43,512 bases of DNA from a virus (taxonomy: Duplodnaviria; Heunggongvirae; Uroviricota; Caudoviricetes). Below are positions 1 through 43,512 of the stretch, piece after piece (the first letter of the stretch is position 1; each line of letters begins with the position of its first letter). The stretch lies in the IMG/VR virus record IMGVR_UViG_2690315815_000009. One strand, written 5' to 3'. The notes under the pieces are model-generated. The model saw nothing but the letters and a program-made list of their open reading frames with translations, searched no databases and was not told the DNA's origin. The position numbers and the translations under genes were made by a program.

Positions 1-324
1 TTACTCCAGAGACAGCCGAACCGAAAAACCGTTTTCAGCGAGCGTCAGACTCAGTGTGTTGATAGTCCAGTCCCGGTCCTCCTCGGTCCCGAAACCTTGA
101 GTTGTGACTTTGCATTCTGCTGTCAGCGACACTAAATCGAGCGTCGCTGGCGTCGTGTACGTCATAGAGAACTCTTTTTTAGCTGCACCGCCCTTGAGCC
201 CTGGTGCAGCTTCTTTCGCTGCGTCGAGCGACGGCTCAACTGCCGGCCATTCAATGACAGGATCGCCGCCACTACCTTGTCCGCAATTCTTTGATCTGCC
301 CAGTTGCTGTGTCGTGATATTTAA
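1..324 (-). pseudogene. C-terminal segment of P2-type tail protein gpD (late control gene D family), in a different frame from the N-terminal part
   Basis: Minus-strand frame ending in TAA at 1-3 is open up to 324 and translates to ...EFSMTYTTPATLDLVSLTAECKVTTQGFGTEEDRDWTINTLSLTLAENGFSVRLSLE, resembling the gpD C-terminus as I recall it (QGF...DWTI...GF). It overlaps the 272..1045 ORF, which stops at 272-274 in another frame. Confidence 0.45.
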
Positions 325-1045
325 TCAGATACGTCGGTTCCGGATTTTCGCCACCGCTACCACTATCGCCACTTTGTCCATTTCTCGAATAGCCCCAGCT
401 GGAGTTATCACGACGAGTTAGCGTGTAGTGCTGGAGCGGAGCACCGCTAACAGATTCGCCCGCGCCGCGCGGCAGGAATATCCAGTACCCGCCCGCGGGT
501 TTACTCACCGCATCGAATCTCGTTGCGAGCCGCGACATCAGGTGCATATCTGACTCGCCGACCTGATCGAGTTGCGTGATAACATTGTCTGCAAACCGCT
601 TTGATACGCGTGGTTTTAGCCCATTATCGCTCGCTATTGTCGCAACGATATCGCTGACAGTGACGTCGCTCCAGGAACGAGTCTTTTTGCTCTGAACTGT
701 CGGAGATCCTTTTGCTGCGTTCATCGGAGCCGCTTTTGCTGTGAAATCAACTACCCGGGGTTCACCGCCACTGCTAGCACCGTCAACGATGTATATCCCT
801 TTATCAATTATCTGATTACCGAAACCGAGCCCAATACTGATTTTTACTCCGCGGGCCGGAATTTTCAGAGTTTCAGAAACTATTGCTACGCGGAGTTCGT
901 CTGTCTGTTTACTGGAGCCGCCGTAATCTGTCAGCGTGATATTGATCAAACCTTTTCTTATTTTATCCGTGATGTTTTTATTATCAGCAGATATATAAAA
1001 ATTAGGTTTCCACGCCTCCATGCCAGTATTTACGTAATCACTCAT
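272..1045 (-). CDS. Tail protein gpD (phage late control gene D family), N-terminal about 257 aa; reading frame breaks near 274-324
   Basis: 257-aa ORF whose sequence pattern (ITLTDYGG..DEL.., ..ESDMHLMSRLATR..) resembles the P2 gpD family; last gene of a P2-type tail operon after U and X. Confidence 0.75.
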   Translation of the reverse strand: MSDYVNTGMEAWKPNFYISADNKNITDKIRKGLINITLTDYGGSSKQTDELRVAIVSETLKIPARGVKISIGLGFGNQIIDKGIYIVDGASSGGEPRVVDFTAKAAPMNAAKGSPTVQSKKTRSWSDVTVSDIVATIASDNGLKPRVSKRFADNVITQLDQVGESDMHLMSRLATRFDAVSKPAGGYWIFLPRGAGESVSGAPLQHYTLTRRDNSSWGYSRNGQSGDSGSGGENPEPTYLIKYHDTATGQIKELRTR

Positions 1046-1048
1046 TCA

Positions 1049-1273
1049 TCAATCCCATAATTGCGTTTCTTTTTTAACCGGCTCTGGTTCGATATCTGGT
1101 AAAACAATTTTTTCTCCAGCACGAAACACGGCACACATATCCGTTACGCCGTAATTCGAAACCTGATATAAAACAGTCTCTGTCGTTTTTGACGCTCTCC
1201 CGTAGACCGCAAGGCAGATCTGATCGAGACGGTCACCGTCCCGTGTAGTGTATGTAATCATTTGGGGCCCCAT
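1049..1273 (-). CDS. Tail protein X (P2 gpX-like, LysM-type)
   Basis: 74 aa; resembles P2 gpX (LDQICLAVYGR...TVLYQVSNYG...IVLPDI); sits between U and D as in R-pyocin/phiCTX-type tail clusters. Confidence 0.75.
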   Translation of the reverse strand: MGPQMITYTTRDGDRLDQICLAVYGRASKTTETVLYQVSNYGVTDMCAVFRAGEKIVLPDIEPEPVKKETQLWD

Positions 1274-1434
1274 TAATTAAAAGGATTTCATAATGAGAAT
1301 TAATTTTAGTAGTCGGAGAGGTATTAGTATTTCGGCGTCAAAAAAAATACCATCAGGTTGTTTTACATTTATGTTCGTAGTTTTTTTTATTATTTTTATA
1401 CTTGTTAAGTGCTCTGGTAGCGCTTGATTTTGTA

Positions 1435-1863
1435 TTAATCTAGCGAAGCTCCATAATATTCGAGCGTGAGTGAAAAGTCCTGCGATTTAGGTGTTCCGCC
1501 CATCAAAAAGCTGTTTTGCGTTTCAGTTAGTTCTCGCAGCACCCAGTACCCTTTCACCTCCCCGGTCCCCAGCACTAGCTGCTGGGGTTCTCCCGTGTTC
1601 CCGAGCGCTCGCAAATCTGTCAACAGGCCGACGCCGCACCCGTCAAGAAATAAAGCGTTTATCTTTCCATCGATAGTAATTGTGGGGTTCGGTCGTCCGG
1701 TTATCTGCAACGCGTCGTTTTTCCCGAATCGTGTTTGCTGAGCCCAGCGCCAGGCGTCACTACGTTGCAGTTTGTTGTACGCTACTGTTGATATAGCAAA
1801 AATGAAATCACCCAGGCCGAGCATGATATCCTCAGCACCGTTTATTGCATCACTCATTGTCAC
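1435..1863 (-). CDS. Tail protein gpU (P2 U-like)
   Basis: 142 aa immediately downstream of the tape measure gene with a 4-nt overlap; size and position match gpU. Confidence 0.65.
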   Translation of the reverse strand: MTMSDAINGAEDIMLGLGDFIFAISTVAYNKLQRSDAWRWAQQTRFGKNDALQITGRPNPTITIDGKINALFLDGCGVGLLTDLRALGNTGEPQQLVLGTGEVKGYWVLRELTETQNSFLMGGTPKSQDFSLTLEYYGASLD

Positions 1864-3500
1864 CCCGCCGCAGCTGGTTTATCAAACATCGCGCCACGAT
1901 TGTACGAACTCGCAGCCTGTCTCAGTCCATCGAGCACCCCCGACGCTGCAGATTGTTGTATTGACTGCGGATCTGTCGCACCGACAATATTGATTTCGAT
2001 TTTATTGTTTTGCTCCGGCGCAGGTGTCGAGACTGCCTGCTTCAACGTATCAATATTTAACGTCGACGAATCCAGTGCTGCAGGCGCGGTATTTTTATTT
2101 ACCATCCCGGATAATGGATTAACAAACGCGAGCATTGATTCTGCCTGAGATTTTGCCTGTTCTTGCCGTTCTGGATGCCGCATATTTTCGACAGCCTCTT
2201 CGGCTTTTGCCTTCGCAATATTATCAGCAGTCAATCCAGCGTTCGGTGAATATTTACCTCCCGAATCCATAAACTCTTGATATGCCCGATTATATTCGTC
2301 ATTATAAGTTTTCTGTTCTTCATCTGATTTTTCATCCGGAATAAGCCACTCCAGTTTCTTTACGACAGCCCATATAATCTTCCCGAATTTGACGCAACCT
2401 TCTCCAAAATTGACGATGCCATCCCACATTTTTTTCATATTTTCTGGTTTTACCCACTCAGTAATTGTGCTGACAAAACCACCCTGATTATCCTTAAACC
2501 AGGATGTAAATGTTTCACGTACTGAGTCAAACGTCGGCGCGAGTTCCCCCCCGATTTTACCGAGTGTATCTGCAAGTCCCGACGTAATAGAGCCCCACAG
2601 ATTTGTCACTGATACATGCGCACGCGCCGCCCCTTCCGCACCCTCTTTTGTTAACAAATTCGACTTTTGCGCGTCAGACATTGTCTGTTCCCAGCTTTTA
2701 CCCGTCGCCTTCATATACGTCATGATCTTATTAGCCTCGCCCCCCATGAGCTGGTCAGCGAGGCTCGCCGCTTGCTTCTCATCTTTCATTTCAGAGATGC
2801 GACGCATAACCTCATTAAACTGTTTTTCCCGATCCCAGCCAGCCATTCGTTTTTTCGTCAGGCCAATTTGAAATAACATGGGATTCAGGCTTTTTTCGTT
2901 TCCGATTTCGCCGATTTTATTTGTAAGTTCTTCAGACAAATCCCCGATATTTTCGCCGTTCAGGCCCGCGGCTTTACCAATATTTTCCCACGCAGCGTAT
3001 TTTTCGACGCCAACGCCGTAGGACTTCGCCAGACCGAGTTTTTCTGACGTCTCTGCATTCATTGCCAGCGCACCAGCTGCAGCACCGCCAATGAGCCCTG
3101 CCGCGCCAAGTGTCCCCCATTTGATACCCCGCCCCGTAGCCCTCACCGCACCTGCGGCGGCTCGTCCGCCCCATTTTGCAGCTCCTTTTGCGCGACCCGT
3201 CCACTTCTCCAGCCGCTGTTTTTTAGCAAGTTGAGTATTCAGCGCCTCCTGGTCCTGCGTTGTCGCTTTTATTCGACGGTCCAGCTTTTGATACTGAGCA
3301 GATAAATCAGAAACGTCTTTACCTGCCAGTTTCATTGCTGCGATTTTGTCTTTTAATTTATCCTGACTTTTCGTTAATTTCCCGACAGTAGACGACGTCT
3401 GCCGAATCGCATCATTGAGTTCTGTTGTACCGCGACGAAACGACGGGTCTATTCGCCCACCGAATACAACCTGCGTTTTAAAGTTTTGAGAAATAGCCAT
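1860..3500 (-). CDS. Tail tape measure protein
   Basis: 546 aa, Ala/Gly/Lys-rich with coiled-coil character and a Gly/Ala-rich membrane-like stretch; lies between the tail chaperone E gene and U. Confidence 0.75.
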   Translation of the reverse strand: MAISQNFKTQVVFGGRIDPSFRRGTTELNDAIRQTSSTVGKLTKSQDKLKDKIAAMKLAGKDVSDLSAQYQKLDRRIKATTQDQEALNTQLAKKQRLEKWTGRAKGAAKWGGRAAAGAVRATGRGIKWGTLGAAGLIGGAAAGALAMNAETSEKLGLAKSYGVGVEKYAAWENIGKAAGLNGENIGDLSEELTNKIGEIGNEKSLNPMLFQIGLTKKRMAGWDREKQFNEVMRRISEMKDEKQAASLADQLMGGEANKIMTYMKATGKSWEQTMSDAQKSNLLTKEGAEGAARAHVSVTNLWGSITSGLADTLGKIGGELAPTFDSVRETFTSWFKDNQGGFVSTITEWVKPENMKKMWDGIVNFGEGCVKFGKIIWAVVKKLEWLIPDEKSDEEQKTYNDEYNRAYQEFMDSGGKYSPNAGLTADNIAKAKAEEAVENMRHPERQEQAKSQAESMLAFVNPLSGMVNKNTAPAALDSSTLNIDTLKQAVSTPAPEQNNKIEINIVGATDPQSIQQSAASGVLDGLRQAASSYNRGAMFDKPAAAG

Positions 3501-3608
3501 CGATTTTCATGACCTCGTTTACATAGAAATTAAAAACCCGGTACGGCAGGTCCATTTGCGTATCGGGCGGGATGGCAAGTTTTTTCGCAATAAACGGAAT
3601 CAGAATAA

Positions 3609-3890
3609 CTATATCTGATGTCGGTCTTTCGGAGGCTTTACCAGTTCGTTAAATGCGGCCTCCATTTGATCGTAATCGCACGCAGGCAGTGCATATAAAT
3701 CCTCACGCTCCAGATTTGCCAGGCGCGCCAGCATTGTCGCTGTCCGCTCTTCAAGACCACTTTTATCGTTACTGAACATAATGCGGTCGCGTAATTTTGG
3801 TTCGCGAATAGTAATTGTATCGCGGCTCTCCCCCTTAATAATAAACGGGCGAGAGAGCGTAATAGTCATACTGTCTAATAATGATTCCAT
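3609..3890 (-). CDS. Tail assembly chaperone gpE (P2 E-like); possible E+E' frameshift product
   Basis: 93 aa between tail tube and tape measure genes; the -1 frame is open across the 108-nt gap to the tape measure start. Confidence 0.7.
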   Translation of the reverse strand: MESLLDSMTITLSRPFIIKGESRDTITIREPKLRDRIMFSNDKSGLEERTATMLARLANLEREDLYALPACDYDQMEAAFNELVKPPKDRHQI

Positions 3891-3902
3891 TTTATTTGCC
3901 TT

Positions 3903-4415
3903 TTAATATACATGGAGAATACGAGCAACGCCCGCAAGAACGTCAACACCATTAATTACTCGTTTCATTTTTGCAGGATGAATCTCGTAAATAATTTTTC
4001 CATTTTGAACTCGTTTATAATAGCTCGGCGCAATCGTTACTGATTGCCCAACTGCTGATTTTGAATCAGTCCCCTGCGCGTCATCAGTAATCGCCGTAAT
4101 AAGCCCCTCATATGTATCAATACGTTCAAAATTGACACCGTAATTGTCAGTATATGCACTTCGAATTTCGAACCTTGTTTTAGCACCTGGTATTAATCCC
4201 AAATACCCCATCACACCAGAATCGGAGCCAGAGACTTTAAAACTGGCTGACATTTTCTCCATTCCCCCGTCCAGAGTGATAGCTGTATCCATAGCGCCCG
4301 TCTTAAAATCATCTTCGATTATTTTCATATCGACGGGAGTGTATTCAGTGCAATTTAAAACTCGTTCTCCCTGGACGAACAACGCAAATGCACGATAGGT
4401 GTTACTATCTGCCAT
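3903..4415 (-). CDS. Tail tube protein (P2 FII-like)
   Basis: 170 aa directly downstream of the sheath gene; size and order match FII. Confidence 0.75.
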   Translation of the reverse strand: MADSNTYRAFALFVQGERVLNCTEYTPVDMKIIEDDFKTGAMDTAITLDGGMEKMSASFKVSGSDSGVMGYLGLIPGAKTRFEIRSAYTDNYGVNFERIDTYEGLITAITDDAQGTDSKSAVGQSVTIAPSYYKRVQNGKIIYEIHPAKMKRVINGVDVLAGVARILHVY

Positions 4416-4432
4416 ATCAATTCTCCAGATTA

Positions 4433-5935
4433 TTAGACTGTTTCTTTAAAAAGAGAGGCCAGAGCTTCAACTGTGTAATCATTATTAATGCGGTACATTA
4501 ACGTAATTGTTTGTGCCGGGGATTTCGGTCCAAAGTCAACATTAATATAAAGATTACCAGCGGCCAGACTTTCTTTTGTATTTAACTCTTCATCTAACCA
4601 CGCCCGTCCTCCGTTAATCGCGCCCTGCTCCTCTAATTTATGCAGATACGCGTTTATCGACTCTACAACGTCTGTTCCGAGGTGCAGGTCTATCGGGCGA
4701 TCAATAAAATCGGTCATCATTGCCCGGGCTATTGAATCCTCAATTACGTCAGCTGTCCGACGAACGCATTCAAAGGACCATTGGGGACTGAGGCTACACA
4801 GATAGTTACCCCAGTGTCTGAATCCATCATAGCGAATAATTGTGCTGACCTGGCTGGCGTTCAGCAGATTTGCTGTGCAGTTCGTTTCACCGATTATAAA
4901 ATCATCGACTTGTTCGAGTCCTGTAATTCCGTAGATATTTTGATTCGATTTGCTCCACCAAAACCCTTTTTCGTTATCAATTCTGGCTCGTAAACCAGCA
5001 GCGATAGCTGAATACGGACGAGATAAACCACTAACATCACTCGTAGAATAAACACGAGGGCGCAGAATTTCCATTCTGCCGCCGTACCTCTGACGACGAT
5101 TTACAACGTCAGCAGGCGTAGCGCCTCGCGGTGAATCGATATATCCAACGCCTCGTAATTTATTTGTCACCACTTCAAGTTGTTCTGCAATATAATCGTT
5201 AGCACTATAATCTGGAGCGATTAAAATTCTCGGCGTTACTTGATTTATTTGCGCAGACGTCAACAATGCGTTAATCCCGTTAACGACGTTCTGCCGCATT
5301 TTTGTTTCGTCGCTGTCCTCTTCGACGCGGACAACAACAATAATGGCATCCTCCTGATTTAGTATTTCAGATACAGCGGGAGGAAGGGTTCCAGACCCAC
5401 CGAGCAATCCAGCTTTTTTTTGACTGCCTGCAATTAACGTCGGAACATTATATTTGAACGATTCGTCTTTACCACCGGATAAATTTGTTGGGGGGAGCGC
5501 GAATACAGTCCCCGTTCCTGCGTGATCACCACCGAATGTGACGTTAATATATTCTCCAATCTGGAGTCCTTCTTTATACTGCTGGTTCTGATCGTACATT
5601 TTTGACGGGGTCATGGCACCGTCCGTGATCATTGTTAATTTTCTCGAACCGTCGGGCAGTGTGCTGTATCCTGGAGTTGCTACATTCCCGTTAATTCCCA
5701 AATCAACAATTTCAACAATCCAGTTGTTTCCGTCGGCCCCTGGCATGACAGTCGAAAACTCAACAAGATTGTCTGCGAGCTCTGATCCCCATAATAGTGA
5801 TGCACAAGTTGGGTAGCTGGAATCGGGAGCAGTACCAACAATCCCAATCACGGAAATATCTACTGTGTTGATCTCTTTTGTGCCGTCGTCGTATTCGAGC
5901 GTGCGAATACCGTGTAAAAAATTAGTTACGCTCAT
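4433..5935 (-). CDS. Contractile tail sheath protein (P2 FI / Mu L-like)
   Basis: 500-aa ORF followed by tube, chaperone and tape measure genes; canonical myovirus tail order. Confidence 0.8.
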   Translation of the reverse strand: MSVTNFLHGIRTLEYDDGTKEINTVDISVIGIVGTAPDSSYPTCASLLWGSELADNLVEFSTVMPGADGNNWIVEIVDLGINGNVATPGYSTLPDGSRKLTMITDGAMTPSKMYDQNQQYKEGLQIGEYINVTFGGDHAGTGTVFALPPTNLSGGKDESFKYNVPTLIAGSQKKAGLLGGSGTLPPAVSEILNQEDAIIVVVRVEEDSDETKMRQNVVNGINALLTSAQINQVTPRILIAPDYSANDYIAEQLEVVTNKLRGVGYIDSPRGATPADVVNRRQRYGGRMEILRPRVYSTSDVSGLSRPYSAIAAGLRARIDNEKGFWWSKSNQNIYGITGLEQVDDFIIGETNCTANLLNASQVSTIIRYDGFRHWGNYLCSLSPQWSFECVRRTADVIEDSIARAMMTDFIDRPIDLHLGTDVVESINAYLHKLEEQGAINGGRAWLDEELNTKESLAAGNLYINVDFGPKSPAQTITLMYRINNDYTVEALASLFKETV

Positions 5936-6321
5936 TTTATTCCTTCTCTATTTTCACCAATTCGCGTCGCTATTGCTTCTTTAAGCTCGGCCAAATTTTC
6001 GATTTGCGCGTCAGATGCGGTTCCGGCATCTACTGCACACTGAATTGAGAATGCCTCAATTGACAGATCGCCAACAGTCCGTAATGTAGTCTGGAGTTTT
6101 TGCGTCTGCTCTTTTTTTACAAATTTAGAAATGCTCCCATAATCCCCGCTCAGCGCTCTTTCATATAAAACCCTACCGTGTTCCTCGCAATCATTTTTCA
6201 TTGCGGTGAATGGAATGTCGTTTCCAATCCCGTCAATATCGCAAATAATATTTATAGATAACCCATGCTCGTCATTAAAAACAGGGTTTGTTATTTTTCT
6301 AAATGAATCAACGCTTATCAT
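5932..6321 (-). CDS. Putative tail fibre assembly or accessory protein
   Basis: 129 aa, start overlapping the stop of the fibre gene; positional inference only. Confidence 0.35.
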   Translation of the reverse strand: MISVDSFRKITNPVFNDEHGLSINIICDIDGIGNDIPFTAMKNDCEEHGRVLYERALSGDYGSISKFVKKEQTQKLQTTLRTVGDLSIEAFSIQCAVDAGTASDAQIENLAELKEAIATRIGENREGIK

Positions 6322-7505
6322 TACGCAATCCTAATAGCTAAAAAACAGGCAGTCCCAATATCACCGACTCCACCGGGTGAATACGCCATGGCTCGCCATG
6401 AGCCAATAAGTGGTGTGTCATAAAATGGTTTTGTGGCAATATCCGTGTTATATGAACCGGTATTATTTATACTAGCGTAATATAAATCCCCTCCAGCCCA
6501 TATGGAGCCCGGGAGTATTTGTGGTGCATGATTAATAGCGACAAGCGCATAAGTACCAACCGCGCCAACAACACCTATTTCCGGTGATGGGTCCGGTGAA
6601 AGACTTATATCTATGTTGCCATTTTCATCCGGCGACTCCCCGTTAATCGTTTTAACCGGTTTAAGATTAGCCTCATTCCAGTATTTATACGTCTGCCCGC
6701 CGCACAGTAACACCAGGCCATCATAGTGAACTCCGCGTAATCTATAAAAAACCTTCTGATTGTTTTCTCCACGGGTCGAAAAATCTAAATAATCGCCCGA
6801 CACATCTGATAAACCAGCAAATGAAAACAACGTCAAATCAGTGCCCGGTTTGTTTATATTTATTTGTTTTTTAGAGGATAAAACGTCTTCAAAAATCACA
6901 TCATCTTTAAAAGTATTTGGATGAGTAAATGCATTACCCTTATCTCTATATGCAACGTCCCCATCTATACCAATATTTTTCCGCGCAGCCTGCTGAGCAG
7001 TTTCACCATTTGCGGGAATTTCAGATAAGTTTTTACTTATCTGCAAATATTTTTTGTCAGCTTCCTCGGGAGTTACGTAGTTGTCATATACTACAACATT
7101 AACCGTAGATGTGCTGGACACCGCGAGTGTGTATTTATACGTGATTGAAATCAGCGCACCGTTGCTGTCCGTAGGTTTTAAAATGTCCGGCGAGCGCGCC
7201 ACAGAGTACAGCTCGCCTTTATCTGTTAATATCCCCACCTCACGGATAGTATAGCCCCCAGTGTCTGGCGGTACGTAAAGTGTAAAGATAACCTGGTTAC
7301 CGCTATTTTCTGCGGATTTAATATCCCCACGATACGTCTCGTGAATTAATGCAGTTCGTGCCGGGTCCGGTGTTACGTCGTCGTTTCCGTTTGCGTCGCC
7401 AATAACGAATTTATTCAGCACCACGGGTACACCCGATGCCAGCGCAGCGGCTTCAAGTTGTGCGCCACGGTCTGTCAGTACTGCGTAAATTTTATTTTCA
7501 GCCAT
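6321..7505 (-). CDS. Tail fibre protein (P2 gpH-like)
   Basis: 394 aa downstream of gpI; Gly/Ser/Thr/Asn-rich C-terminal half typical of receptor-binding fibres. Confidence 0.6.
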   Translation of the reverse strand: MAENKIYAVLTDRGAQLEAAALASGVPVVLNKFVIGDANGNDDVTPDPARTALIHETYRGDIKSAENSGNQVIFTLYVPPDTGGYTIREVGILTDKGELYSVARSPDILKPTDSNGALISITYKYTLAVSSTSTVNVVVYDNYVTPEEADKKYLQISKNLSEIPANGETAQQAARKNIGIDGDVAYRDKGNAFTHPNTFKDDVIFEDVLSSKKQININKPGTDLTLFSFAGLSDVSGDYLDFSTRGENNQKVFYRLRGVHYDGLVLLCGGQTYKYWNEANLKPVKTINGESPDENGNIDISLSPDPSPEIGVVGAVGTYALVAINHAPQILPGSIWAGGDLYYASINNTGSYNTDIATKPFYDTPLIGSWRAMAYSPGGVGDIGTACFLAIRIA

Positions 7506-8124
7506 TTGGCCCTATCTCCACATTTAAACTAACAATTGGTGAGCCCGATATATATAGCCCGCCGTTAATTTTTACACCGCCGTCGCCGTCTGCTGGGACG
7601 TTTACGCCTATTTTCGCGTAAGGTGTACCGGCTATAAAAAACTCACCATCGACACCCGTTTCGAAATTTATTTCTTTTAATAAGGAACGACAATTTTTTG
7701 CATCAAATATTTGTGCAATAAATGTATTCAATAGTTCTAAATCTAACCCCATGCTTTTTAGCAGATATATTTTAATTGCGAATGTATACGGGTCGTCCCT
7801 GGGCGTGGCTTCAAACCACTCTCTCATTTTGCTCTCAAAGCCAACAGTTAATAACGCTCGTTCAACAGCTCCACGCGTTCCGCGGTGCTTATTCTGCCAC
7901 GCAGCTGCTTTAATAATTTCGCGTTTTTGCTGCTCACTCCAGTCGGGGTTCCAGTAGGTGACCGCGTACTCCCACGCCAGCCACGGCAACAGATTTGCAG
8001 GGCACAAATCGGGATTTTTAATAATTCGAATATCGCCAGGCAGATCGCCGACGTGAGATAAAACAACCTCAAGCGCCCTCTCAGGGGTTATTGCGTTCGG
8101 AGGCAGTACGCTTTGACTTGTCAT
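7498..8124 (-). CDS. Tail protein gpI (baseplate wedge, P2 I-like)
   Basis: 208 aa between baseplate J and the fibre gene; conserved order J-I-H. Confidence 0.7.
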   Translation of the reverse strand: MTSQSVLPPNAITPERALEVVLSHVGDLPGDIRIIKNPDLCPANLLPWLAWEYAVTYWNPDWSEQQKREIIKAAAWQNKHRGTRGAVERALLTVGFESKMREWFEATPRDDPYTFAIKIYLLKSMGLDLELLNTFIAQIFDAKNCRSLLKEINFETGVDGEFFIAGTPYAKIGVNVPADGDGGVKINGGLYISGSPIVSLNVEIGPNG

Positions 8125-8126
8125 GG

Positions 8127-9047
8127 CTACCCCATTTGCACGCTGAGTTTGATTTCTGTGCAGTACGGAGCCTGCCCGACGCCAGCGATCACATCCTCTG
8201 TTGGCGATATCAGAATCACACGTTCAGTGCCGTCACGATGTATCGCGTCGTAAATTCCTGACAGAGCTGCCGTCGCTCCGATTTTATGTTGCGTATCCAC
8301 ATATATCGCCAAATCGCTCTGAGCACCGTTAAGCAAAACGTTCTGGTCGGGTCCGAGCCCGGCTACGATAACGGCCTCAACCCGGTAATTCAGGTTCGAC
8401 GCAGGTTTTACAGTCACGAAATCAGTCAGCGGTCGAGTATCGTCAGGAGACAGGGCCGCATTCACTGTATTCAGTAGTGATTGAGGCGGAGTGCCGTCGC
8501 CGGTTCGCGACAAGACATACATATCGACGTATCCAGGCTGGGTCACCGGCGGGCCGTACGCCTGAGCTGACAGAACGTCGGGATCACTCGACAGCGCGAA
8601 ATAGTTATAGGCGTTCGTACTGCCGGCAGTATTCCGCGCATACCATGATAGCTGTATTCGGTGTCGATACTCGTCGTCACTCTCGTAAACAGCCTCAGTC
8701 GGGGGAATTACATCGGGATTAGCTGGCGTTATCAACAGCCGCAGGCAGTCAAAATTAGCGCCAATCTGGTCGAGGTCACTCCCCTTTGCAAACGCGAGCA
8801 ATACAGCGAGCATCCCCTGATTTACCCGAGCTGTAATAATGATTTCTCTGTATGCAACTATTTCCAGCAGTTTAACGGCCGGGTCTGACTCCAGGAGTGC
8901 GTTAAATTGTGGATATAATATCTGCAGCTCTGACAGTAGATTAGATTTAACATCTGAAAATAACGGGGTTTTAACGAATGCTGGCGGCGGCAGCAGACTC
9001 ATATCAATAGTTTTCACTATCGAATTCTGAACTGTTGATGTTATCAA
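8127..9047 (-). CDS. Baseplate assembly protein gpJ
   Basis: 306 aa following gpW with a 4-nt overlap; size and order as in P2 J. Confidence 0.8.
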   Translation of the reverse strand: MITSTVQNSIVKTIDMSLLPPPAFVKTPLFSDVKSNLLSELQILYPQFNALLESDPAVKLLEIVAYREIIITARVNQGMLAVLLAFAKGSDLDQIGANFDCLRLLITPANPDVIPPTEAVYESDDEYRHRIQLSWYARNTAGSTNAYNYFALSSDPDVLSAQAYGPPVTQPGYVDMYVLSRTGDGTPPQSLLNTVNAALSPDDTRPLTDFVTVKPASNLNYRVEAVIVAGLGPDQNVLLNGAQSDLAIYVDTQHKIGATAALSGIYDAIHRDGTERVILISPTEDVIAGVGQAPYCTEIKLSVQMG

Positions 9048-9433
9048 AATATCAGCTCCATATTATTAAACTCTAATCGCTGTTGTGTTTCGATATCTGT
9101 TGCGATAATTAATATTGTTATTTTCCCGATATCCACTGCTAACACATTTATTCTGTCAATTCTGACGCGTGGTTCCCATCGTGCTATTGCGCCAGCGCTT
9201 TCCATGATTATTCGCATAGCAAGCGACGGATCTGTGGGATTATCAACAAGATCAAATAATTTGCTGCCATATTCCGGCAGCATTACACGCGTCCCCAGCG
9301 GGGTCGTTAAAATATCAACGATAGACTGACGAATGTGATCAGTCCCCGATAAAAGTTTACCGGTGTTACGGTCCATTCCAAGCATCTTTACGCCATTGGT
9401 TGGTTCGGTTGTTGAGTTTCCCCGTCCGGACAT
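9044..9433 (-). CDS. Baseplate protein gpW (GPW/gp25 family)
   Basis: 129 aa; pattern LGMDRNTGK...HIRQSIVDILTTPLGTRVM...YGS resembles P2 gpW / T4 gp25-like proteins. Confidence 0.8.
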   Translation of the reverse strand: MSGRGNSTTEPTNGVKMLGMDRNTGKLLSGTDHIRQSIVDILTTPLGTRVMLPEYGSKLFDLVDNPTDPSLAMRIIMESAGAIARWEPRVRIDRINVLAVDIGKITILIIATDIETQQRLEFNNMELIF

Positions 9434-10305
9434 ATATGAGTGTGTCCGTTATACGTTGTGCGGACTTCAGTTATTGTGCCTTGTCGGTCCTGCACCTCTT
9501 GCCCTGCTAACACACTACCGCGAGTTGTGATATTACCTGTTCCACCGTTATCTCCAGTGACAGAAATATCGTTACGGAATGTCGCTAATTTATCTACTAC
9601 TAATGTCTCGGTAATATGCGTTGGACCAGCTAGTGTTATACCACCCGGAGCCCACGCGCTGATTGTTTGAGCTGTCAGCGATATTCTGTTCGCAGCAGTA
9701 ACACTAACAGAACTCGTTGCTATAACGTTCACTAAATCAGCATGTGCGTTAATTGTATCTGTCGCTGTGACATTAATAATATCAGCGTCTGCGTTAATTA
9801 ATTTCCCACCATGGATATTAACTACATTTTCGCTATTAATAGTAACATCTGCGCGTCCAAATATTTCTATTTCAGACTCACCGAGTATTTTTACCACGCC
9901 GTCCGGTACGCCCTGCCATGTCAGAGTGTGATTTTTTGTGTTATACGTCATCGTAGCCCCGTCACAGTATGCAGTGACATGATCATGGGGGTCATTGCTT
10001 GGCGGAGCTTTGTCGTCAATGTGCAGCCCGAGCATAACTACACCGTTCCGCGTATCCCCACCCTCAGAAACAACAGTAACGGGATCGCCCACTGATGGTG
10101 CGCTCCAGTCGACGCGTTCTGAGGTGGCGTGAGTAAACCACTGCAGCCAGCCTGACTGGTGTTCGCCACCAAATGAGACTCGGCAGCGTGGAGGATTCAT
10201 TTTAACTGCAGCTATCGTGCCGCGTTTAACTGCGTCACGCAGCCTGCGCGCGTTCTCCGCTGCAGCATATTCATCGTCCGATTGGGCCATAATAGTCGCC
10301 CTCAT
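9388..10305 (-). CDS. Baseplate assembly protein gpV (central spike / hub)
   Basis: 305 aa upstream of W; repetitive beta-helix-like middle region (INVTATDTINAHADLVNVIATSSVSVTA) and C-terminal HTH..C..G motif typical of P2 V-type spikes. Confidence 0.7.
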   Translation of the reverse strand: MRATIMAQSDDEYAAAENARRLRDAVKRGTIAAVKMNPPRCRVSFGGEHQSGWLQWFTHATSERVDWSAPSVGDPVTVVSEGGDTRNGVVMLGLHIDDKAPPSNDPHDHVTAYCDGATMTYNTKNHTLTWQGVPDGVVKILGESEIEIFGRADVTINSENVVNIHGGKLINADADIINVTATDTINAHADLVNVIATSSVSVTAANRISLTAQTISAWAPGGITLAGPTHITETLVVDKLATFRNDISVTGDNGGTGNITTRGSVLAGQEVQDRQGTITEVRTTYNGHTHICPDGETQQPNQPMA

Positions 10306-10807
10306 GTTCTGCGCCGATATCTGGTGCTATTCCGACGTATATATTTTTCAGGGTCCCCTGTGAGGGATAATCGAAAATATCTGGACCAACGCCTACAACC
10401 TGCGTGAACGACACGCACTGAACTGAATGCGAACCGACTGACTGCCCGTTTTTAATCCAGTCGCACGGTTCCGCGTCGCTGAATTTTGCCGGTTTAGTTC
10501 CGGGACCGAACATTCGCCCATTGATCCAGCTCGTCATATAGAGCGCTGCATTCTGCGATTTCAGTCCGTACTGATCAGCTGCAAATTCACGCAGCAAATA
10601 CAAATTACACGACAGCTCGACTGACTGAATTGAGCCTGGAACCGATTCGTCACTCTGTGACCAGTTGCTGATTTCCAGGAACAGAGCTGGCGTTTCAAAT
10701 CCAGCCGGAATTTCCGGATAAATTCCGAATGTTTTGATGAACGGTATTTGTAAAACCGCGCCTTTAACGCGATCAAGATATTCGTCAAATGCATCCAGTC
10801 CGCTCAT
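10271..10807 (-). CDS. Hypothetical virion protein (tail completion or neck candidate)
   Basis: 178-aa ORF in the operon between head-tail joining genes and the baseplate genes; no family recognised. Confidence 0.3.
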   Translation of the reverse strand: MSGLDAFDEYLDRVKGAVLQIPFIKTFGIYPEIPAGFETPALFLEISNWSQSDESVPGSIQSVELSCNLYLLREFAADQYGLKSQNAALYMTSWINGRMFGPGTKPAKFSDAEPCDWIKNGQSVGSHSVQCVSFTQVVGVGPDIFDYPSQGTLKNIYVGIAPDIGAEHEGDYYGPIGR

Positions 10808-11484
10808 AATCGTTTACCTGTTTTTGGGTCTACGTGGACATTACCTTTCACGCGACCGCGCAAATCTTTCTCAAAAAAGCCCATAAAAACAGGGCCAATG
10901 TTTTCAAAAATATAATCATCGATAGCATCCTCCAGCGCGTCGTGCACAGGTACGCGAGCCTCTTCGATTCCTCCGCGATCCAGTCGAATCCAGACACTTT
11001 TCGCACCGTAGCGTTTCGCTACGAATGAATCGGGCCAACTCATCATCGCCAGCCCTGCACTTTTGGGTGTAAAAGTTGCCCCTCTAGCGCCTTTTTTGGT
11101 TTTCAAAAACAGGCCGGTCTCAAGATCGCGAGGCTGTTTTTGCCTCCGTGGATTTTGTAATCGCCCCTTTAGCTCAGATACCCGGAAATCATTCAGACCG
11201 TACCAGAGCTTGGCGCTGCTCAGGTCTCCTGCCCCTTCTTTTGTAAAATTACGGCGCTTAATGAACGGCTTGATTCGTTTATCTACGGCCTTATGATTTT
11301 TAGCTGCCAGTGCAGTCAAAATCATTCCTGCTGAAATTCGGTGCATATGTTTTGCAGTTCGGTTCAGCGCCCTGTTGTATACCATTAACATTTGATGTTG
11401 CGTCGCGCTGATTTCGACTCTGAGCTGCTCCAGCGCCGAAACATCGATATCGAACATCTGCGCGTTACTACGTAAATCGGCCAC
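10804..11484 (-). CDS. Hypothetical virion morphogenesis protein
   Basis: 226-aa ORF overlapping the downstream gene by 4 nt within the structural operon. Confidence 0.3.
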   Translation of the reverse strand: MADLRSNAQMFDIDVSALEQLRVEISATQHQMLMVYNRALNRTAKHMHRISAGMILTALAAKNHKAVDKRIKPFIKRRNFTKEGAGDLSSAKLWYGLNDFRVSELKGRLQNPRRQKQPRDLETGLFLKTKKGARGATFTPKSAGLAMMSWPDSFVAKRYGAKSVWIRLDRGGIEEARVPVHDALEDAIDDYIFENIGPVFMGFFEKDLRGRVKGNVHVDPKTGKRL

Positions 11485-11515
11485 GGTTCCCCCTTAAGTG
11501 GGACCGAGGTCCCAC

Positions 11516-11896
11516 TTAGTATTTTGAATACTCGCTGTTTTCGCTGGACGTGTGAGGCTCTAAAAAAATATTCGTGAGCCCTGTGCCATCAGGTTGAGGC
11601 TCTTTAACCACGTAATCGGTCCAGCCAGACCAGGTAACAGAGCCGTCAGGTTCGATGCTGCGCTGCTTTGGAACCTGGACGACGTCACGCGCAACAACGC
11701 CAGCGACGTCGTCCGAGAGCGCCGTCAGGCTCGTTACTGTACCGGTAATAAAACCAGCGTGAGGAACGTCAACGCGCGCGTAAGGCTCGTTGAAAATAGC
11801 GATAATGGGGTCGGTTTTACCGCGTAATTTAACGGGCCGTCCCCACTCACGGATCATCTCCTCGTCGCCGGCCCGGAGGTCATCGTAGTAGCTCAT
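11516..11896 (-). CDS. Putative head-tail joining protein (FII-like position)
   Basis: 126 aa immediately after the FI-like gene; positional inference. Confidence 0.35.
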   Translation of the reverse strand: MSYYDDLRAGDEEMIREWGRPVKLRGKTDPIIAIFNEPYARVDVPHAGFITGTVTSLTALSDDVAGVVARDVVQVPKQRSIEPDGSVTWSGWTDYVVKEPQPDGTGLTNIFLEPHTSSENSEYSKY

Positions 11897-12312
11897 AGAG
11901 CGTAAACGTGATCAGCTGCGATAAGGTCTGCGACCTCCGGTGAATCAACAACAATTTCACGGCCTGCGGCAACAATCTCGCGAACGCGACGCCCGTTCAC
12001 GTAGTGATAAACGTCCAGCGTGTTACGCAACTTGACGCGGCGCGTAGCCGGTGCGAGCTCCTGCTCTTGTGACTGTGAAACGATAGCGCTCGCGATTGAT
12101 TGAGCGAGTTCATTATCGGTCCCGGACGCAGTATTCACTGTAATCTCGATGCCTCCCGCGTCACCGGATTGCTCGTTCAGAATATCGAGCTCTGACTCAG
12201 CGCCGGCAACGATTGATTCCAGTTCCGCAATAGTCCCGCTGCGCGGTAATTCGCGACCGAGCTGAGCGCTCAGATCGTCAATACGCGCCAGCAATTCTGT
12301 TTTTGTGCTCAT
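11893..12312 (-). CDS. DNA packaging protein FI-like
   Basis: 139 aa directly after the major capsid gene; N-terminus (MSTKTELLARIDDLSAQLGREL...GTIAELESIVA) resembles lambda FI. Confidence 0.4.
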   Translation of the reverse strand: MSTKTELLARIDDLSAQLGRELPRSGTIAELESIVAGAESELDILNEQSGDAGGIEITVNTASGTDNELAQSIASAIVSQSQEQELAPATRRVKLRNTLDVYHYVNGRRVREIVAAGREIVVDSPEVADLIAADHVYAL

Positions 12313-12346
12313 GTTGATTCCTTAACAAAAAAGAGCCTTTCGACTC

Positions 12347-13381
12347 TTACGCGATTTTTACGACAACGAACGCGTCGGCGTCCGTGAGGACCATTGCTGG
12401 CGCGGATTGCGTCATTGTTTGCGTCACTGCCGGATCACCGGTAGTGGTCCAGACTTTTGGATAGCGCGTCGCTTCGGAAATACCCTCTTTCAGCGCGTCT
12501 TCGTCCTGAATTGCGCCATAAGTGCGGAGCCCGCGGTTTTTTGTGTTGCCAAGGATCATCGTGTTATCCGGCATATAACGCGTTTCAGTGTCTGTTACCG
12601 GGTCGAGGTATTGCCCTTTGTAGACAAACAGCGCAGTGTCGCCGTAGTAGCCTTTAAAGCTGACAACGTCGCCCAGGTTTTTCAGCGCGACCTCGAGCTG
12701 GCTGTTTGAGCCACGGCGCGTATCCAGTGCCGTCCAGAATTTTTTAAAACGCTTCAACTGCTTCCAGGCTTTACCATCCATGATGATCACGTTAACCGCA
12801 CCGGAGGCGAGGTCCGCGTAGGATTCAATATCGTCGCTCGGGTCATACGTTTCCGCGTCCTGAGTCGACCAGGCTGTCGAACCGGACTGAGTGACGTTAT
12901 TCGTCGCGCTGCGGCTCATGTCGATCTCATAGGTCTCGATATTGCTGCCGGAAACAGTGTATTTACCGTACAGAACAGCCTGTACCGCCTGGAACTCTTC
13001 GAGCTGGCTGATGCTCAGTTCCTCATCAAGCAGGTTCTGCATGATGATTTTTGCACGACGTTCGACCGGCGTTTCCGGCTGGCCAATCTGCTCACCGGCT
13101 GCGCGCTTGATGCTCATATTCGGATTGATCGTGTGCTTGGGTTTCGTGTAACCCGGTTTGAAATGGTTCGTTGAATAGCCGCGAGTGCGGTCAACTTTGC
13201 CGGTGATCATCGGCGCGCAGTACACGGCCATGTTCACTTTTCCCGGGATTTTATCCAGAAAAACCTCTTCGCTCGTAAACGTGTAGGTCTCACGGAAAAA
13301 CAGCTTTAAAAACAACGGATTGAACTTAAATACCTGCTGTGTCGCGGTAATCAGTTCTGACGTAGTAAACGAATCGCTCAT
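12347..13381 (-). CDS. Major capsid protein (lambda gpE family)
   Basis: 344 aa; extensive similarity to lambda E (FKFNPLFLKLFFRE, TRRGSNSQLE, GNTKNRGLRTYG, PKVWTTTGDPA). Confidence 0.9.
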   Translation of the reverse strand: MSDSFTTSELITATQQVFKFNPLFLKLFFRETYTFTSEEVFLDKIPGKVNMAVYCAPMITGKVDRTRGYSTNHFKPGYTKPKHTINPNMSIKRAAGEQIGQPETPVERRAKIIMQNLLDEELSISQLEEFQAVQAVLYGKYTVSGSNIETYEIDMSRSATNNVTQSGSTAWSTQDAETYDPSDDIESYADLASGAVNVIIMDGKAWKQLKRFKKFWTALDTRRGSNSQLEVALKNLGDVVSFKGYYGDTALFVYKGQYLDPVTDTETRYMPDNTMILGNTKNRGLRTYGAIQDEDALKEGISEATRYPKVWTTTGDPAVTQTMTQSAPAMVLTDADAFVVVKIA

Positions 13382-13439
13382 TTATATATCCTGTTATAAA
13401 AAAACCGCCCGGAGGCGGCTTGTTTTGAGTTTTTTGCTA

Positions 13440-13769
13440 TCAGCCGACGCTGATCGGCGTACCCGCAAATGCTGATTTGCGTTTAGCTACGTCGGTAACC
13501 GTACCCCAGTTAATCGCCGTGTAACGGAACGAGCCTGATTTATAGTACGAGCAGTCTGCAGAACTGGAGCCAGTATTAACTGCGGTGGCAGTGAGGCCAA
13601 TAGCTTTACCGACTGAGCCGTCCCAAACCTTAAACGTCCCGACAGTAGCGTCGAGCATAATCGGTGTCAGCCGGGGTACGTTGATCCCGCCCTGAAAATG
13701 ACCGACGGTCGTGACAACAAGGTCAGGCCCAAGAATAAAATCGTCCGGGCTATACGTTTCTGTAGTCAT
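13440..13769 (-). CDS. Head decoration protein (lambda gpD family)
   Basis: 109 aa; resembles lambda D (LTPIMLDA...KVWDG...YKSGSFRY...KRKSAFAGT). Confidence 0.8.
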   Translation of the reverse strand: MTTETYSPDDFILGPDLVVTTVGHFQGGINVPRLTPIMLDATVGTFKVWDGSVGKAIGLTATAVNTGSSSADCSYYKSGSFRYTAINWGTVTDVAKRKSAFAGTPISVG

Positions 13770-15076
13770 TATTCATCCCCTAAAATTGAACGCCCTGCAG
13801 CAACCAGCATCGAGACGTTTGCGGTTGTTCCTGTTGCCGTAGTACTGCCAGCATCCTGAATAGTCGCTGGTGATTCAGTGCTCATTAGTGTATCGAGCGC
13901 CGTTTCTGTCCGCGCCTGCGCCGTTTTAGGTGCTGCAGCGAGGACTACCTGCGCCTGCCCGACCGTCATCCCGGGGACGCCAGCGAGCGCTTTTGCCTGC
14001 GCCTCGCGCCCAACAGCTTCGGGACAATTGATGATGGCCATCACACGCGCCAGTTCGCTTGATGCGGCGTCCGCGCGAATCTGCTCCGTGTTAAACTCAA
14101 CCTGCGCGACAGTAGTCGTGGTCGCGGTTTGTTCTGTGGTCGTGGTCTCCGCCGTGGTTTCTGTACCAGACATAAAGCGCTCCATTTTTGGTTTCAGTGC
14201 GTCGGCCATCACTGCGATAGCGTCCGCGTAATTAACGAGTTGATCAGCGAGACCAGATTTAATCGCGTCCGCGCCGATAAATACTGCAGCTTCCGTGGCC
14301 AGCACCCTGGATTTTTTCAGCCCGGTATAATCCGAGACTTTTTGCGCGAACTGCTCGCGCGTGCTGTTAATACTCAGCTGGAATTCGTCGCGAACGTCGC
14401 CTGGCAGCTGGGAATACGGGTTCCCGTCAACTTTGTGCGCGCCGGCGTAAATCAGCGTCACGTCGACGCCAGCAATCTCCAGCGCTTTTTCGACGCAGCG
14501 GTGAGCCATCAGGACACCGATTGAACCAACTGTGCCTGTCTGCGTTATCAGCCGGCGCGAACACGCTGACGCCAGCAAATAGGCAGCGCTGCAGGCCGTA
14601 TCGCTGGCCAGCGCCCACACAGGTTTTTGCTCTCGCGCCCGGGCGATTAAATCAGCAGTATCAAACGCGCCGGCGACTTCACCGCCAGGGGAGTCAATAT
14701 CAAGCAGGACCCCTCTTACATCGGGATCAGAAATCGCCTGCTGCAGGCGTTTTGCGATTCCGTTGTAACCGCTCATCCCGCTAACTGGGTTGATATAACC
14801 CAATTTATGAACCAGCGTCCCGGTAACCGGCAGAACGGCTATACCACGCTCCACGCGATACGATTTCTGGCGTGTTCGCTCGCTGCTGTCCCACCCCATC
14901 GCGAGCGCGTTCATTTCGTCGCTGTTCATTACCTCTCCAGACGCTGTATCAATCAGTCGCCCGGTACCGAACCGGTCGCTCAGCGCCGAAAAAAATACCC
15001 GCGCGTAGGTGGGCTCCAGCAAAAGCGGTTGATTGAACGCCCTGGCGGCGAGGTGCGGAAAATTGTTCCACGGCAT
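13769..15076 (-). CDS. Head maturation protease / scaffold (lambda gpC, S49 family), likely with a nested Nu3-like scaffold region
   Basis: 435 aa following the portal gene; ClpP/S49-like core and Thr/Ala-rich C-terminal third. Confidence 0.8.
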   Translation of the reverse strand: MPWNNFPHLAARAFNQPLLLEPTYARVFFSALSDRFGTGRLIDTASGEVMNSDEMNALAMGWDSSERTRQKSYRVERGIAVLPVTGTLVHKLGYINPVSGMSGYNGIAKRLQQAISDPDVRGVLLDIDSPGGEVAGAFDTADLIARAREQKPVWALASDTACSAAYLLASACSRRLITQTGTVGSIGVLMAHRCVEKALEIAGVDVTLIYAGAHKVDGNPYSQLPGDVRDEFQLSINSTREQFAQKVSDYTGLKKSRVLATEAAVFIGADAIKSGLADQLVNYADAIAVMADALKPKMERFMSGTETTAETTTTEQTATTTTVAQVEFNTEQIRADAASSELARVMAIINCPEAVGREAQAKALAGVPGMTVGQAQVVLAAAPKTAQARTETALDTLMSTESPATIQDAGSTTATGTTANVSMLVAAGRSILGDE

Positions 15077-16650
15077 CAGTTACCTCCCCAGCCGTTATCG
15101 TTGGTATTTGAGGGGTGAGATACAGACCATGACGGTTCGCTCAGCCCCATTTCACGCCGGCGCTGAATTTCGTATTCCTGCTGCTCCATAACCTCCTCGT
15201 AATCCTGTCCCTGCAGCGCCAGTTCGTTCTGATACGTGCTGAGGCCAGTTGTGATGCGCATGGCGCTCTCCTGAACCTCTTTCAGCCCATCAATCGCCAT
15301 GCGACCAGCGCCGATCCAGAGCGCGTTCGTCCAGGAGTTCCGCGCCTCATAAAACGACCGGACAGCTGAGCGTGGCAGGGTGATAATTCCGCGTGCCAGC
15401 GCCTCTTCAAACCAGCAGCAGAACATCAGCGACGCCTGTCGCGCGGCGATAAAACGTCGACGCCCCATGAAAAATCGCCAGCTGACGTTAGCACTGGCCC
15501 GGGCGCTGGAGTAACTGACCTGGCTGTAGTCCCGGCTAAGTTCTTCGTATGACGCGCCAACGCCAGCTGCAACGTAACGCAGGAGTGATTTTTCCAGTGA
15601 ACTAAAACCAGCATCAGCATTCTGAGCGGTCTGTAAACTGAGTTTGTCGCCGGGATGCAGGTGGGGAACTTTCACACCACCGAGCTTGATATTTGCGCCG
15701 TTGTAGTACGTCACGTAACTCTGAATAAACGAATTCAGCGGGTTCGAGTCGATATCAGTACCCGCGCCGGCGATATATTCAAACGCCTGCTGGCTGTCGA
15801 GCTCTGATTCGATTGTCGCGGCATACATCGCCTTCACAATGGCGCTCTGCAGTTGTGTTTGCTGCAGTGTGTCGAGCATTTTCAGGCGCTCCATGACGCT
15901 GTAAAAAATATTGTCCCCGCGGGTCTGTCCGTCCTCGAGCGGCTCGAATATGTGGATGAATGCGTGTCTGCCGCTGCTGAGCTGTGCTGGGATACGCCGG
16001 CATTTACCGACTCCGCCGAGAGGGTAAGTATCCTCGGCTATCCAGTACCCGACCGCGGCCCCGTTTTTATCGATATCAACACCGGCGCGGCGAAATTGAG
16101 TGTCAGCTGCGTAACCCGGATTTCGAATCCGTTTCGGTGAGACCATTTTGAATCGCGTCCGAAAAACGCTGCCGGCACTACTCTCCCAGACTGGTTGTAC
16201 GCAGGTTTCACCGTTGAAAGCGTGAGTAGCCACGCCCTCGCGGATCATCATTGTGAACGTCCGTTTCCGCTCGATATCAATCGTGCAGTGAGGGTCCTCG
16301 GCGTATTCAGTCCACGCTACCTCGACGTCACGCGCCAGCGCCCTGGCGTCCTCGCGAGATATGCCGAGGTAACGCCAGTTAGGGCGATAACTCAACTTAA
16401 ACAGATTGCCGACGATATGATCCTGGTGCAGCTGCACGGCGTTCGACGCGACGCCGTTATTGCGAACGAGATCGTCTGCTCGCGCGTTACCGCGATAAAA
16501 ATTCGGCAACAGTGCTGCGTCGGCGCTCTGCTGTGGTGCGTTCCAGTCAATCAGCTGGCCACCGAAACCGGGACCGCCGCCGTTATACCCCGCGTAACGG
16601 CGTAGTGGCGTTTTACCGTCAGGCCCGAGCAGCTGCTGCGGAGCAGTCAT
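15076..16650 (-). CDS. Portal protein (lambda gpB family)
   Basis: 524 aa; long conserved blocks shared with lambda B (LLPNFYRGNARADDLVRNNG, KRTFTMMIREGVA, TRGDNIFYSVMERLKMLDTLQ). Confidence 0.9.
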   Translation of the reverse strand: MTAPQQLLGPDGKTPLRRYAGYNGGGPGFGGQLIDWNAPQQSADAALLPNFYRGNARADDLVRNNGVASNAVQLHQDHIVGNLFKLSYRPNWRYLGISREDARALARDVEVAWTEYAEDPHCTIDIERKRTFTMMIREGVATHAFNGETCVQPVWESSAGSVFRTRFKMVSPKRIRNPGYAADTQFRRAGVDIDKNGAAVGYWIAEDTYPLGGVGKCRRIPAQLSSGRHAFIHIFEPLEDGQTRGDNIFYSVMERLKMLDTLQQTQLQSAIVKAMYAATIESELDSQQAFEYIAGAGTDIDSNPLNSFIQSYVTYYNGANIKLGGVKVPHLHPGDKLSLQTAQNADAGFSSLEKSLLRYVAAGVGASYEELSRDYSQVSYSSARASANVSWRFFMGRRRFIAARQASLMFCCWFEEALARGIITLPRSAVRSFYEARNSWTNALWIGAGRMAIDGLKEVQESAMRITTGLSTYQNELALQGQDYEEVMEQQEYEIQRRREMGLSEPSWSVSHPSNTNDNGWGGN

Positions 16651-16880
16651 AATCGAACTCCCACGGGCCGACGGCGTCCCGTACTCAGACCGAGCTGTGA
16701 TTTCAGCTCGATAATGTACGTTCGGAGCTGCTCAATACTCGCCTGCGAGTATTGATAGCTCCGGTTATTTCCTGCTGAATCGCCGTGAGACAGCGACACG
16801 GTCGATTTACCCGTTAATAATTTGTGCAGAGCGATTTCCGCTTCCAGCAGTCGTTCTGTTAAAACCTCGCGCGACGTCAT
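16647..16880 (-). CDS. Head-to-tail joining protein W (lambda gpW family)
   Basis: 77 aa between terminase large subunit and portal; resembles lambda W. Confidence 0.8.
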   Translation of the reverse strand: MTSREVLTERLLEAEIALHKLLTGKSTVSLSHGDSAGNNRSYQYSQASIEQLRTYIIELKSQLGLSTGRRRPVGVRL

Positions 16881-18841
16881 TAGCTCCCTCCGAGCATTCT
16901 GGCCATCTCCTCGAGAGACAGTTTGTTTTGTGATTTTTTCCGTTGCTCAGCGAGCGTCTCGAGATTGAGCTGGAAACGAATTTTACTGATACGCAGCGCT
17001 GCCAGTCCGTACACCCAGCAGTCGAGCGCCTCATTTCGCCGGCCCTGGTTGTCCCAACGATAAACGACGCGACCGTTAATGAGTTTCGGGATCAGAACCT
17101 CGGAGACGAGCTGTTTTGCCTCTGTCGTGCTGAATATTTCGTCGTCGTTGGGAAAATGAATCGCACCTGGTGTCGCCGATTTGGAGTCGGGTTCCAGCTG
17201 CAGGCGCATTGCGAGCAGGTCTTTCGCTGTATCTGTCCCAATCAACGACAAATACACTTTATTCGCGTTACGGGTACGAGGCATATTTACGACCGGCTGG
17301 CCGTATGAGCTCGCGCCCTTGATTGGAATGACCCACAGCGGACCGAGTTTCAGCGAGCGGTTATAAACGACCTGCGCATCTATACCACCGGTATCCCACG
17401 CCCAGCGACTGACGCCGATTGTGGTCCCGTCGCTGCGCCGGTATTGTTTGCGAATCACTCCGTCGACGCGCTGCAGCGTGTCCTCCTCGTCGTAGCGACC
17501 GAGGACGATTGTTTTATCAATCAGCCAGCACTCCTCCTCGGCTCCCCAGCCCCACACATAACACTCGTAGCGCCCGGACGTCTGAGAGTCGATGCCGCCG
17601 GTTATATAAACAACACCGTCAGGAACCTGGCTGGCGTATTTTTCCCGGCGATTAACCAGAATATCGTGCTCCAGCTGCTCGCTGGCCACGTCGCTCCAGA
17701 GTTCGCCGAGCGTCGTGTTATGAAACGTCTTTTCCTTGAGCGGGTCGCCTTTCGCTTTCAGCCACTCGCTGACAATCTCGCCCCATCCATCGAGGTTTAG
17801 TGAATACAGGGCGTTTATCACGATCGCAGCGTGTTTCGGCGCGCGAACGACGCCACCGTCATGATCAAAAAAATGAATGCCGTCTCGGGTCCAGGTGCAG
17901 TCCTCGGCTATCCAGCGCCCCCCGAACTCCATTTTTTCGAGATCGCGATAGTAAAAATGTTCCGGGCAGTGGCAGCACTGGTAATACGCGGACGACGATT
18001 TCGCCTCATTGGTCTGCAGGCTGTTATCCCATTTGAGGCCGTATTCGATACCGTCGAAACCAAATACCAGGACCTGCTCCTCGCCACAATGCGGACATGT
18101 CAGGTAAAAACGAAACGTCAGATCGGCAGCGTCTTCGAGCATTTCGATATGACTTTTGCCGGTAACGGTCGGCGTCGAACCAAAAATCGCCTTCGGGTAC
18201 GCTGCCCCTTTAATTCGAACGAGCGCCAGTTCGATGGGCGAGCCCTCGCCTTTGCCTTTTTTGGCAACTTCCAGCGGCCAGCCGTCAACTTCGTCACCCT
18301 CGACAACCTGTTTCGTTAGTCGCCGGAAATTTCCTGGTGCACTCGCGCCGCGAAAATCAAGAATCGCGCCGCTCATTTCTTTACGCTGGAGATTGTTACG
18401 CTCGTTGCTTTTATCCCAGTCGGGGAAAATTTTCTGAATCACTGGCATTTCGGCGATAGCGGGGTCAACCTCGTCGGCGACAAATCCATCCGATTCGTCA
18501 TCGATAGGCTGATAGACCACGGCACTACGTTTTTTGTGCTCAGCGAAATAGAGCAGCGCCGCGACGAGTATTTTTGTATAACCGAGACGAGCTGATTTGC
18601 GAACAGACACGATTTTTATCGCGTCGTTCGTCATCATATTGAGCATCACTACCTGGACCGGCTGAGTCGTCCAGTGCCCAGCGATGTGGCTGGAGCCCTC
18701 AGGGAGATAAAAATATTTATCAGCCCACTCAACACCCGTCATCGGTATCGTCACGCGCAAGGGATTCAACCCTGTCGAGATCGCGTTCGATATCGCTGAC
18801 ATCGTAATCGCTGAAGTCGATTCGTATGTCTGACAACTCAT
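16880..18841 (-). CDS. Terminase large subunit (lambda gpA family)
   Basis: 653 aa; strong similarity to lambda A (VEWAD..YLP, CPHCGEEQ, HNTTLGE, GGIDSQ, RNEALDCWVYGLAALRIS). Start may lie downstream at a later Met. Confidence 0.9.
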   Translation of the reverse strand: MSCQTYESTSAITMSAISNAISTGLNPLRVTIPMTGVEWADKYFYLPEGSSHIAGHWTTQPVQVVMLNMMTNDAIKIVSVRKSARLGYTKILVAALLYFAEHKKRSAVVYQPIDDESDGFVADEVDPAIAEMPVIQKIFPDWDKSNERNNLQRKEMSGAILDFRGASAPGNFRRLTKQVVEGDEVDGWPLEVAKKGKGEGSPIELALVRIKGAAYPKAIFGSTPTVTGKSHIEMLEDAADLTFRFYLTCPHCGEEQVLVFGFDGIEYGLKWDNSLQTNEAKSSSAYYQCCHCPEHFYYRDLEKMEFGGRWIAEDCTWTRDGIHFFDHDGGVVRAPKHAAIVINALYSLNLDGWGEIVSEWLKAKGDPLKEKTFHNTTLGELWSDVASEQLEHDILVNRREKYASQVPDGVVYITGGIDSQTSGRYECYVWGWGAEEECWLIDKTIVLGRYDEEDTLQRVDGVIRKQYRRSDGTTIGVSRWAWDTGGIDAQVVYNRSLKLGPLWVIPIKGASSYGQPVVNMPRTRNANKVYLSLIGTDTAKDLLAMRLQLEPDSKSATPGAIHFPNDDEIFSTTEAKQLVSEVLIPKLINGRVVYRWDNQGRRNEALDCWVYGLAALRISKIRFQLNLETLAEQRKKSQNKLSLEEMARMLGGS

Positions 18842-19295
18842 TTAAGGCTATCGCCAGCTCCTCTCGTAATACACTGCTCGCCTCTTGCGGCATCTCCGGC
18901 CAGACCTTTTTCAGGCGTGGTGGCCACGACTCGACGCGGGTACGTAATTCAACGGCGACGCGAGATACAGCGACGCTAATTAATTCAATTGGCGCGTAGC
19001 GTTTAGCGAGAATGCGGCGTTTTACTCGTGCCATCAGGATTCGCTCCTGTCGTTCCTCATTTTTCAGCCACTGCTCGCGATTTTTTTCGGGAGAATTGTC
19101 CCCCGCTTCCGGTTCGTCATTACTAGTTGTGTCGCGTCTATTGCTCCGGAGATAACGAATATAAAAATGGCGCCATGCGTCTAGCTCCCAATCACCACGT
19201 CCTTGTGGGACTGGTGCTCCCGGAAGTTTTGCGAGATCGCGCAGACGACGATCAGATAGCAGTAAATGTGCTGCAACCTCAGCCTGACTTGCCAT
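18729..19295 (-). CDS. Terminase small subunit (Nu1-like)
   Basis: 188 aa immediately upstream of the large subunit; N-terminal HTH-like region resembling Nu1. Confidence 0.65.
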   Translation of the reverse strand: MASQAEVAAHLLLSDRRLRDLAKLPGAPVPQGRGDWELDAWRHFYIRYLRSNRRDTTSNDEPEAGDNSPEKNREQWLKNEERQERILMARVKRRILAKRYAPIELISVAVSRVAVELRTRVESWPPRLKKVWPEMPQEASSVLREELAIALNELSDIRIDFSDYDVSDIERDLDRVESLARDDTDDGC

Positions 19296-19379
19296 TAAAA
19301 ATCCTCACCGGAACCGGAAATACCCAAAATGAAAAAATACTAAAAACGAGCGAGTTTTTGCGCGTCTACCGACCCTCGG

Positions 19380-19440
19380 TGTTTTGGATTTCGGAAAGGA
19401 CCCGCGACCAGGGGGCTATCTCCCTTTCAGGACAGGAATT
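19380..19440. other. Candidate cos region (cosN-like)
   Basis: GC-rich segment GGAAAGGACCCGCGACCAGGGGGC upstream of the terminase genes, partly resembling the lambda cos core (CGCGGGT...) in reverse orientation. Confidence 0.2.
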
Positions 19441-19648
19441 AGGGGCTCGCATCAGGTTCATCAAACTCAACTGTAGCCTCGCGGCGTACTTGTTTGCATA
19501 CATCAGCTTTGTGTATCTGATTATCAGCGTAAGCTTTCACTTTGGCAGCGAGCCATCCTTTTGTGCTGTATCGATAGACTACCGAACAAGTTTTCCATAT
19601 ATGTATATATCTTGAACTTATTGATATCATTACAGAAAAACAACAACC

Positions 19649-19909
19649 ATGAGAACGCAAAAAATGAACAGAGAAAAAATTGAAGCCTTAATGAGCGTAA
19701 TATTAAAAGAAGCTGACCCAAAAAAGTTTCCTGAGAAGTTATCAGAGGACGCCATCGTATCTTTTTATCGTGCGAACTCCTCTTATCTAAATTGTTCAAC
19801 TTTAAGAGAATGGCTAAGCGGCGAAGCAGAGCCTTCAGATGAGATACTTCAGAAGATTATGGTTCAGAACAACTGGCGCGCAACAAAATGGTCAAATCAG
19901 TTACCTTAA
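19649..19909 (+). CDS. Hypothetical small protein (possible moron between cos and lysis genes)
   Basis: 86-aa ORF on the strand opposite to late transcription, followed by a strong hairpin; no recognisable family. Confidence 0.3.
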   Translation: MRTQKMNREKIEALMSVILKEADPKKFPEKLSEDAIVSFYRANSSYLNCSTLREWLSGEAEPSDEILQKIMVQNNWRATKWSNQLP

Positions 19910-19923
19910 TCTGTTGAATGTGT

Positions 19924-19947
19924 GCCGCCTTAAAACAAAAAGGCGGC
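19924..19947. terminator. Hairpin between convergent genes (8-bp perfect stem GCCGCCTT/AAGGCGGC)
   Basis: Perfect inverted repeat with 8-nt A-rich loop between the 19649..19909 ORF and the lipoprotein gene. Confidence 0.3.
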
Positions 19948-19968
19948 CTCTCGTTAAAGTAAATTACC

Positions 19969-20163
19969 CTATTTTCCACCAAGGCATGAAGCCTCTGCCC
20001 CGGTTGAATCAATACAACCACCGTTCGCAGTAGTAATCTTCGTACCCGGCGCGATCATCACGTGTTTAATACTGCTGCCGTCAGCGCGAGTCGCTTCGGT
20101 GTATGTCGAATGTGTGCAGCCTGCCAGCGTGAAGAACGCGACAGCTAAGAGAAGTTTTTTCAC
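19969..20163 (-). CDS. Small outer-membrane lipoprotein (lysis-associated; o-spanin-like or Cor/Bor-like candidate)
   Basis: 64 aa with lipoprotein signal peptide and lipobox (LAGC); GTG start 7 nt after the endolysin stop. Confidence 0.55.
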   Translation of the reverse strand: MKKLLLAVAFFTLAGCTHSTYTEATRADGSSIKHVMIAPGTKITTANGGCIDSTGAEASCLGGK

Positions 20164-20170
20164 GTTTTAC

Positions 20171-20650
20171 CTACGCTTCTGAGATAGATTTCTCAGCATT
20201 CACCAATGGAAGTGATTGTGGAACATCCGTTTGACCTGCTGGCCAGCGGTAGCCTGTTACGCGGGAACGAGGAAAAGCTTTGATATTTACTTCATCTGCC
20301 TGGTTGCCCCCCAAAATCATTAAATCCCCGGCGGCATTTTTCCCGACAACAAAGCCGACGTGACCACCGCCAGACCGAGACAGAATAGCAATGCATCCAT
20401 AGGCGGGTTCCTTCAGTTCATTACCCCAATCGAGATAAGAATTCGCAGACTCAAAACGCGTTGAGCGAATACCCGCACGTTCCAGCATTGCCCCGGTGAA
20501 AGCAGCGCACCACGGTGTTTCGTCATCCTTAATGCCGCCGCGTTTGATATCTTTCCAGTACTGCACAATTTCTGCAGCATGTTGCTTCCCTTTCATTTCC
20601 CGAATGCCGAGGTTTTTTCGAGCCTCGATTAGCCATTTAGGATCCGTCAT
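20171..20650 (-). CDS. Putative endolysin (Cys/His peptidoglycan hydrolase, TIGR02594-like)
   Basis: 159 aa directly downstream of two holin-like membrane protein genes; conserved Cys and His (PWCAAF, GGHVGFV) as in CHAP/NlpC-like hydrolases. Confidence 0.55.
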   Translation of the reverse strand: MTDPKWLIEARKNLGIREMKGKQHAAEIVQYWKDIKRGGIKDDETPWCAAFTGAMLERAGIRSTRFESANSYLDWGNELKEPAYGCIAILSRSGGGHVGFVVGKNAAGDLMILGGNQADEVNIKAFPRSRVTGYRWPAGQTDVPQSLPLVNAEKSISEA

Positions 20651-20922
20651 TACCTGTCTCCTGTTATTTTTGAAATATTCCCTCGTGCCCGCCAGACAGC
20701 AATACAGATGGTGAGGTTGAGAAAGAACTCTGCGGGATCAACCTGCGTATATTTCCCGTAAAAAATTCGTAGGGCTATCCACGCAGCAGACAGAATCGCG
20801 AGGTAAGCAGTTAGTGAGATGAAAAAACGATAGCGGCCTGTTTTTTGAAAAAACATCAACCGTAGTGCCAACATCAGACAAATAATTGCATTGGCATTGA
20901 TGAGGACAGAGTGCAGGGTCAT
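20650..20922 (-). CDS. Holin or antiholin-like small membrane protein
   Basis: 90 aa with hydrophobic helices and a charged C-terminus; start overlaps the upstream holin stop. Confidence 0.45.
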   Translation of the reverse strand: MTLHSVLINANAIICLMLALRLMFFQKTGRYRFFISLTAYLAILSAAWIALRIFYGKYTQVDPAEFFLNLTICIAVWRARGNISKITGDR

Positions 20923-21305
20923 TATTTCATCCCCTTATCTGATTTCCATAAACGAGCTTGTGACATGATCCGCAACAGTGATGTAACGCTGATTACTGAT
21001 GCAACCAGTGCACCAATGGCGGGAGAGACTTTTACTGTTACGGGAGGGTTCAGGTGACTCAGCACCGCGTTCAGAATACCGGTAATGATGGCTGACGCTG
21101 TCTCAGCGCAATACACACCGCCAACAAACGAAATGAGTGCGAAAATAACCTGCTTCCAGAATCGATGCTGCCCGGACGACAACACATAGAGAGCTGCGCC
21201 TGCCAGCGCACAGATCATCACTGCAGGTGTTGCCTCAGGAAATAACGCAGCAAACGTCACCCCCGCCGAGCCAGCAGCAACGCCAGCGGTTAGAGGTTCA
21301 GACAT
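20922..21305 (-). CDS. Putative holin
   Basis: Membrane protein with about 3 TM segments. I place the start at ATG 21305 (AGGA 7 nt upstream) rather than at 21386 in the ORF track, because the terminator hairpin lies inside the longer version. Confidence 0.5.
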   Translation of the reverse strand: MSEPLTAGVAAGSAGVTFAALFPEATPAVMICALAGAALYVLSSGQHRFWKQVIFALISFVGGVYCAETASAIITGILNAVLSHLNPPVTVKVSPAIGALVASVISVTSLLRIMSQARLWKSDKGMK

Positions 21306-21319
21306 GATTTTTCCTGATT

Positions 21320-21349
21320 CAGAAACGACAAAACCCCGCCGTGGCGAGG
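21320..21349 (-). terminator. Rho-independent terminator downstream of the Q-like gene (tR'-like)
   Basis: Minus-strand RNA CCUCGC-CACG-GCGGGG (6-bp stem with G-U, tetraloop) followed by UUUUGUCGUUUCUG; the plus-strand equivalent would have a C-A mismatch. Confidence 0.4.
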
Positions 21350-21417
21350 TTCTTAGAAATTTGGCAACATACCAAATTAGCGTCAAATATGGCCTATTTT
21401 GTTCGTTTTTGCAAGCA

Positions 21418-22089
21418 TTATACGCAAACGTCGTCTAAATGGTTCTGATAATGATGCAAAGTTGCAAGAAGTGCCACTTCATCAAGTGCTCTCACCGCCT
21501 CTTTCATTCCTACCCAGTGCAGGGAGTATGTTTCGCACCAGGTGGAACGAGAAACCGACAGCATTCCTGCTAGGGTAGATCCGGCCATCTCCTTAAAATC
21601 CTCGCGTTTATTTGCTGCTGCGACCGCCTGCACGGACAACCACACCAACGAAAGCAGGCGCTTAACTACTTTTCTCTGAGTTGACGCGGGGATGTTTCCT
21701 TTATAGCGACTCCAGACAGCCTCACAAATAGCTGTTTGGTGTTTGAATGCCAGGTTACCACCGTAGCAATAACGCAACCACGCTTGCTGACTTGCATCCA
21801 GCGAGTTCACAGAACGCCGCCAGGATGAATCAGCAAATTCAAAATCACTCATCGGCGGCGCGGGGCGACGTCTGCTGAAACTTTCCAGAGCGTAAACTGG
21901 CGTAACCAGAGCATCAACGGTCCGGTCCTCCAGCTGCACACGGTGAATATGTTTGCGTGGGTATGCGTTTTTGTCTGCCGGTGGGTGCTCACACAATGCT
22001 TCCAGTTGCCCCTTAGAACCACCAGACAAATCCCGCAATGCAGCGCGCAGTTTTATGCGGGTATATTCCAATAAATACTCGTTACTCAT
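21418..22089 (-). CDS. Putative late antiterminator (Q-like)
   Basis: 223 aa immediately upstream of a terminator and the lysis cassette and downstream of nin-type genes; assignment is mainly positional. Confidence 0.45.
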   Translation of the reverse strand: MSNEYLLEYTRIKLRAALRDLSGGSKGQLEALCEHPPADKNAYPRKHIHRVQLEDRTVDALVTPVYALESFSRRRPAPPMSDFEFADSSWRRSVNSLDASQQAWLRYCYGGNLAFKHQTAICEAVWSRYKGNIPASTQRKVVKRLLSLVWLSVQAVAAANKREDFKEMAGSTLAGMLSVSRSTWCETYSLHWVGMKEAVRALDEVALLATLHHYQNHLDDVCV

Positions 22090-22382
22090 CAGATAAACTC
22101 CTCATCGCGCCAGATAGCCAGTGTTCTGAAAACTCCCTCAGCGTGCATCAACAACAATGAGTCGTGCTCGTAATCCGTTTTTGTACGTCCGTCGATGGCA
22201 TCGTGACACGCACTGCAGGCGATAGCGCCCTGCATATCGTGAGGTTTGATGGCTGTGCCGCACGTTCCGGCGAGACGATAATGAGCCAGTACGCTGGTTT
22301 CAGGATTGTGATTGCACACACCGGGGATACGCACAGTACAAGCGCGACTGCGTGCAGCTTTTCTCAGGTCGATTTTTTTCAT
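22089..22382 (-). CDS. YbcO-like protein (DUF1364; putative nuclease of lambdoid nin regions)
   Basis: 97 aa; close similarity to E. coli DLP12 YbcO as I recall it (LRKAAR.R.C.VRIPGVCN.NPETSVLAH.RL.G.CGT..KP.D...IACSACHD.ID.RT). Confidence 0.75.
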   Translation of the reverse strand: MKKIDLRKAARSRACTVRIPGVCNHNPETSVLAHYRLAGTCGTAIKPHDMQGAIACSACHDAIDGRTKTDYEHDSLLLMHAEGVFRTLAIWRDEEFI

Positions 22383-22975
22383 GATGTGTAATCCAGCAGC
22401 TGCGCGGCGGCATTTTCAGCGGCCTCCTGAGAGGCAAATGTGCGGAACAAAATATAATTCCACAGCACATCTAAAACGGCTGAATACAGTTGACCGAACT
22501 CAAGATCGTCCATCGCTGCAAACGAGATTGAACGAGGTACGCGCATCAAACTGCCGTCTGGCATCTGATGAACGTCATAAAACCCAGCTTCCATAATCGC
22601 CCATGCGCGAAACGCCTCGAACGACTTCACCGCACTGATACTCCCCGCGCGCTTTTCCGACTCATCGAGAAGATACTGATCAGCCAGCTCTGCCATGACA
22701 TCACCGTGTCCACCGTAATACGCCAGTAACTTAACGTAGCCGTGAACCAGTTCGCGCTCCGCAGGAGAAATAGCCCCTCCGGACGGATGCCAGTAATCAA
22801 AGCCCAGGTTGAGAAGTGAGAAAAATTTACGATGAAACGCGGGATTACGCGCCTGTTTGAAATCTGCATACACAACAGCACCTGGTTTGACTCGTTCAGT
22901 CAACCAGCGTTGCGTGTCTGGTGTCGCGGGTATTAGCGAACCGCCGGATACCCTGATAAATGAATGCTGCGCCAT
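22379..22975 (-). CDS. Phage nin-region protein (DUF1367-like)
   Basis: 198 aa upstream of the YbcO-like gene with overlapping stop/start; tentative family assignment. Confidence 0.45.
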   Translation of the reverse strand: MAQHSFIRVSGGSLIPATPDTQRWLTERVKPGAVVYADFKQARNPAFHRKFFSLLNLGFDYWHPSGGAISPAERELVHGYVKLLAYYGGHGDVMAELADQYLLDESEKRAGSISAVKSFEAFRAWAIMEAGFYDVHQMPDGSLMRVPRSISFAAMDDLEFGQLYSAVLDVLWNYILFRTFASQEAAENAAAQLLDYTS

Positions 22976-23052
22976 GGTTAACTCCAGGTGGCGCGGCAGT
23001 GTTCAGAAAATGATGCCGGGTGTTCAATCCAGCACCGATATTATACCGTGTT

Positions 23053-23232
23053 TTACGCGTCAGGGGGTGTAATAGTATATCCAGCTATTTCTGCCAACTC
23101 GAGAAACGCCATCAGGCTGGCAATCCGCTCATCATCGGTCAGAACACGCACACCAACGATGTGTCCGTCCTTACGCTTGATAACAGCCCGGCATGTTTCC
23201 GGTAGTTCGCCTATAGATTCTTGAATATTCAT
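23053..23232 (-). CDS. Hypothetical small protein whose start abuts the IS left end
   Basis: ORF with ATG at 23232 (MNIQESIGELPETCRAVIKRKDG...) and a G-rich SD; the IS inverted repeat begins about 12 nt upstream. Confidence 0.3.
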   Translation of the reverse strand: MNIQESIGELPETCRAVIKRKDGHIVGVRVLTDDERIASLMAFLELAEIAGYTITPPDA

Positions 23233-23243
23233 GTCTTCCCCCC

Positions 23244-23290
23244 AATGCCACAACCTGTATATTTATGGGTCTTCCCCTGTTGTGGTGGGT
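23244..23290. repeat. IS left terminal inverted repeat
   Basis: Matches the reverse complement of 25131-25177 with a 3-bp indel and a few mismatches. Confidence 0.6.
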
Positions 23291-23365
23291 GGTACATAAT
23301 TGAGCGATTTTCAAACACCACACAGTACCTTTATGGTGTCTCTTTTTACATGAGAGGGAATTCTT

Positions 23366-23884
23366 ATGAGTGTGCCGCAAACAAAAGCTGAACTGCTTTT
23401 AGCTATTGATAAAAATTTTAGTAAATTAATTAGTTACCTCAACACAATCCCACCAGAAATTACTTCAGATAAATCAATGGACGGACACGCCAAAGGAACG
23501 GAGATGAGTGTTCGTGATCTCGTTTCGTATCTGCTTGGATGGAATGCTCTTGTTGTAAAGTGGATCGCTTCTGATGCTAAAGGTCTGCCTGTCGATTTTC
23601 CGGAAACTGGCTATAAATGGAATCAGCTTGGCCTTCTTGCTCAAAAATTTTACTCAGATTACAGTGAGTTAAGTTATGAGTTGTTAGTAGCTGAACTTCA
23701 GACTGTAAAAAATGAGATTGTGAACCTTATTAATGATCGTACCGATGATATTTTGTATGGAAGACCATGGTACACAAAATGGACGATGGGGAGAATGATC
23801 TCATTTAACACATCTTCGCCTTACGCCAACGCTAATGGAAGATTAAGAAAGTGGGCAAAAAATAATAATATCAGTTTAAAGTAA
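23366..23884 (+). CDS. ClbS/DfsB-family protein (DUF1706), passenger gene of the IS
   Basis: 172 aa; pattern GHAKGT..SV.DLVSYLLGW ... YGRPWYTKWTMGRMISFNTSSPYANANGRLRKW resembles the colibactin self-resistance protein ClbS family; GAGGGAA SD upstream. Confidence 0.7.
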   Translation: MSVPQTKAELLLAIDKNFSKLISYLNTIPPEITSDKSMDGHAKGTEMSVRDLVSYLLGWNALVVKWIASDAKGLPVDFPETGYKWNQLGLLAQKFYSDYSELSYELLVAELQTVKNEIVNLINDRTDDILYGRPWYTKWTMGRMISFNTSSPYANANGRLRKWAKNNNISLK

Positions 23885-23902
23885 GCTTCAGAATGAAATT
23901 AT

Positions 23903-25123
23903 ATGGACGAAAAATCCCTCTATGCCCATATCCTTAACCTGACTGCACCATGGCAGGTTAAATCCCTTACCCTCGATGAAAATGCAGGTTCCGTTACTGT
24001 TACAGTCGGAATTGCTGAAAATACTCAGTTAACCTGTCCGACCTGCAGGAAATCCTGTTCTGTTCACGATCACCGACATCGTAAATGGCGCCACCTTGAT
24101 ACCTGCCAGTTCATGACATTAGTAGAAGCCGATGTTCCCCGCGTTATGTGCCCGGAGCATGGCTGCCAGACTCTGCCTGTACCGTGGGCAGGTTCCGGCA
24201 GTCGGTACACTCTGCTGTTCGAATCGTTCGTGCTCTCATGGCTTAAAATCAGCACCGTTGATGCGGTCAGAAAACAACTTAAACTTAGCTGGAATGCCGT
24301 TGACGGCATCATGACCCGCGCGGTTAAGCGAGGCCTGTCGCGGATTAAAAAGCCTTTATCAGTGCGTCATATGAATGTAGACGAAGTCGCCTTTAAAAAA
24401 GGGCATAGGTATATAACCGTGGTATCTGATCGCGACGGGCGGGCACTGGCATTAACCGATGATCGTGGCACAGAGAGTCTTGCCAGCTATCTCCGTTCGC
24501 TTACTGACAGTCAGTTGTTGGCCATCAAAACACTGTCGATGGACATGAATGCGGGCTATATAAGAGCAGCGCGTATCCATTTACCCAATGCGGTCGAGAA
24601 AATCGCCTTCGATCGCTTCCATGTGGCGAAGCAACTGGGCGAAGTGGTTGATAAAACCCGCCAGAATGAACATCCGCACCTCCCTGTTGAAAGTCGTCGT
24701 CAGGCCAAAGGTACCCGCTTCCTGTGGCAGTACAGCGACAAATGGATGACTGAGTCCCGGCAGGAAAAGCTGATGTGGTTGCGGGAACAGATGCAACAGA
24801 CAAGCCAGTGCTGGACACTGAAAGAGCTGGCAAAAAATATCTGGGATCGCCCCTGGAGCACAGAACGCAGGAATGACTGGTTGCAGTGGATATCGCTGGC
24901 GTCTGAATGTGATGTGCCGATGATGAAAAACGCAGCGAAAACCATTAAAAAACGGTTATACGGAATACTGAATGCAATGCGTCATCGCGTCTCGAATGGA
25001 AATGCGGAGGCGCTGAACAGCAAGATCAGACTGCTGAGGATAAAGGCCAGGGGATACCGAAACCGGGAACGCTTTAAACTGGGAGTTATGTTCCACTATG
25101 GGAAACTGAATATGGCGTACTGA
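23903..25123 (+). CDS. ISL3-family transposase
   Basis: 406 aa; N-terminal Cys/His zinc-finger-like region (CPTCRKSCSVHDHRHRKWRHLD...CPEHGC) and C-terminal NAEALNSKIRLLRIKARGYRNRERFK typical of ISL3 transposases. Confidence 0.85.
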   Translation: MDEKSLYAHILNLTAPWQVKSLTLDENAGSVTVTVGIAENTQLTCPTCRKSCSVHDHRHRKWRHLDTCQFMTLVEADVPRVMCPEHGCQTLPVPWAGSGSRYTLLFESFVLSWLKISTVDAVRKQLKLSWNAVDGIMTRAVKRGLSRIKKPLSVRHMNVDEVAFKKGHRYITVVSDRDGRALALTDDRGTESLASYLRSLTDSQLLAIKTLSMDMNAGYIRAARIHLPNAVEKIAFDRFHVAKQLGEVVDKTRQNEHPHLPVESRRQAKGTRFLWQYSDKWMTESRQEKLMWLREQMQQTSQCWTLKELAKNIWDRPWSTERRNDWLQWISLASECDVPMMKNAAKTIKKRLYGILNAMRHRVSNGNAEALNSKIRLLRIKARGYRNRERFKLGVMFHYGKLNMAY

Positions 25124-25130
25124 GTCTTCC

Positions 25131-25177
25131 CACCATGATCGGGGAAGACCCATATTTATACAGTATTTTATGGCATT
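25131..25177. repeat. IS right terminal inverted repeat
   Basis: Reverse complement matches 23244-23290; begins 8 nt after the transposase stop codon. Confidence 0.6.
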
Positions 25178-25276
25178 TGTCATAACGCCAAATACAATGA
25201 GGGAATAATGAACAATTATATTCACGTCGTGAATTTTATTAAACGGTTTTATAGGGGATTAAACCGTTTATGGTCA

Positions 25277-25918
25277 TTATTTATCACTCCTGTAAATTGG
25301 AATTAACCATTTTCTAATCGTCGACGCTGCAGGTGGGTCAGAGTATTTCGCCACAAAAATACCGGATATGTATTGCACGCCACGCGATAATGGCGCTGTC
25401 GGGTTTTCAGTAAAAAAACGATCAGCCAGTTCAATGGCTTCGCTTTTTAATCTGTGCTGTGGTCGTCCTCCGCCCTTTGTTCCCAGGTATCGCGCCAGTT
25501 GTTTGAAACGGTAGGCGATGATTAACGGTCGCATCATCATATTGAAAAAATCGCGGGCATCGTTGTCAGCGCCTTGCGCTATCAACAGTGCAAAAAACAG
25601 ATACGGGATTATGTACACTTCAGGAGATATACGAACCCGTTCACAAGTTGGTGGAGCCAACTCAATAAGTAAGTCAGCCAGCGGATTCCCCTTTTCTCCA
25701 CGTTTGTAATAGCGATACAGCGGCCCGATATCAAGTTCACTCACGTCGATTTCAGGATGCCCGGCAACGACTGTACGTATCTCTTCTGCCAGAGCGTCAA
25801 ATATTGCCCCGGTCCGTTCAAGATAGAGCCTCCGGGTCGAACCGCGATCATCCAACGCCCGTAACATATCTAACCGGCTAACGAAAGTTTCAGGCCAGTC
25901 CTCATAGAAGGTTTTCAT
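25277..25918 (-). CDS. Hypothetical protein (accessory gene next to the IS)
   Basis: 213 aa from ATG 25918 (GAGGT SD 4 nt upstream); the ORF track extends to 25954. No family recognised. Confidence 0.4.
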   Translation of the reverse strand: MKTFYEDWPETFVSRLDMLRALDDRGSTRRLYLERTGAIFDALAEEIRTVVAGHPEIDVSELDIGPLYRYYKRGEKGNPLADLLIELAPPTCERVRISPEVYIIPYLFFALLIAQGADNDARDFFNMMMRPLIIAYRFKQLARYLGTKGGGRPQHRLKSEAIELADRFFTENPTAPLSRGVQYISGIFVAKYSDPPAASTIRKWLIPIYRSDK

Positions 25919-26161
25919 AATTACCTCGAATAATAAAAACTGCACTATTTGCACAATTTATTATTCGTTTTCACGCCGCTGAGTTCTATAAAAAAGAAAA
26001 AACCTCCGAGGCAGGGTTTTGTTATGGCTCGTTAAATCATCATCCAACTTTTTAGACTGAACGGTGATACTTGCAAATATTTGAAAATATGGGCTGGAAC
26101 CCTATCTTATGATGTGCCTGGTAATTTATATTGTTGGGTCTTTATATCATGAGGAATCACT

Positions 26162-26395
26162 ATGGGTACGTTAGGCAACCAGCCGTGCAGAAGTCGTTAT
26201 GAGTTCGATGATTTTAATTTAGCCAATCGAGCTGCGGCTCTTACTAAGTTAGCAAAAGAAACTGGTGTATCGGTGGATACCTTAATCAAACTTGAAATTG
26301 CTATGCAACTGAATCGGCTCAACTCCATCCTTATCGAAAACGGTGACAAGATGGACGAGAATCTGGCAGGTATTGGCGAGATACTGCAGAAGTGA
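26162..26395 (+). CDS. Hypothetical small protein
   Basis: 77 aa with GAGGAA SD; followed by a terminator-like hairpin. Confidence 0.35.
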   Translation: MGTLGNQPCRSRYEFDDFNLANRAAALTKLAKETGVSVDTLIKLEIAMQLNRLNSILIENGDKMDENLAGIGEILQK

Positions 26396-26400
26396 GAGTA

Positions 26401-26420
26401 GCCCCTCTTCTGAGGGGTTG
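26401..26420 (+). terminator. Terminator-like hairpin after the 26162..26395 ORF
   Basis: GCCCCTC-TTCT-GAGGGG stem-loop followed by a short T-containing tract. Confidence 0.35.
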
Positions 26421-26694
26421 CACATTTAAAATATTAAGGGCGGTCTTCTTCACGTACACAGTCACCTGGTCGAATCGTTCACGCATACTGAGTACAAAAA
26501 ATCTCAACGATAAGATCAGGTTAGACCTGTATTTTCCAGAAACATATAGACGCCTAAAAAAACACTAAACTCATGATTATCATGTATGTTTTTACTGGAA
26601 ACATTGAACCATCCACAATACAGCGTAAAAAGCAAGCAATTCACAAGATTTTAAAGTGATTTATCTGGAAGACTTTACTACTAACAGTTAATAT

Positions 26695-26738
26695 CGTACC
26701 AGAAGTGCAGAATTTGCACTTTTACAGGAATGTGGTAC
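26695..26738. promoter_or_regulatory. Nested palindrome upstream of the ImmA/IrrE operon (candidate operator)
   Basis: AGTGCA-GAATT-TGCACT perfect inverted repeat (26704-26720) nested within GTACC...GGTAC, about 75 nt upstream of the start codon. Confidence 0.3.
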
Positions 26739-26793
26739 GGAACATGCTGTCTATATTTCAACCAATAATCGTAATGCAGTAACTGGAGGAGCT

Positions 26794-27282
26794 ATGGCTA
26801 CCAACCCAAGAGAGCACGCCCGGCGAGTGCTGGACACGTTCTGGTGCGGGCGTGGTTTCCCTGTTGATCCAGCGAAAATTGCTCACGACATGGGATTAGA
26901 TGTTTTTATTACCGATCTTCCTGGGAAAGTTTCTGGCGCACTGATTAAACAAAAAGATCAAGATCCAGCGATCTTTCTAAACAGTGATGACAACAAAGTT
27001 CGTCAACGTTTTTCATGTGGGCATGAGTTGGGGCATTACATCGCCCGGCAAGCATCGCATAGCGATGAATATGAGTACGTTGATTTACGTGGCGAAACCG
27101 CAAGCGCCGGAACGCATCCTGATGAAATTTTTGCAAACAAGTTCGCAGCAGAACTTCTGATGCCGGTAGATGAGGTCAGAAAACTGCACGCTGACGGTCA
27201 ACCAAGTTATATAATGGCGCATTATTTTGGCGTATCTGACGATGCGATGACTTATCGTTTAAAGAACTTGAGGTTGGGGTAA
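26794..27282 (+). CDS. ImmA/IrrE-family metallo-endopeptidase (COG2856)
   Basis: 162 aa with HEXXH motif (CGHELGHYI) and downstream FANKFAAELLMP, characteristic of ImmA/IrrE; strong GGAGGA SD. Confidence 0.8.
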   Translation: MATNPREHARRVLDTFWCGRGFPVDPAKIAHDMGLDVFITDLPGKVSGALIKQKDQDPAIFLNSDDNKVRQRFSCGHELGHYIARQASHSDEYEYVDLRGETASAGTHPDEIFANKFAAELLMPVDEVRKLHADGQPSYIMAHYFGVSDDAMTYRLKNLRLG

Positions 27283-27291
27283 CGCTTTAAA

Positions 27292-27897
27292 ATGCCATCG
27301 GATGACGATTTTAACAGCCGTTTCAAACAGGAAGTAGCACGCAGACTGAAGGATTCCCTCAACCTACACCGTCAGTTAGCAGAAGAGGTTGAGCCGGAGG
27401 ACGATGAAACTCCGGTTCAGTCTCCTGACGAAGCTTCACCTCAGCCAAAGGTTTCGCACGCCCCCAAAAAAACGGCTGTCCGTATTCGCGGAATAGCCAG
27501 AAAAAGAGCTGCCGAAGCTCGCAAAATGGCTGTAGCTGCGTCTAGCAAAAGAATTCCAACTGCTACACCCTCTCAACAAGTCACCCGTACTGAGAGTAAA
27601 ATCTTGACCGAGTTCACATCTGTGAAACAGGTGAATTCACTTGATACCGAGCATGAGCGCAAACAACTCAACAACAAAGATTTTGAAGCAGAAATCGCTC
27701 TAAAAAAACGATACGGGAAATGGTTCCTGATTATCCTTGCTTTCCAACTTCTGATAATGAATGGTGTATTTATTGCCGACGGCGCAGGTAAGCTGGAATT
27801 TGAGGATTTAACACTACAGTTGTACATGGGCGGTACTTTGACAGAGGTATTCGGCCTCGTGCTGGTCGTGACAAAATACCTTTTTAAACGCAAGTAA
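27292..27897 (+). CDS. Membrane-anchored protein of unknown function, co-transcribed with the ImmA/IrrE peptidase
   Basis: 201 aa; basic, probably disordered N-terminal two-thirds, then two C-terminal hydrophobic helices (WFLIILAFQLLIMNGVFIA, TLTEVFGLVLVVTKYLF); starts 10 nt after the ImmA stop. Confidence 0.55.
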   Translation: MPSDDDFNSRFKQEVARRLKDSLNLHRQLAEEVEPEDDETPVQSPDEASPQPKVSHAPKKTAVRIRGIARKRAAEARKMAVAASSKRIPTATPSQQVTRTESKILTEFTSVKQVNSLDTEHERKQLNNKDFEAEIALKKRYGKWFLIILAFQLLIMNGVFIADGAGKLEFEDLTLQLYMGGTLTEVFGLVLVVTKYLFKRK

Positions 27898-27921
27898 CTC
27901 TCTCGGTCCAACAGTCTTTCG

Positions 27922-27943
27922 AAGGCCCTGATCAAAGGGCCTT
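27922..27943 (+). terminator. Terminator-like hairpin after the ImmA/membrane-protein operon
   Basis: AAGGCCCT-GATCA-AGGGCCTT (8-bp stem) 25 nt after the stop codon. Confidence 0.4.
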
Positions 27944-28142
27944 GATAAATTAGCAGTGCGTTGAAAACAGATAGTTATTCCCATCAGTTCCAACGTAATA
28001 CACATCAAAAAAATCACCATTCTTTTGCTCTAACGTCAACACCTACCCTTAAAAAAATAATTCTCCAAGAATGAGAAAGTTATTGTGTGTATTAGATAAG
28101 ATATGAGCTGACACATCTATGGCGTGGAGCCAAATTTAATAT

Positions 28143-28174
28143 GACAGTCCGCTCTGTGCCATAAGCGGACTGTC
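28143..28174 (-). terminator. Hairpin downstream of the 28360..29058 gene (10-bp perfect stem)
   Basis: GACAGTCCGC...GCGGACTGTC inverted repeat; on the minus strand it is followed by an A/U-rich tract. Confidence 0.3.
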
Positions 28175-28359
28175 AATAAACAGATTCACTTGTAAATCTT
28201 GAAGCTATACATATTTACTTTCAATGATAAATAAAAGAACTATCCAAAAATCACTGAGAGCATATTTTAACTAACCCTCCGCTACTATTAACATAAATTT
28301 CACCCAACCATAATTAAATTGATACATATAGCAACTTACCTTGATACGAATCATCTGGG

Positions 28360-29058
28360 TTATATTTTTCCATATTTTTTTCCGTCAAATCGAATCATGC
28401 CAGGATCAAGAAAATTAATTAAATCGATTAACGCGTGCTGTATTCTGATTAGCCTTTCTTTATAAATTCCGATATCTCTTGTCATATTTATCACTTCATT
28501 GTTTAAATCTAAAAAAAATGGCTCATTGATAAAGCAATTTTCCTTTGTGAAACTGCCGTAACCTATGCAATCAAATCCAGTATCTGTTGATATCAGCATC
28601 TTTTCTGCAATAGCTCTCTGCTCTCCTATGAAAAACATAAAATACTGACCAAAGACGTCTGTTTGGATTAATGAGTTAATATTGTTCTGTAATCTAATAA
28701 ACTCCCTCATTTTTTTATTTTTTTCTAGGCTAAGGTATTGAATGTCTATGCGGGCAGCTTCTGTCCATGCAAAAAACTGGGAAAAAAGAAAAACAGTATT
28801 GTTGATAACATAATCTTGTTGGCGCTTATTCCCATTATGATAAAACTCTTCAATGAACCCCAATTCTAATATATTATAAATACGGCTTTGTAAGTCTGAA
28901 GCTGAGCGAATTAACGGTTCAATATAGTACTGATGTTTTCTCCTTACATCCAGTGATTCATTGAGCTTGTTTATTCTATTCTGATTATAAGTAGATATAG
29001 CAATAGAGATTATAGCTATTGCACCACTAATAAAGCTTGAAATTAATGCCGTACCCAT
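28360..29058 (-). CDS. Membrane-anchored protein of unknown function in a very AT-rich island
   Basis: 232 aa with one N-terminal TM helix (LISSFISGAIAIISIAIS) and an Asn/Ile/Lys-rich soluble domain; codon usage and GC content far below the phage backbone. Confidence 0.5.
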   Translation of the reverse strand: MGTALISSFISGAIAIISIAISTYNQNRINKLNESLDVRRKHQYYIEPLIRSASDLQSRIYNILELGFIEEFYHNGNKRQQDYVINNTVFLFSQFFAWTEAARIDIQYLSLEKNKKMREFIRLQNNINSLIQTDVFGQYFMFFIGEQRAIAEKMLISTDTGFDCIGYGSFTKENCFINEPFFLDLNNEVINMTRDIGIYKERLIRIQHALIDLINFLDPGMIRFDGKKYGKI

Positions 29059-30245
29059 CTAAAAGTCCTTTGATTCTTGCTTGGTTAACAAAATGACATA
29101 ATTTTATTTAATGCCATAACAACTTAACAATATATCATAATATGATTATTATGGTGTAGCTTGTCGCATCTACGCTCCATTACAAACAGATGTAAGATAT
29201 AACCTATATGTTTTAGCCAGCAAATTCGAAAGCATTCAAAGTAGTCTCATCGAACTCTCGAAACCCTATGTCTTCGGGTATAAAATATTTAAATCCATTT
29301 GCATAATATCGACTCATGTTTATTATATTCTCCCCATTCACCATTAAGATTTGACATTATTTTCAACAATCGGTTATTGCAAGATTGAAATATATTTTTA
29401 CTTGACACAATATTCCATGTAGCCCAGCGATTCGACTTACCCCCAACTATACGGACAATCTAAATTAAATCGATGATTTTTTGATACATTCTCCTCTCTC
29501 CATTACTTTATGTTTTTGTTCCCCAAAAATACCTTGCTCTCTAAAAAATAATTGTTCTTTAAGTTCAAAATCGAGATCTACATGAGCGTTAGATACAAAG
29601 CTAATATGTTGAAATGTCTTTCCCCCCCCATAACGGCATTGTTATCTAAACTATGTTACACAAATATAATATTACCCTTTCAACGTAATCCAAGAATAAG
29701 ATTAATGCCATTATATATATCATAAATATGATATTTTGTATATTTTTATCATTTAGCCTTGATTGTACTAGGTGTACTCTCAACGAAGTAGGGAAAGTCT
29801 GTTCCTCGCTCACAGCTGCCCTTCAGTAAGCGAAAAAATGCCTACTCGGTGCCATATACAGCCATTGTTATTAACAGCAGGGAATAATTCAAAACTGAAA
29901 TTAAATATCTACCTTTTACAGTAGAAATAGTTCCTCCAGGACACTATCCATTGCCGGGCACAATCACTCGGGGTATAACGATATAAAATATGTTCATGAT
30001 AGTGCAGGTTCGTATATTAAGTTCAGCAGCGAAAACATGCCTTACAGGTTTCCGGTTTTGGGAGCGTCGTTACAGGATCCTGCGCATACCGTTCCCATCT
30101 GTTGAATTAAAGGTTTCACAGCCTTTGCCGATATCACCTTTTACCTTACCTGTGATGCGTTCAGTGCTCAGCGTTGTTTACTGTAGCTCTCGGGACTGAT
30201 TACAGACCGCGTCTTAAAAACCAATCCTTACTCTAAAGGGAATTC

Positions 30246-31169
30246 ATGAGATTAAAATACTCAGTACTCTTACTCGCCATTGCCCTTACAGGCTGTGATA
30301 ACAAAAAAGATGAGATCGGTTGTTCTTCGGAAATAACCCAGTCAGCTCTCATGGATTTATTAAAAAAATCTGCTTATGAAGGACTCTCTGAACAGGTCGA
30401 TAAATACCCTGATGTCACTAATCAGACCAAACGAAGCACACTGGACAAGATCAAACTAGCCATCTCTGAGATCTCCACAACATCAAGTGACACGGGCAGC
30501 ACAATGAAAACTTGTGAAGGGACCGTGACGATGACTCTATCTGCGAACGAGTACGTCCAGCTTTCAGATGCTTACAGAAAGAATTTTAATCGTAATCTCG
30601 ATAAGCAAATGGAAAGCCTGTTTTTGGAGAACAACGCAAACGCCTTTTCAAAACGTATCACCTACACCGTGCAGGCGACCGACGATCAGAAAAACGTTTT
30701 TGTAAAAACCTCTACTGATAATCCGATATCAGTGGGCGCCGCTTTACTGACATCGCTTTCCATTATCACCCCGATCGTTGAGCAGCAGAAAATCCAGCAG
30801 GCTAAGGATGCCCAACAGAGTCAAATTGAAGCGGAACAACAGGTGCAACTCAGGGCGCAAGAACAGGCTAAGTATGAGGCGGAGAAGCAAATAGAGAGAC
30901 AGGCACAACTTCAGCCGCAAAAAGCTGACAACCTTGATCAGTCCCGAATGGCATTTGCGAATGCCGACTCTGATTTGAGTACCGTCTGGAGCAAGTTAAC
31001 CCCGGCGAAGAAAAAAGATTTGCTGCCTTCTCAGCGTCAGTGGATCAAAACTAAGGATGCTATGTGCGGTAAAGTTTCAATGCAGGGAACAGATGCTGAA
31101 GTCAAGAAAATGGTCGACTGCCAGACGCAAATGACCCTTTCAAGAATCGCTTTCCTCAGAAACCAATAA
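30246..31169 (+). CDS. Lipoprotein with C-terminal DUF1311 (LprI-like) domain
   Basis: 307 aa; signal peptide with lipobox (LTGC), Gln-rich coiled-coil segment, C-terminal ...QRQWIKTKDAMC... motif resembling DUF1311. Confidence 0.6.
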   Translation: MRLKYSVLLLAIALTGCDNKKDEIGCSSEITQSALMDLLKKSAYEGLSEQVDKYPDVTNQTKRSTLDKIKLAISEISTTSSDTGSTMKTCEGTVTMTLSANEYVQLSDAYRKNFNRNLDKQMESLFLENNANAFSKRITYTVQATDDQKNVFVKTSTDNPISVGAALLTSLSIITPIVEQQKIQQAKDAQQSQIEAEQQVQLRAQEQAKYEAEKQIERQAQLQPQKADNLDQSRMAFANADSDLSTVWSKLTPAKKKDLLPSQRQWIKTKDAMCGKVSMQGTDAEVKKMVDCQTQMTLSRIAFLRNQ

Positions 31170-31183
31170 CTGAAGTCTCCTTC

Positions 31184-31217
31184 AAGCTGGCGCCAGGTGT
31201 TAACCTGGTGCCAGCTT
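31184..31217. terminator. Long hairpin between convergent genes (14-bp stem, one mismatch)
   Basis: AAGCTGGCGCCAGG-TGTTAA-CCTGGTGCCAGCTT, 15 nt after the lipoprotein stop. Confidence 0.45.
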
Positions 31218-31242
31218 AGTCATCAAGTGCATATGTAACTGT

Positions 31243-31319
31243 TTTATATGGGCGGTACTTTGACAGAGGTATTCGGTCTCGTGCTGGTCGTGGTCAAATA
31301 CCTTTTTAAGCGCAAATAG
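31243..31319 (+). repeat. Duplicated copy of the 3' end of the 27292..27897 gene (about 93 percent identical over about 72 nt)
   Basis: ATGGGCGGTACTTTGACAGAGGTATTCGG(T/C)CTCGTGCTGGTCGTG...TACCTTTTTAA(G/A)CGCAA(A/G)TA(G/A) occurs at both 27826-27897 and 31248-31319. Confidence 0.6.
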
Positions 31320-31343
31320 AGTATTTCCGCCCCAAACAACCTG

Positions 31344-32180
31344 TCAAAATGCTGAATTAGCAACGGATATAGCCGACTTTTTCCCCATTACCATCAATTT
31401 ATCCAGTGTCATACTTCGCAGATTGTCGCTGTGGATCACCAGATACCCTGCCCGCTCAGCGATCTCTTTGAAAGCGTCAAAGGTCATCAGATGTTCGCCT
31501 TTGGCAACATGGCGCATCCCGGTCACTTTTCCATTTTTGATAGTGGTGATAAAAGAAAAATCTGGAATGGTTGGGTGATTTTCATCGAGTAGCAGGCAGT
31601 GGATGTATTCAATCGCCTCTAACATTTGCGTCTGTGACAGTTGTTCTATGTGAGAGACGGCGAAGCGTTGATGAATCATGGTGTAGGCATCGGGATACAT
31701 CATGCCTTTCTTGCCGACCAGTATATTAACGGCATCACGCAAGGGAGTACGGTCATCGGTAGTTGTACTCCGCCTCTCTGGACGCTGGCTAAAATAACAA
31801 TCTTCCAGCTTTTCGAAAACTTCCCAGGCCTGTTCTGTTTCCAGCATTTTGGCATGGCGAGCTGCGCCGCGTTCTGTCCAGAGAATGAGGGATCGGGTAT
31901 GTTTAGCAACTGACTGACTATCTGTCAGTCTGTTTTTGAAGTCGCGTAATTCATTACCTTCCAGCTTAAAAAAATGCTTTCCTACGACAAATCTGGCGAT
32001 GTTGCGCTTGAAGTTTTGCTGGATACCATTTACTTCCGTGCCATACAAACTGGCAAGCAATTCAGTAGTGATGACGGGAAGTTGGTTATGATGTAGCGGA
32101 GAAAGGGATTCCGCAGATATTTGGACTGTCATCGCAGTGGCCTCACTTAGTGTTTTTTTCATCACCACCAGCGACGCCAA
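31344..32180 (-). CDS. Phage regulatory protein Rha / antirepressor (Rha N-terminal domain plus antirepressor-like C-terminal domain)
   Basis: 278 aa; N-terminal pattern ...NFKRNIARFVVGKHFFKLEGNELRDFK... typical of the Rha family. Confidence 0.6.
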   Translation of the reverse strand: MASLVVMKKTLSEATAMTVQISAESLSPLHHNQLPVITTELLASLYGTEVNGIQQNFKRNIARFVVGKHFFKLEGNELRDFKNRLTDSQSVAKHTRSLILWTERGAARHAKMLETEQAWEVFEKLEDCYFSQRPERRSTTTDDRTPLRDAVNILVGKKGMMYPDAYTMIHQRFAVSHIEQLSQTQMLEAIEYIHCLLLDENHPTIPDFSFITTIKNGKVTGMRHVAKGEHLMTFDAFKEIAERAGYLVIHSDNLRSMTLDKLMVMGKKSAISVANSAF

Positions 32181-32404
32181 TCATCTGGTGGTGAGCTGTG
32201 CAGGGTTGGCGTAACCGGCTAAGTGAACCCGGCGCTTCCACAGAAGCCCCCACACAGCCCACCATAATGCGAATGTGGCCGTGCCTAACACATAAAAAAA
32301 CCGCTAACGCGGCTATGCGTCACTTAGATATCCGGGACGCCAATCCCGGCAACCGATTTTGCGGCTGCGCGGAAACTATAGCCCCGGACTTTTTCTAAGT
32401 CAAT

Positions 32405-32626
32405 TCAATCAACTTCAAACCTCCGGTGTTCACATTCCATACACTCAACGGGAACATCATCGCGATGCAAGTCCACATATCCGACCCGCTTATACAACTC
32501 AATAATGTCCGGTAACGTGACCAGATGTTTTTCCGGTTCCAACACCTCAGCCCGGGTTACTTTGTAATCTGAAATATAGAGCACTATCCGCCCGTTCCGT
32601 GGTAACTCCAGTTTATCGCCAAACAT
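32405..32626 (-). CDS. Hypothetical small early protein
   Basis: 73-aa ORF in the early-right operon orientation. Confidence 0.3.
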   Translation of the reverse strand: MFGDKLELPRNGRIVLYISDYKVTRAEVLEPEKHLVTLPDIIELYKRVGYVDLHRDDVPVECMECEHRRFEVD

Positions 32627-32813
32627 GTCCTTTCCCTCCGGGAAACCAATGATATTGACGATATTACACCCACAACGATTCGTTTTACGTCACTCCGCAA
32701 TCACCATACATCCGTACCAATCCGTACATTCCCACCACAAAAACGATATTTGACAGGCACTGGTAATAGATTTTTAACGCGTGCTATTGCCTTGCGACGT
32801 ATTTTCAATTCAC

Positions 32814-33038
32814 TCATACAGCCTCCCTGCTCTCAAACGGACGAATATTGGTTGGTTCTCCACACGGAATAGCCCAACCCAGCCAGGTAAATATTTTCAG
32901 GTCACACATCGCGTCATACCGTTCGCCAGGATTCACATCCACCATGCTGCAGGCAATTTCATATTGTTCACCATTATCAGTCAGTGCGATCTGGTCATTA
33001 ATAAACCGGGGCACAAATGCAAGAAAAAGTTCTTTCAT
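32814..33038 (-). CDS. Hypothetical small early protein
   Basis: 74-aa ORF with 4-nt overlap to the upstream gene. Confidence 0.35.
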   Translation of the reverse strand: MKELFLAFVPRFINDQIALTDNGEQYEIACSMVDVNPGERYDAMCDLKIFTWLGWAIPCGEPTNIRPFESREAV

Positions 33039-33346
33039 GAAATTCTCCGCTCAAAATAAACAAACTGATTCACCGCTCCGATCGGCATTTCGAGTTTTTC
33101 TGCGATATCCTGGCGATTAATACCCGACTGATGTAATTCCCTTGCCAGCTCGATATCTTCCTGGAGGTATTTCACTGACTGGTGATAATTACCCCGCAGA
33201 TACATACAGATTTTCAGCTCGCGCGCTTTTGTGCGTACCGCTGCACCGGTTCTGCCAATAAGCTGCCCTATACGTTCAACTGTCATGCTGCCCGCACATT
33301 GTTTGATGATTACGACTTCCGCACGCACCCACCGTTTGTATTTCAT
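33035..33346 (-). CDS. Putative DNA-binding protein (HTH-containing)
   Basis: 103 aa with HTH-like segments (MTVERIGQLIGRTGAAVRTKARELK; INRQDIAEKLEMPIGAVNQFV); translationally coupled to neighbours. Confidence 0.4.
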   Translation of the reverse strand: MKYKRWVRAEVVIIKQCAGSMTVERIGQLIGRTGAAVRTKARELKICMYLRGNYHQSVKYLQEDIELARELHQSGINRQDIAEKLEMPIGAVNQFVYFERRIS

Positions 33347-33579
33347 TGTTCCATCACCCCTCTCCAGTAGTTCAGACGCTCTCTGAAAAATTCCCGGTAC
33401 GTATCTGGCGTCATTCCGATTTGCTCAATCACGCTTCCCCTCGGAATACGTTTCTCAAAGAGTTGGCGGATCAGCGCCGCCGCTCGCATGTCGTAGTGCT
33501 CTTTAAGCTGGTATTCCTGGGGCCATTTGGCGCGGTTGTGTGGTAAGCCGGGCGGCAGGTAATCTGATTGCCCGGCCAT
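33343..33579 (-). CDS. Hypothetical small early protein
   Basis: 78-aa ORF, coupled to the downstream gene by a 4-nt overlap. Confidence 0.35.
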   Translation of the reverse strand: MAGQSDYLPPGLPHNRAKWPQEYQLKEHYDMRAAALIRQLFEKRIPRGSVIEQIGMTPDTYREFFRERLNYWRGVMEQ

Positions 33580-33580
33580 A

Positions 33581-33991
33581 TCACGCCCCTTTCTTTGCTA
33601 TCGGAGTGATGGAACTCAGCAGCAGGCGGCAGCGACCAGGCGCGCCAATGCGCTGCCCGGTTATCTTGTCGTAAGTTTCATGCGGTGAGGCACACCAGGT
33701 TGTCGCTGTTTCGTGGAGTTTCACTTGCCGCTCACCATTTCTGCGAATCGCGATCCCGGTGTGCGTTTTGCCCTTACGTTTCACTGCTGGCGCTGCGGCT
33801 ACGGATGCCTGACGGGCAGGCTTAGCAGGGGTTGAAAAATTGCCTGCTTTAGGTCTTGGCACAAAAACCGCGCGAGTGCGCGCACGTGGCCCGACGTTCA
33901 TATTCCACAAAATGACGTCGAGATAGTTTTTACCGTCGTCTATGTGTCCTTTGTCCGACGGGTACTCTAATTTGCCTGGAGTGGTGGTCAT
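33581..33991 (-). CDS. Hypothetical protein
   Basis: 136-aa ORF downstream of the helicase gene; basic, low complexity; uncertain. Confidence 0.3.
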   Translation of the reverse strand: MTTTPGKLEYPSDKGHIDDGKNYLDVILWNMNVGPRARTRAVFVPRPKAGNFSTPAKPARQASVAAAPAVKRKGKTHTGIAIRRNGERQVKLHETATTWCASPHETYDKITGQRIGAPGRCRLLLSSITPIAKKGA

Positions 33992-34029
33992 TGGTCTTTC
34001 CTCGGTTATTTCACGCTGGTCAGGCGTGG

Positions 34030-35472
34030 TTAAAATTCATTTGTGCGAGAATTATCGCTACGGGAATAACGTTTATTTTTTTCTGAGCGGTCGTTGGTAA
34101 GGCGATAAACCTCCTCATCGCTGATATCAATAACTGAGCCATTTTTCATCAGGGCATAGGCTGTTCCCGATGGTCCTTCGCGGTTCAGACGTAGCAACAT
34201 TTCCATGAGATTTGGGTCGGCATTTTCGTTATAAACAGCATCACGATAGAGGCCAATCCAGACATCGCAATCTTGTTCGATCTGCCCGGTATCTTTACTG
34301 TCGCTCGGGTTAGGCCGCTTATCGGCACGTTCTTCAAGCTTTCGGTTGAGTTGCGTCAGCAGGACCACAACACAATCCAGCTCTTTTGCCAGGTTCTTCA
34401 AACCGGTTGTGATATCGCCATACGCAATATCCCTACGCTCTGCCGATTCGGTCTTCATCAGCGTCAAATAGTCAATTGCCACCAGGCCAACCGAGCCACG
34501 CATCCGTTTAACTTTTCGACATTCAGCGACAATATGCGCAAGGGTTACACCTGCCGTGCTGTCAATCATCATGTTGGATTCGGCAATCTCCCCCGCCTTT
34601 GCTATTGCGAGACTCAATTCAGATTCATCGTTAGGGCCAAGATAAAAAATCTCCGAATTGACCTTTGCTTCCTGCGCAACCATGCGTTCAATGAGACTTC
34701 TGTCAGTCATTTCCAGGCTAAATACCAGCGTCGGCAAACGATGATTCAGAGCAAAATGCACCGCAATTTTATTAAACGCGGCTGTCTTGCCCATTTTTGG
34801 CCGGGCACCAATAACGACCAATGAACCTCTTAACGCCTGCTTTGGTGCCATTAAGCGATCAAGGCTTTCGATTCCGAGCGTTAGTCCGGCTGCATGTGCT
34901 GGATCATTGAAACGGCGCTCAAGGTCATCTATCCAGTCATCGACGACTTCACTTGCCGGACGCAAACCGCCCTTATGCCCGGTACGGGAATGTTCGGCCA
35001 CCTGCCCAATCACTTGCTGAACGGCGGTGATCCTGTCAGTAGCAGTCATATCTGCAGGCTGGATCATAATCTCCAGACAAGAATTCAACTTTTCCACGGC
35101 ATAACGAAGAATGGCTTTTTCACGTACAATTTTCGCGTAGTTGACCATTGAGGCCGGAATCGCCGCCTTACTCATTTCAGCCAGGTATGCGAATCCCCCC
35201 ACGCGCTCATACAGCCCCTTCGATTCCATCAGTTCGGTCAGTGTTATCAGGTCAGTTGGTTTATCAGCTTGAAATAATCCTTTGATCTCCCGGTAGATAA
35301 CCTGATGCGCATTGATATAAAACGTTTCCGGTTTCAGTAACGCAAATACCGCATTGGTTCTGTCGTGGTCGGTATTCAGCATCAGACAGCCCAGAACAGC
35401 CTGTTCTGCGTCAACGCTGTACAGTGCAATCGCGTTATTTATCATTTGCGCGTTCTTCCTTGACCGAAACAT
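34030..35472 (-). CDS. Replicative DNA helicase (DnaB-like)
   Basis: 480 aa; DnaB N-terminal region and Walker A motif (GARPKMGKTA), Walker B-like (LVAIDYL) and DnaB-family C-terminal blocks. Confidence 0.85.
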   Translation of the reverse strand: MFRSRKNAQMINNAIALYSVDAEQAVLGCLMLNTDHDRTNAVFALLKPETFYINAHQVIYREIKGLFQADKPTDLITLTELMESKGLYERVGGFAYLAEMSKAAIPASMVNYAKIVREKAILRYAVEKLNSCLEIMIQPADMTATDRITAVQQVIGQVAEHSRTGHKGGLRPASEVVDDWIDDLERRFNDPAHAAGLTLGIESLDRLMAPKQALRGSLVVIGARPKMGKTAAFNKIAVHFALNHRLPTLVFSLEMTDRSLIERMVAQEAKVNSEIFYLGPNDESELSLAIAKAGEIAESNMMIDSTAGVTLAHIVAECRKVKRMRGSVGLVAIDYLTLMKTESAERRDIAYGDITTGLKNLAKELDCVVVLLTQLNRKLEERADKRPNPSDSKDTGQIEQDCDVWIGLYRDAVYNENADPNLMEMLLRLNREGPSGTAYALMKNGSVIDISDEEVYRLTNDRSEKNKRYSRSDNSRTNEF

Positions 35473-36190
35473 AGCAGCGTTCGGTAATCAGATAATCAAG
35501 ATTTTTACGCCGCCAGAATCCTCCCCTGCCATTTGGCCTGTCCTCCAGCATCCAGCGACAATTGCCACCGATAAATTCCAGATAGGCCCGCCAACGGGAC
35601 TCATTGAAATTGAATTTTTTCCAGAAAGTGCGAAGGTGTTTTTTTCTGCCGTCAGTGAGGATTTTCACTGGTGGCATCTCTGGCAAAATCTCGTGATAGG
35701 TATCGAGTATCACCTGATAATTTATTCTCTGGTCGGCAGGTTGTTGGGTGTCGGCGTCAGCCGATTCACCATCAGTAATAATCTCTGTAGTATTCTCTGT
35801 AAGAATGTTTGTTGGTTTTCCACGTACAGGCCTGGTGGTTTTCCCCTCACCTGTATGTGGTTTTTCCGCATCCTTGTATGCGGACGTAAGTAGCTGGCAC
35901 AACACATCATTATCGATTTTGTAGTACAGCCTGGCAGGCAAGCCCTGTTTACGTTCCAGCAAGACGCCGAGACCACGTAGTTTTTTGCGCGCGCCCTCCT
36001 GCTCGTATCGTGAAAGCCCTGTTTCCTCTTCCCACTCATCCTGGGTTTTATATACCCAGCCGTCGTCAGTTGTTCTGTTTGTCCAGTACGTCAACTGCGA
36101 CAGAAACAATGCGGCAGTCACGCCCATTTCAAGACGGATAAAACTTCTCTGGAAGGCTATGGGTCTATCAAGTAACGGGAGGATGTTCAT
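35435..36190 (-). CDS. Replication initiation protein (O-like replisome organiser)
   Basis: 251 aa directly upstream of and overlapping the helicase gene; contains internal iteron-like repeats in its central linker. Confidence 0.6.
   Translation of the reverse strand: MNILPLLDRPIAFQRSFIRLEMGVTAALFLSQLTYWTNRTTDDGWVYKTQDEWEEETGLSRYEQEGARKKLRGLGVLLERKQGLPARLYYKIDNDVLCQLLTSAYKDAEKPHTGEGKTTRPVRGKPTNILTENTTEIITDGESADADTQQPADQRINYQVILDTYHEILPEMPPVKILTDGRKKHLRTFWKKFNFNESRWRAYLEFIGGNCRWMLEDRPNGRGGFWRRKNLDYLITERCYVSVKEERANDK
35780..35885. repeat. Iteron-like direct repeats inside the initiator gene (candidate origin)
   Basis: TGGTTTT(T)CC at 35813, 35836 and 35858 (22-23 bp spacing) plus TCTCTGTA twice (35782, 35794). 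Confidence 0.4.
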
Positions 36191-36411
36191 ATGCCCAAAG
36201 CCTCTGAGAGAACGCGACAGCCAGCCTCATAGGCAGCGCCAGAGAGATTTTGCTCACGCAGTTTCGCTTTTTCTTCTTCGTACTTTTCCCATACAGAACG
36301 TGCAGCTGCGACGCGGCCATCGAATATGGGGCGGATCTCTGCAACATGTGCCGGGCGTCCATTCAGGTGCCAGCCGTTACGCCAGGTAATGCGGTCAATA
36401 TGTCTTAACAT
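36187..36411 (-). CDS. Hypothetical small early protein
   Basis: 74-aa ORF between the CII-like gene and the initiator gene, 4-nt overlap with the initiator start. Confidence 0.35.
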   Translation of the reverse strand: MLRHIDRITWRNGWHLNGRPAHVAEIRPIFDGRVAAARSVWEKYEEEKAKLREQNLSGAAYEAGCRVLSEALGI

Positions 36412-36450
36412 CGGTCTTTCCTCGGTATAAGTTAAACGCTGGTCAGGCGC

Positions 36451-36927
36451 TCATGCATGGTGGTCTTGCGCAGTGCGTATCACTGCTCCTCGCGTCGCTA
36501 CCAGCGCCGCTATTGCTTCGTCAATTTCCTGAATAGTTAACTCTGGCGCGAAGTGGAGATGTACAGCGTTAATCGCTTCCACCCCTTCTTTTGCCGCCAG
36601 CGTTGCCAGCAAAACGGGATCGCCCGGCGACTCCAGACGTGCCCGCCGTTCTGCGGGTAGCACGGCTTTCATCACACTGGCCAGCACCTGAGTTTTTCGG
36701 CGCGCCGCCGTTGTCTCGCCACGTAACCAGCGAAAGATTTTCTGCCGATTGTTGTTGATGGCTCTCCAGTCCACGTTGCCGTCCGCGTCCTCAAATTCAT
36801 GTAGTCTCAACTCATCATTGCGTCCCTGACTGAACCAGGCCCGGCAGATTTCAATCGTGACGAGTTCCTGCCCTGCCCTTGCCGCCCAGGTCAAAATCTC
36901 TTTTTGTAATTCCTCTTGGTTTTCCAT
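36451..36927 (-). CDS. YdaT-like / CII-like regulatory protein
   Basis: 158 aa following cro; resembles Rac prophage YdaT as I recall it (...NNNRQKIFRWLRGET...). Confidence 0.5.
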   Translation of the reverse strand: MENQEELQKEILTWAARAGQELVTIEICRAWFSQGRNDELRLHEFEDADGNVDWRAINNNRQKIFRWLRGETTAARRKTQVLASVMKAVLPAERRARLESPGDPVLLATLAAKEGVEAINAVHLHFAPELTIQEIDEAIAALVATRGAVIRTAQDHHA

Positions 36928-36985
36928 AGCGTCTCCTGTCGCTAAAAATTGATTACGCTTAATCAGATTTGGGGCTCACCAACAG

Positions 36986-37216
36986 TTAAGCTGCTTCCGT
37001 TTTAGGCAAGCTGTCATCTGGGTTTGGGTAAAGATCCGGTCTAAGATCATGAGGGGTCACGCGCCATTCAAGAGCTTCAGATGTGCGCAAAACCTCTTCA
37101 CCGGGAACCCGTCCTTTGAACCAGAGGCTTACCGTTTGTGGTTTTTTCCCTAATCGCCGCCCTAACTCGGATTGACTCATTACGGAAAGAATTTTGTCTT
37201 GCAGTTGTTTATCCAT
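36986..37216 (-). CDS. Cro-like repressor (YdaS-type HTH)
   Basis: 76 aa from ATG 37216 with AAGGAG SD 5 nt upstream (the ORF track extends to a TTG at 37252); HTH pattern SQSELGRRLGKKPQTVSLW; divergent from cI. Confidence 0.65.
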   Translation of the reverse strand: MDKQLQDKILSVMSQSELGRRLGKKPQTVSLWFKGRVPGEEVLRTSEALEWRVTPHDLRPDLYPNPDDSLPKTEAA

Positions 37217-37242
37217 ATGGACTCCTTGTGTCCGCGTCATCA

Positions 37243-37280
37243 TTACAAACAATAACTGTAATTACAAATTATATTTGCAA
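37243..37280. promoter_or_regulatory. Two tandem 19-bp operators (TTACAA-N7-TTGTAA-like) between cro and cI
   Basis: TTACAAACAATAACTGTAA (37243-37261) and TTACAAATTATATTTGCAA (37262-37280); a third copy lies at 37854-37872. Confidence 0.5.
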
Positions 37281-37299
37281 TGCTCCCTACAATTAAACC

Positions 37300-37728
37300 T
37301 TGTATCCTTACGGTATGAACACAAAAACGAAAAACATGGCTTTTGCTAGCCGACTACAACGGATTCTAAAAGACTTAGGCTGGTCTCAATCTGAGTTAGC
37401 TCGCCATATTGGGGTTACGGCTCAATCAGTTCAGGCATGGTGTAATGGGGTAACTCCAAGAAAAGATAAATTAGACAAGCTAGCAAAAGTGACCGGATAC
37501 CCTGTTCATTTTTTCTTCATGAATGAAGGGGAATATTTGGATGAATCCACACTACACCCGGGTAATTACAATCAAGAACTAACCCCGCAAGAACAGGCTC
37601 TACTGCAACTATTCAGAGGACTGCCTGAGAGCGAAAAAAATAAATTAATCAATGAGCTAAAAGAAAAAAGAGAGCACTTCGATCTACTGCTAAAAGAACT
37701 ACTTGAAGCCAAAAACCAGACAAAATAG
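37300..37728 (+). CDS. CI-like repressor (HTH, no obvious S24 peptidase domain)
   Basis: HTH pattern SQSELARHIGVTAQSVQAW; divergent from cro. Track start is TTG 37300; ATG starts at 37315 and 37336 are alternatives; a TACAAT -10-like hexamer at 37288 suggests a short or absent leader. Confidence 0.7.
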   Translation: MYPYGMNTKTKNMAFASRLQRILKDLGWSQSELARHIGVTAQSVQAWCNGVTPRKDKLDKLAKVTGYPVHFFFMNEGEYLDESTLHPGNYNQELTPQEQALLQLFRGLPESEKNKLINELKEKREHFDLLLKELLEAKNQTK

Positions 37729-37846
37729 TTCAGTTCAAATTTCCAGGCCAGCCGCTGCTGGCATGCAACTTTCCCCTAACACAAAAACACCTTTACACAG
37801 TGAATATTTTTTTGCCCCTCACTACAAATTATTTTTTAAAAACACA

Positions 37847-37876
37847 TTGACCATTACAAATACAAATTGTAAAGTC
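37847..37876 (+). promoter_or_regulatory. Candidate early-left promoter with overlapping operator (pL/oL-like)
   Basis: TTGACC (37847-37852), 17-bp spacer containing the operator TTACAAATACAAATTGTAA, then TAAAGT (37870-37875). Confidence 0.35.
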
Positions 37877-38272
37877 ACTTTCATCAACAACGCTTACCCA
37901 GCGGCAGTTGTTCAGAAACACGTTCTGACAGCCGGAAAGACGGCACCAAATTTTGCGCGTCGGCGCCAACACGGTGACAGAGGGAAAGACTTCACCGGCA
38001 TATGGCACATGTGTCGAAGCGGTCTGGATGGAAGCGGAGCCTTAACGCGTTGTCTCCATAGCAGGTAGCCGGAATGTGCAAGCCACAGCCAGGTATGAGC
38101 GATTGATTCACCATCAAGGCGATACGGTGTGACCACCAGGGAAGAGTCCTGGCTACAACACGAGAGCGCACTTCATCGACTCAACTTTGAGCTTTGTCGT
38201 TAAATTTTGAAATGGCGGAGTGCGCTCCCGGTTGTGGTGAACAGGTGTTTAACGGGAACTCCCTGCCCGTTA

Positions 38273-38298
38273 CCCGGTTCGATTCCGGGCGCCCATCA
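38273..38298 (+). other. tRNA-like 3' fragment (T-arm plus acceptor 3' strand), not a complete tRNA
   Basis: CCCGG-TTCGATT-CCGGG followed by CGCCCATCA; no matching 5' acceptor strand, D-arm or anticodon arm upstream. Confidence 0.3.
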
Positions 38299-38738
38299 TC
38301 AATTTGCTGTGTTTAGTCTTTGCCCAGTCCGCACGATGGGCCATTTTTTCACACAGCCAGGTTTTATCGCTGTGCCTGAGTCCCCAACAGGAGAGGCCAA
38401 ACCCGCAGCGTGACACCAGGGAAAGACCGGAGGAAGTACCACGCCTGACCAGCGTTGACCATGAGCCTGACCAGCTCAAAACAGGAAAGACCAGCCCGGG
38501 CCTGACCAGCCCTGTACGGTCGTAATGGAAACATAACGACGCCGGAAACGTAACCGGCACCCTTTAGATAGCAAAAGACCCGCACAAGGCGGGCCAGTTA
38601 CCCCGAACGGCGACCAAACCATTCGGATTTATCACAAGTGACCAAACTTGTGATGAGGAAAGACCAACGACACTGACGCTATGGAAGCTGATCAATATTC
38701 GCTGATCGGCTCTGAGTATACATTACCAAGGAGTCGCT

Positions 38739-39059
38739 ATGGAAGCGCGCACCATCCCAGTAACACTCTTTATTCATTATGCAACTTCAACTTTCAGCCA
38801 CGAAAAGCTGCTTGTTGCGACTGTTGATATGTCAAAAAATTTTCCAGACAGGTACATCCTTCTGGAAAGCCGCGAAATTGAAATTACCGTTAACCAGCCC
38901 GAGCCAATCGACATCATCGGTTTACAGGTCGAGCAACTGCGTGAACAAAAACAGAAAACAGTCGCCGACGCCCAACAGCGTATTGCTGCTATCGATGACA
39001 AAATCCAGCAGTTACTTTGCATCGAATACACGCCAGATACCGATGAGCTCCCCTACTAA
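38739..39059 (+). CDS. Hypothetical early-left protein
   Basis: 106-aa ORF with AAGGAG SD; first sizeable ORF of the early-left operon. Confidence 0.4.
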   Translation: MEARTIPVTLFIHYATSTFSHEKLLVATVDMSKNFPDRYILLESREIEITVNQPEPIDIIGLQVEQLREQKQKTVADAQQRIAAIDDKIQQLLCIEYTPDTDELPY

Positions 39060-39089
39060 AAACCACTGACCTGTAATGAGGAAAGACCA

Positions 39090-41306
39090 ATGACCATTTT
39101 TAACGGCTTGTTAGAAGCGAAAAAAGGCGCGCTCAAAAACGGCGCGATCCCGGCGCTGGCCATCGCCATCGCCGCCCCTAACAAAAAAGTTGCCGAGAAC
39201 ATCATCATCGGCAAATTGTGGGAAGCCTACCCTGACCACGGCGACAACTATTTCAAACCTAAAATCTGGGAAGATGCCCCGGGCCAACCGCGCCCAGGCG
39301 TCGGTGAGTTTGATGAGACGTTTGCCACAGAACACAGTTTTGATGGCGAAAAATGGGTAGTTAACACTCCTGTTGATTCAGATTGCAGTTCAGCAGATAT
39401 CTCACAGGTTAGCGACCTGATGAAACTGCCGGCTCGTGAACGATTCGCCGCCGTTCTGCTGTTCAGCCACGACGCCAACGAAGTCGACAGTGAATTGCTT
39501 GTGCAGACGCGTGAATACCTGGAGATGCTCGATAACAGTGATACTGACAGTGAGGATGAGGTTGACGCGTTTAACCGCATCGTTCTTGATGCCATGGTGG
39601 CGTGTAAGCCCATCGAGTACATGCATATTGCTGGATTGAATAATCTGGTACATGCAATTTTGGCAAGTTGCGATACCCAGGAACAAAACCCGACCAGTTG
39701 GACTATCTCCAAATTTATAAAAAAATGGGTAGAGAATCCCGGTAAACGAGATGAAATGCTGCCGGAGGTAAAACCAGAAACAGCATCCGCACGTCCTTAC
39801 AAACAGACTCACGCCACTCTGGATCGTGAAATTGCCTGCGCCCTGTTACCTGTTGCCCCGGAAAAAATCACCCCCAGCATCCTGAAAGCGGCAGACGAAA
39901 TAATCAGTCAGGACAGGGAAGATTTTAAACGCTGGTCAATGGCCTTGCGCACAACGGATCAGATCCTTGCCTATGACCGCGCATCAGTATTCGGTGTTAT
40001 TCAGAGCGCCCCCGCAAAAGACACGTACCACTTCCCACAATCCCTGCGCAGTCACATCGACAACTGGCTGCAAGCTAACGGGCAGCGTGATGCAAATGCT
40101 GTTGAAGAGAAGCCAAAGGAAGCAGCACCCAAGGATGATGTAAAAGTCACCAACCACGGCGGCGGACGATTCTCAATTGATGGGATGATGTCAGAAACAC
40201 CCTCAAATCAGGGCGAAAAAAGCGAAGCTGCAAATGCTGGAGAACGTAGTTTGCAGCAGTTGCGTGAGCAGTTTGTCACGCCTCGCCATGTGTATGACGT
40301 ACCTGAAAATAACGCCGTATCACAGAGGGAACCTGCAGCTATTACCCTGGCAGAAGAGACTCCTCCACAAGAACAACTTAGCGAGCAGGTAAAGGATCTG
40401 GTGCAGAACGTTGACGCGCTGGTTGAGCGGATCCATGCCGAAGAGCACAAGCGGCAGAATGCAATCTCAGCTATCGAAACGGAGTTAAAGGACTCAGATG
40501 ACACGGATAACCTGGCATTGTGGAAGAACGTATTCAAAACCGATGAGCGCTTCACCAGTGCTTTCTCTCAGAATGGCGGCGGCACATCCATCAACGGCAC
40601 TTATATAGCGATGAAAGCGACTCGCGAATTTGGGCCATTTGGTATTGGCTGGGGGGTAGAGGTGCTGGAGGAGCGCTTTGATAAAGGCGCACCAATAGTT
40701 CGCAAAAAACAGGTTGGTGAAAAAATAGAATGGGATCTGATTCAAGACGGTGTTGGCGGGTACCTATGTGAAATGCACCACACCATGAAAGTGAGAGTCT
40801 GGTACATATTGAATGGGGTACGCGGTGAGTCCGAGGCTTACGGATGCACACCTTATATCTACGACACTAAATACGGACCAACAAGCGACGGCGAAGCACC
40901 GAAGAAATCCTGGACGGATGCTGTTAAGAAAGCGCTATCCCCTCTCGGATTCAGCGCCGATATTTTCATGGGCCTGTACGACAATCCGGAATACCGCCAG
41001 AGGAATAAAGCTGAGTTTGATATCAAGAATGCCAGCGAGAATGCGGAAGATGCTACCCGTCTGCGTAAGGAACTGGATGAGAAGCTTATCAACGTTGCCA
41101 ATACGCTGGCCGCCGCGGTAACCGCCAACGAAGTAAACAAGGTATTTGGCCTCATCGCCCGCGAAGTGGATGTACACAGGAAAGCAGCGGAAACCAAAGG
41201 CGATAAAGAATATTCATCGTATCTGGGATCACGTCTGCGCCGTATCACCGACATTAAAACTGAACGCCTCGCCGCCCTTACCGCTGCACAGGAGCAAACA
41301 GCATGA
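39090..41306 (+). CDS. Large recombination protein with C-terminal Rad52/Erf-like single-strand annealing domain
   Basis: 738 aa; residues about 500-640 carry Rad52/Erf-like motifs (FGPFGIGWG...; ...SWTDAVKKALSPLGFSADIFMGLYD, compare Rad52 TDGLKRALRSFGNALGN); early-left position typical of phage recombination genes. Confidence 0.45.
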   Translation: MTIFNGLLEAKKGALKNGAIPALAIAIAAPNKKVAENIIIGKLWEAYPDHGDNYFKPKIWEDAPGQPRPGVGEFDETFATEHSFDGEKWVVNTPVDSDCSSADISQVSDLMKLPARERFAAVLLFSHDANEVDSELLVQTREYLEMLDNSDTDSEDEVDAFNRIVLDAMVACKPIEYMHIAGLNNLVHAILASCDTQEQNPTSWTISKFIKKWVENPGKRDEMLPEVKPETASARPYKQTHATLDREIACALLPVAPEKITPSILKAADEIISQDREDFKRWSMALRTTDQILAYDRASVFGVIQSAPAKDTYHFPQSLRSHIDNWLQANGQRDANAVEEKPKEAAPKDDVKVTNHGGGRFSIDGMMSETPSNQGEKSEAANAGERSLQQLREQFVTPRHVYDVPENNAVSQREPAAITLAEETPPQEQLSEQVKDLVQNVDALVERIHAEEHKRQNAISAIETELKDSDDTDNLALWKNVFKTDERFTSAFSQNGGGTSINGTYIAMKATREFGPFGIGWGVEVLEERFDKGAPIVRKKQVGEKIEWDLIQDGVGGYLCEMHHTMKVRVWYILNGVRGESEAYGCTPYIYDTKYGPTSDGEAPKKSWTDAVKKALSPLGFSADIFMGLYDNPEYRQRNKAEFDIKNASENAEDATRLRKELDEKLINVANTLAAAVTANEVNKVFGLIAREVDVHRKAAETKGDKEYSSYLGSRLRRITDIKTERLAALTAAQEQTA

Positions 41307-41872
41307 GCACTGCTATCGCTATTGCAAAAGAATATGCCAGTCTGATTGACCTGTTAGAAACCGCCGATGAACTGACGCCAGAGATGATCGCCGACACGCT
41401 TGAAGGCATGGAAGGAGAACTGGGAGACAAACTGGACGCCATGATGGTCATCTGCCGTAATTTACAGGGCAATGCCAATACCTGCGCTGAAGAAATGTCT
41501 CGCCTGGCAACCCGTAAGACGTCCTTTGAAGGCAAGGAAAAAGCAATTCGAAAGCATATGCTCACCTGCCTGCAAGCTGCTGGCCTGGATAAACTGAAAA
41601 CCGCAAAAAACACATTTACTGATGCACAGGGGGCTATCCGGGTAATTATCGATAGCAAAGATAAGATCCCGGATGAGTATGAGGGCGTGTCACTTGTTGA
41701 TGTAGAAACGGTTATTACACCAAACAAGCGAGCCATTAAAGAAGTGATTGAATCTGCGGAGGCGGTTGCCGCCGAAATACTGGCGCGTGGAGAAACACCA
41801 CCAGCCGAGTTATTAAACCCGGTACCAGGCGCACATCTGGAACGCGGCGAACGGTCACTGAGGATACGCTAA
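41303..41872 (+). CDS. Siphovirus Gp157-family protein
   Basis: 189 aa; pattern resembles the Gp157 family (IPDEYEGVSL, KRAIKEVIES, SLRIR); 4-nt overlap with the upstream gene. Confidence 0.55.
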   Translation: MSTAIAIAKEYASLIDLLETADELTPEMIADTLEGMEGELGDKLDAMMVICRNLQGNANTCAEEMSRLATRKTSFEGKEKAIRKHMLTCLQAAGLDKLKTAKNTFTDAQGAIRVIIDSKDKIPDEYEGVSLVDVETVITPNKRAIKEVIESAEAVAAEILARGETPPAELLNPVPGAHLERGERSLRIR

Positions 41873-42054
41873 TGCTTAAACTCACATTAAAGCGTGGTGA
41901 CGCGGTTCACCTGGTACTTGCCGATGGTACCAATGGCATTATTGAAGCACGGAGCCGCTGCGAACTTGGGCTACACCTGCCAGAAAACATTAAGGTCACT
42001 CGGGAGAAATCGGCATTCACCCCACAAGAACTGATTACGCCTAATCAGAAATAA
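41872..42054 (+). CDS. Small protein with CsrA-like sequence pattern (alternatively a Kil-type small early protein)
   Basis: 60 aa; gapless alignment to E. coli CsrA (from memory) preserves ML.LT...G at the N-terminus and LG..LP..[VI].V.RE around the CsrA Arg44 position. Confidence 0.3.
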   Translation: MLKLTLKRGDAVHLVLADGTNGIIEARSRCELGLHLPENIKVTREKSAFTPQELITPNQK

Positions 42055-42103
42055 AAACTCACCATCGCTAGCATTGCGATTCACCAGACACCGGAGGATC
42101 ACA

Positions 42104-42328
42104 ATGCTGCGATGGCAACCGGGAGCAACTCTGCTCTCCGCATTTGATATCAAAATTGGTCGACTGTCGGCCAGCGTCAGGAAACAGACTTTGACCGAGT
42201 CTGATATTGCCCGTGCCTGCCAGAAGGCAGATGACGCAATAAGCTACATAATGAGGAAAGACCATGAAAAGCGATCACGACATAATCACCAGAGAAGAAA
42301 TGGTCGAGCTGACGGGAAGCCCACTTAA
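42104..42328 (+). CDS. Hypothetical small early protein
   Basis: ORF from ATG 42104 with GGAGGA SD (the track extends upstream to 42074); its 3' end overlaps the excisionase-like gene. Confidence 0.3.
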   Translation: MLRWQPGATLLSAFDIKIGRLSASVRKQTLTESDIARACQKADDAISYIMRKDHEKRSRHNHQRRNGRADGKPT

Positions 42329-42527
42329 ATCAAAGCAATGTGAGGCTCTTCGCCGGGCTGGAATTTTCTTCATGGAAAGGGCTGACGGACACCCAAAAAC
42401 AACCTGGGGCCATTTCATGAACCCAATAAAATTTCGCAATTTACAGGAGGTGACGACGCGAAAAGATGATGAACCTGATTTTGGAGCAATATTTAATGGC
42501 CGGAAAGAGAAAGAACCCAGCAGATAA
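42264..42527 (+). CDS. Excisionase-like protein (DUF4224-type)
   Basis: 87 aa immediately upstream of the integrase; pattern ITREEMVELTG...KQCEALRRAGIFF...DGHPKTTWGH resembles DUF4224 Xis-like proteins. Confidence 0.5.
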   Translation: MKSDHDIITREEMVELTGSPLKSKQCEALRRAGIFFMERADGHPKTTWGHFMNPIKFRNLQEVTTRKDDEPDFGAIFNGRKEKEPSR

Positions 42528-43512
42528 CTGGATGCCGCCTCGTGTTTACCAGGGCAAAGCGGCCTACGAATTCAGGAATAAAGATAACAAAGCGATACGC
42601 CTGTGCGCATTGGATGCACCACGATCAGCCGTATGGCTGGCATATGAAAAAGCGGTCGGTGACGAAAAAGAAAGAAATACTTTTCAGGCGCTCACGGAAC
42701 AATTCATGACCTCCCCTGATTTTATGGATTTGGCAGTCGAAACCCGGAAAGACTACACAAAATATTCCGGAAAAGTTCTGCCTGTCTTCGGGAAGATCGA
42801 CCCGGATAAAATCAAACCTGAACATATTCGGCGCTATATGGATCAACGCGGTTTATCAAGCCGAACTCAGGCAAACAGGGAAAAAAGCTTTATGTCCCGG
42901 GTATTCCGTTGGGGTTATGAACGAGGTTATGTTCAGAGGAATCCTTGTCAGGGAGTTAAACAGTTTAAAGAGAAAGCTCGCGAACGTTATATTACGGATG
43001 AAGAATATCAGGCCGTTTATGAAGTGTCTCCTGATGTTGTTCGCGTAGCAATGGAGATTGCCTACTTATGCGTGGCCAGACAGAGTGATGTACTTTCATT
43101 GCAGAAAGACCAGCTGTTCGATTCCGGGATCTACATTCGTCAGGGAAAAACCGGCGTTAAGCAAATCAAAGCCTGGTCGCCTCGTCTGCAGAAAGCGATA
43201 GCTCTGGCTCGTTCTCTGCCATTAAAAACGGGAATCAGTAGCCTGTTTGTGATTCATCAAACTACCGGTGGCAAGTATACCCGTGATGGTTTTAACTCTC
43301 GTTGGCGTGATGTCAAAGCGGCAGCACAGGAAAAATATCCTCATCTGCAAATAGACTTCACATTTCATGATCTGAAAGCAAAAGGTATCTCTGATCTGGA
43401 AGGCAGCCTGGAAGAGAAGCAAGCAATTTCCGGGCATAAGAACCCGCGACAGACAGCAGCATATGACCGGAAAGTTAAAGTAGTGCCCGTAGTTGGTGGC
43501 CAGAGAAAATGA
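42496..43512 (+). CDS. int: Tyrosine site-specific integrase (lambda Int family)
   Basis: Start taken at ATG 42496 (MAGKRKNPADNWMPPRVY..., arm-binding-like N-terminus as in lambda Int); the ORF track begins at 42466. C-terminal catalytic region with HxLRH-like and terminal Tyr motifs; stop codon at the window edge. Confidence 0.85.
   Translation: MAGKRKNPADNWMPPRVYQGKAAYEFRNKDNKAIRLCALDAPRSAVWLAYEKAVGDEKERNTFQALTEQFMTSPDFMDLAVETRKDYTKYSGKVLPVFGKIDPDKIKPEHIRRYMDQRGLSSRTQANREKSFMSRVFRWGYERGYVQRNPCQGVKQFKEKARERYITDEEYQAVYEVSPDVVRVAMEIAYLCVARQSDVLSLQKDQLFDSGIYIRQGKTGVKQIKAWSPRLQKAIALARSLPLKTGISSLFVIHQTTGGKYTRDGFNSRWRDVKAAAQEKYPHLQIDFTFHDLKAKGISDLEGSLEEKQAISGHKNPRQTAAYDRKVKVVPVVGGQRK

What the first reader, a model, noticed from the sequence alone, without database searches (positions are those of the whole stretch)
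38653..42266. Identical 14-nt cassette ATGAGGAAAGACCA repeated three times ahead of early-left genes, each encoding an MRKD mini-ORF
The same 14-mer occurs at 38653-38666, 39076-39089 and 42251-42264. At 39076 it encodes MRKDQ-stop with the TGA overlapping the ATG of the 738-aa recombination gene (ATGA). At 42251 it runs into the start of the excisionase-like gene. At 38653 it gives a 7-codon ORF just upstream of the first early gene. Exact 14-nt identity three times is more than a Shine-Dalgarno coincidence and suggests a duplicated translation-initiation or coupling module, or a binding site for a regulator.
Basis: seen in the sequence. Interest (0 to 1): 0.5.

Follow-up and report, generated by a model that had tools for sequence, protein, structure and literature searches.

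The report
Phage antisense RNA matching shared ribosome sites
The repeated 14-mer is a standard ribosome-binding cassette used by several early genes of an E. coli prophage, and its third, gene-less copy lies inside an unannotated small RNA gene on the opposite strand, whose exposed seed is complementary to that cassette, so one phage RNA could silence several early gene blocks at once.

Summary
In detail: ATGAGGAAAGACCA occurs exactly at 38653, 39076 and 42251. The conserved core is GAGGAAAGACC. It has five exact copies, all in the early region and all in the sense of local transcription.

Four copies are the Shine-Dalgarno and spacer of real genes: exonuclease, excisionase, a 74-aa ORF ahead of the replication initiator, and a 136-aa ORF after DnaB.

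The copy at 38653 is not a ribosome site. It lies inside a strongly structured RNA gene on the minus strand (about 38707 to 38571). That gene has a conserved -10 box, a 5' helix, a 7-nt unpaired linker UUUCCUC, two hairpins with UUGGUC loops and a terminator. Helix cells with G·U versus A·C run 94 to 4 in favour of the minus strand.

Related prophages show four motif classes (GAGG-AAA/CAA/TAT/CAT-GACC). In each phage the RNA's seed triplet matches the triplet of its ribosome-site copies (112/112, 48/51, 23/36, 3/3).

The 3' scaffold resembles Salmonella IsrB, an expressed Gifsy sRNA for which I found no reported function. The MRKD mini-ORF is not conserved (ATG in 13% of cassettes).

Best reading: a trans-acting anti-ribosome-site sRNA. 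Expression and repression are untested here.

The parts
38571..38707 (-). Predicted small RNA gene of about 137 nt (IsrB-like scaffold). Order along the RNA: 5' helix P1, unpaired seed linker, hairpins H2 and H1, terminator.
   Evidence: Covariance model R1 gives a single hit in the window, 38723->38554 minus, 161.7 bits, E 1.5e-39. The minus strand folds to -62.1 kcal/mol (z -7.4) against -41.4 (z -4.7) for the plus strand. On the alignment 92.5% of cells are paired and 16 pairs have compensatory changes. G·U versus A·C cells on the minus strand run 94 to 4.
38715..38720 (-). Putative -10 box TATACT of the sRNA promoter. The inferred transcription start is near 38707, the first base of helix P1.
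   Evidence: A TANNNT hexamer sits at the same alignment column in 67 of 70 family members: TATACT 34, TATAAT 16, TAAAAT 14, TAGAAT 2, TATATT 1. It lies 6-7 nt before P1 in all four classes. The -35 is weak in this class. The promoter is inferred, not shown.
38662..38707 (-). Helix P1. GAUCAGCG pairs with CGUUGGUC, which sequesters the UUGGUC half of the anti-cassette sequence.
   Evidence: Helix 1 is paired in 100% of cells, with compensatory U:A to C:G changes at one pair, and G·U pairs that would be mismatches on the plus strand. It appears in the minimum-energy fold.
38653..38667 (-). Anti-ribosome-site seed UUGGUCUUUCCUCAU, the reverse complement of the finding's copy 1. Its unpaired part is UUUCCUC (38661->38655).
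   Evidence: TTGGTC-T-CCT is invariant across 70 aligned members. It is unpaired in the minimum-energy folds of all four classes, and this stretch holds the class-specific triplet.
38631..38654 (-). Hairpin H2, with loop UUUGGUC.
   Evidence: All 9 pairs show compensatory changes across 33 distinct sequences. Plus-strand C·A mismatches correspond to minus-strand G·U pairs.
38603..38626 (-). Hairpin H1, with loop UUUGGUCG. Together with the terminator it forms the IsrB-like module.
   Evidence: There are 47 G·U cells against 0 A·C cells on the minus strand. In relative L003, Rfam isrB aligns to H1 plus the terminator at 31.8 bits, below the gathering score of 35.
38571..38595 (-). Intrinsic terminator on the minus strand: GGCCCGC-CUUGU-GCGGGUC followed by UUUUGCU.
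   Evidence: The terminator scan finds it. Most relatives carry AGCCCAC-UUCG-GUGGGCU followed by UUUUUUAC. The window's own stem has a G·U pair that would be an A·C mismatch on the plus strand.
39076..39094 (+). Finding's copy 2: translation-initiation region of the 738-aa exonuclease-family gene (39090-41306). Predicted trans target, with 19 contiguous pairs including one G·U at the AUG.
   Evidence: It is the best trans duplex in the window, -35.4 kcal/mol against a background of -11.9 +/- 3.8, and -41.3 with the longer probe. The gene matches PHROG 2489, annotated exonuclease.
42251..42266 (+). Finding's copy 3: translation-initiation region of the excisionase-family DUF4224 gene (42264-42527). 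Predicted trans target with 14 pairs.
   Evidence: Duplex energies are -30.5 and -37.3. The gene matches Pfam DUF4224 and PHROG 1266, annotated excisionase.
36409..36423 (-). Cassette copy GAGGAAAGACCGAUG before the 74-aa ORF (36187-36411), which overlaps the start of the O-like replication initiator. Predicted trans target.
   Evidence: Duplex energies are -27.6 and -33.5. PHROG annotation.
33987..34003 (-). Cassette copy GAGGAAAGACCAAUGAC before the 136-aa ORF (33581-33991), downstream of DnaB. Predicted trans target with 17 pairs including one G·U.
   Evidence: Duplex energies are -32.0 and -35.0.
38416..38495 (+). Two further GGAAAGACC copies (38420, 38484) and three GCCTGACCAGC copies in the early-left leader. 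They may be decoy sites for the sRNA on the leader RNA; the functional strand is undetermined.
   Evidence: Duplex energies are -39.5 and -28.0. G·U versus A·C evidence for these hairpins is mixed. Leader copies match the class in TAT and CAT phages but are absent in the CAA example L225.
34012..34028 (-). Intergenic mRNA hairpin CACGC-CUGACCA-GCGUG, about 12 nt upstream of a cassette. A sister hairpin lies at 36434-36452 (-).
   Evidence: In this hairpin class G·U pairs fall on the sense strand (29 against 15). The GACCA loop is complementary to the UGGUC of the sRNA loops; that interaction is an inference.

Best explanation
The 14-mer is a standardised translation-initiation cassette: GAGG, a 3-nt specificity triplet, GACC(A), then AUG. 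It heads at least four early cistrons of this E. coli prophage.

The gene-less copy at 38653 is the DNA template of the seed of a small RNA of about 137 nt. That RNA is transcribed from the opposite strand, from about 38707 to 38571, antisense to the leader of the early-left operon.

The RNA folds into four parts:
- a 5' helix that hides UUGGUC
- a 7-nt unpaired linker UUUCCUC, which is an anti-Shine-Dalgarno sequence plus the specificity triplet
- two hairpins that display UUGGUC loops
- an intrinsic terminator

Inferred mechanism:
- The exposed linker nucleates on GAGGAAA of each cassette.
- Pairing then spreads through GACCAAUG by opening the 5' helix.
- The Shine-Dalgarno sequence and start codon are occluded, and translation of the first cistron of each gene block is blocked. 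The blocks are exonuclease/Gp157, excisionase/integrase, the replication block and the block after DnaB.
- Immediate-early genes (cro-like, CII-like, the first early-left gene) lack the cassette and would escape.

What is shown and what is inferred:
- Shown: the structured minus-strand RNA family, its conserved -10 box and terminator, the complementarity, and the co-variation of seed and cassettes.
- Inferred: expression in this strain, repression of translation, and the biological role. Plausible roles are silencing of leaky early expression in the lysogen and class-specific interference with related superinfecting phages, relieved when strong early-left transcription makes the complementary leader.
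For: 1. The motif is specific to the early region and to the sense strand.
- There are five exact GAGGAAAGACC copies against 0.62 expected at up to 1 mismatch.
- There are seven GGAAAGACC copies against 0.42 expected, all within 33993-42263.

2. The motif is conserved at gene starts in prophages of Raoultella, Rosenbergiella, Enterobacter and E. whittamii, although the 738-aa protein is only 45-54% identical in all but the last, E. whittamii (95%).

3. The RNA is made from the minus strand.
- G·U versus A·C cells are 47:0 in H1, 39:0 in P1 and 8:4 in H2.
- GACCAA-loop hairpins read on the plus strand have 38 A·C cells against 2 G·U.
- The minus strand folds to -62.1 kcal/mol (z -7.4); the plus strand folds to -41.4.

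4. Covariation supports the structure.
- On A1, 92.5% of cells are paired, 16 pairs have double changes, 0 of 500 shuffles reach the observed values, and slid controls give 43-49%.
- On 33 distinct sequences of all classes, 200 cells have double changes against 68 +/- 6.6 in shuffles. That alignment (A3) was fitted to the model's own structure, so its pair counts lean towards the structure.

5. Promoter and terminator are conserved.
- A TANNNT box sits 6-7 nt before P1 in 67 of 70 members.
- A U-tailed terminator is present.

6. Seed and target co-vary. Among 69 distinct sRNA loci:
- an AAA seed goes with 112 AAA cassettes and 0 others
- a CAA seed goes with 48 CAA and 3 others
- a TAT seed goes with 23 TAT, 11 AAT and 2 others
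- a CAT seed goes with 3 CAT
The CAA, TAT and CAT loci were collected through the sRNA copy alone.

7. The variable triplet lies in the unpaired linker in the fold of every class.

8. The four cassette sites are the best or near-best trans duplexes in the window, at -27.6 to -35.4 kcal/mol against a background of -11.9 +/- 3.8. Pairing runs through the AUG by way of G·U pairs.

9. A homologous RNA is expressed. Rfam isrB aligns to the 3' scaffold of relative L003. Salmonella IsrB was detected by Northern blot and primer extension, in the same position and orientation next to the exonuclease gene sbcA (PMC2330248).
Against: - There are no expression data for this strain or this subfamily.
- The -35 element is weak in the AAA class.
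- The window's own RNA does not reach the Rfam isrB threshold. Canonical IsrB-type loci have a different 5' domain and no repeated target cassette, so IsrB's expression supports the locus but not the trans mechanism.
- Half of the anti-cassette sequence is sequestered in helix P1, so pairing needs strand opening.
- Co-variation could in principle come from concerted evolution of a repeated cassette.
- The TAT class has 11 AAT cassettes with one mismatch.
- The terminator tail in the window has only four U.
- Repression, as opposed to some other outcome of pairing, is assumed from the position of the duplex.
Confidence: 0.68

Rival explanations
1. The cassette is only a favoured strong ribosome site or module-junction sequence, spread and homogenised within each phage lineage by recombination. 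The antisense RNA exists but acts only in cis on the early-left leader, by transcriptional interference or RNase III cleavage, and its match to the other copies has no function.
For: The cassette sits in the intergenic gaps between gene blocks, and in different relatives it precedes different genes. Canonical IsrB-type RNAs at the same position have no trans cassettes, so a purely cis role exists within the wider family. Copy 1 shares 23 of 26 bases with copy 2, as a relic gene start would.
Against: Eleven to fifteen bases flanked by unrelated genes is a poor substrate for gene conversion. Yet four classes keep the sRNA copy and 3 to 7 dispersed copies identical. The spacer is conserved while the proteins have diverged to about 50% identity. 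The variable triplet lies exactly in the unpaired linker of the RNA. In 23 of 70 members copy 1 is followed by ACG rather than ATG, so it is not kept as a ribosome site, but it still pairs with AUG through a G·U.
Confidence: 0.17
2. The motif is the RNA or DNA binding site of a phage or host protein, such as a translational repressor, a CsrA-like GGA binder, or an N/boxB-like antiterminator that recognises GAAAGA/GACCA loops. The protein's specificity would co-evolve with the triplet.
For: Several copies lie in small hairpin loops that resemble boxB, for example GCCGG-GAAAGA-CCGGC. All copies are in the sense orientation, as expected for sites on mRNA. GGA motifs are abundant in the leader.
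Against: No candidate protein was identified. Pfam and PHROG searches of the early-region ORFs named no N-like or RNA-binding protein, and the longest leader ORF has no typical arginine-rich motif. The hairpins next to copy 1 are functional on the opposite strand. The constant hairpin GCCGGAAAGACGGC is retained in TAT and CAT phages, where the cassettes have changed. An RNA partner with perfect complementarity is already present.
Confidence: 0.08
3. This is the first reader's model: each copy starts an MRKD mini-ORF whose translation is coupled to the downstream gene.
For: The ATGA overlap at 39090 and the open frames at all three copies are real.
Against: The ATG is present in only 13% of 205 distinct homologous cassettes. 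The two minus-strand copies in this window read CCGAGG. The mini-ORF's ATG lies 5' of the Shine-Dalgarno GAGG, and there is no ribosome site of its own upstream of it.
Confidence: 0.03

Closest known systems
IsrB-1/IsrB-2 of Salmonella Gifsy-2/Gifsy-1 (Rfam RF01386)
   Same: It is a small RNA on the strand opposite to its neighbours, next to the early-left exonuclease gene (sbcA) of a lambdoid prophage. It shares the 3' module, a hairpin with a (C)UUUGGUCG loop followed by a GCCCAC-UUCG-GUGGGC terminator.
   Different: IsrB is 88/94 nt and has a different 5' domain. IsrB-type loci carry no repeated complementary cassette. The window's RNA is not detected by the Rfam model. I found no target or function reported for IsrB in the papers read.
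C4 antisense RNA of the P1/P7 immI region (from my own knowledge; the family is also present elsewhere in this window)
   Same: It is a phage-encoded RNA that pairs with a ribosome-binding region to block an early function. Specificity variants of RNA and target co-vary and define heteroimmune phages.
   Different: C4 is processed from the same transcript and strand as its targets and controls one operon (icd-ant). Here the RNA has its own antisense promoter and terminator, and it matches 4 to 7 dispersed initiation regions on both early operons.
CI RNA of satellite phage P4, with its seqA/seqC target sites (own knowledge)
   Same: One small phage RNA recognises several repeated sites; it serves an immunity function.
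   Different: The P4 sites lie in the leader on the same transcript and cause premature transcription termination. They are not ribosome sites of separate genes.
sar RNA of P22 and OOP RNA of lambda (own knowledge)
   Same: These are short antisense RNAs with their own promoter and terminator inside an early region, and they repress an early gene.
   Different: Each has a single, fully overlapping cis target and no multi-copy cassette.
Anti-Shine-Dalgarno seeds of multi-target sRNAs, for example the C/U-rich seeds of staphylococcal Rsa RNAs (own knowledge)
   Same: A pyrimidine-rich unpaired seed pairs with the Shine-Dalgarno sequences of several mRNAs.
   Different: Those seeds use the generic Shine-Dalgarno sequence. 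Here specificity comes from an 11 to 15-nt cassette, including a variable triplet, that the phage has installed at its own genes.

Membership tests
Rfam isrB (RF01386) | Covariance-model score at or above the gathering score of 35 bits. | tested here: not met
   The window shows no isrB hit at E up to 5. The relative L003 scores 31.8 bits, E 2e-4, over H1 plus the terminator only. It is a related scaffold, not a member by Rfam's threshold.
Rfam isrB (RF01386) | Position and orientation: beside the early-left exonuclease gene of a lambdoid prophage, on the strand opposite to both neighbours. | tested here: met
   The window RNA runs 38707->38571 (-) between the + strand repressor-like gene and the + strand 106-aa and exonuclease genes. 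IsrB lies between sbcA and STM1010 with arrows '<- -> <-'.
Trans-acting base-pairing sRNA | Own promoter and intrinsic terminator that bound a short non-coding transcript. | tested here: met
   A -10 box is conserved in 67 of 70 members, and a U-tailed terminator is present. Both are sequence predictions; the transcript itself has not been observed.
Trans-acting base-pairing sRNA | A conserved unpaired seed complementary to the translation-initiation regions of targets, with co-variation. | tested here: met
Trans-acting base-pairing sRNA | Expression, and regulation of targets in vivo; dependence on a chaperone such as Hfq. | not testable with these tools
   The only evidence is for the homologue IsrB: Northern blot and primer extension and weak Hfq co-immunoprecipitation, 2 against 4 reads.
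C4-type antisense RNA (Rfam clan CL00128) | Match to the C4 model; RNA and targets on one transcript. | tested here: not met
   C4, isrK and a1b1 hits are at 32184-32381 (-), not at this locus. Here the RNA is on the strand opposite to its cis site.
Shine-Dalgarno / translation-initiation region (copies 2 and 3 and the two minus-strand copies) | A purine-rich GGAG-like element 5-9 nt before a start codon of a real gene. | tested here: met
   GAGG lies 7-8 nt before the ATG of ORFs that have Pfam or PHROG families and RefSeq annotation. Among 205 cassettes the GACC-to-start spacing is 1 nt in 65% and 0 nt in 17%.
Upstream mini-ORF / leader peptide coupling | The mini-ORF start codon and frame are conserved in homologues. 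| tested here: not met
   ATG is present in 27 of 205 cassettes.
Lambda/P22-type nut site (boxA + boxB) | A boxB hairpin on the sense transcript, together with an N-like protein gene. | tested here: not met
   The hairpins next to copy 1 are functional on the antisense strand. Pfam and PHROG searches of the early-region ORFs named no N-like protein, and the longest leader ORF has no typical arginine-rich motif.

The most novel reading that the evidence does not exclude
A family of enterobacterial temperate phages has fitted the first cistron of each delayed-early gene block with one standard ribosome-site cassette. A single antisense sRNA, on an IsrB-like scaffold, can then gate recombination, excision and replication together at the level of translation. 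The 3-nt triplet in the seed and cassettes has diversified into at least four mutually incompatible classes, which would amount to an RNA-based immunity specificity parallel to the protein repressor. This would also give a first function to the IsrB family.
Probability: 0.45. Interest if true: 0.8.

Novelty: new variant of a known kind. Interest (0 to 1): 0.68.

Why it matters
If the model holds, it shows a compact way for a temperate phage to control many early genes with one RNA. The phage gives those genes the same ribosome-site "address" and encodes the antisense of that address once.

It would matter for four reasons:
- It would give a function and a testable target set to an IsrB-like RNA found in about 8% of complete E. 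coli genomes (449 of 5,426; ST131 records are among the listed hits) and in prophages of Raoultella, Enterobacter, Rosenbergiella and Serratia.
- It would provide a natural set of four orthogonal seed/cassette pairs.
- It predicts RNA-based heteroimmunity between related prophages.
- Excisionase is one of the predicted targets, so the RNA could affect prophage stability and spontaneous induction.

Tried and rejected
1. MRKD mini-ORF or translational coupling. The ATG is not conserved.

2. A tRNA, tmRNA or known RNA family at the site. ARAGORN finds none. Rfam at gathering threshold finds nothing there in the window or in five relatives. In E-value mode it gives only chance-level hits in the window.

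3. A plus-strand leader structure such as nut/boxB or put-like antitermination. It was attractive because the loops GAAAGA and GACCAA resemble lambda and P22 boxB. It was rejected because the helices carry G·U pairs only on the minus strand and the minus-strand fold is far more stable.

4. A 5' hairpin CAGAGCC/GGCUCUG as part of the sRNA. It has 20 A·C cells against 9 G·U on the minus strand, and it lies upstream of the inferred start, so it was dropped.

5. Extended pairing of the cassette with the 16S rRNA 3' end beyond GAGG. Checked by hand: no match without a gap and without unwinding helix 45. Dropped.

6. CsrA-type GGA sites. The conserved AAGACC part and the class triplet are not explained. 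No test was possible.

7. Pairing of the RprA-like RNA (38241-38351) with the cassette. Only 6 contiguous pairs were found by hand. Dropped.

8. Searches of annotated phage genomes.
- No near match for 6 kb of the window.
- Only two records at 75% identity for the leader.
- None for a CAA-class RNA.

9. Literature searches for the motif and for a comparable mechanism found nothing relevant. E. coli K-12 'IsrB' (AzuCR) is, from my own knowledge, an unrelated RNA that happens to share the name.

10. IS elements inside the region in some genomes. They interrupt the exonuclease and integrase genes, not the RNA locus.

11. Canonical IsrB-type loci were tested for repeated complementary cassettes. 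None were found.

Full report
**Observation**

ATGAGGAAAGACCA occurs exactly at 38653, 39076 and 42251 on the + strand. With up to 2 mismatches there are six matches against 0.27 expected.

The signal is wider than reported:
- The core GAGGAAAGACC has five exact copies. The two extra ones are on the minus strand, directly before the ATGs at 36411 and 33991.
- GGAAAGACC occurs seven times against 0.42 expected. All copies lie between 33993 and 42263, and each is in the sense of local transcription.
- Copies 1 and 2 share 23 of 26 bases.

**Context**

The window is a lambdoid prophage found in 492 of 5,426 complete E. coli genomes, ST131 strains among them. It is integrated beside tRNA-Leu/Cys/Gly and pgsA.

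On the + strand lie, in order:
- a CI-like HTH gene (to 37728)
- a roughly 1-kb stretch with no annotated feature
- a 106-aa gene (38739)
- a 738-aa gene of an exonuclease-annotated family (39090)
- Gp157
- a 60-aa gene
- a DUF4224 excisionase-family gene (42264)
- integrase

On the minus strand lie cro-like, CII-like, a 74-aa ORF overlapping an O-like initiator, DnaB, and a 136-aa ORF followed by coupled small genes.

Four of the five GAGGAAAGACC copies sit 0-1 nt before the start codons of the first cistron after each intergenic gap. These are ribosome sites. The fifth copy (38655) is 86 nt upstream of the 106-aa gene, which has its own AAGGAG, and it is followed by ACG.

**Conservation**

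Homologous prophages of E. whittamii, Raoultella, Rosenbergiella and Enterobacter keep GAGGAAAGACC at several gene starts and at the gene-less position. Their 738-aa protein is only 45-54% identical to the window's, except in E. whittamii (95%).

A scan of viral contigs recovered more than 40 loci with 3 to 11 copies each. The ATG that would start the MRKD mini-ORF is present in only 27 of 205 distinct cassettes. The mini-ORF is therefore incidental.

**The gene-less copy lies in an RNA gene on the other strand**

- **Alignment and structure.** An alignment of 19 distinct homologues of 38555-38723, read on the minus strand (A1), supports four helices. Cells are 92.5% paired, 16 pairs have compensatory changes, none of 500 shuffles reaches the observed values, and slid controls give 43-49%.
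- **Strand.** G·U versus A·C cells are 47:0 (H1), 39:0 (P1) and 8:4 (H2) on the minus strand. On the plus strand these would be mismatches. An independent regex census of GACCAA-loop hairpins gives 38 A·C against 2 G·U on the plus strand.
- **Fold energy.** The minus strand folds to -62.1 kcal/mol (z -7.4), the plus strand to -41.4.
- **Promoter and terminator.** A TANNNT hexamer lies 6-7 nt before the first base of P1 in 67 of 70 aligned members, even though the hexamer itself varies (TATACT, TATAAT, TAAAAT, TAGAAT). A stem-loop with a U tail follows.
- **Covariance model.** A model built only from AAA-class sequences finds one hit in the window (38723->38554, minus, E 1.5e-39). It also finds full-length hits in the other classes. 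On that broader set 200 cells carry double changes against 68 +/- 6.6 in shuffles. That alignment (A3) was fitted to the model's own structure, so its pair counts lean towards the structure.

**Anatomy in the window (coordinates checked)**

| Part | Coordinates (minus strand) | Sequence or note |
|---|---|---|
| -10 box | 38720->38715 | TATACT |
| Helix P1 | 38707->38662 | GAUCAGCG pairs with CGUUGGUC |
| Unpaired linker | 38661->38655 | UUUCCUC |
| Hairpin H2 | 38654->38631 | loop UUUGGUC |
| Hairpin H1 | 38626->38603 | loop UUUGGUCG |
| Terminator | 38595->38577 | followed by UUUUGCU |

The RNA thus contains UUGGUCUUUCCUCAU, the exact complement of the finding's 14-mer plus one base.

**Seed-target relation**

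- **Window-wide scan.** Among 17,390 windows on both strands, the best trans duplexes with the seed are the cassettes at 39061 (+, -35.4 kcal/mol), 34017 (-, -32.0) and 42246 (+, -30.5). The cassette at 36427 (-) scores -27.6. The background is -11.9 +/- 3.8.
- **Extent of pairing.** Pairing extends through the start codon by G·U pairs. There are 19 contiguous pairs at the exonuclease gene, 17 at the 136-aa ORF, 15 at the 74-aa ORF and 14 at the excisionase gene.
- **Controls.** Initiation regions without the cassette (the first early-left gene, the cro-like gene) give about -15.

**Co-variation**

A Serratia relative (L007) carries GAGGCATGACC five times instead of GAGGAAAGACC. One copy sits at the RNA locus, whose fold exposes AUGCCUC.

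A scan keyed only on the RNA copy with a non-A first triplet base revealed further classes. Over 69 distinct RNA loci:

| Seed triplet | Cassettes with the same triplet | Other cassettes |
|---|---|---|
| AAA | 112 | 0 |
| CAA | 48 | 3 |
| TAT | 23 | 11 AAT + 2 |
| CAT | 3 | 0 |

In the minimum-energy fold of each class the variable triplet lies in the unpaired linker. This is what an RNA-RNA recognition code predicts. It is hard to obtain by chance or from a relic ribosome site.

**Relation to known RNAs**

No Rfam family reaches threshold at the locus. In relative L003, however, the isrB model (RF01386) aligns to H1 plus the terminator at 31.8 bits, with a gathering score of 35.

Salmonella IsrB-1 and IsrB-2 (88/94 nt) lie between sbcA (exonuclease VIII) and the next gene in Gifsy-2 and Gifsy-1, on the strand opposite to both. 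They were seen by Northern blot and primer extension and are induced by starvation (PMC2330248). Hfq co-immunoprecipitation was marginal (PMC2515195). Expression in lysogens was seen again by RNA-seq (PMC7067206). I found no target or function in these papers.

IsrB-type loci recovered from viral contigs share the 3' module but have other 5' domains, and their loci hold no repeated complementary cassette. The window's RNA is therefore an IsrB-like scaffold with a distinct 5' targeting domain.

The locus is present in 449 of 5,426 complete E. coli genomes, and no feature is annotated under the match in any of the 40 records listed.

**Mechanism (inferred)**

- The RNA is made from its own promoter, probably in the lysogen as IsrB is.
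- Its exposed UUUCCUC nucleates on GAGGAAA of each cassette. Pairing then invades P1 to cover GACCAAUG, occluding the Shine-Dalgarno sequence and start codon of the lead cistron of each block.
- The UUGGUC loops of H1 and H2 fit the YUNR U-turn pattern known to speed antisense pairing (own knowledge). They are complementary to GACCAA in the cassette and to the GACCA loops of intergenic mRNA hairpins. A kissing step is plausible but untested.
- When the early-left promoter fires, its leader is fully complementary to the RNA. In this class the leader carries two more GGAAAGACC copies (38420, 38484), which could titrate the RNA. Such leader copies are not universal; L225 has none.

**Rivals**

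- A purely cis antisense RNA combined with a recombination-homogenised cassette (confidence about 0.17).
- A protein that reads the motif (about 0.08).
- The mini-ORF model (about 0.03).

None of these explains as well, at the same time, three facts: the triplet sits in the unpaired linker, its identity tracks the cassettes across classes, and the helices are readable only on the minus strand.

**Verdict**

The best explanation is a previously unannotated IsrB-like antisense sRNA whose seed matches a standard ribosome-site cassette of at least four early genes. Four co-varying specificity classes occur across enterobacterial prophages. The existence of a structured minus-strand RNA element at 38571-38707 is well supported by comparative evidence. 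Its promoter, its boundaries and its transcription in this strain are predictions. Trans repression is a strong inference that needs experiments.

Noticed in passing
window 38241-38351 (+); L003 2987-3094 (+): An RprA-like small RNA lies in the early-left leader. Its 3' half (UUGCUGUGUUUAGUCUUUGCCC plus a terminator) closely matches the conserved 3' region of RprA. It scores 37.4 bits in the window and 44.1 bits in L003, both below the gathering score of 70. It may be a phage-encoded RprA mimic.
   Followed up: partly
window 38217-38297 (+): A fragment resembles a tRNA-Sec T-arm and acceptor (GGTTCGATTCCGGGCGCCCA; 19.3 bits, E 0.93). ARAGORN calls no tRNA. It could be a relic attachment site or a processing signal just upstream of the RprA-like RNA.
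   Followed up: partly
window 32184-32381 (-): C4 antisense RNA, its a1/b1 target and isrK all score above their Rfam thresholds, next to an ORF6N-domain gene, perhaps an antirepressor (31344-32180). The prophage therefore also carries a P1/Gifsy-type RNA immunity module.
   Followed up: no
window 38400-38520 (+): An array of mini-hairpins holds GCCTGACCAGC three times (38443, 38465, 38500) and GGAAAGACC twice. Relatives have up to five GGAAAGACC copies here. Which strand is functional is unresolved: G·U evidence is mixed, and there are terminator-like sites on the minus strand at 38561->38538 and 38513->38487.
   Followed up: partly
window 37783-37875 (+): This is the only sigma-70-like promoter match in 36900-42700: TTGACC, 17 nt, TAAAGT at 37847-37875. 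It is flanked by repeated AAAAACAC(C/A)TT(T/G)AC boxes at 37783 and 37838. It is a candidate early-left promoter with operators.
   Followed up: no
window 37926-37947 and 37975-37996 (+): The hairpin GCCGGAAAGACGGC (GAAAGA loop) stays constant in TAT- and CAT-class phages, where the cassettes have changed. It looks like a structural element of the leader that is separate from the cassette code.
   Followed up: partly
window 42104-42328 (+): An unannotated 74-aa ORF contains copy 3 in frame and overlaps the excisionase start. It has no Pfam family, and RefSeq does not call it.
   Followed up: partly
L129 (Stenotrophomonas phage vB_SmeS_BUCT709, OM816835.1) 6163-6313 (-): A phage deposited with a Stenotrophomonas host has the same early-region layout and a full-length hit to the sRNA model (172.8 bits). 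There the locus overlaps a short annotated 'hypothetical protein' CDS.
   Followed up: partly
L190 and other TAT-class loci: TAT-class phages also carry 11 cassettes that read GAGGAATGACC, one mismatch to their seed. These could be weaker or escaped targets.
   Followed up: no
L308, L309 (E. coli S14 and AVS0543): In several genomes ISEc52, IS150 or IS1A interrupts the exonuclease or integrase gene of this prophage, while the sRNA locus stays intact.
   Followed up: partly

Follow-up and report, generated by a model that had tools for sequence, protein, structure and literature searches.

A small gene fixed beside the Gp157 gene in the early-left operon of an Escherichia coli prophage, and the marginal likeness of its product to CsrA

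The 60-codon open reading frame near the right end of the 43,512 nucleotide stretch of DNA analysed here (the window), which is an E. coli prophage, is a real gene under purifying selection, and it is the last cistron of a coupled unit of three genes in the early-left operon of a temperate phage that resembles phage ZF40. It encodes a small, basic, all-beta protein with a conserved C-terminal tail (LI..NQK). By profile comparison, the family of this protein appears to have a marginal and reproducible similarity to CsrA. A preliminary description of the window had proposed from the letters alone that the protein is CsrA-like; that reading is a legitimate lead that is unproven, and we judge the chances that the protein is a true remote homologue of CsrA to be evenly balanced. 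The early genes of the window also carry an exactly repeated element, which that description had connected with CsrA-type binding and which we discuss below. The genes and signals around the open reading frame are as follows.

37847–37875, + strand: pL-like promoter of the early-left operon (TTGACC, 17 nt, TAAAGT)
39090–41306, + strand: YdfE-like, exonuclease VIII-like protein of 738 amino acids (phrog_2489; weak exodeoxyribonuclease VIII match)
41303–41872, + strand: Gp157-family gene, 189 amino acids, PHROG 253 (PF05565, E = 9e-29)
41860–41874, + strand: translation start of the 60 amino acid ORF, GAGGA (41860–41864) and then TAATG, read from the sequence
41872–42054, + strand: 60 amino acid ORF with an ATG start (PHROG 2482, function unknown), product MLKLTLKRGDAVHLVLADGTNGIIEARSRCELGLHLPENIKVTREKSAFTPQELITPNQK
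42104–42328, + strand: 74 amino acid ORF, phrog_27062, between the 60 amino acid ORF and xis, with a GGAGGA site of its own
42264–42527, + strand: excisionase gene xis (DUF4224, phrog_1266), from profile matches and RefSeq
42496–43512, + strand: tyrosine integrase gene, at whose stop codon the window ends (RefSeq CDS mapped to window coordinates)

ORF calling finds the 60 amino acid ORF on the + strand where the preliminary description had placed it. The coupled unit opens with the YdfE-like gene, whose stop codon overlaps the start of the Gp157 gene (ATGA); the stop codon of the latter overlaps the ATG of the 60 amino acid ORF (TAATG), which has the GAGGA sequence 7 nt upstream, an arrangement of translational coupling. 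Homologues of the YdfE-like protein carry the Pfam domains YdfE_N, YdfE_C and Exonuc_VIII. The small phrog_27062 ORF is absent from the annotation of the RefSeq record examined. The whole operon looks like a complete version of the dicB operon in the Qin prophage of E. coli K-12, in which ydfE is truncated. In related loci the order is a DicA- or cI-like repressor gene, a leader of ~1 kb, a gene of ~105 codons, a YdfE-like gene (~700 amino acids), the Gp157 gene, the 60 amino acid ORF, an optional small ORF, xis and int. This order is kept down to 37% identity of the 60 amino acid ORF, while the types of xis and int vary (DUF4224, HTH_17, Exc). The ORF lies directly 3' of the Gp157 gene in 72 of the 73 related loci that have a Gp157 at least 49% identical and for which the downstream sequence is present; the sole exception, L350, has in its place an unrelated Cys-rich ORF of 61 amino acids and a remnant of the tail (KLIFENQN).

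The 60 amino acid protein matches the PHROG 2482 profile over its full length (E = 2.3e-36, 124.7 bits; residues 1–60 on profile positions 1–61 of 61), and in RefSeq it is the hypothetical protein WP_000916334.1. Its dN/dS, calculated against homologues that are 75–78% identical, is 0.04–0.15, which indicates that the ORF is a real coding gene. The family is small: a word-indexed search gives 30 clusters, and an exhaustive HMM search of 1.84 billion proteins returned 16 representatives, several of them repeat proteins, and no bridging sequence. Members were found on 139 viral contigs; homologues include gp05 of Pectobacterium phage ZF40 and proteins of the BUCT708/709 phages, and their length is conserved in phages of Escherichia, Salmonella, Klebsiella, Citrobacter, Enterobacter, Yokenella and Pectobacterium. 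The last 2.5 kb of the window is present in 461 of 5426 complete E. coli genomes, always in the chromosome; in strain SK1144 the prophage adjoins the leuZ-cysT-glyW tRNA genes, and the ORF is labelled a hypothetical protein there. The protein has no match in NCBIfam or PADLOC, all annotation sources examined call it hypothetical, and literature searches on phage-encoded CsrA and on ZF40 yielded no mention of it; it is unannotated, although ~8% of complete E. coli genomes, those of ST131 strains among them, carry it.

A gapless alignment brings out the likeness to CsrA. The E. coli CsrA sequence that the preliminary description had used is correct (PDB 1y00 and the CsrA entries of databases match it at 100% identity), and the pattern that it had drawn from the alignment is borne out: of the first 46 positions 10 are identical (M1, L2, L4, T5, G9, G33, P37, V42, R44 and E45) and 23 are positives. 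On the zero-offset diagonal BLOSUM62 sums to +19, as against –5 to –84 on the 16 neighbouring diagonals; in permutation tests p is 3.5e-4 at offset 0 and 1.6e-3 if the best diagonal is taken. BLASTP of the protein against E. coli CsrA gives no local alignment. CsrA is the top Pfam match of the protein (E = 0.097, 13.1 bits, residues 1–45 on model positions 1–45). It is also the top match, among matches at E ≤ 10, for 17 of 24 close relatives (best E = 9e-4) and for two of nine distant relatives (14–17 bits), the other seven matching nothing. The gathering threshold of the Pfam CsrA model (PF02599) is 27 bits, and no member of the family, with scores of 13–19 bits, reaches it; divergent genuine CsrA proteins score 32–92 bits in the same scan.

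Comparison of profiles with hhalign depends strongly on which CsrA proteins are included. Against a profile of typical CsrA proteins only (IMG/VR phage proteins 67–96% identical to E. coli CsrA) the probability is 6.6%, and the CsrA signal is seen only once divergent CsrA sequences have joined the profile. The divergent set comprises the weakest tblastn matches of CsrA among the phage records, chosen regardless of the 60 amino acid ORF, and all the divergent sequences used in the profiles pass the Pfam CsrA threshold. The probability is 88.5% (P = 2.7e-6) against five divergent CsrA proteins, 81% (P = 1.2e-5) against a balanced set of 14, and 90.8% (P = 1.2e-6; 38% identity over 40 columns) against a 33-member Lachnospiraceae clade. 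These matches span residues 1–48, of which 1–12 and 31–48 align without offset in every case; between them the alignment is displaced by two 6-residue gaps that cancel out. The native score is reached by none of 250 column shuffles, and when the order of blocks is permuted the native order ranks first of 120 in one comparison (A5) and joint second in another (A6). The block-permuted controls average 22.5, as against 34.1 for the native order, so local strand patterns account for much of the score. In the same hhalign test an unrelated propeller-like repeat protein, selected from among the 1.84 billion proteins of the exhaustive search, has a probability of 75.6% over 23 columns, which demonstrates that the GDAVHVV..DG hairpin inflates the scores. 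Divided by subfamily, the probabilities against CsrA are 81–94% for the window type, 46–82% for an intermediate group (ZF40 and others) and 3–6% for a sister subfamily, whose relation to the window type is itself clear (97.6%). In PDB sequences the family profiles found no CsrA; the wider one matches a Bap adhesin repeat there, and with 14.5 bits per domain this match equals the CsrA signal in strength.

An AlphaFold monomer model of the protein, made from a 30-sequence alignment, has a pLDDT of 88.3 (above 90 for residues 1–50). It contains five consecutive antiparallel beta-strands (residues 2–6, 11–15, 21–25, 30–34 and 41–45), a feature of CsrA, and their order is that of the CsrA topology (PMC7652899). 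No helix follows beta-5 in the model, where residues 46–60 are coil and the mean pLDDT of residues 51–60 is 62, and the model has no structural match to solved CsrA, RsmA or RsmE chains. By DSSP all five strands are partnered within the single chain. In CsrA, beta-1 and beta-5 pair with the other subunit and form the RNA-binding surface; pairing of all the strands in one chain is thus not what an isolated swapped CsrA protomer would show, since its beta-1 and beta-5 would be unpartnered. A review of CsrA singles out L4 and R44 as critical, R44 being essential for RNA binding (PMC7652899). In the 30-sequence alignment at least 90% of the sequences have R44; the sister subfamily has Ser or Asn instead, and position 4 is variable (L, M, I, T, R, W or K). 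The residues conserved to at least 90% family-wide are M1, L2, D18, G19, G22, I24, R29, P37, I55, N58 and Q59, so that the most constant features of the family are the PDG..G.I hairpin and the LI..NQK tail rather than the RNA-binding residues of CsrA. The profile search and structure prediction that the preliminary description had called for divide, with hhalign probabilities of 81–94% and five strands on one side, and no CsrA from the PDB, no helix and in-chain pairing on the other.

The second line of argument for CsrA concerned RNA: the motif GGAAAGAC, which contains GGA, had been counted seven times from 37934 to 42262 and taken for a CsrA-type binding determinant. Seven is indeed the exact number of copies on the + strand there. 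In the whole window there are 11 copies as against 1.23 expected (none of 100 shuffles reaches 11), and all 11 are on the sense strand of early genes (29.6–42.7 kb), the late region having none. In 88 related loci there are 564 sense-strand copies, which form two main classes, one at ribosome-binding sites, with the form GA-GGAAAGACC-(A)ATG, and one in hairpins. In the window, copies of the first class precede the YdfE-like gene, xis and two rightward genes. The elements of both classes that concern us here, and the terminator-like site near them, are as follows.

37931–37944, + strand: hairpin 1, GCC-GGAAAGAC-GGC, with a conserved CGTTCTGACA before it; the stem covaries in relatives
37973–37996, + strand: hairpin 2, GGTGA...GGAAAGAC...TCACC
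38327–38349, + strand: terminator-like hairpin and T-run in the leader, downstream of hairpins 1 and 2
39078–39092, + strand: ribosome-binding-site type motif GAGGAAAGACCAATG before the YdfE-like gene
42253–42266, + strand: ribosome-binding-site type motif GAGGAAAGACCATG before xis

Related phages with the 60 amino acid ORF have GGCAAGACC or GGCAAAACC as their ribosome-binding-site element; it reads GAGGCAAGACC in ZF40, L357 and L361, and GAGGCAAAACC in L352 and L367. Each variant is used at several genes and in both operons, and in these two groups of lineages the element also precedes the 60 amino acid ORF itself. GGA is therefore not the conserved part of the element, which argues against a CsrA-type determinant, and the argument from GGA fails as it was stated. 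To judge from this variation, GGAAAGAC is probably not a CsrA-type GGA determinant for the 60 amino acid protein. Very divergent types of the ORF coexist with GGAAGAC-type elements (in full GGAAAGAC), the R44-bearing type of ZF40 coexists with a GGC element, and no clean covariation between motif variant and ORF type is seen in the related lineages examined. A loose trend, confounded by shared ancestry, is present: lineages with GGA mostly have Arg44, lineages with GGC are mostly without it and most lineages without R44 use GGC, with exceptions both ways.

We note that the ribosome-binding-site element varies in concert, lineage by lineage. Two simpler accounts of GGAAAGAC were rejected. That it is a mere Shine-Dalgarno sequence does not agree with the finding that hairpins with covarying stems carry about a third of the 564 copies in their loops, and the exact conservation of the spacer also speaks against it. 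As a target of the RprA-like RNA of the leader, or of another phage small RNA, it has a complementarity of only 5–6 nt, which is lost in relatives; matches to an "anti-motif" are the ribosome-binding sites of genes on the opposite strand.

Among 179 distinct copies outside ribosome-binding sites, 80 have at least three flanking base pairs, in 17 different stems, and the pairing fractions of the hairpins are 0.50–0.69, compared with 0.17–0.49 when the partner is slid. The central bases of the motif in this class are unpaired in the predicted ensemble. Hairpin 1 follows the pL-like promoter at a distance of ~60 nt, and in every lineage examined it has GGAAAGAC or GGGAAGAC. The terminator-like hairpin at 38327–38349, which is also the 3' end of the RprA-like match, a candidate RNA of ~110 nt, is the only such site on the + strand of the leader. 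These covarying leader hairpins upstream of a terminator-like site look like nut-type antitermination sites by their position and pairing; no N-like arginine-rich protein was identified and Rfam has no match for the hairpins. Together, the nut-like hairpins and a start element that is exactly repeated and varies between lineages point to unstudied regulation in this group of prophages.

How, then, should the 60 amino acid protein be read? On the question of whether it is CsrA-like, the pattern that beats chance and the strand order speak for it, the profile similarity is marginal, and the Pfam threshold, the helix and the fold match go against it, so the protein should not be filed as a member of the CsrA family. 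A likeness to CsrA in mode of action is possible. We tentatively place first the reading that it is a very diverged CsrA-like RNA-binding protein, an atypical offshoot of the superfamily; next, and close behind it, an accessory subunit that acts with the YdfE-like and Gp157 proteins; and then a host-directed effector. CsrA-like RNA binding, taken by itself, seems to us doubtful. Two segments of CsrA survive in the protein, that of beta-1 (ML.L...G) and that of beta-4/beta-5 (G...P..V.V.R). As a CsrA-like binder, a small oligomer of it would attach to single-stranded RNA at or near ribosome-binding sites, be it of early phage transcripts or of mRNAs of the host, and would alter their translation. 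Repression at the start of the YdfE-like gene would also curb synthesis of the 60 amino acid protein, because its ORF is translated by coupling from that start. Fold, oligomerisation, RNA binding and targets are in this scheme things that we infer; GAGGAAAGACCAAUG and the hairpin GCCGGAAAGACGGC have been named as candidate RNA ligands. The strict link of the ORF to the Gp157 gene is not what is expected of a general regulator, and counts against one.

That same link supports the second reading, in which the protein is functionally unrelated to CsrA and is an accessory subunit of the recombination and DNA-end module, its beta domain and LI..NQK tail docking on a host protein of DNA metabolism or on one of the two neighbours, Gp157 and the YdfE-like protein. 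Small accessory genes are known in other phage recombination modules, for example arf of P22. The place directly after a Gp157 gene at least 49% identical in 72 of 73 loci, an order that outlasts changes of xis and int type down to 37% ORF identity, and the overlapping start and stop codons along the three genes all fit such a subunit, as do the family-wide conservation of turn residues and of I55, N58 and Q59 in the tail rather than of RNA-binding positions, and a model that is a self-contained monomer with a low-confidence tail. The case is nevertheless one of guilt by association: no similarity to known recombination accessory proteins was found, the CsrA-like profile signal is left unexplained, and L350, with its unrelated Cys-rich ORF after the Gp157 gene, implies that Gp157 can do without the 60 amino acid protein. 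We regard this reading as unlikely on balance.

Rather less probable in our view is a small host-directed effector, a Kil-type toxic peptide or an anti-defence protein that occupies a variable slot before xis and binds a host protein. In the gene order of λ and P22 the early-left operon has a non-essential accessory region, to which this slot corresponds; it can hold a different small gene, as in L350, a second small ORF (phrog_27062) adjoins it, and the family is narrow, with its 16 cluster representatives among 1.84 billion proteins. Against this, the protein has no match in PADLOC, NCBIfam or the function-annotated PHROGs, no membrane segment or toxin-like feature is visible in its sequence, and a dN/dS of 0.04–0.15 together with a near-universal linkage to Gp157 would be unusual for a freely exchanged accessory gene.

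More speculative still, and very improbable, is a Csr-like circuit private to the phage, in which a 60 amino acid protein of CsrA fold would read GG(A/C)AA(G/A)ACC and time or shut off the translation of early genes, its own included. The element would serve at the ribosome-binding sites of several early genes of both operons and, in the window, also in the leader hairpins, and the specificity of the protein would have to co-evolve with it. Lastly, a chance ORF or annotation artefact that has no protein product is effectively refuted: the ORF is short and is overlapped by alternative ORFs in other frames, but its dN/dS, the length kept across several enterobacterial genera and Pectobacterium phages, its Shine-Dalgarno site with translational coupling, and the confident AlphaFold model all speak against this.

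If the protein is a true CsrA-like binder, it would represent an undetected branch of a major family of post-transcriptional regulators, from a prophage early operon, and it could interfere with the host Csr network or time the expression of phage genes. If it is not, it offers a clean case of mimicry, a small beta-protein with the sequence pattern of CsrA, and cautions against annotation by pattern.

The leader hairpins may be compared with the nut sites of phage λ, which consist of boxA and a boxB hairpin. They share with these a short covarying hairpin, a purine-rich GAAAGA loop closed by a G-C pair, the conserved CGTTCTGACA before it, and the location after a pL-like promoter and upstream of a terminator-like site; the loop of the leader hairpin of the window has six nucleotides, not five as in λ.

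The protein itself resembles CsrA/RsmA (PF02599; E. coli CsrA 1y00, P. fluorescens RsmE 2jpp) in being basic and ~60 residues long, in having five consecutive beta-strands at nearly the same positions, and in the segments ML.L(T/S)..(G) and G...P..V.V.R(E), which align without offset and include L2, L4 and R44. It differs in that it has no C-terminal helix or EEIY motif, its A36-P37-K38 motif is reduced to P37, and its model pairs all five strands in one chain, unlike the interleaved subunit strands of the CsrA dimer. R44 is not conserved across its family, the LI..NQK tail of the family is absent from CsrA, and, unlike CsrA, its gene is fixed beside that for Gp157. CsrA genes are common in phages (PMC7366521), and were frequent among the phage records searched here; a survey of phage CsrA proteins by 10-iteration PSI-BLAST does not list ZF40 (PMC7366521). 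The CsrA of Escherichia phage Pondi and gp54 of Burkholderia phage Bcep22 are phage-borne and also have no EEIY helix motif, and the N-terminus of the Lachnospiraceae CsrA clade, MLKLTLKPGE, is almost identical to the MLKLTLKRGD of the 60 amino acid protein. The divergent phage CsrAs and this clade are the best profile matches of the family (88.5% and 90.8%, respectively). The Pondi, Bcep22 and Lachnospiraceae CsrAs (32–92 bits) keep (D/S)AP(K/R/S) and Arg44, whereas the 60 amino acid family does not. The Bap-type adhesin repeats (PDB 7dm0) and the propeller-like repeat (P0040) share with the protein a hairpin of strand, PDG(T) turn and strand (GDAVHVV.PDGTNG); these matches cover only the central hairpin, and the N- and C-terminal segments of the 60 amino acid protein are matched by CsrA.

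The sequence GAGGAAAGACC(A)ATG is exactly repeated before several non-homologous early genes in both operons of the window, at the following positions:

39078-39092, plus strand, translation-start element
42253-42266, plus strand, translation-start element
36411-36423, minus strand, translation-start element
33991-34003, minus strand, translation-start element

When the window was compared with the related loci L002, L352, L357, L361 and L367, this element was found as GAGGCAAGACC or GAGGCAAAACC in related phage lineages, with all sites of a lineage alike; because it changes in concert within lineages, the sequence comparison suggests a candidate lineage-specific trans-acting reader of the element. 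The short repeat CTGACCAGC(G) lies 10-15 nt upstream of several of these ribosome-binding-site-type motifs (starts 36411(-), 33991(-) and 39090(+)), and it also occurs several times at 38445-38510 in the leader, the ~1 kb stretch ahead of the first genes of the early-left operon. Eight-mer counts over whole related loci gave tandem-like arrays of AATCGGCTCCAGCGGTG-type words in L355 (37-39 times) and of AACCGGCTGAAC-type words in L350 (11-12 times).

The YdfE-like gene of this operon encodes a 738-aa protein whose N-terminal part has a weak match to exonuclease VIII, and a Rad52/Sak-like annealing-protein motif (..GIGWG.., ..TDAVKKALSPLGF..) was recognized by eye in its C-terminal third:

39090-41306, plus strand, YdfE-like gene; Rad52/Sak-like motif region at residues ~470-722 of its product

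Given these two matches, this "exonuclease" may have a single-strand annealing domain fused to it. In the related locus L350 the slot after the Gp157-family gene, which in the window holds the 60-aa ORF, is occupied by an unrelated Cys-rich 61-aa ORF (L350 5495-5720; one relative), and a tail remnant of the 60-aa ORF (KLIFENQN) persists just downstream, which is sequence evidence that the gene in this slot was replaced. The window also contains an ORF that is without annotation in the RefSeq record examined; it has a GGAGGA site of its own, and there is a 65-nt overlap with the beginning of xis:

42104-42328, plus strand, 74-aa ORF, phrog_27062 match (E = 2e-32)

The prophage integration site is the leuZ-cysT-glyW tRNA cluster (L001 10644-14187, chromosome beside the prophage), and uvrY is ~3 kb from the prophage in L001; L166 has the same chromosomal neighbourhood. 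The gene uvrY encodes the response regulator behind csrB and csrC, the antagonists of CsrA; that the prophage lies so close to it is probably coincidental, set by where the attachment site happens to be.

At 38241-38351 (+) the leader matches the Rfam model of the small RNA RprA over its full length, but below threshold (37.4 bits, gathering score 70); the 3' half of the match (UUGCUGUGUUUAGUCUUUGCCC..GGGCCAUUUUUU) is near the RprA consensus and has a terminator-like hairpin at its end. The related loci L003, L166 and L359 have elements of this kind too, and the window's match may represent a prophage-borne RprA-like RNA. The leader features are:

37847-37875, plus strand, pL-like promoter
37931-37944, plus strand, hairpin 1
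37973-37996, plus strand, hairpin 2
38327-38349, plus strand, terminator-like site

Conserved CGTTCTGACA followed by hairpin 1 lies ~60 nt past the promoter and upstream of the terminator-like site, and in both hairpins the loop GGAAAGAC is invariant and the stems covary. No N-like protein to go with these nut-like hairpins was identified. The layout of hairpins and terminator-like site resembles that of boxA/boxB nut sites.
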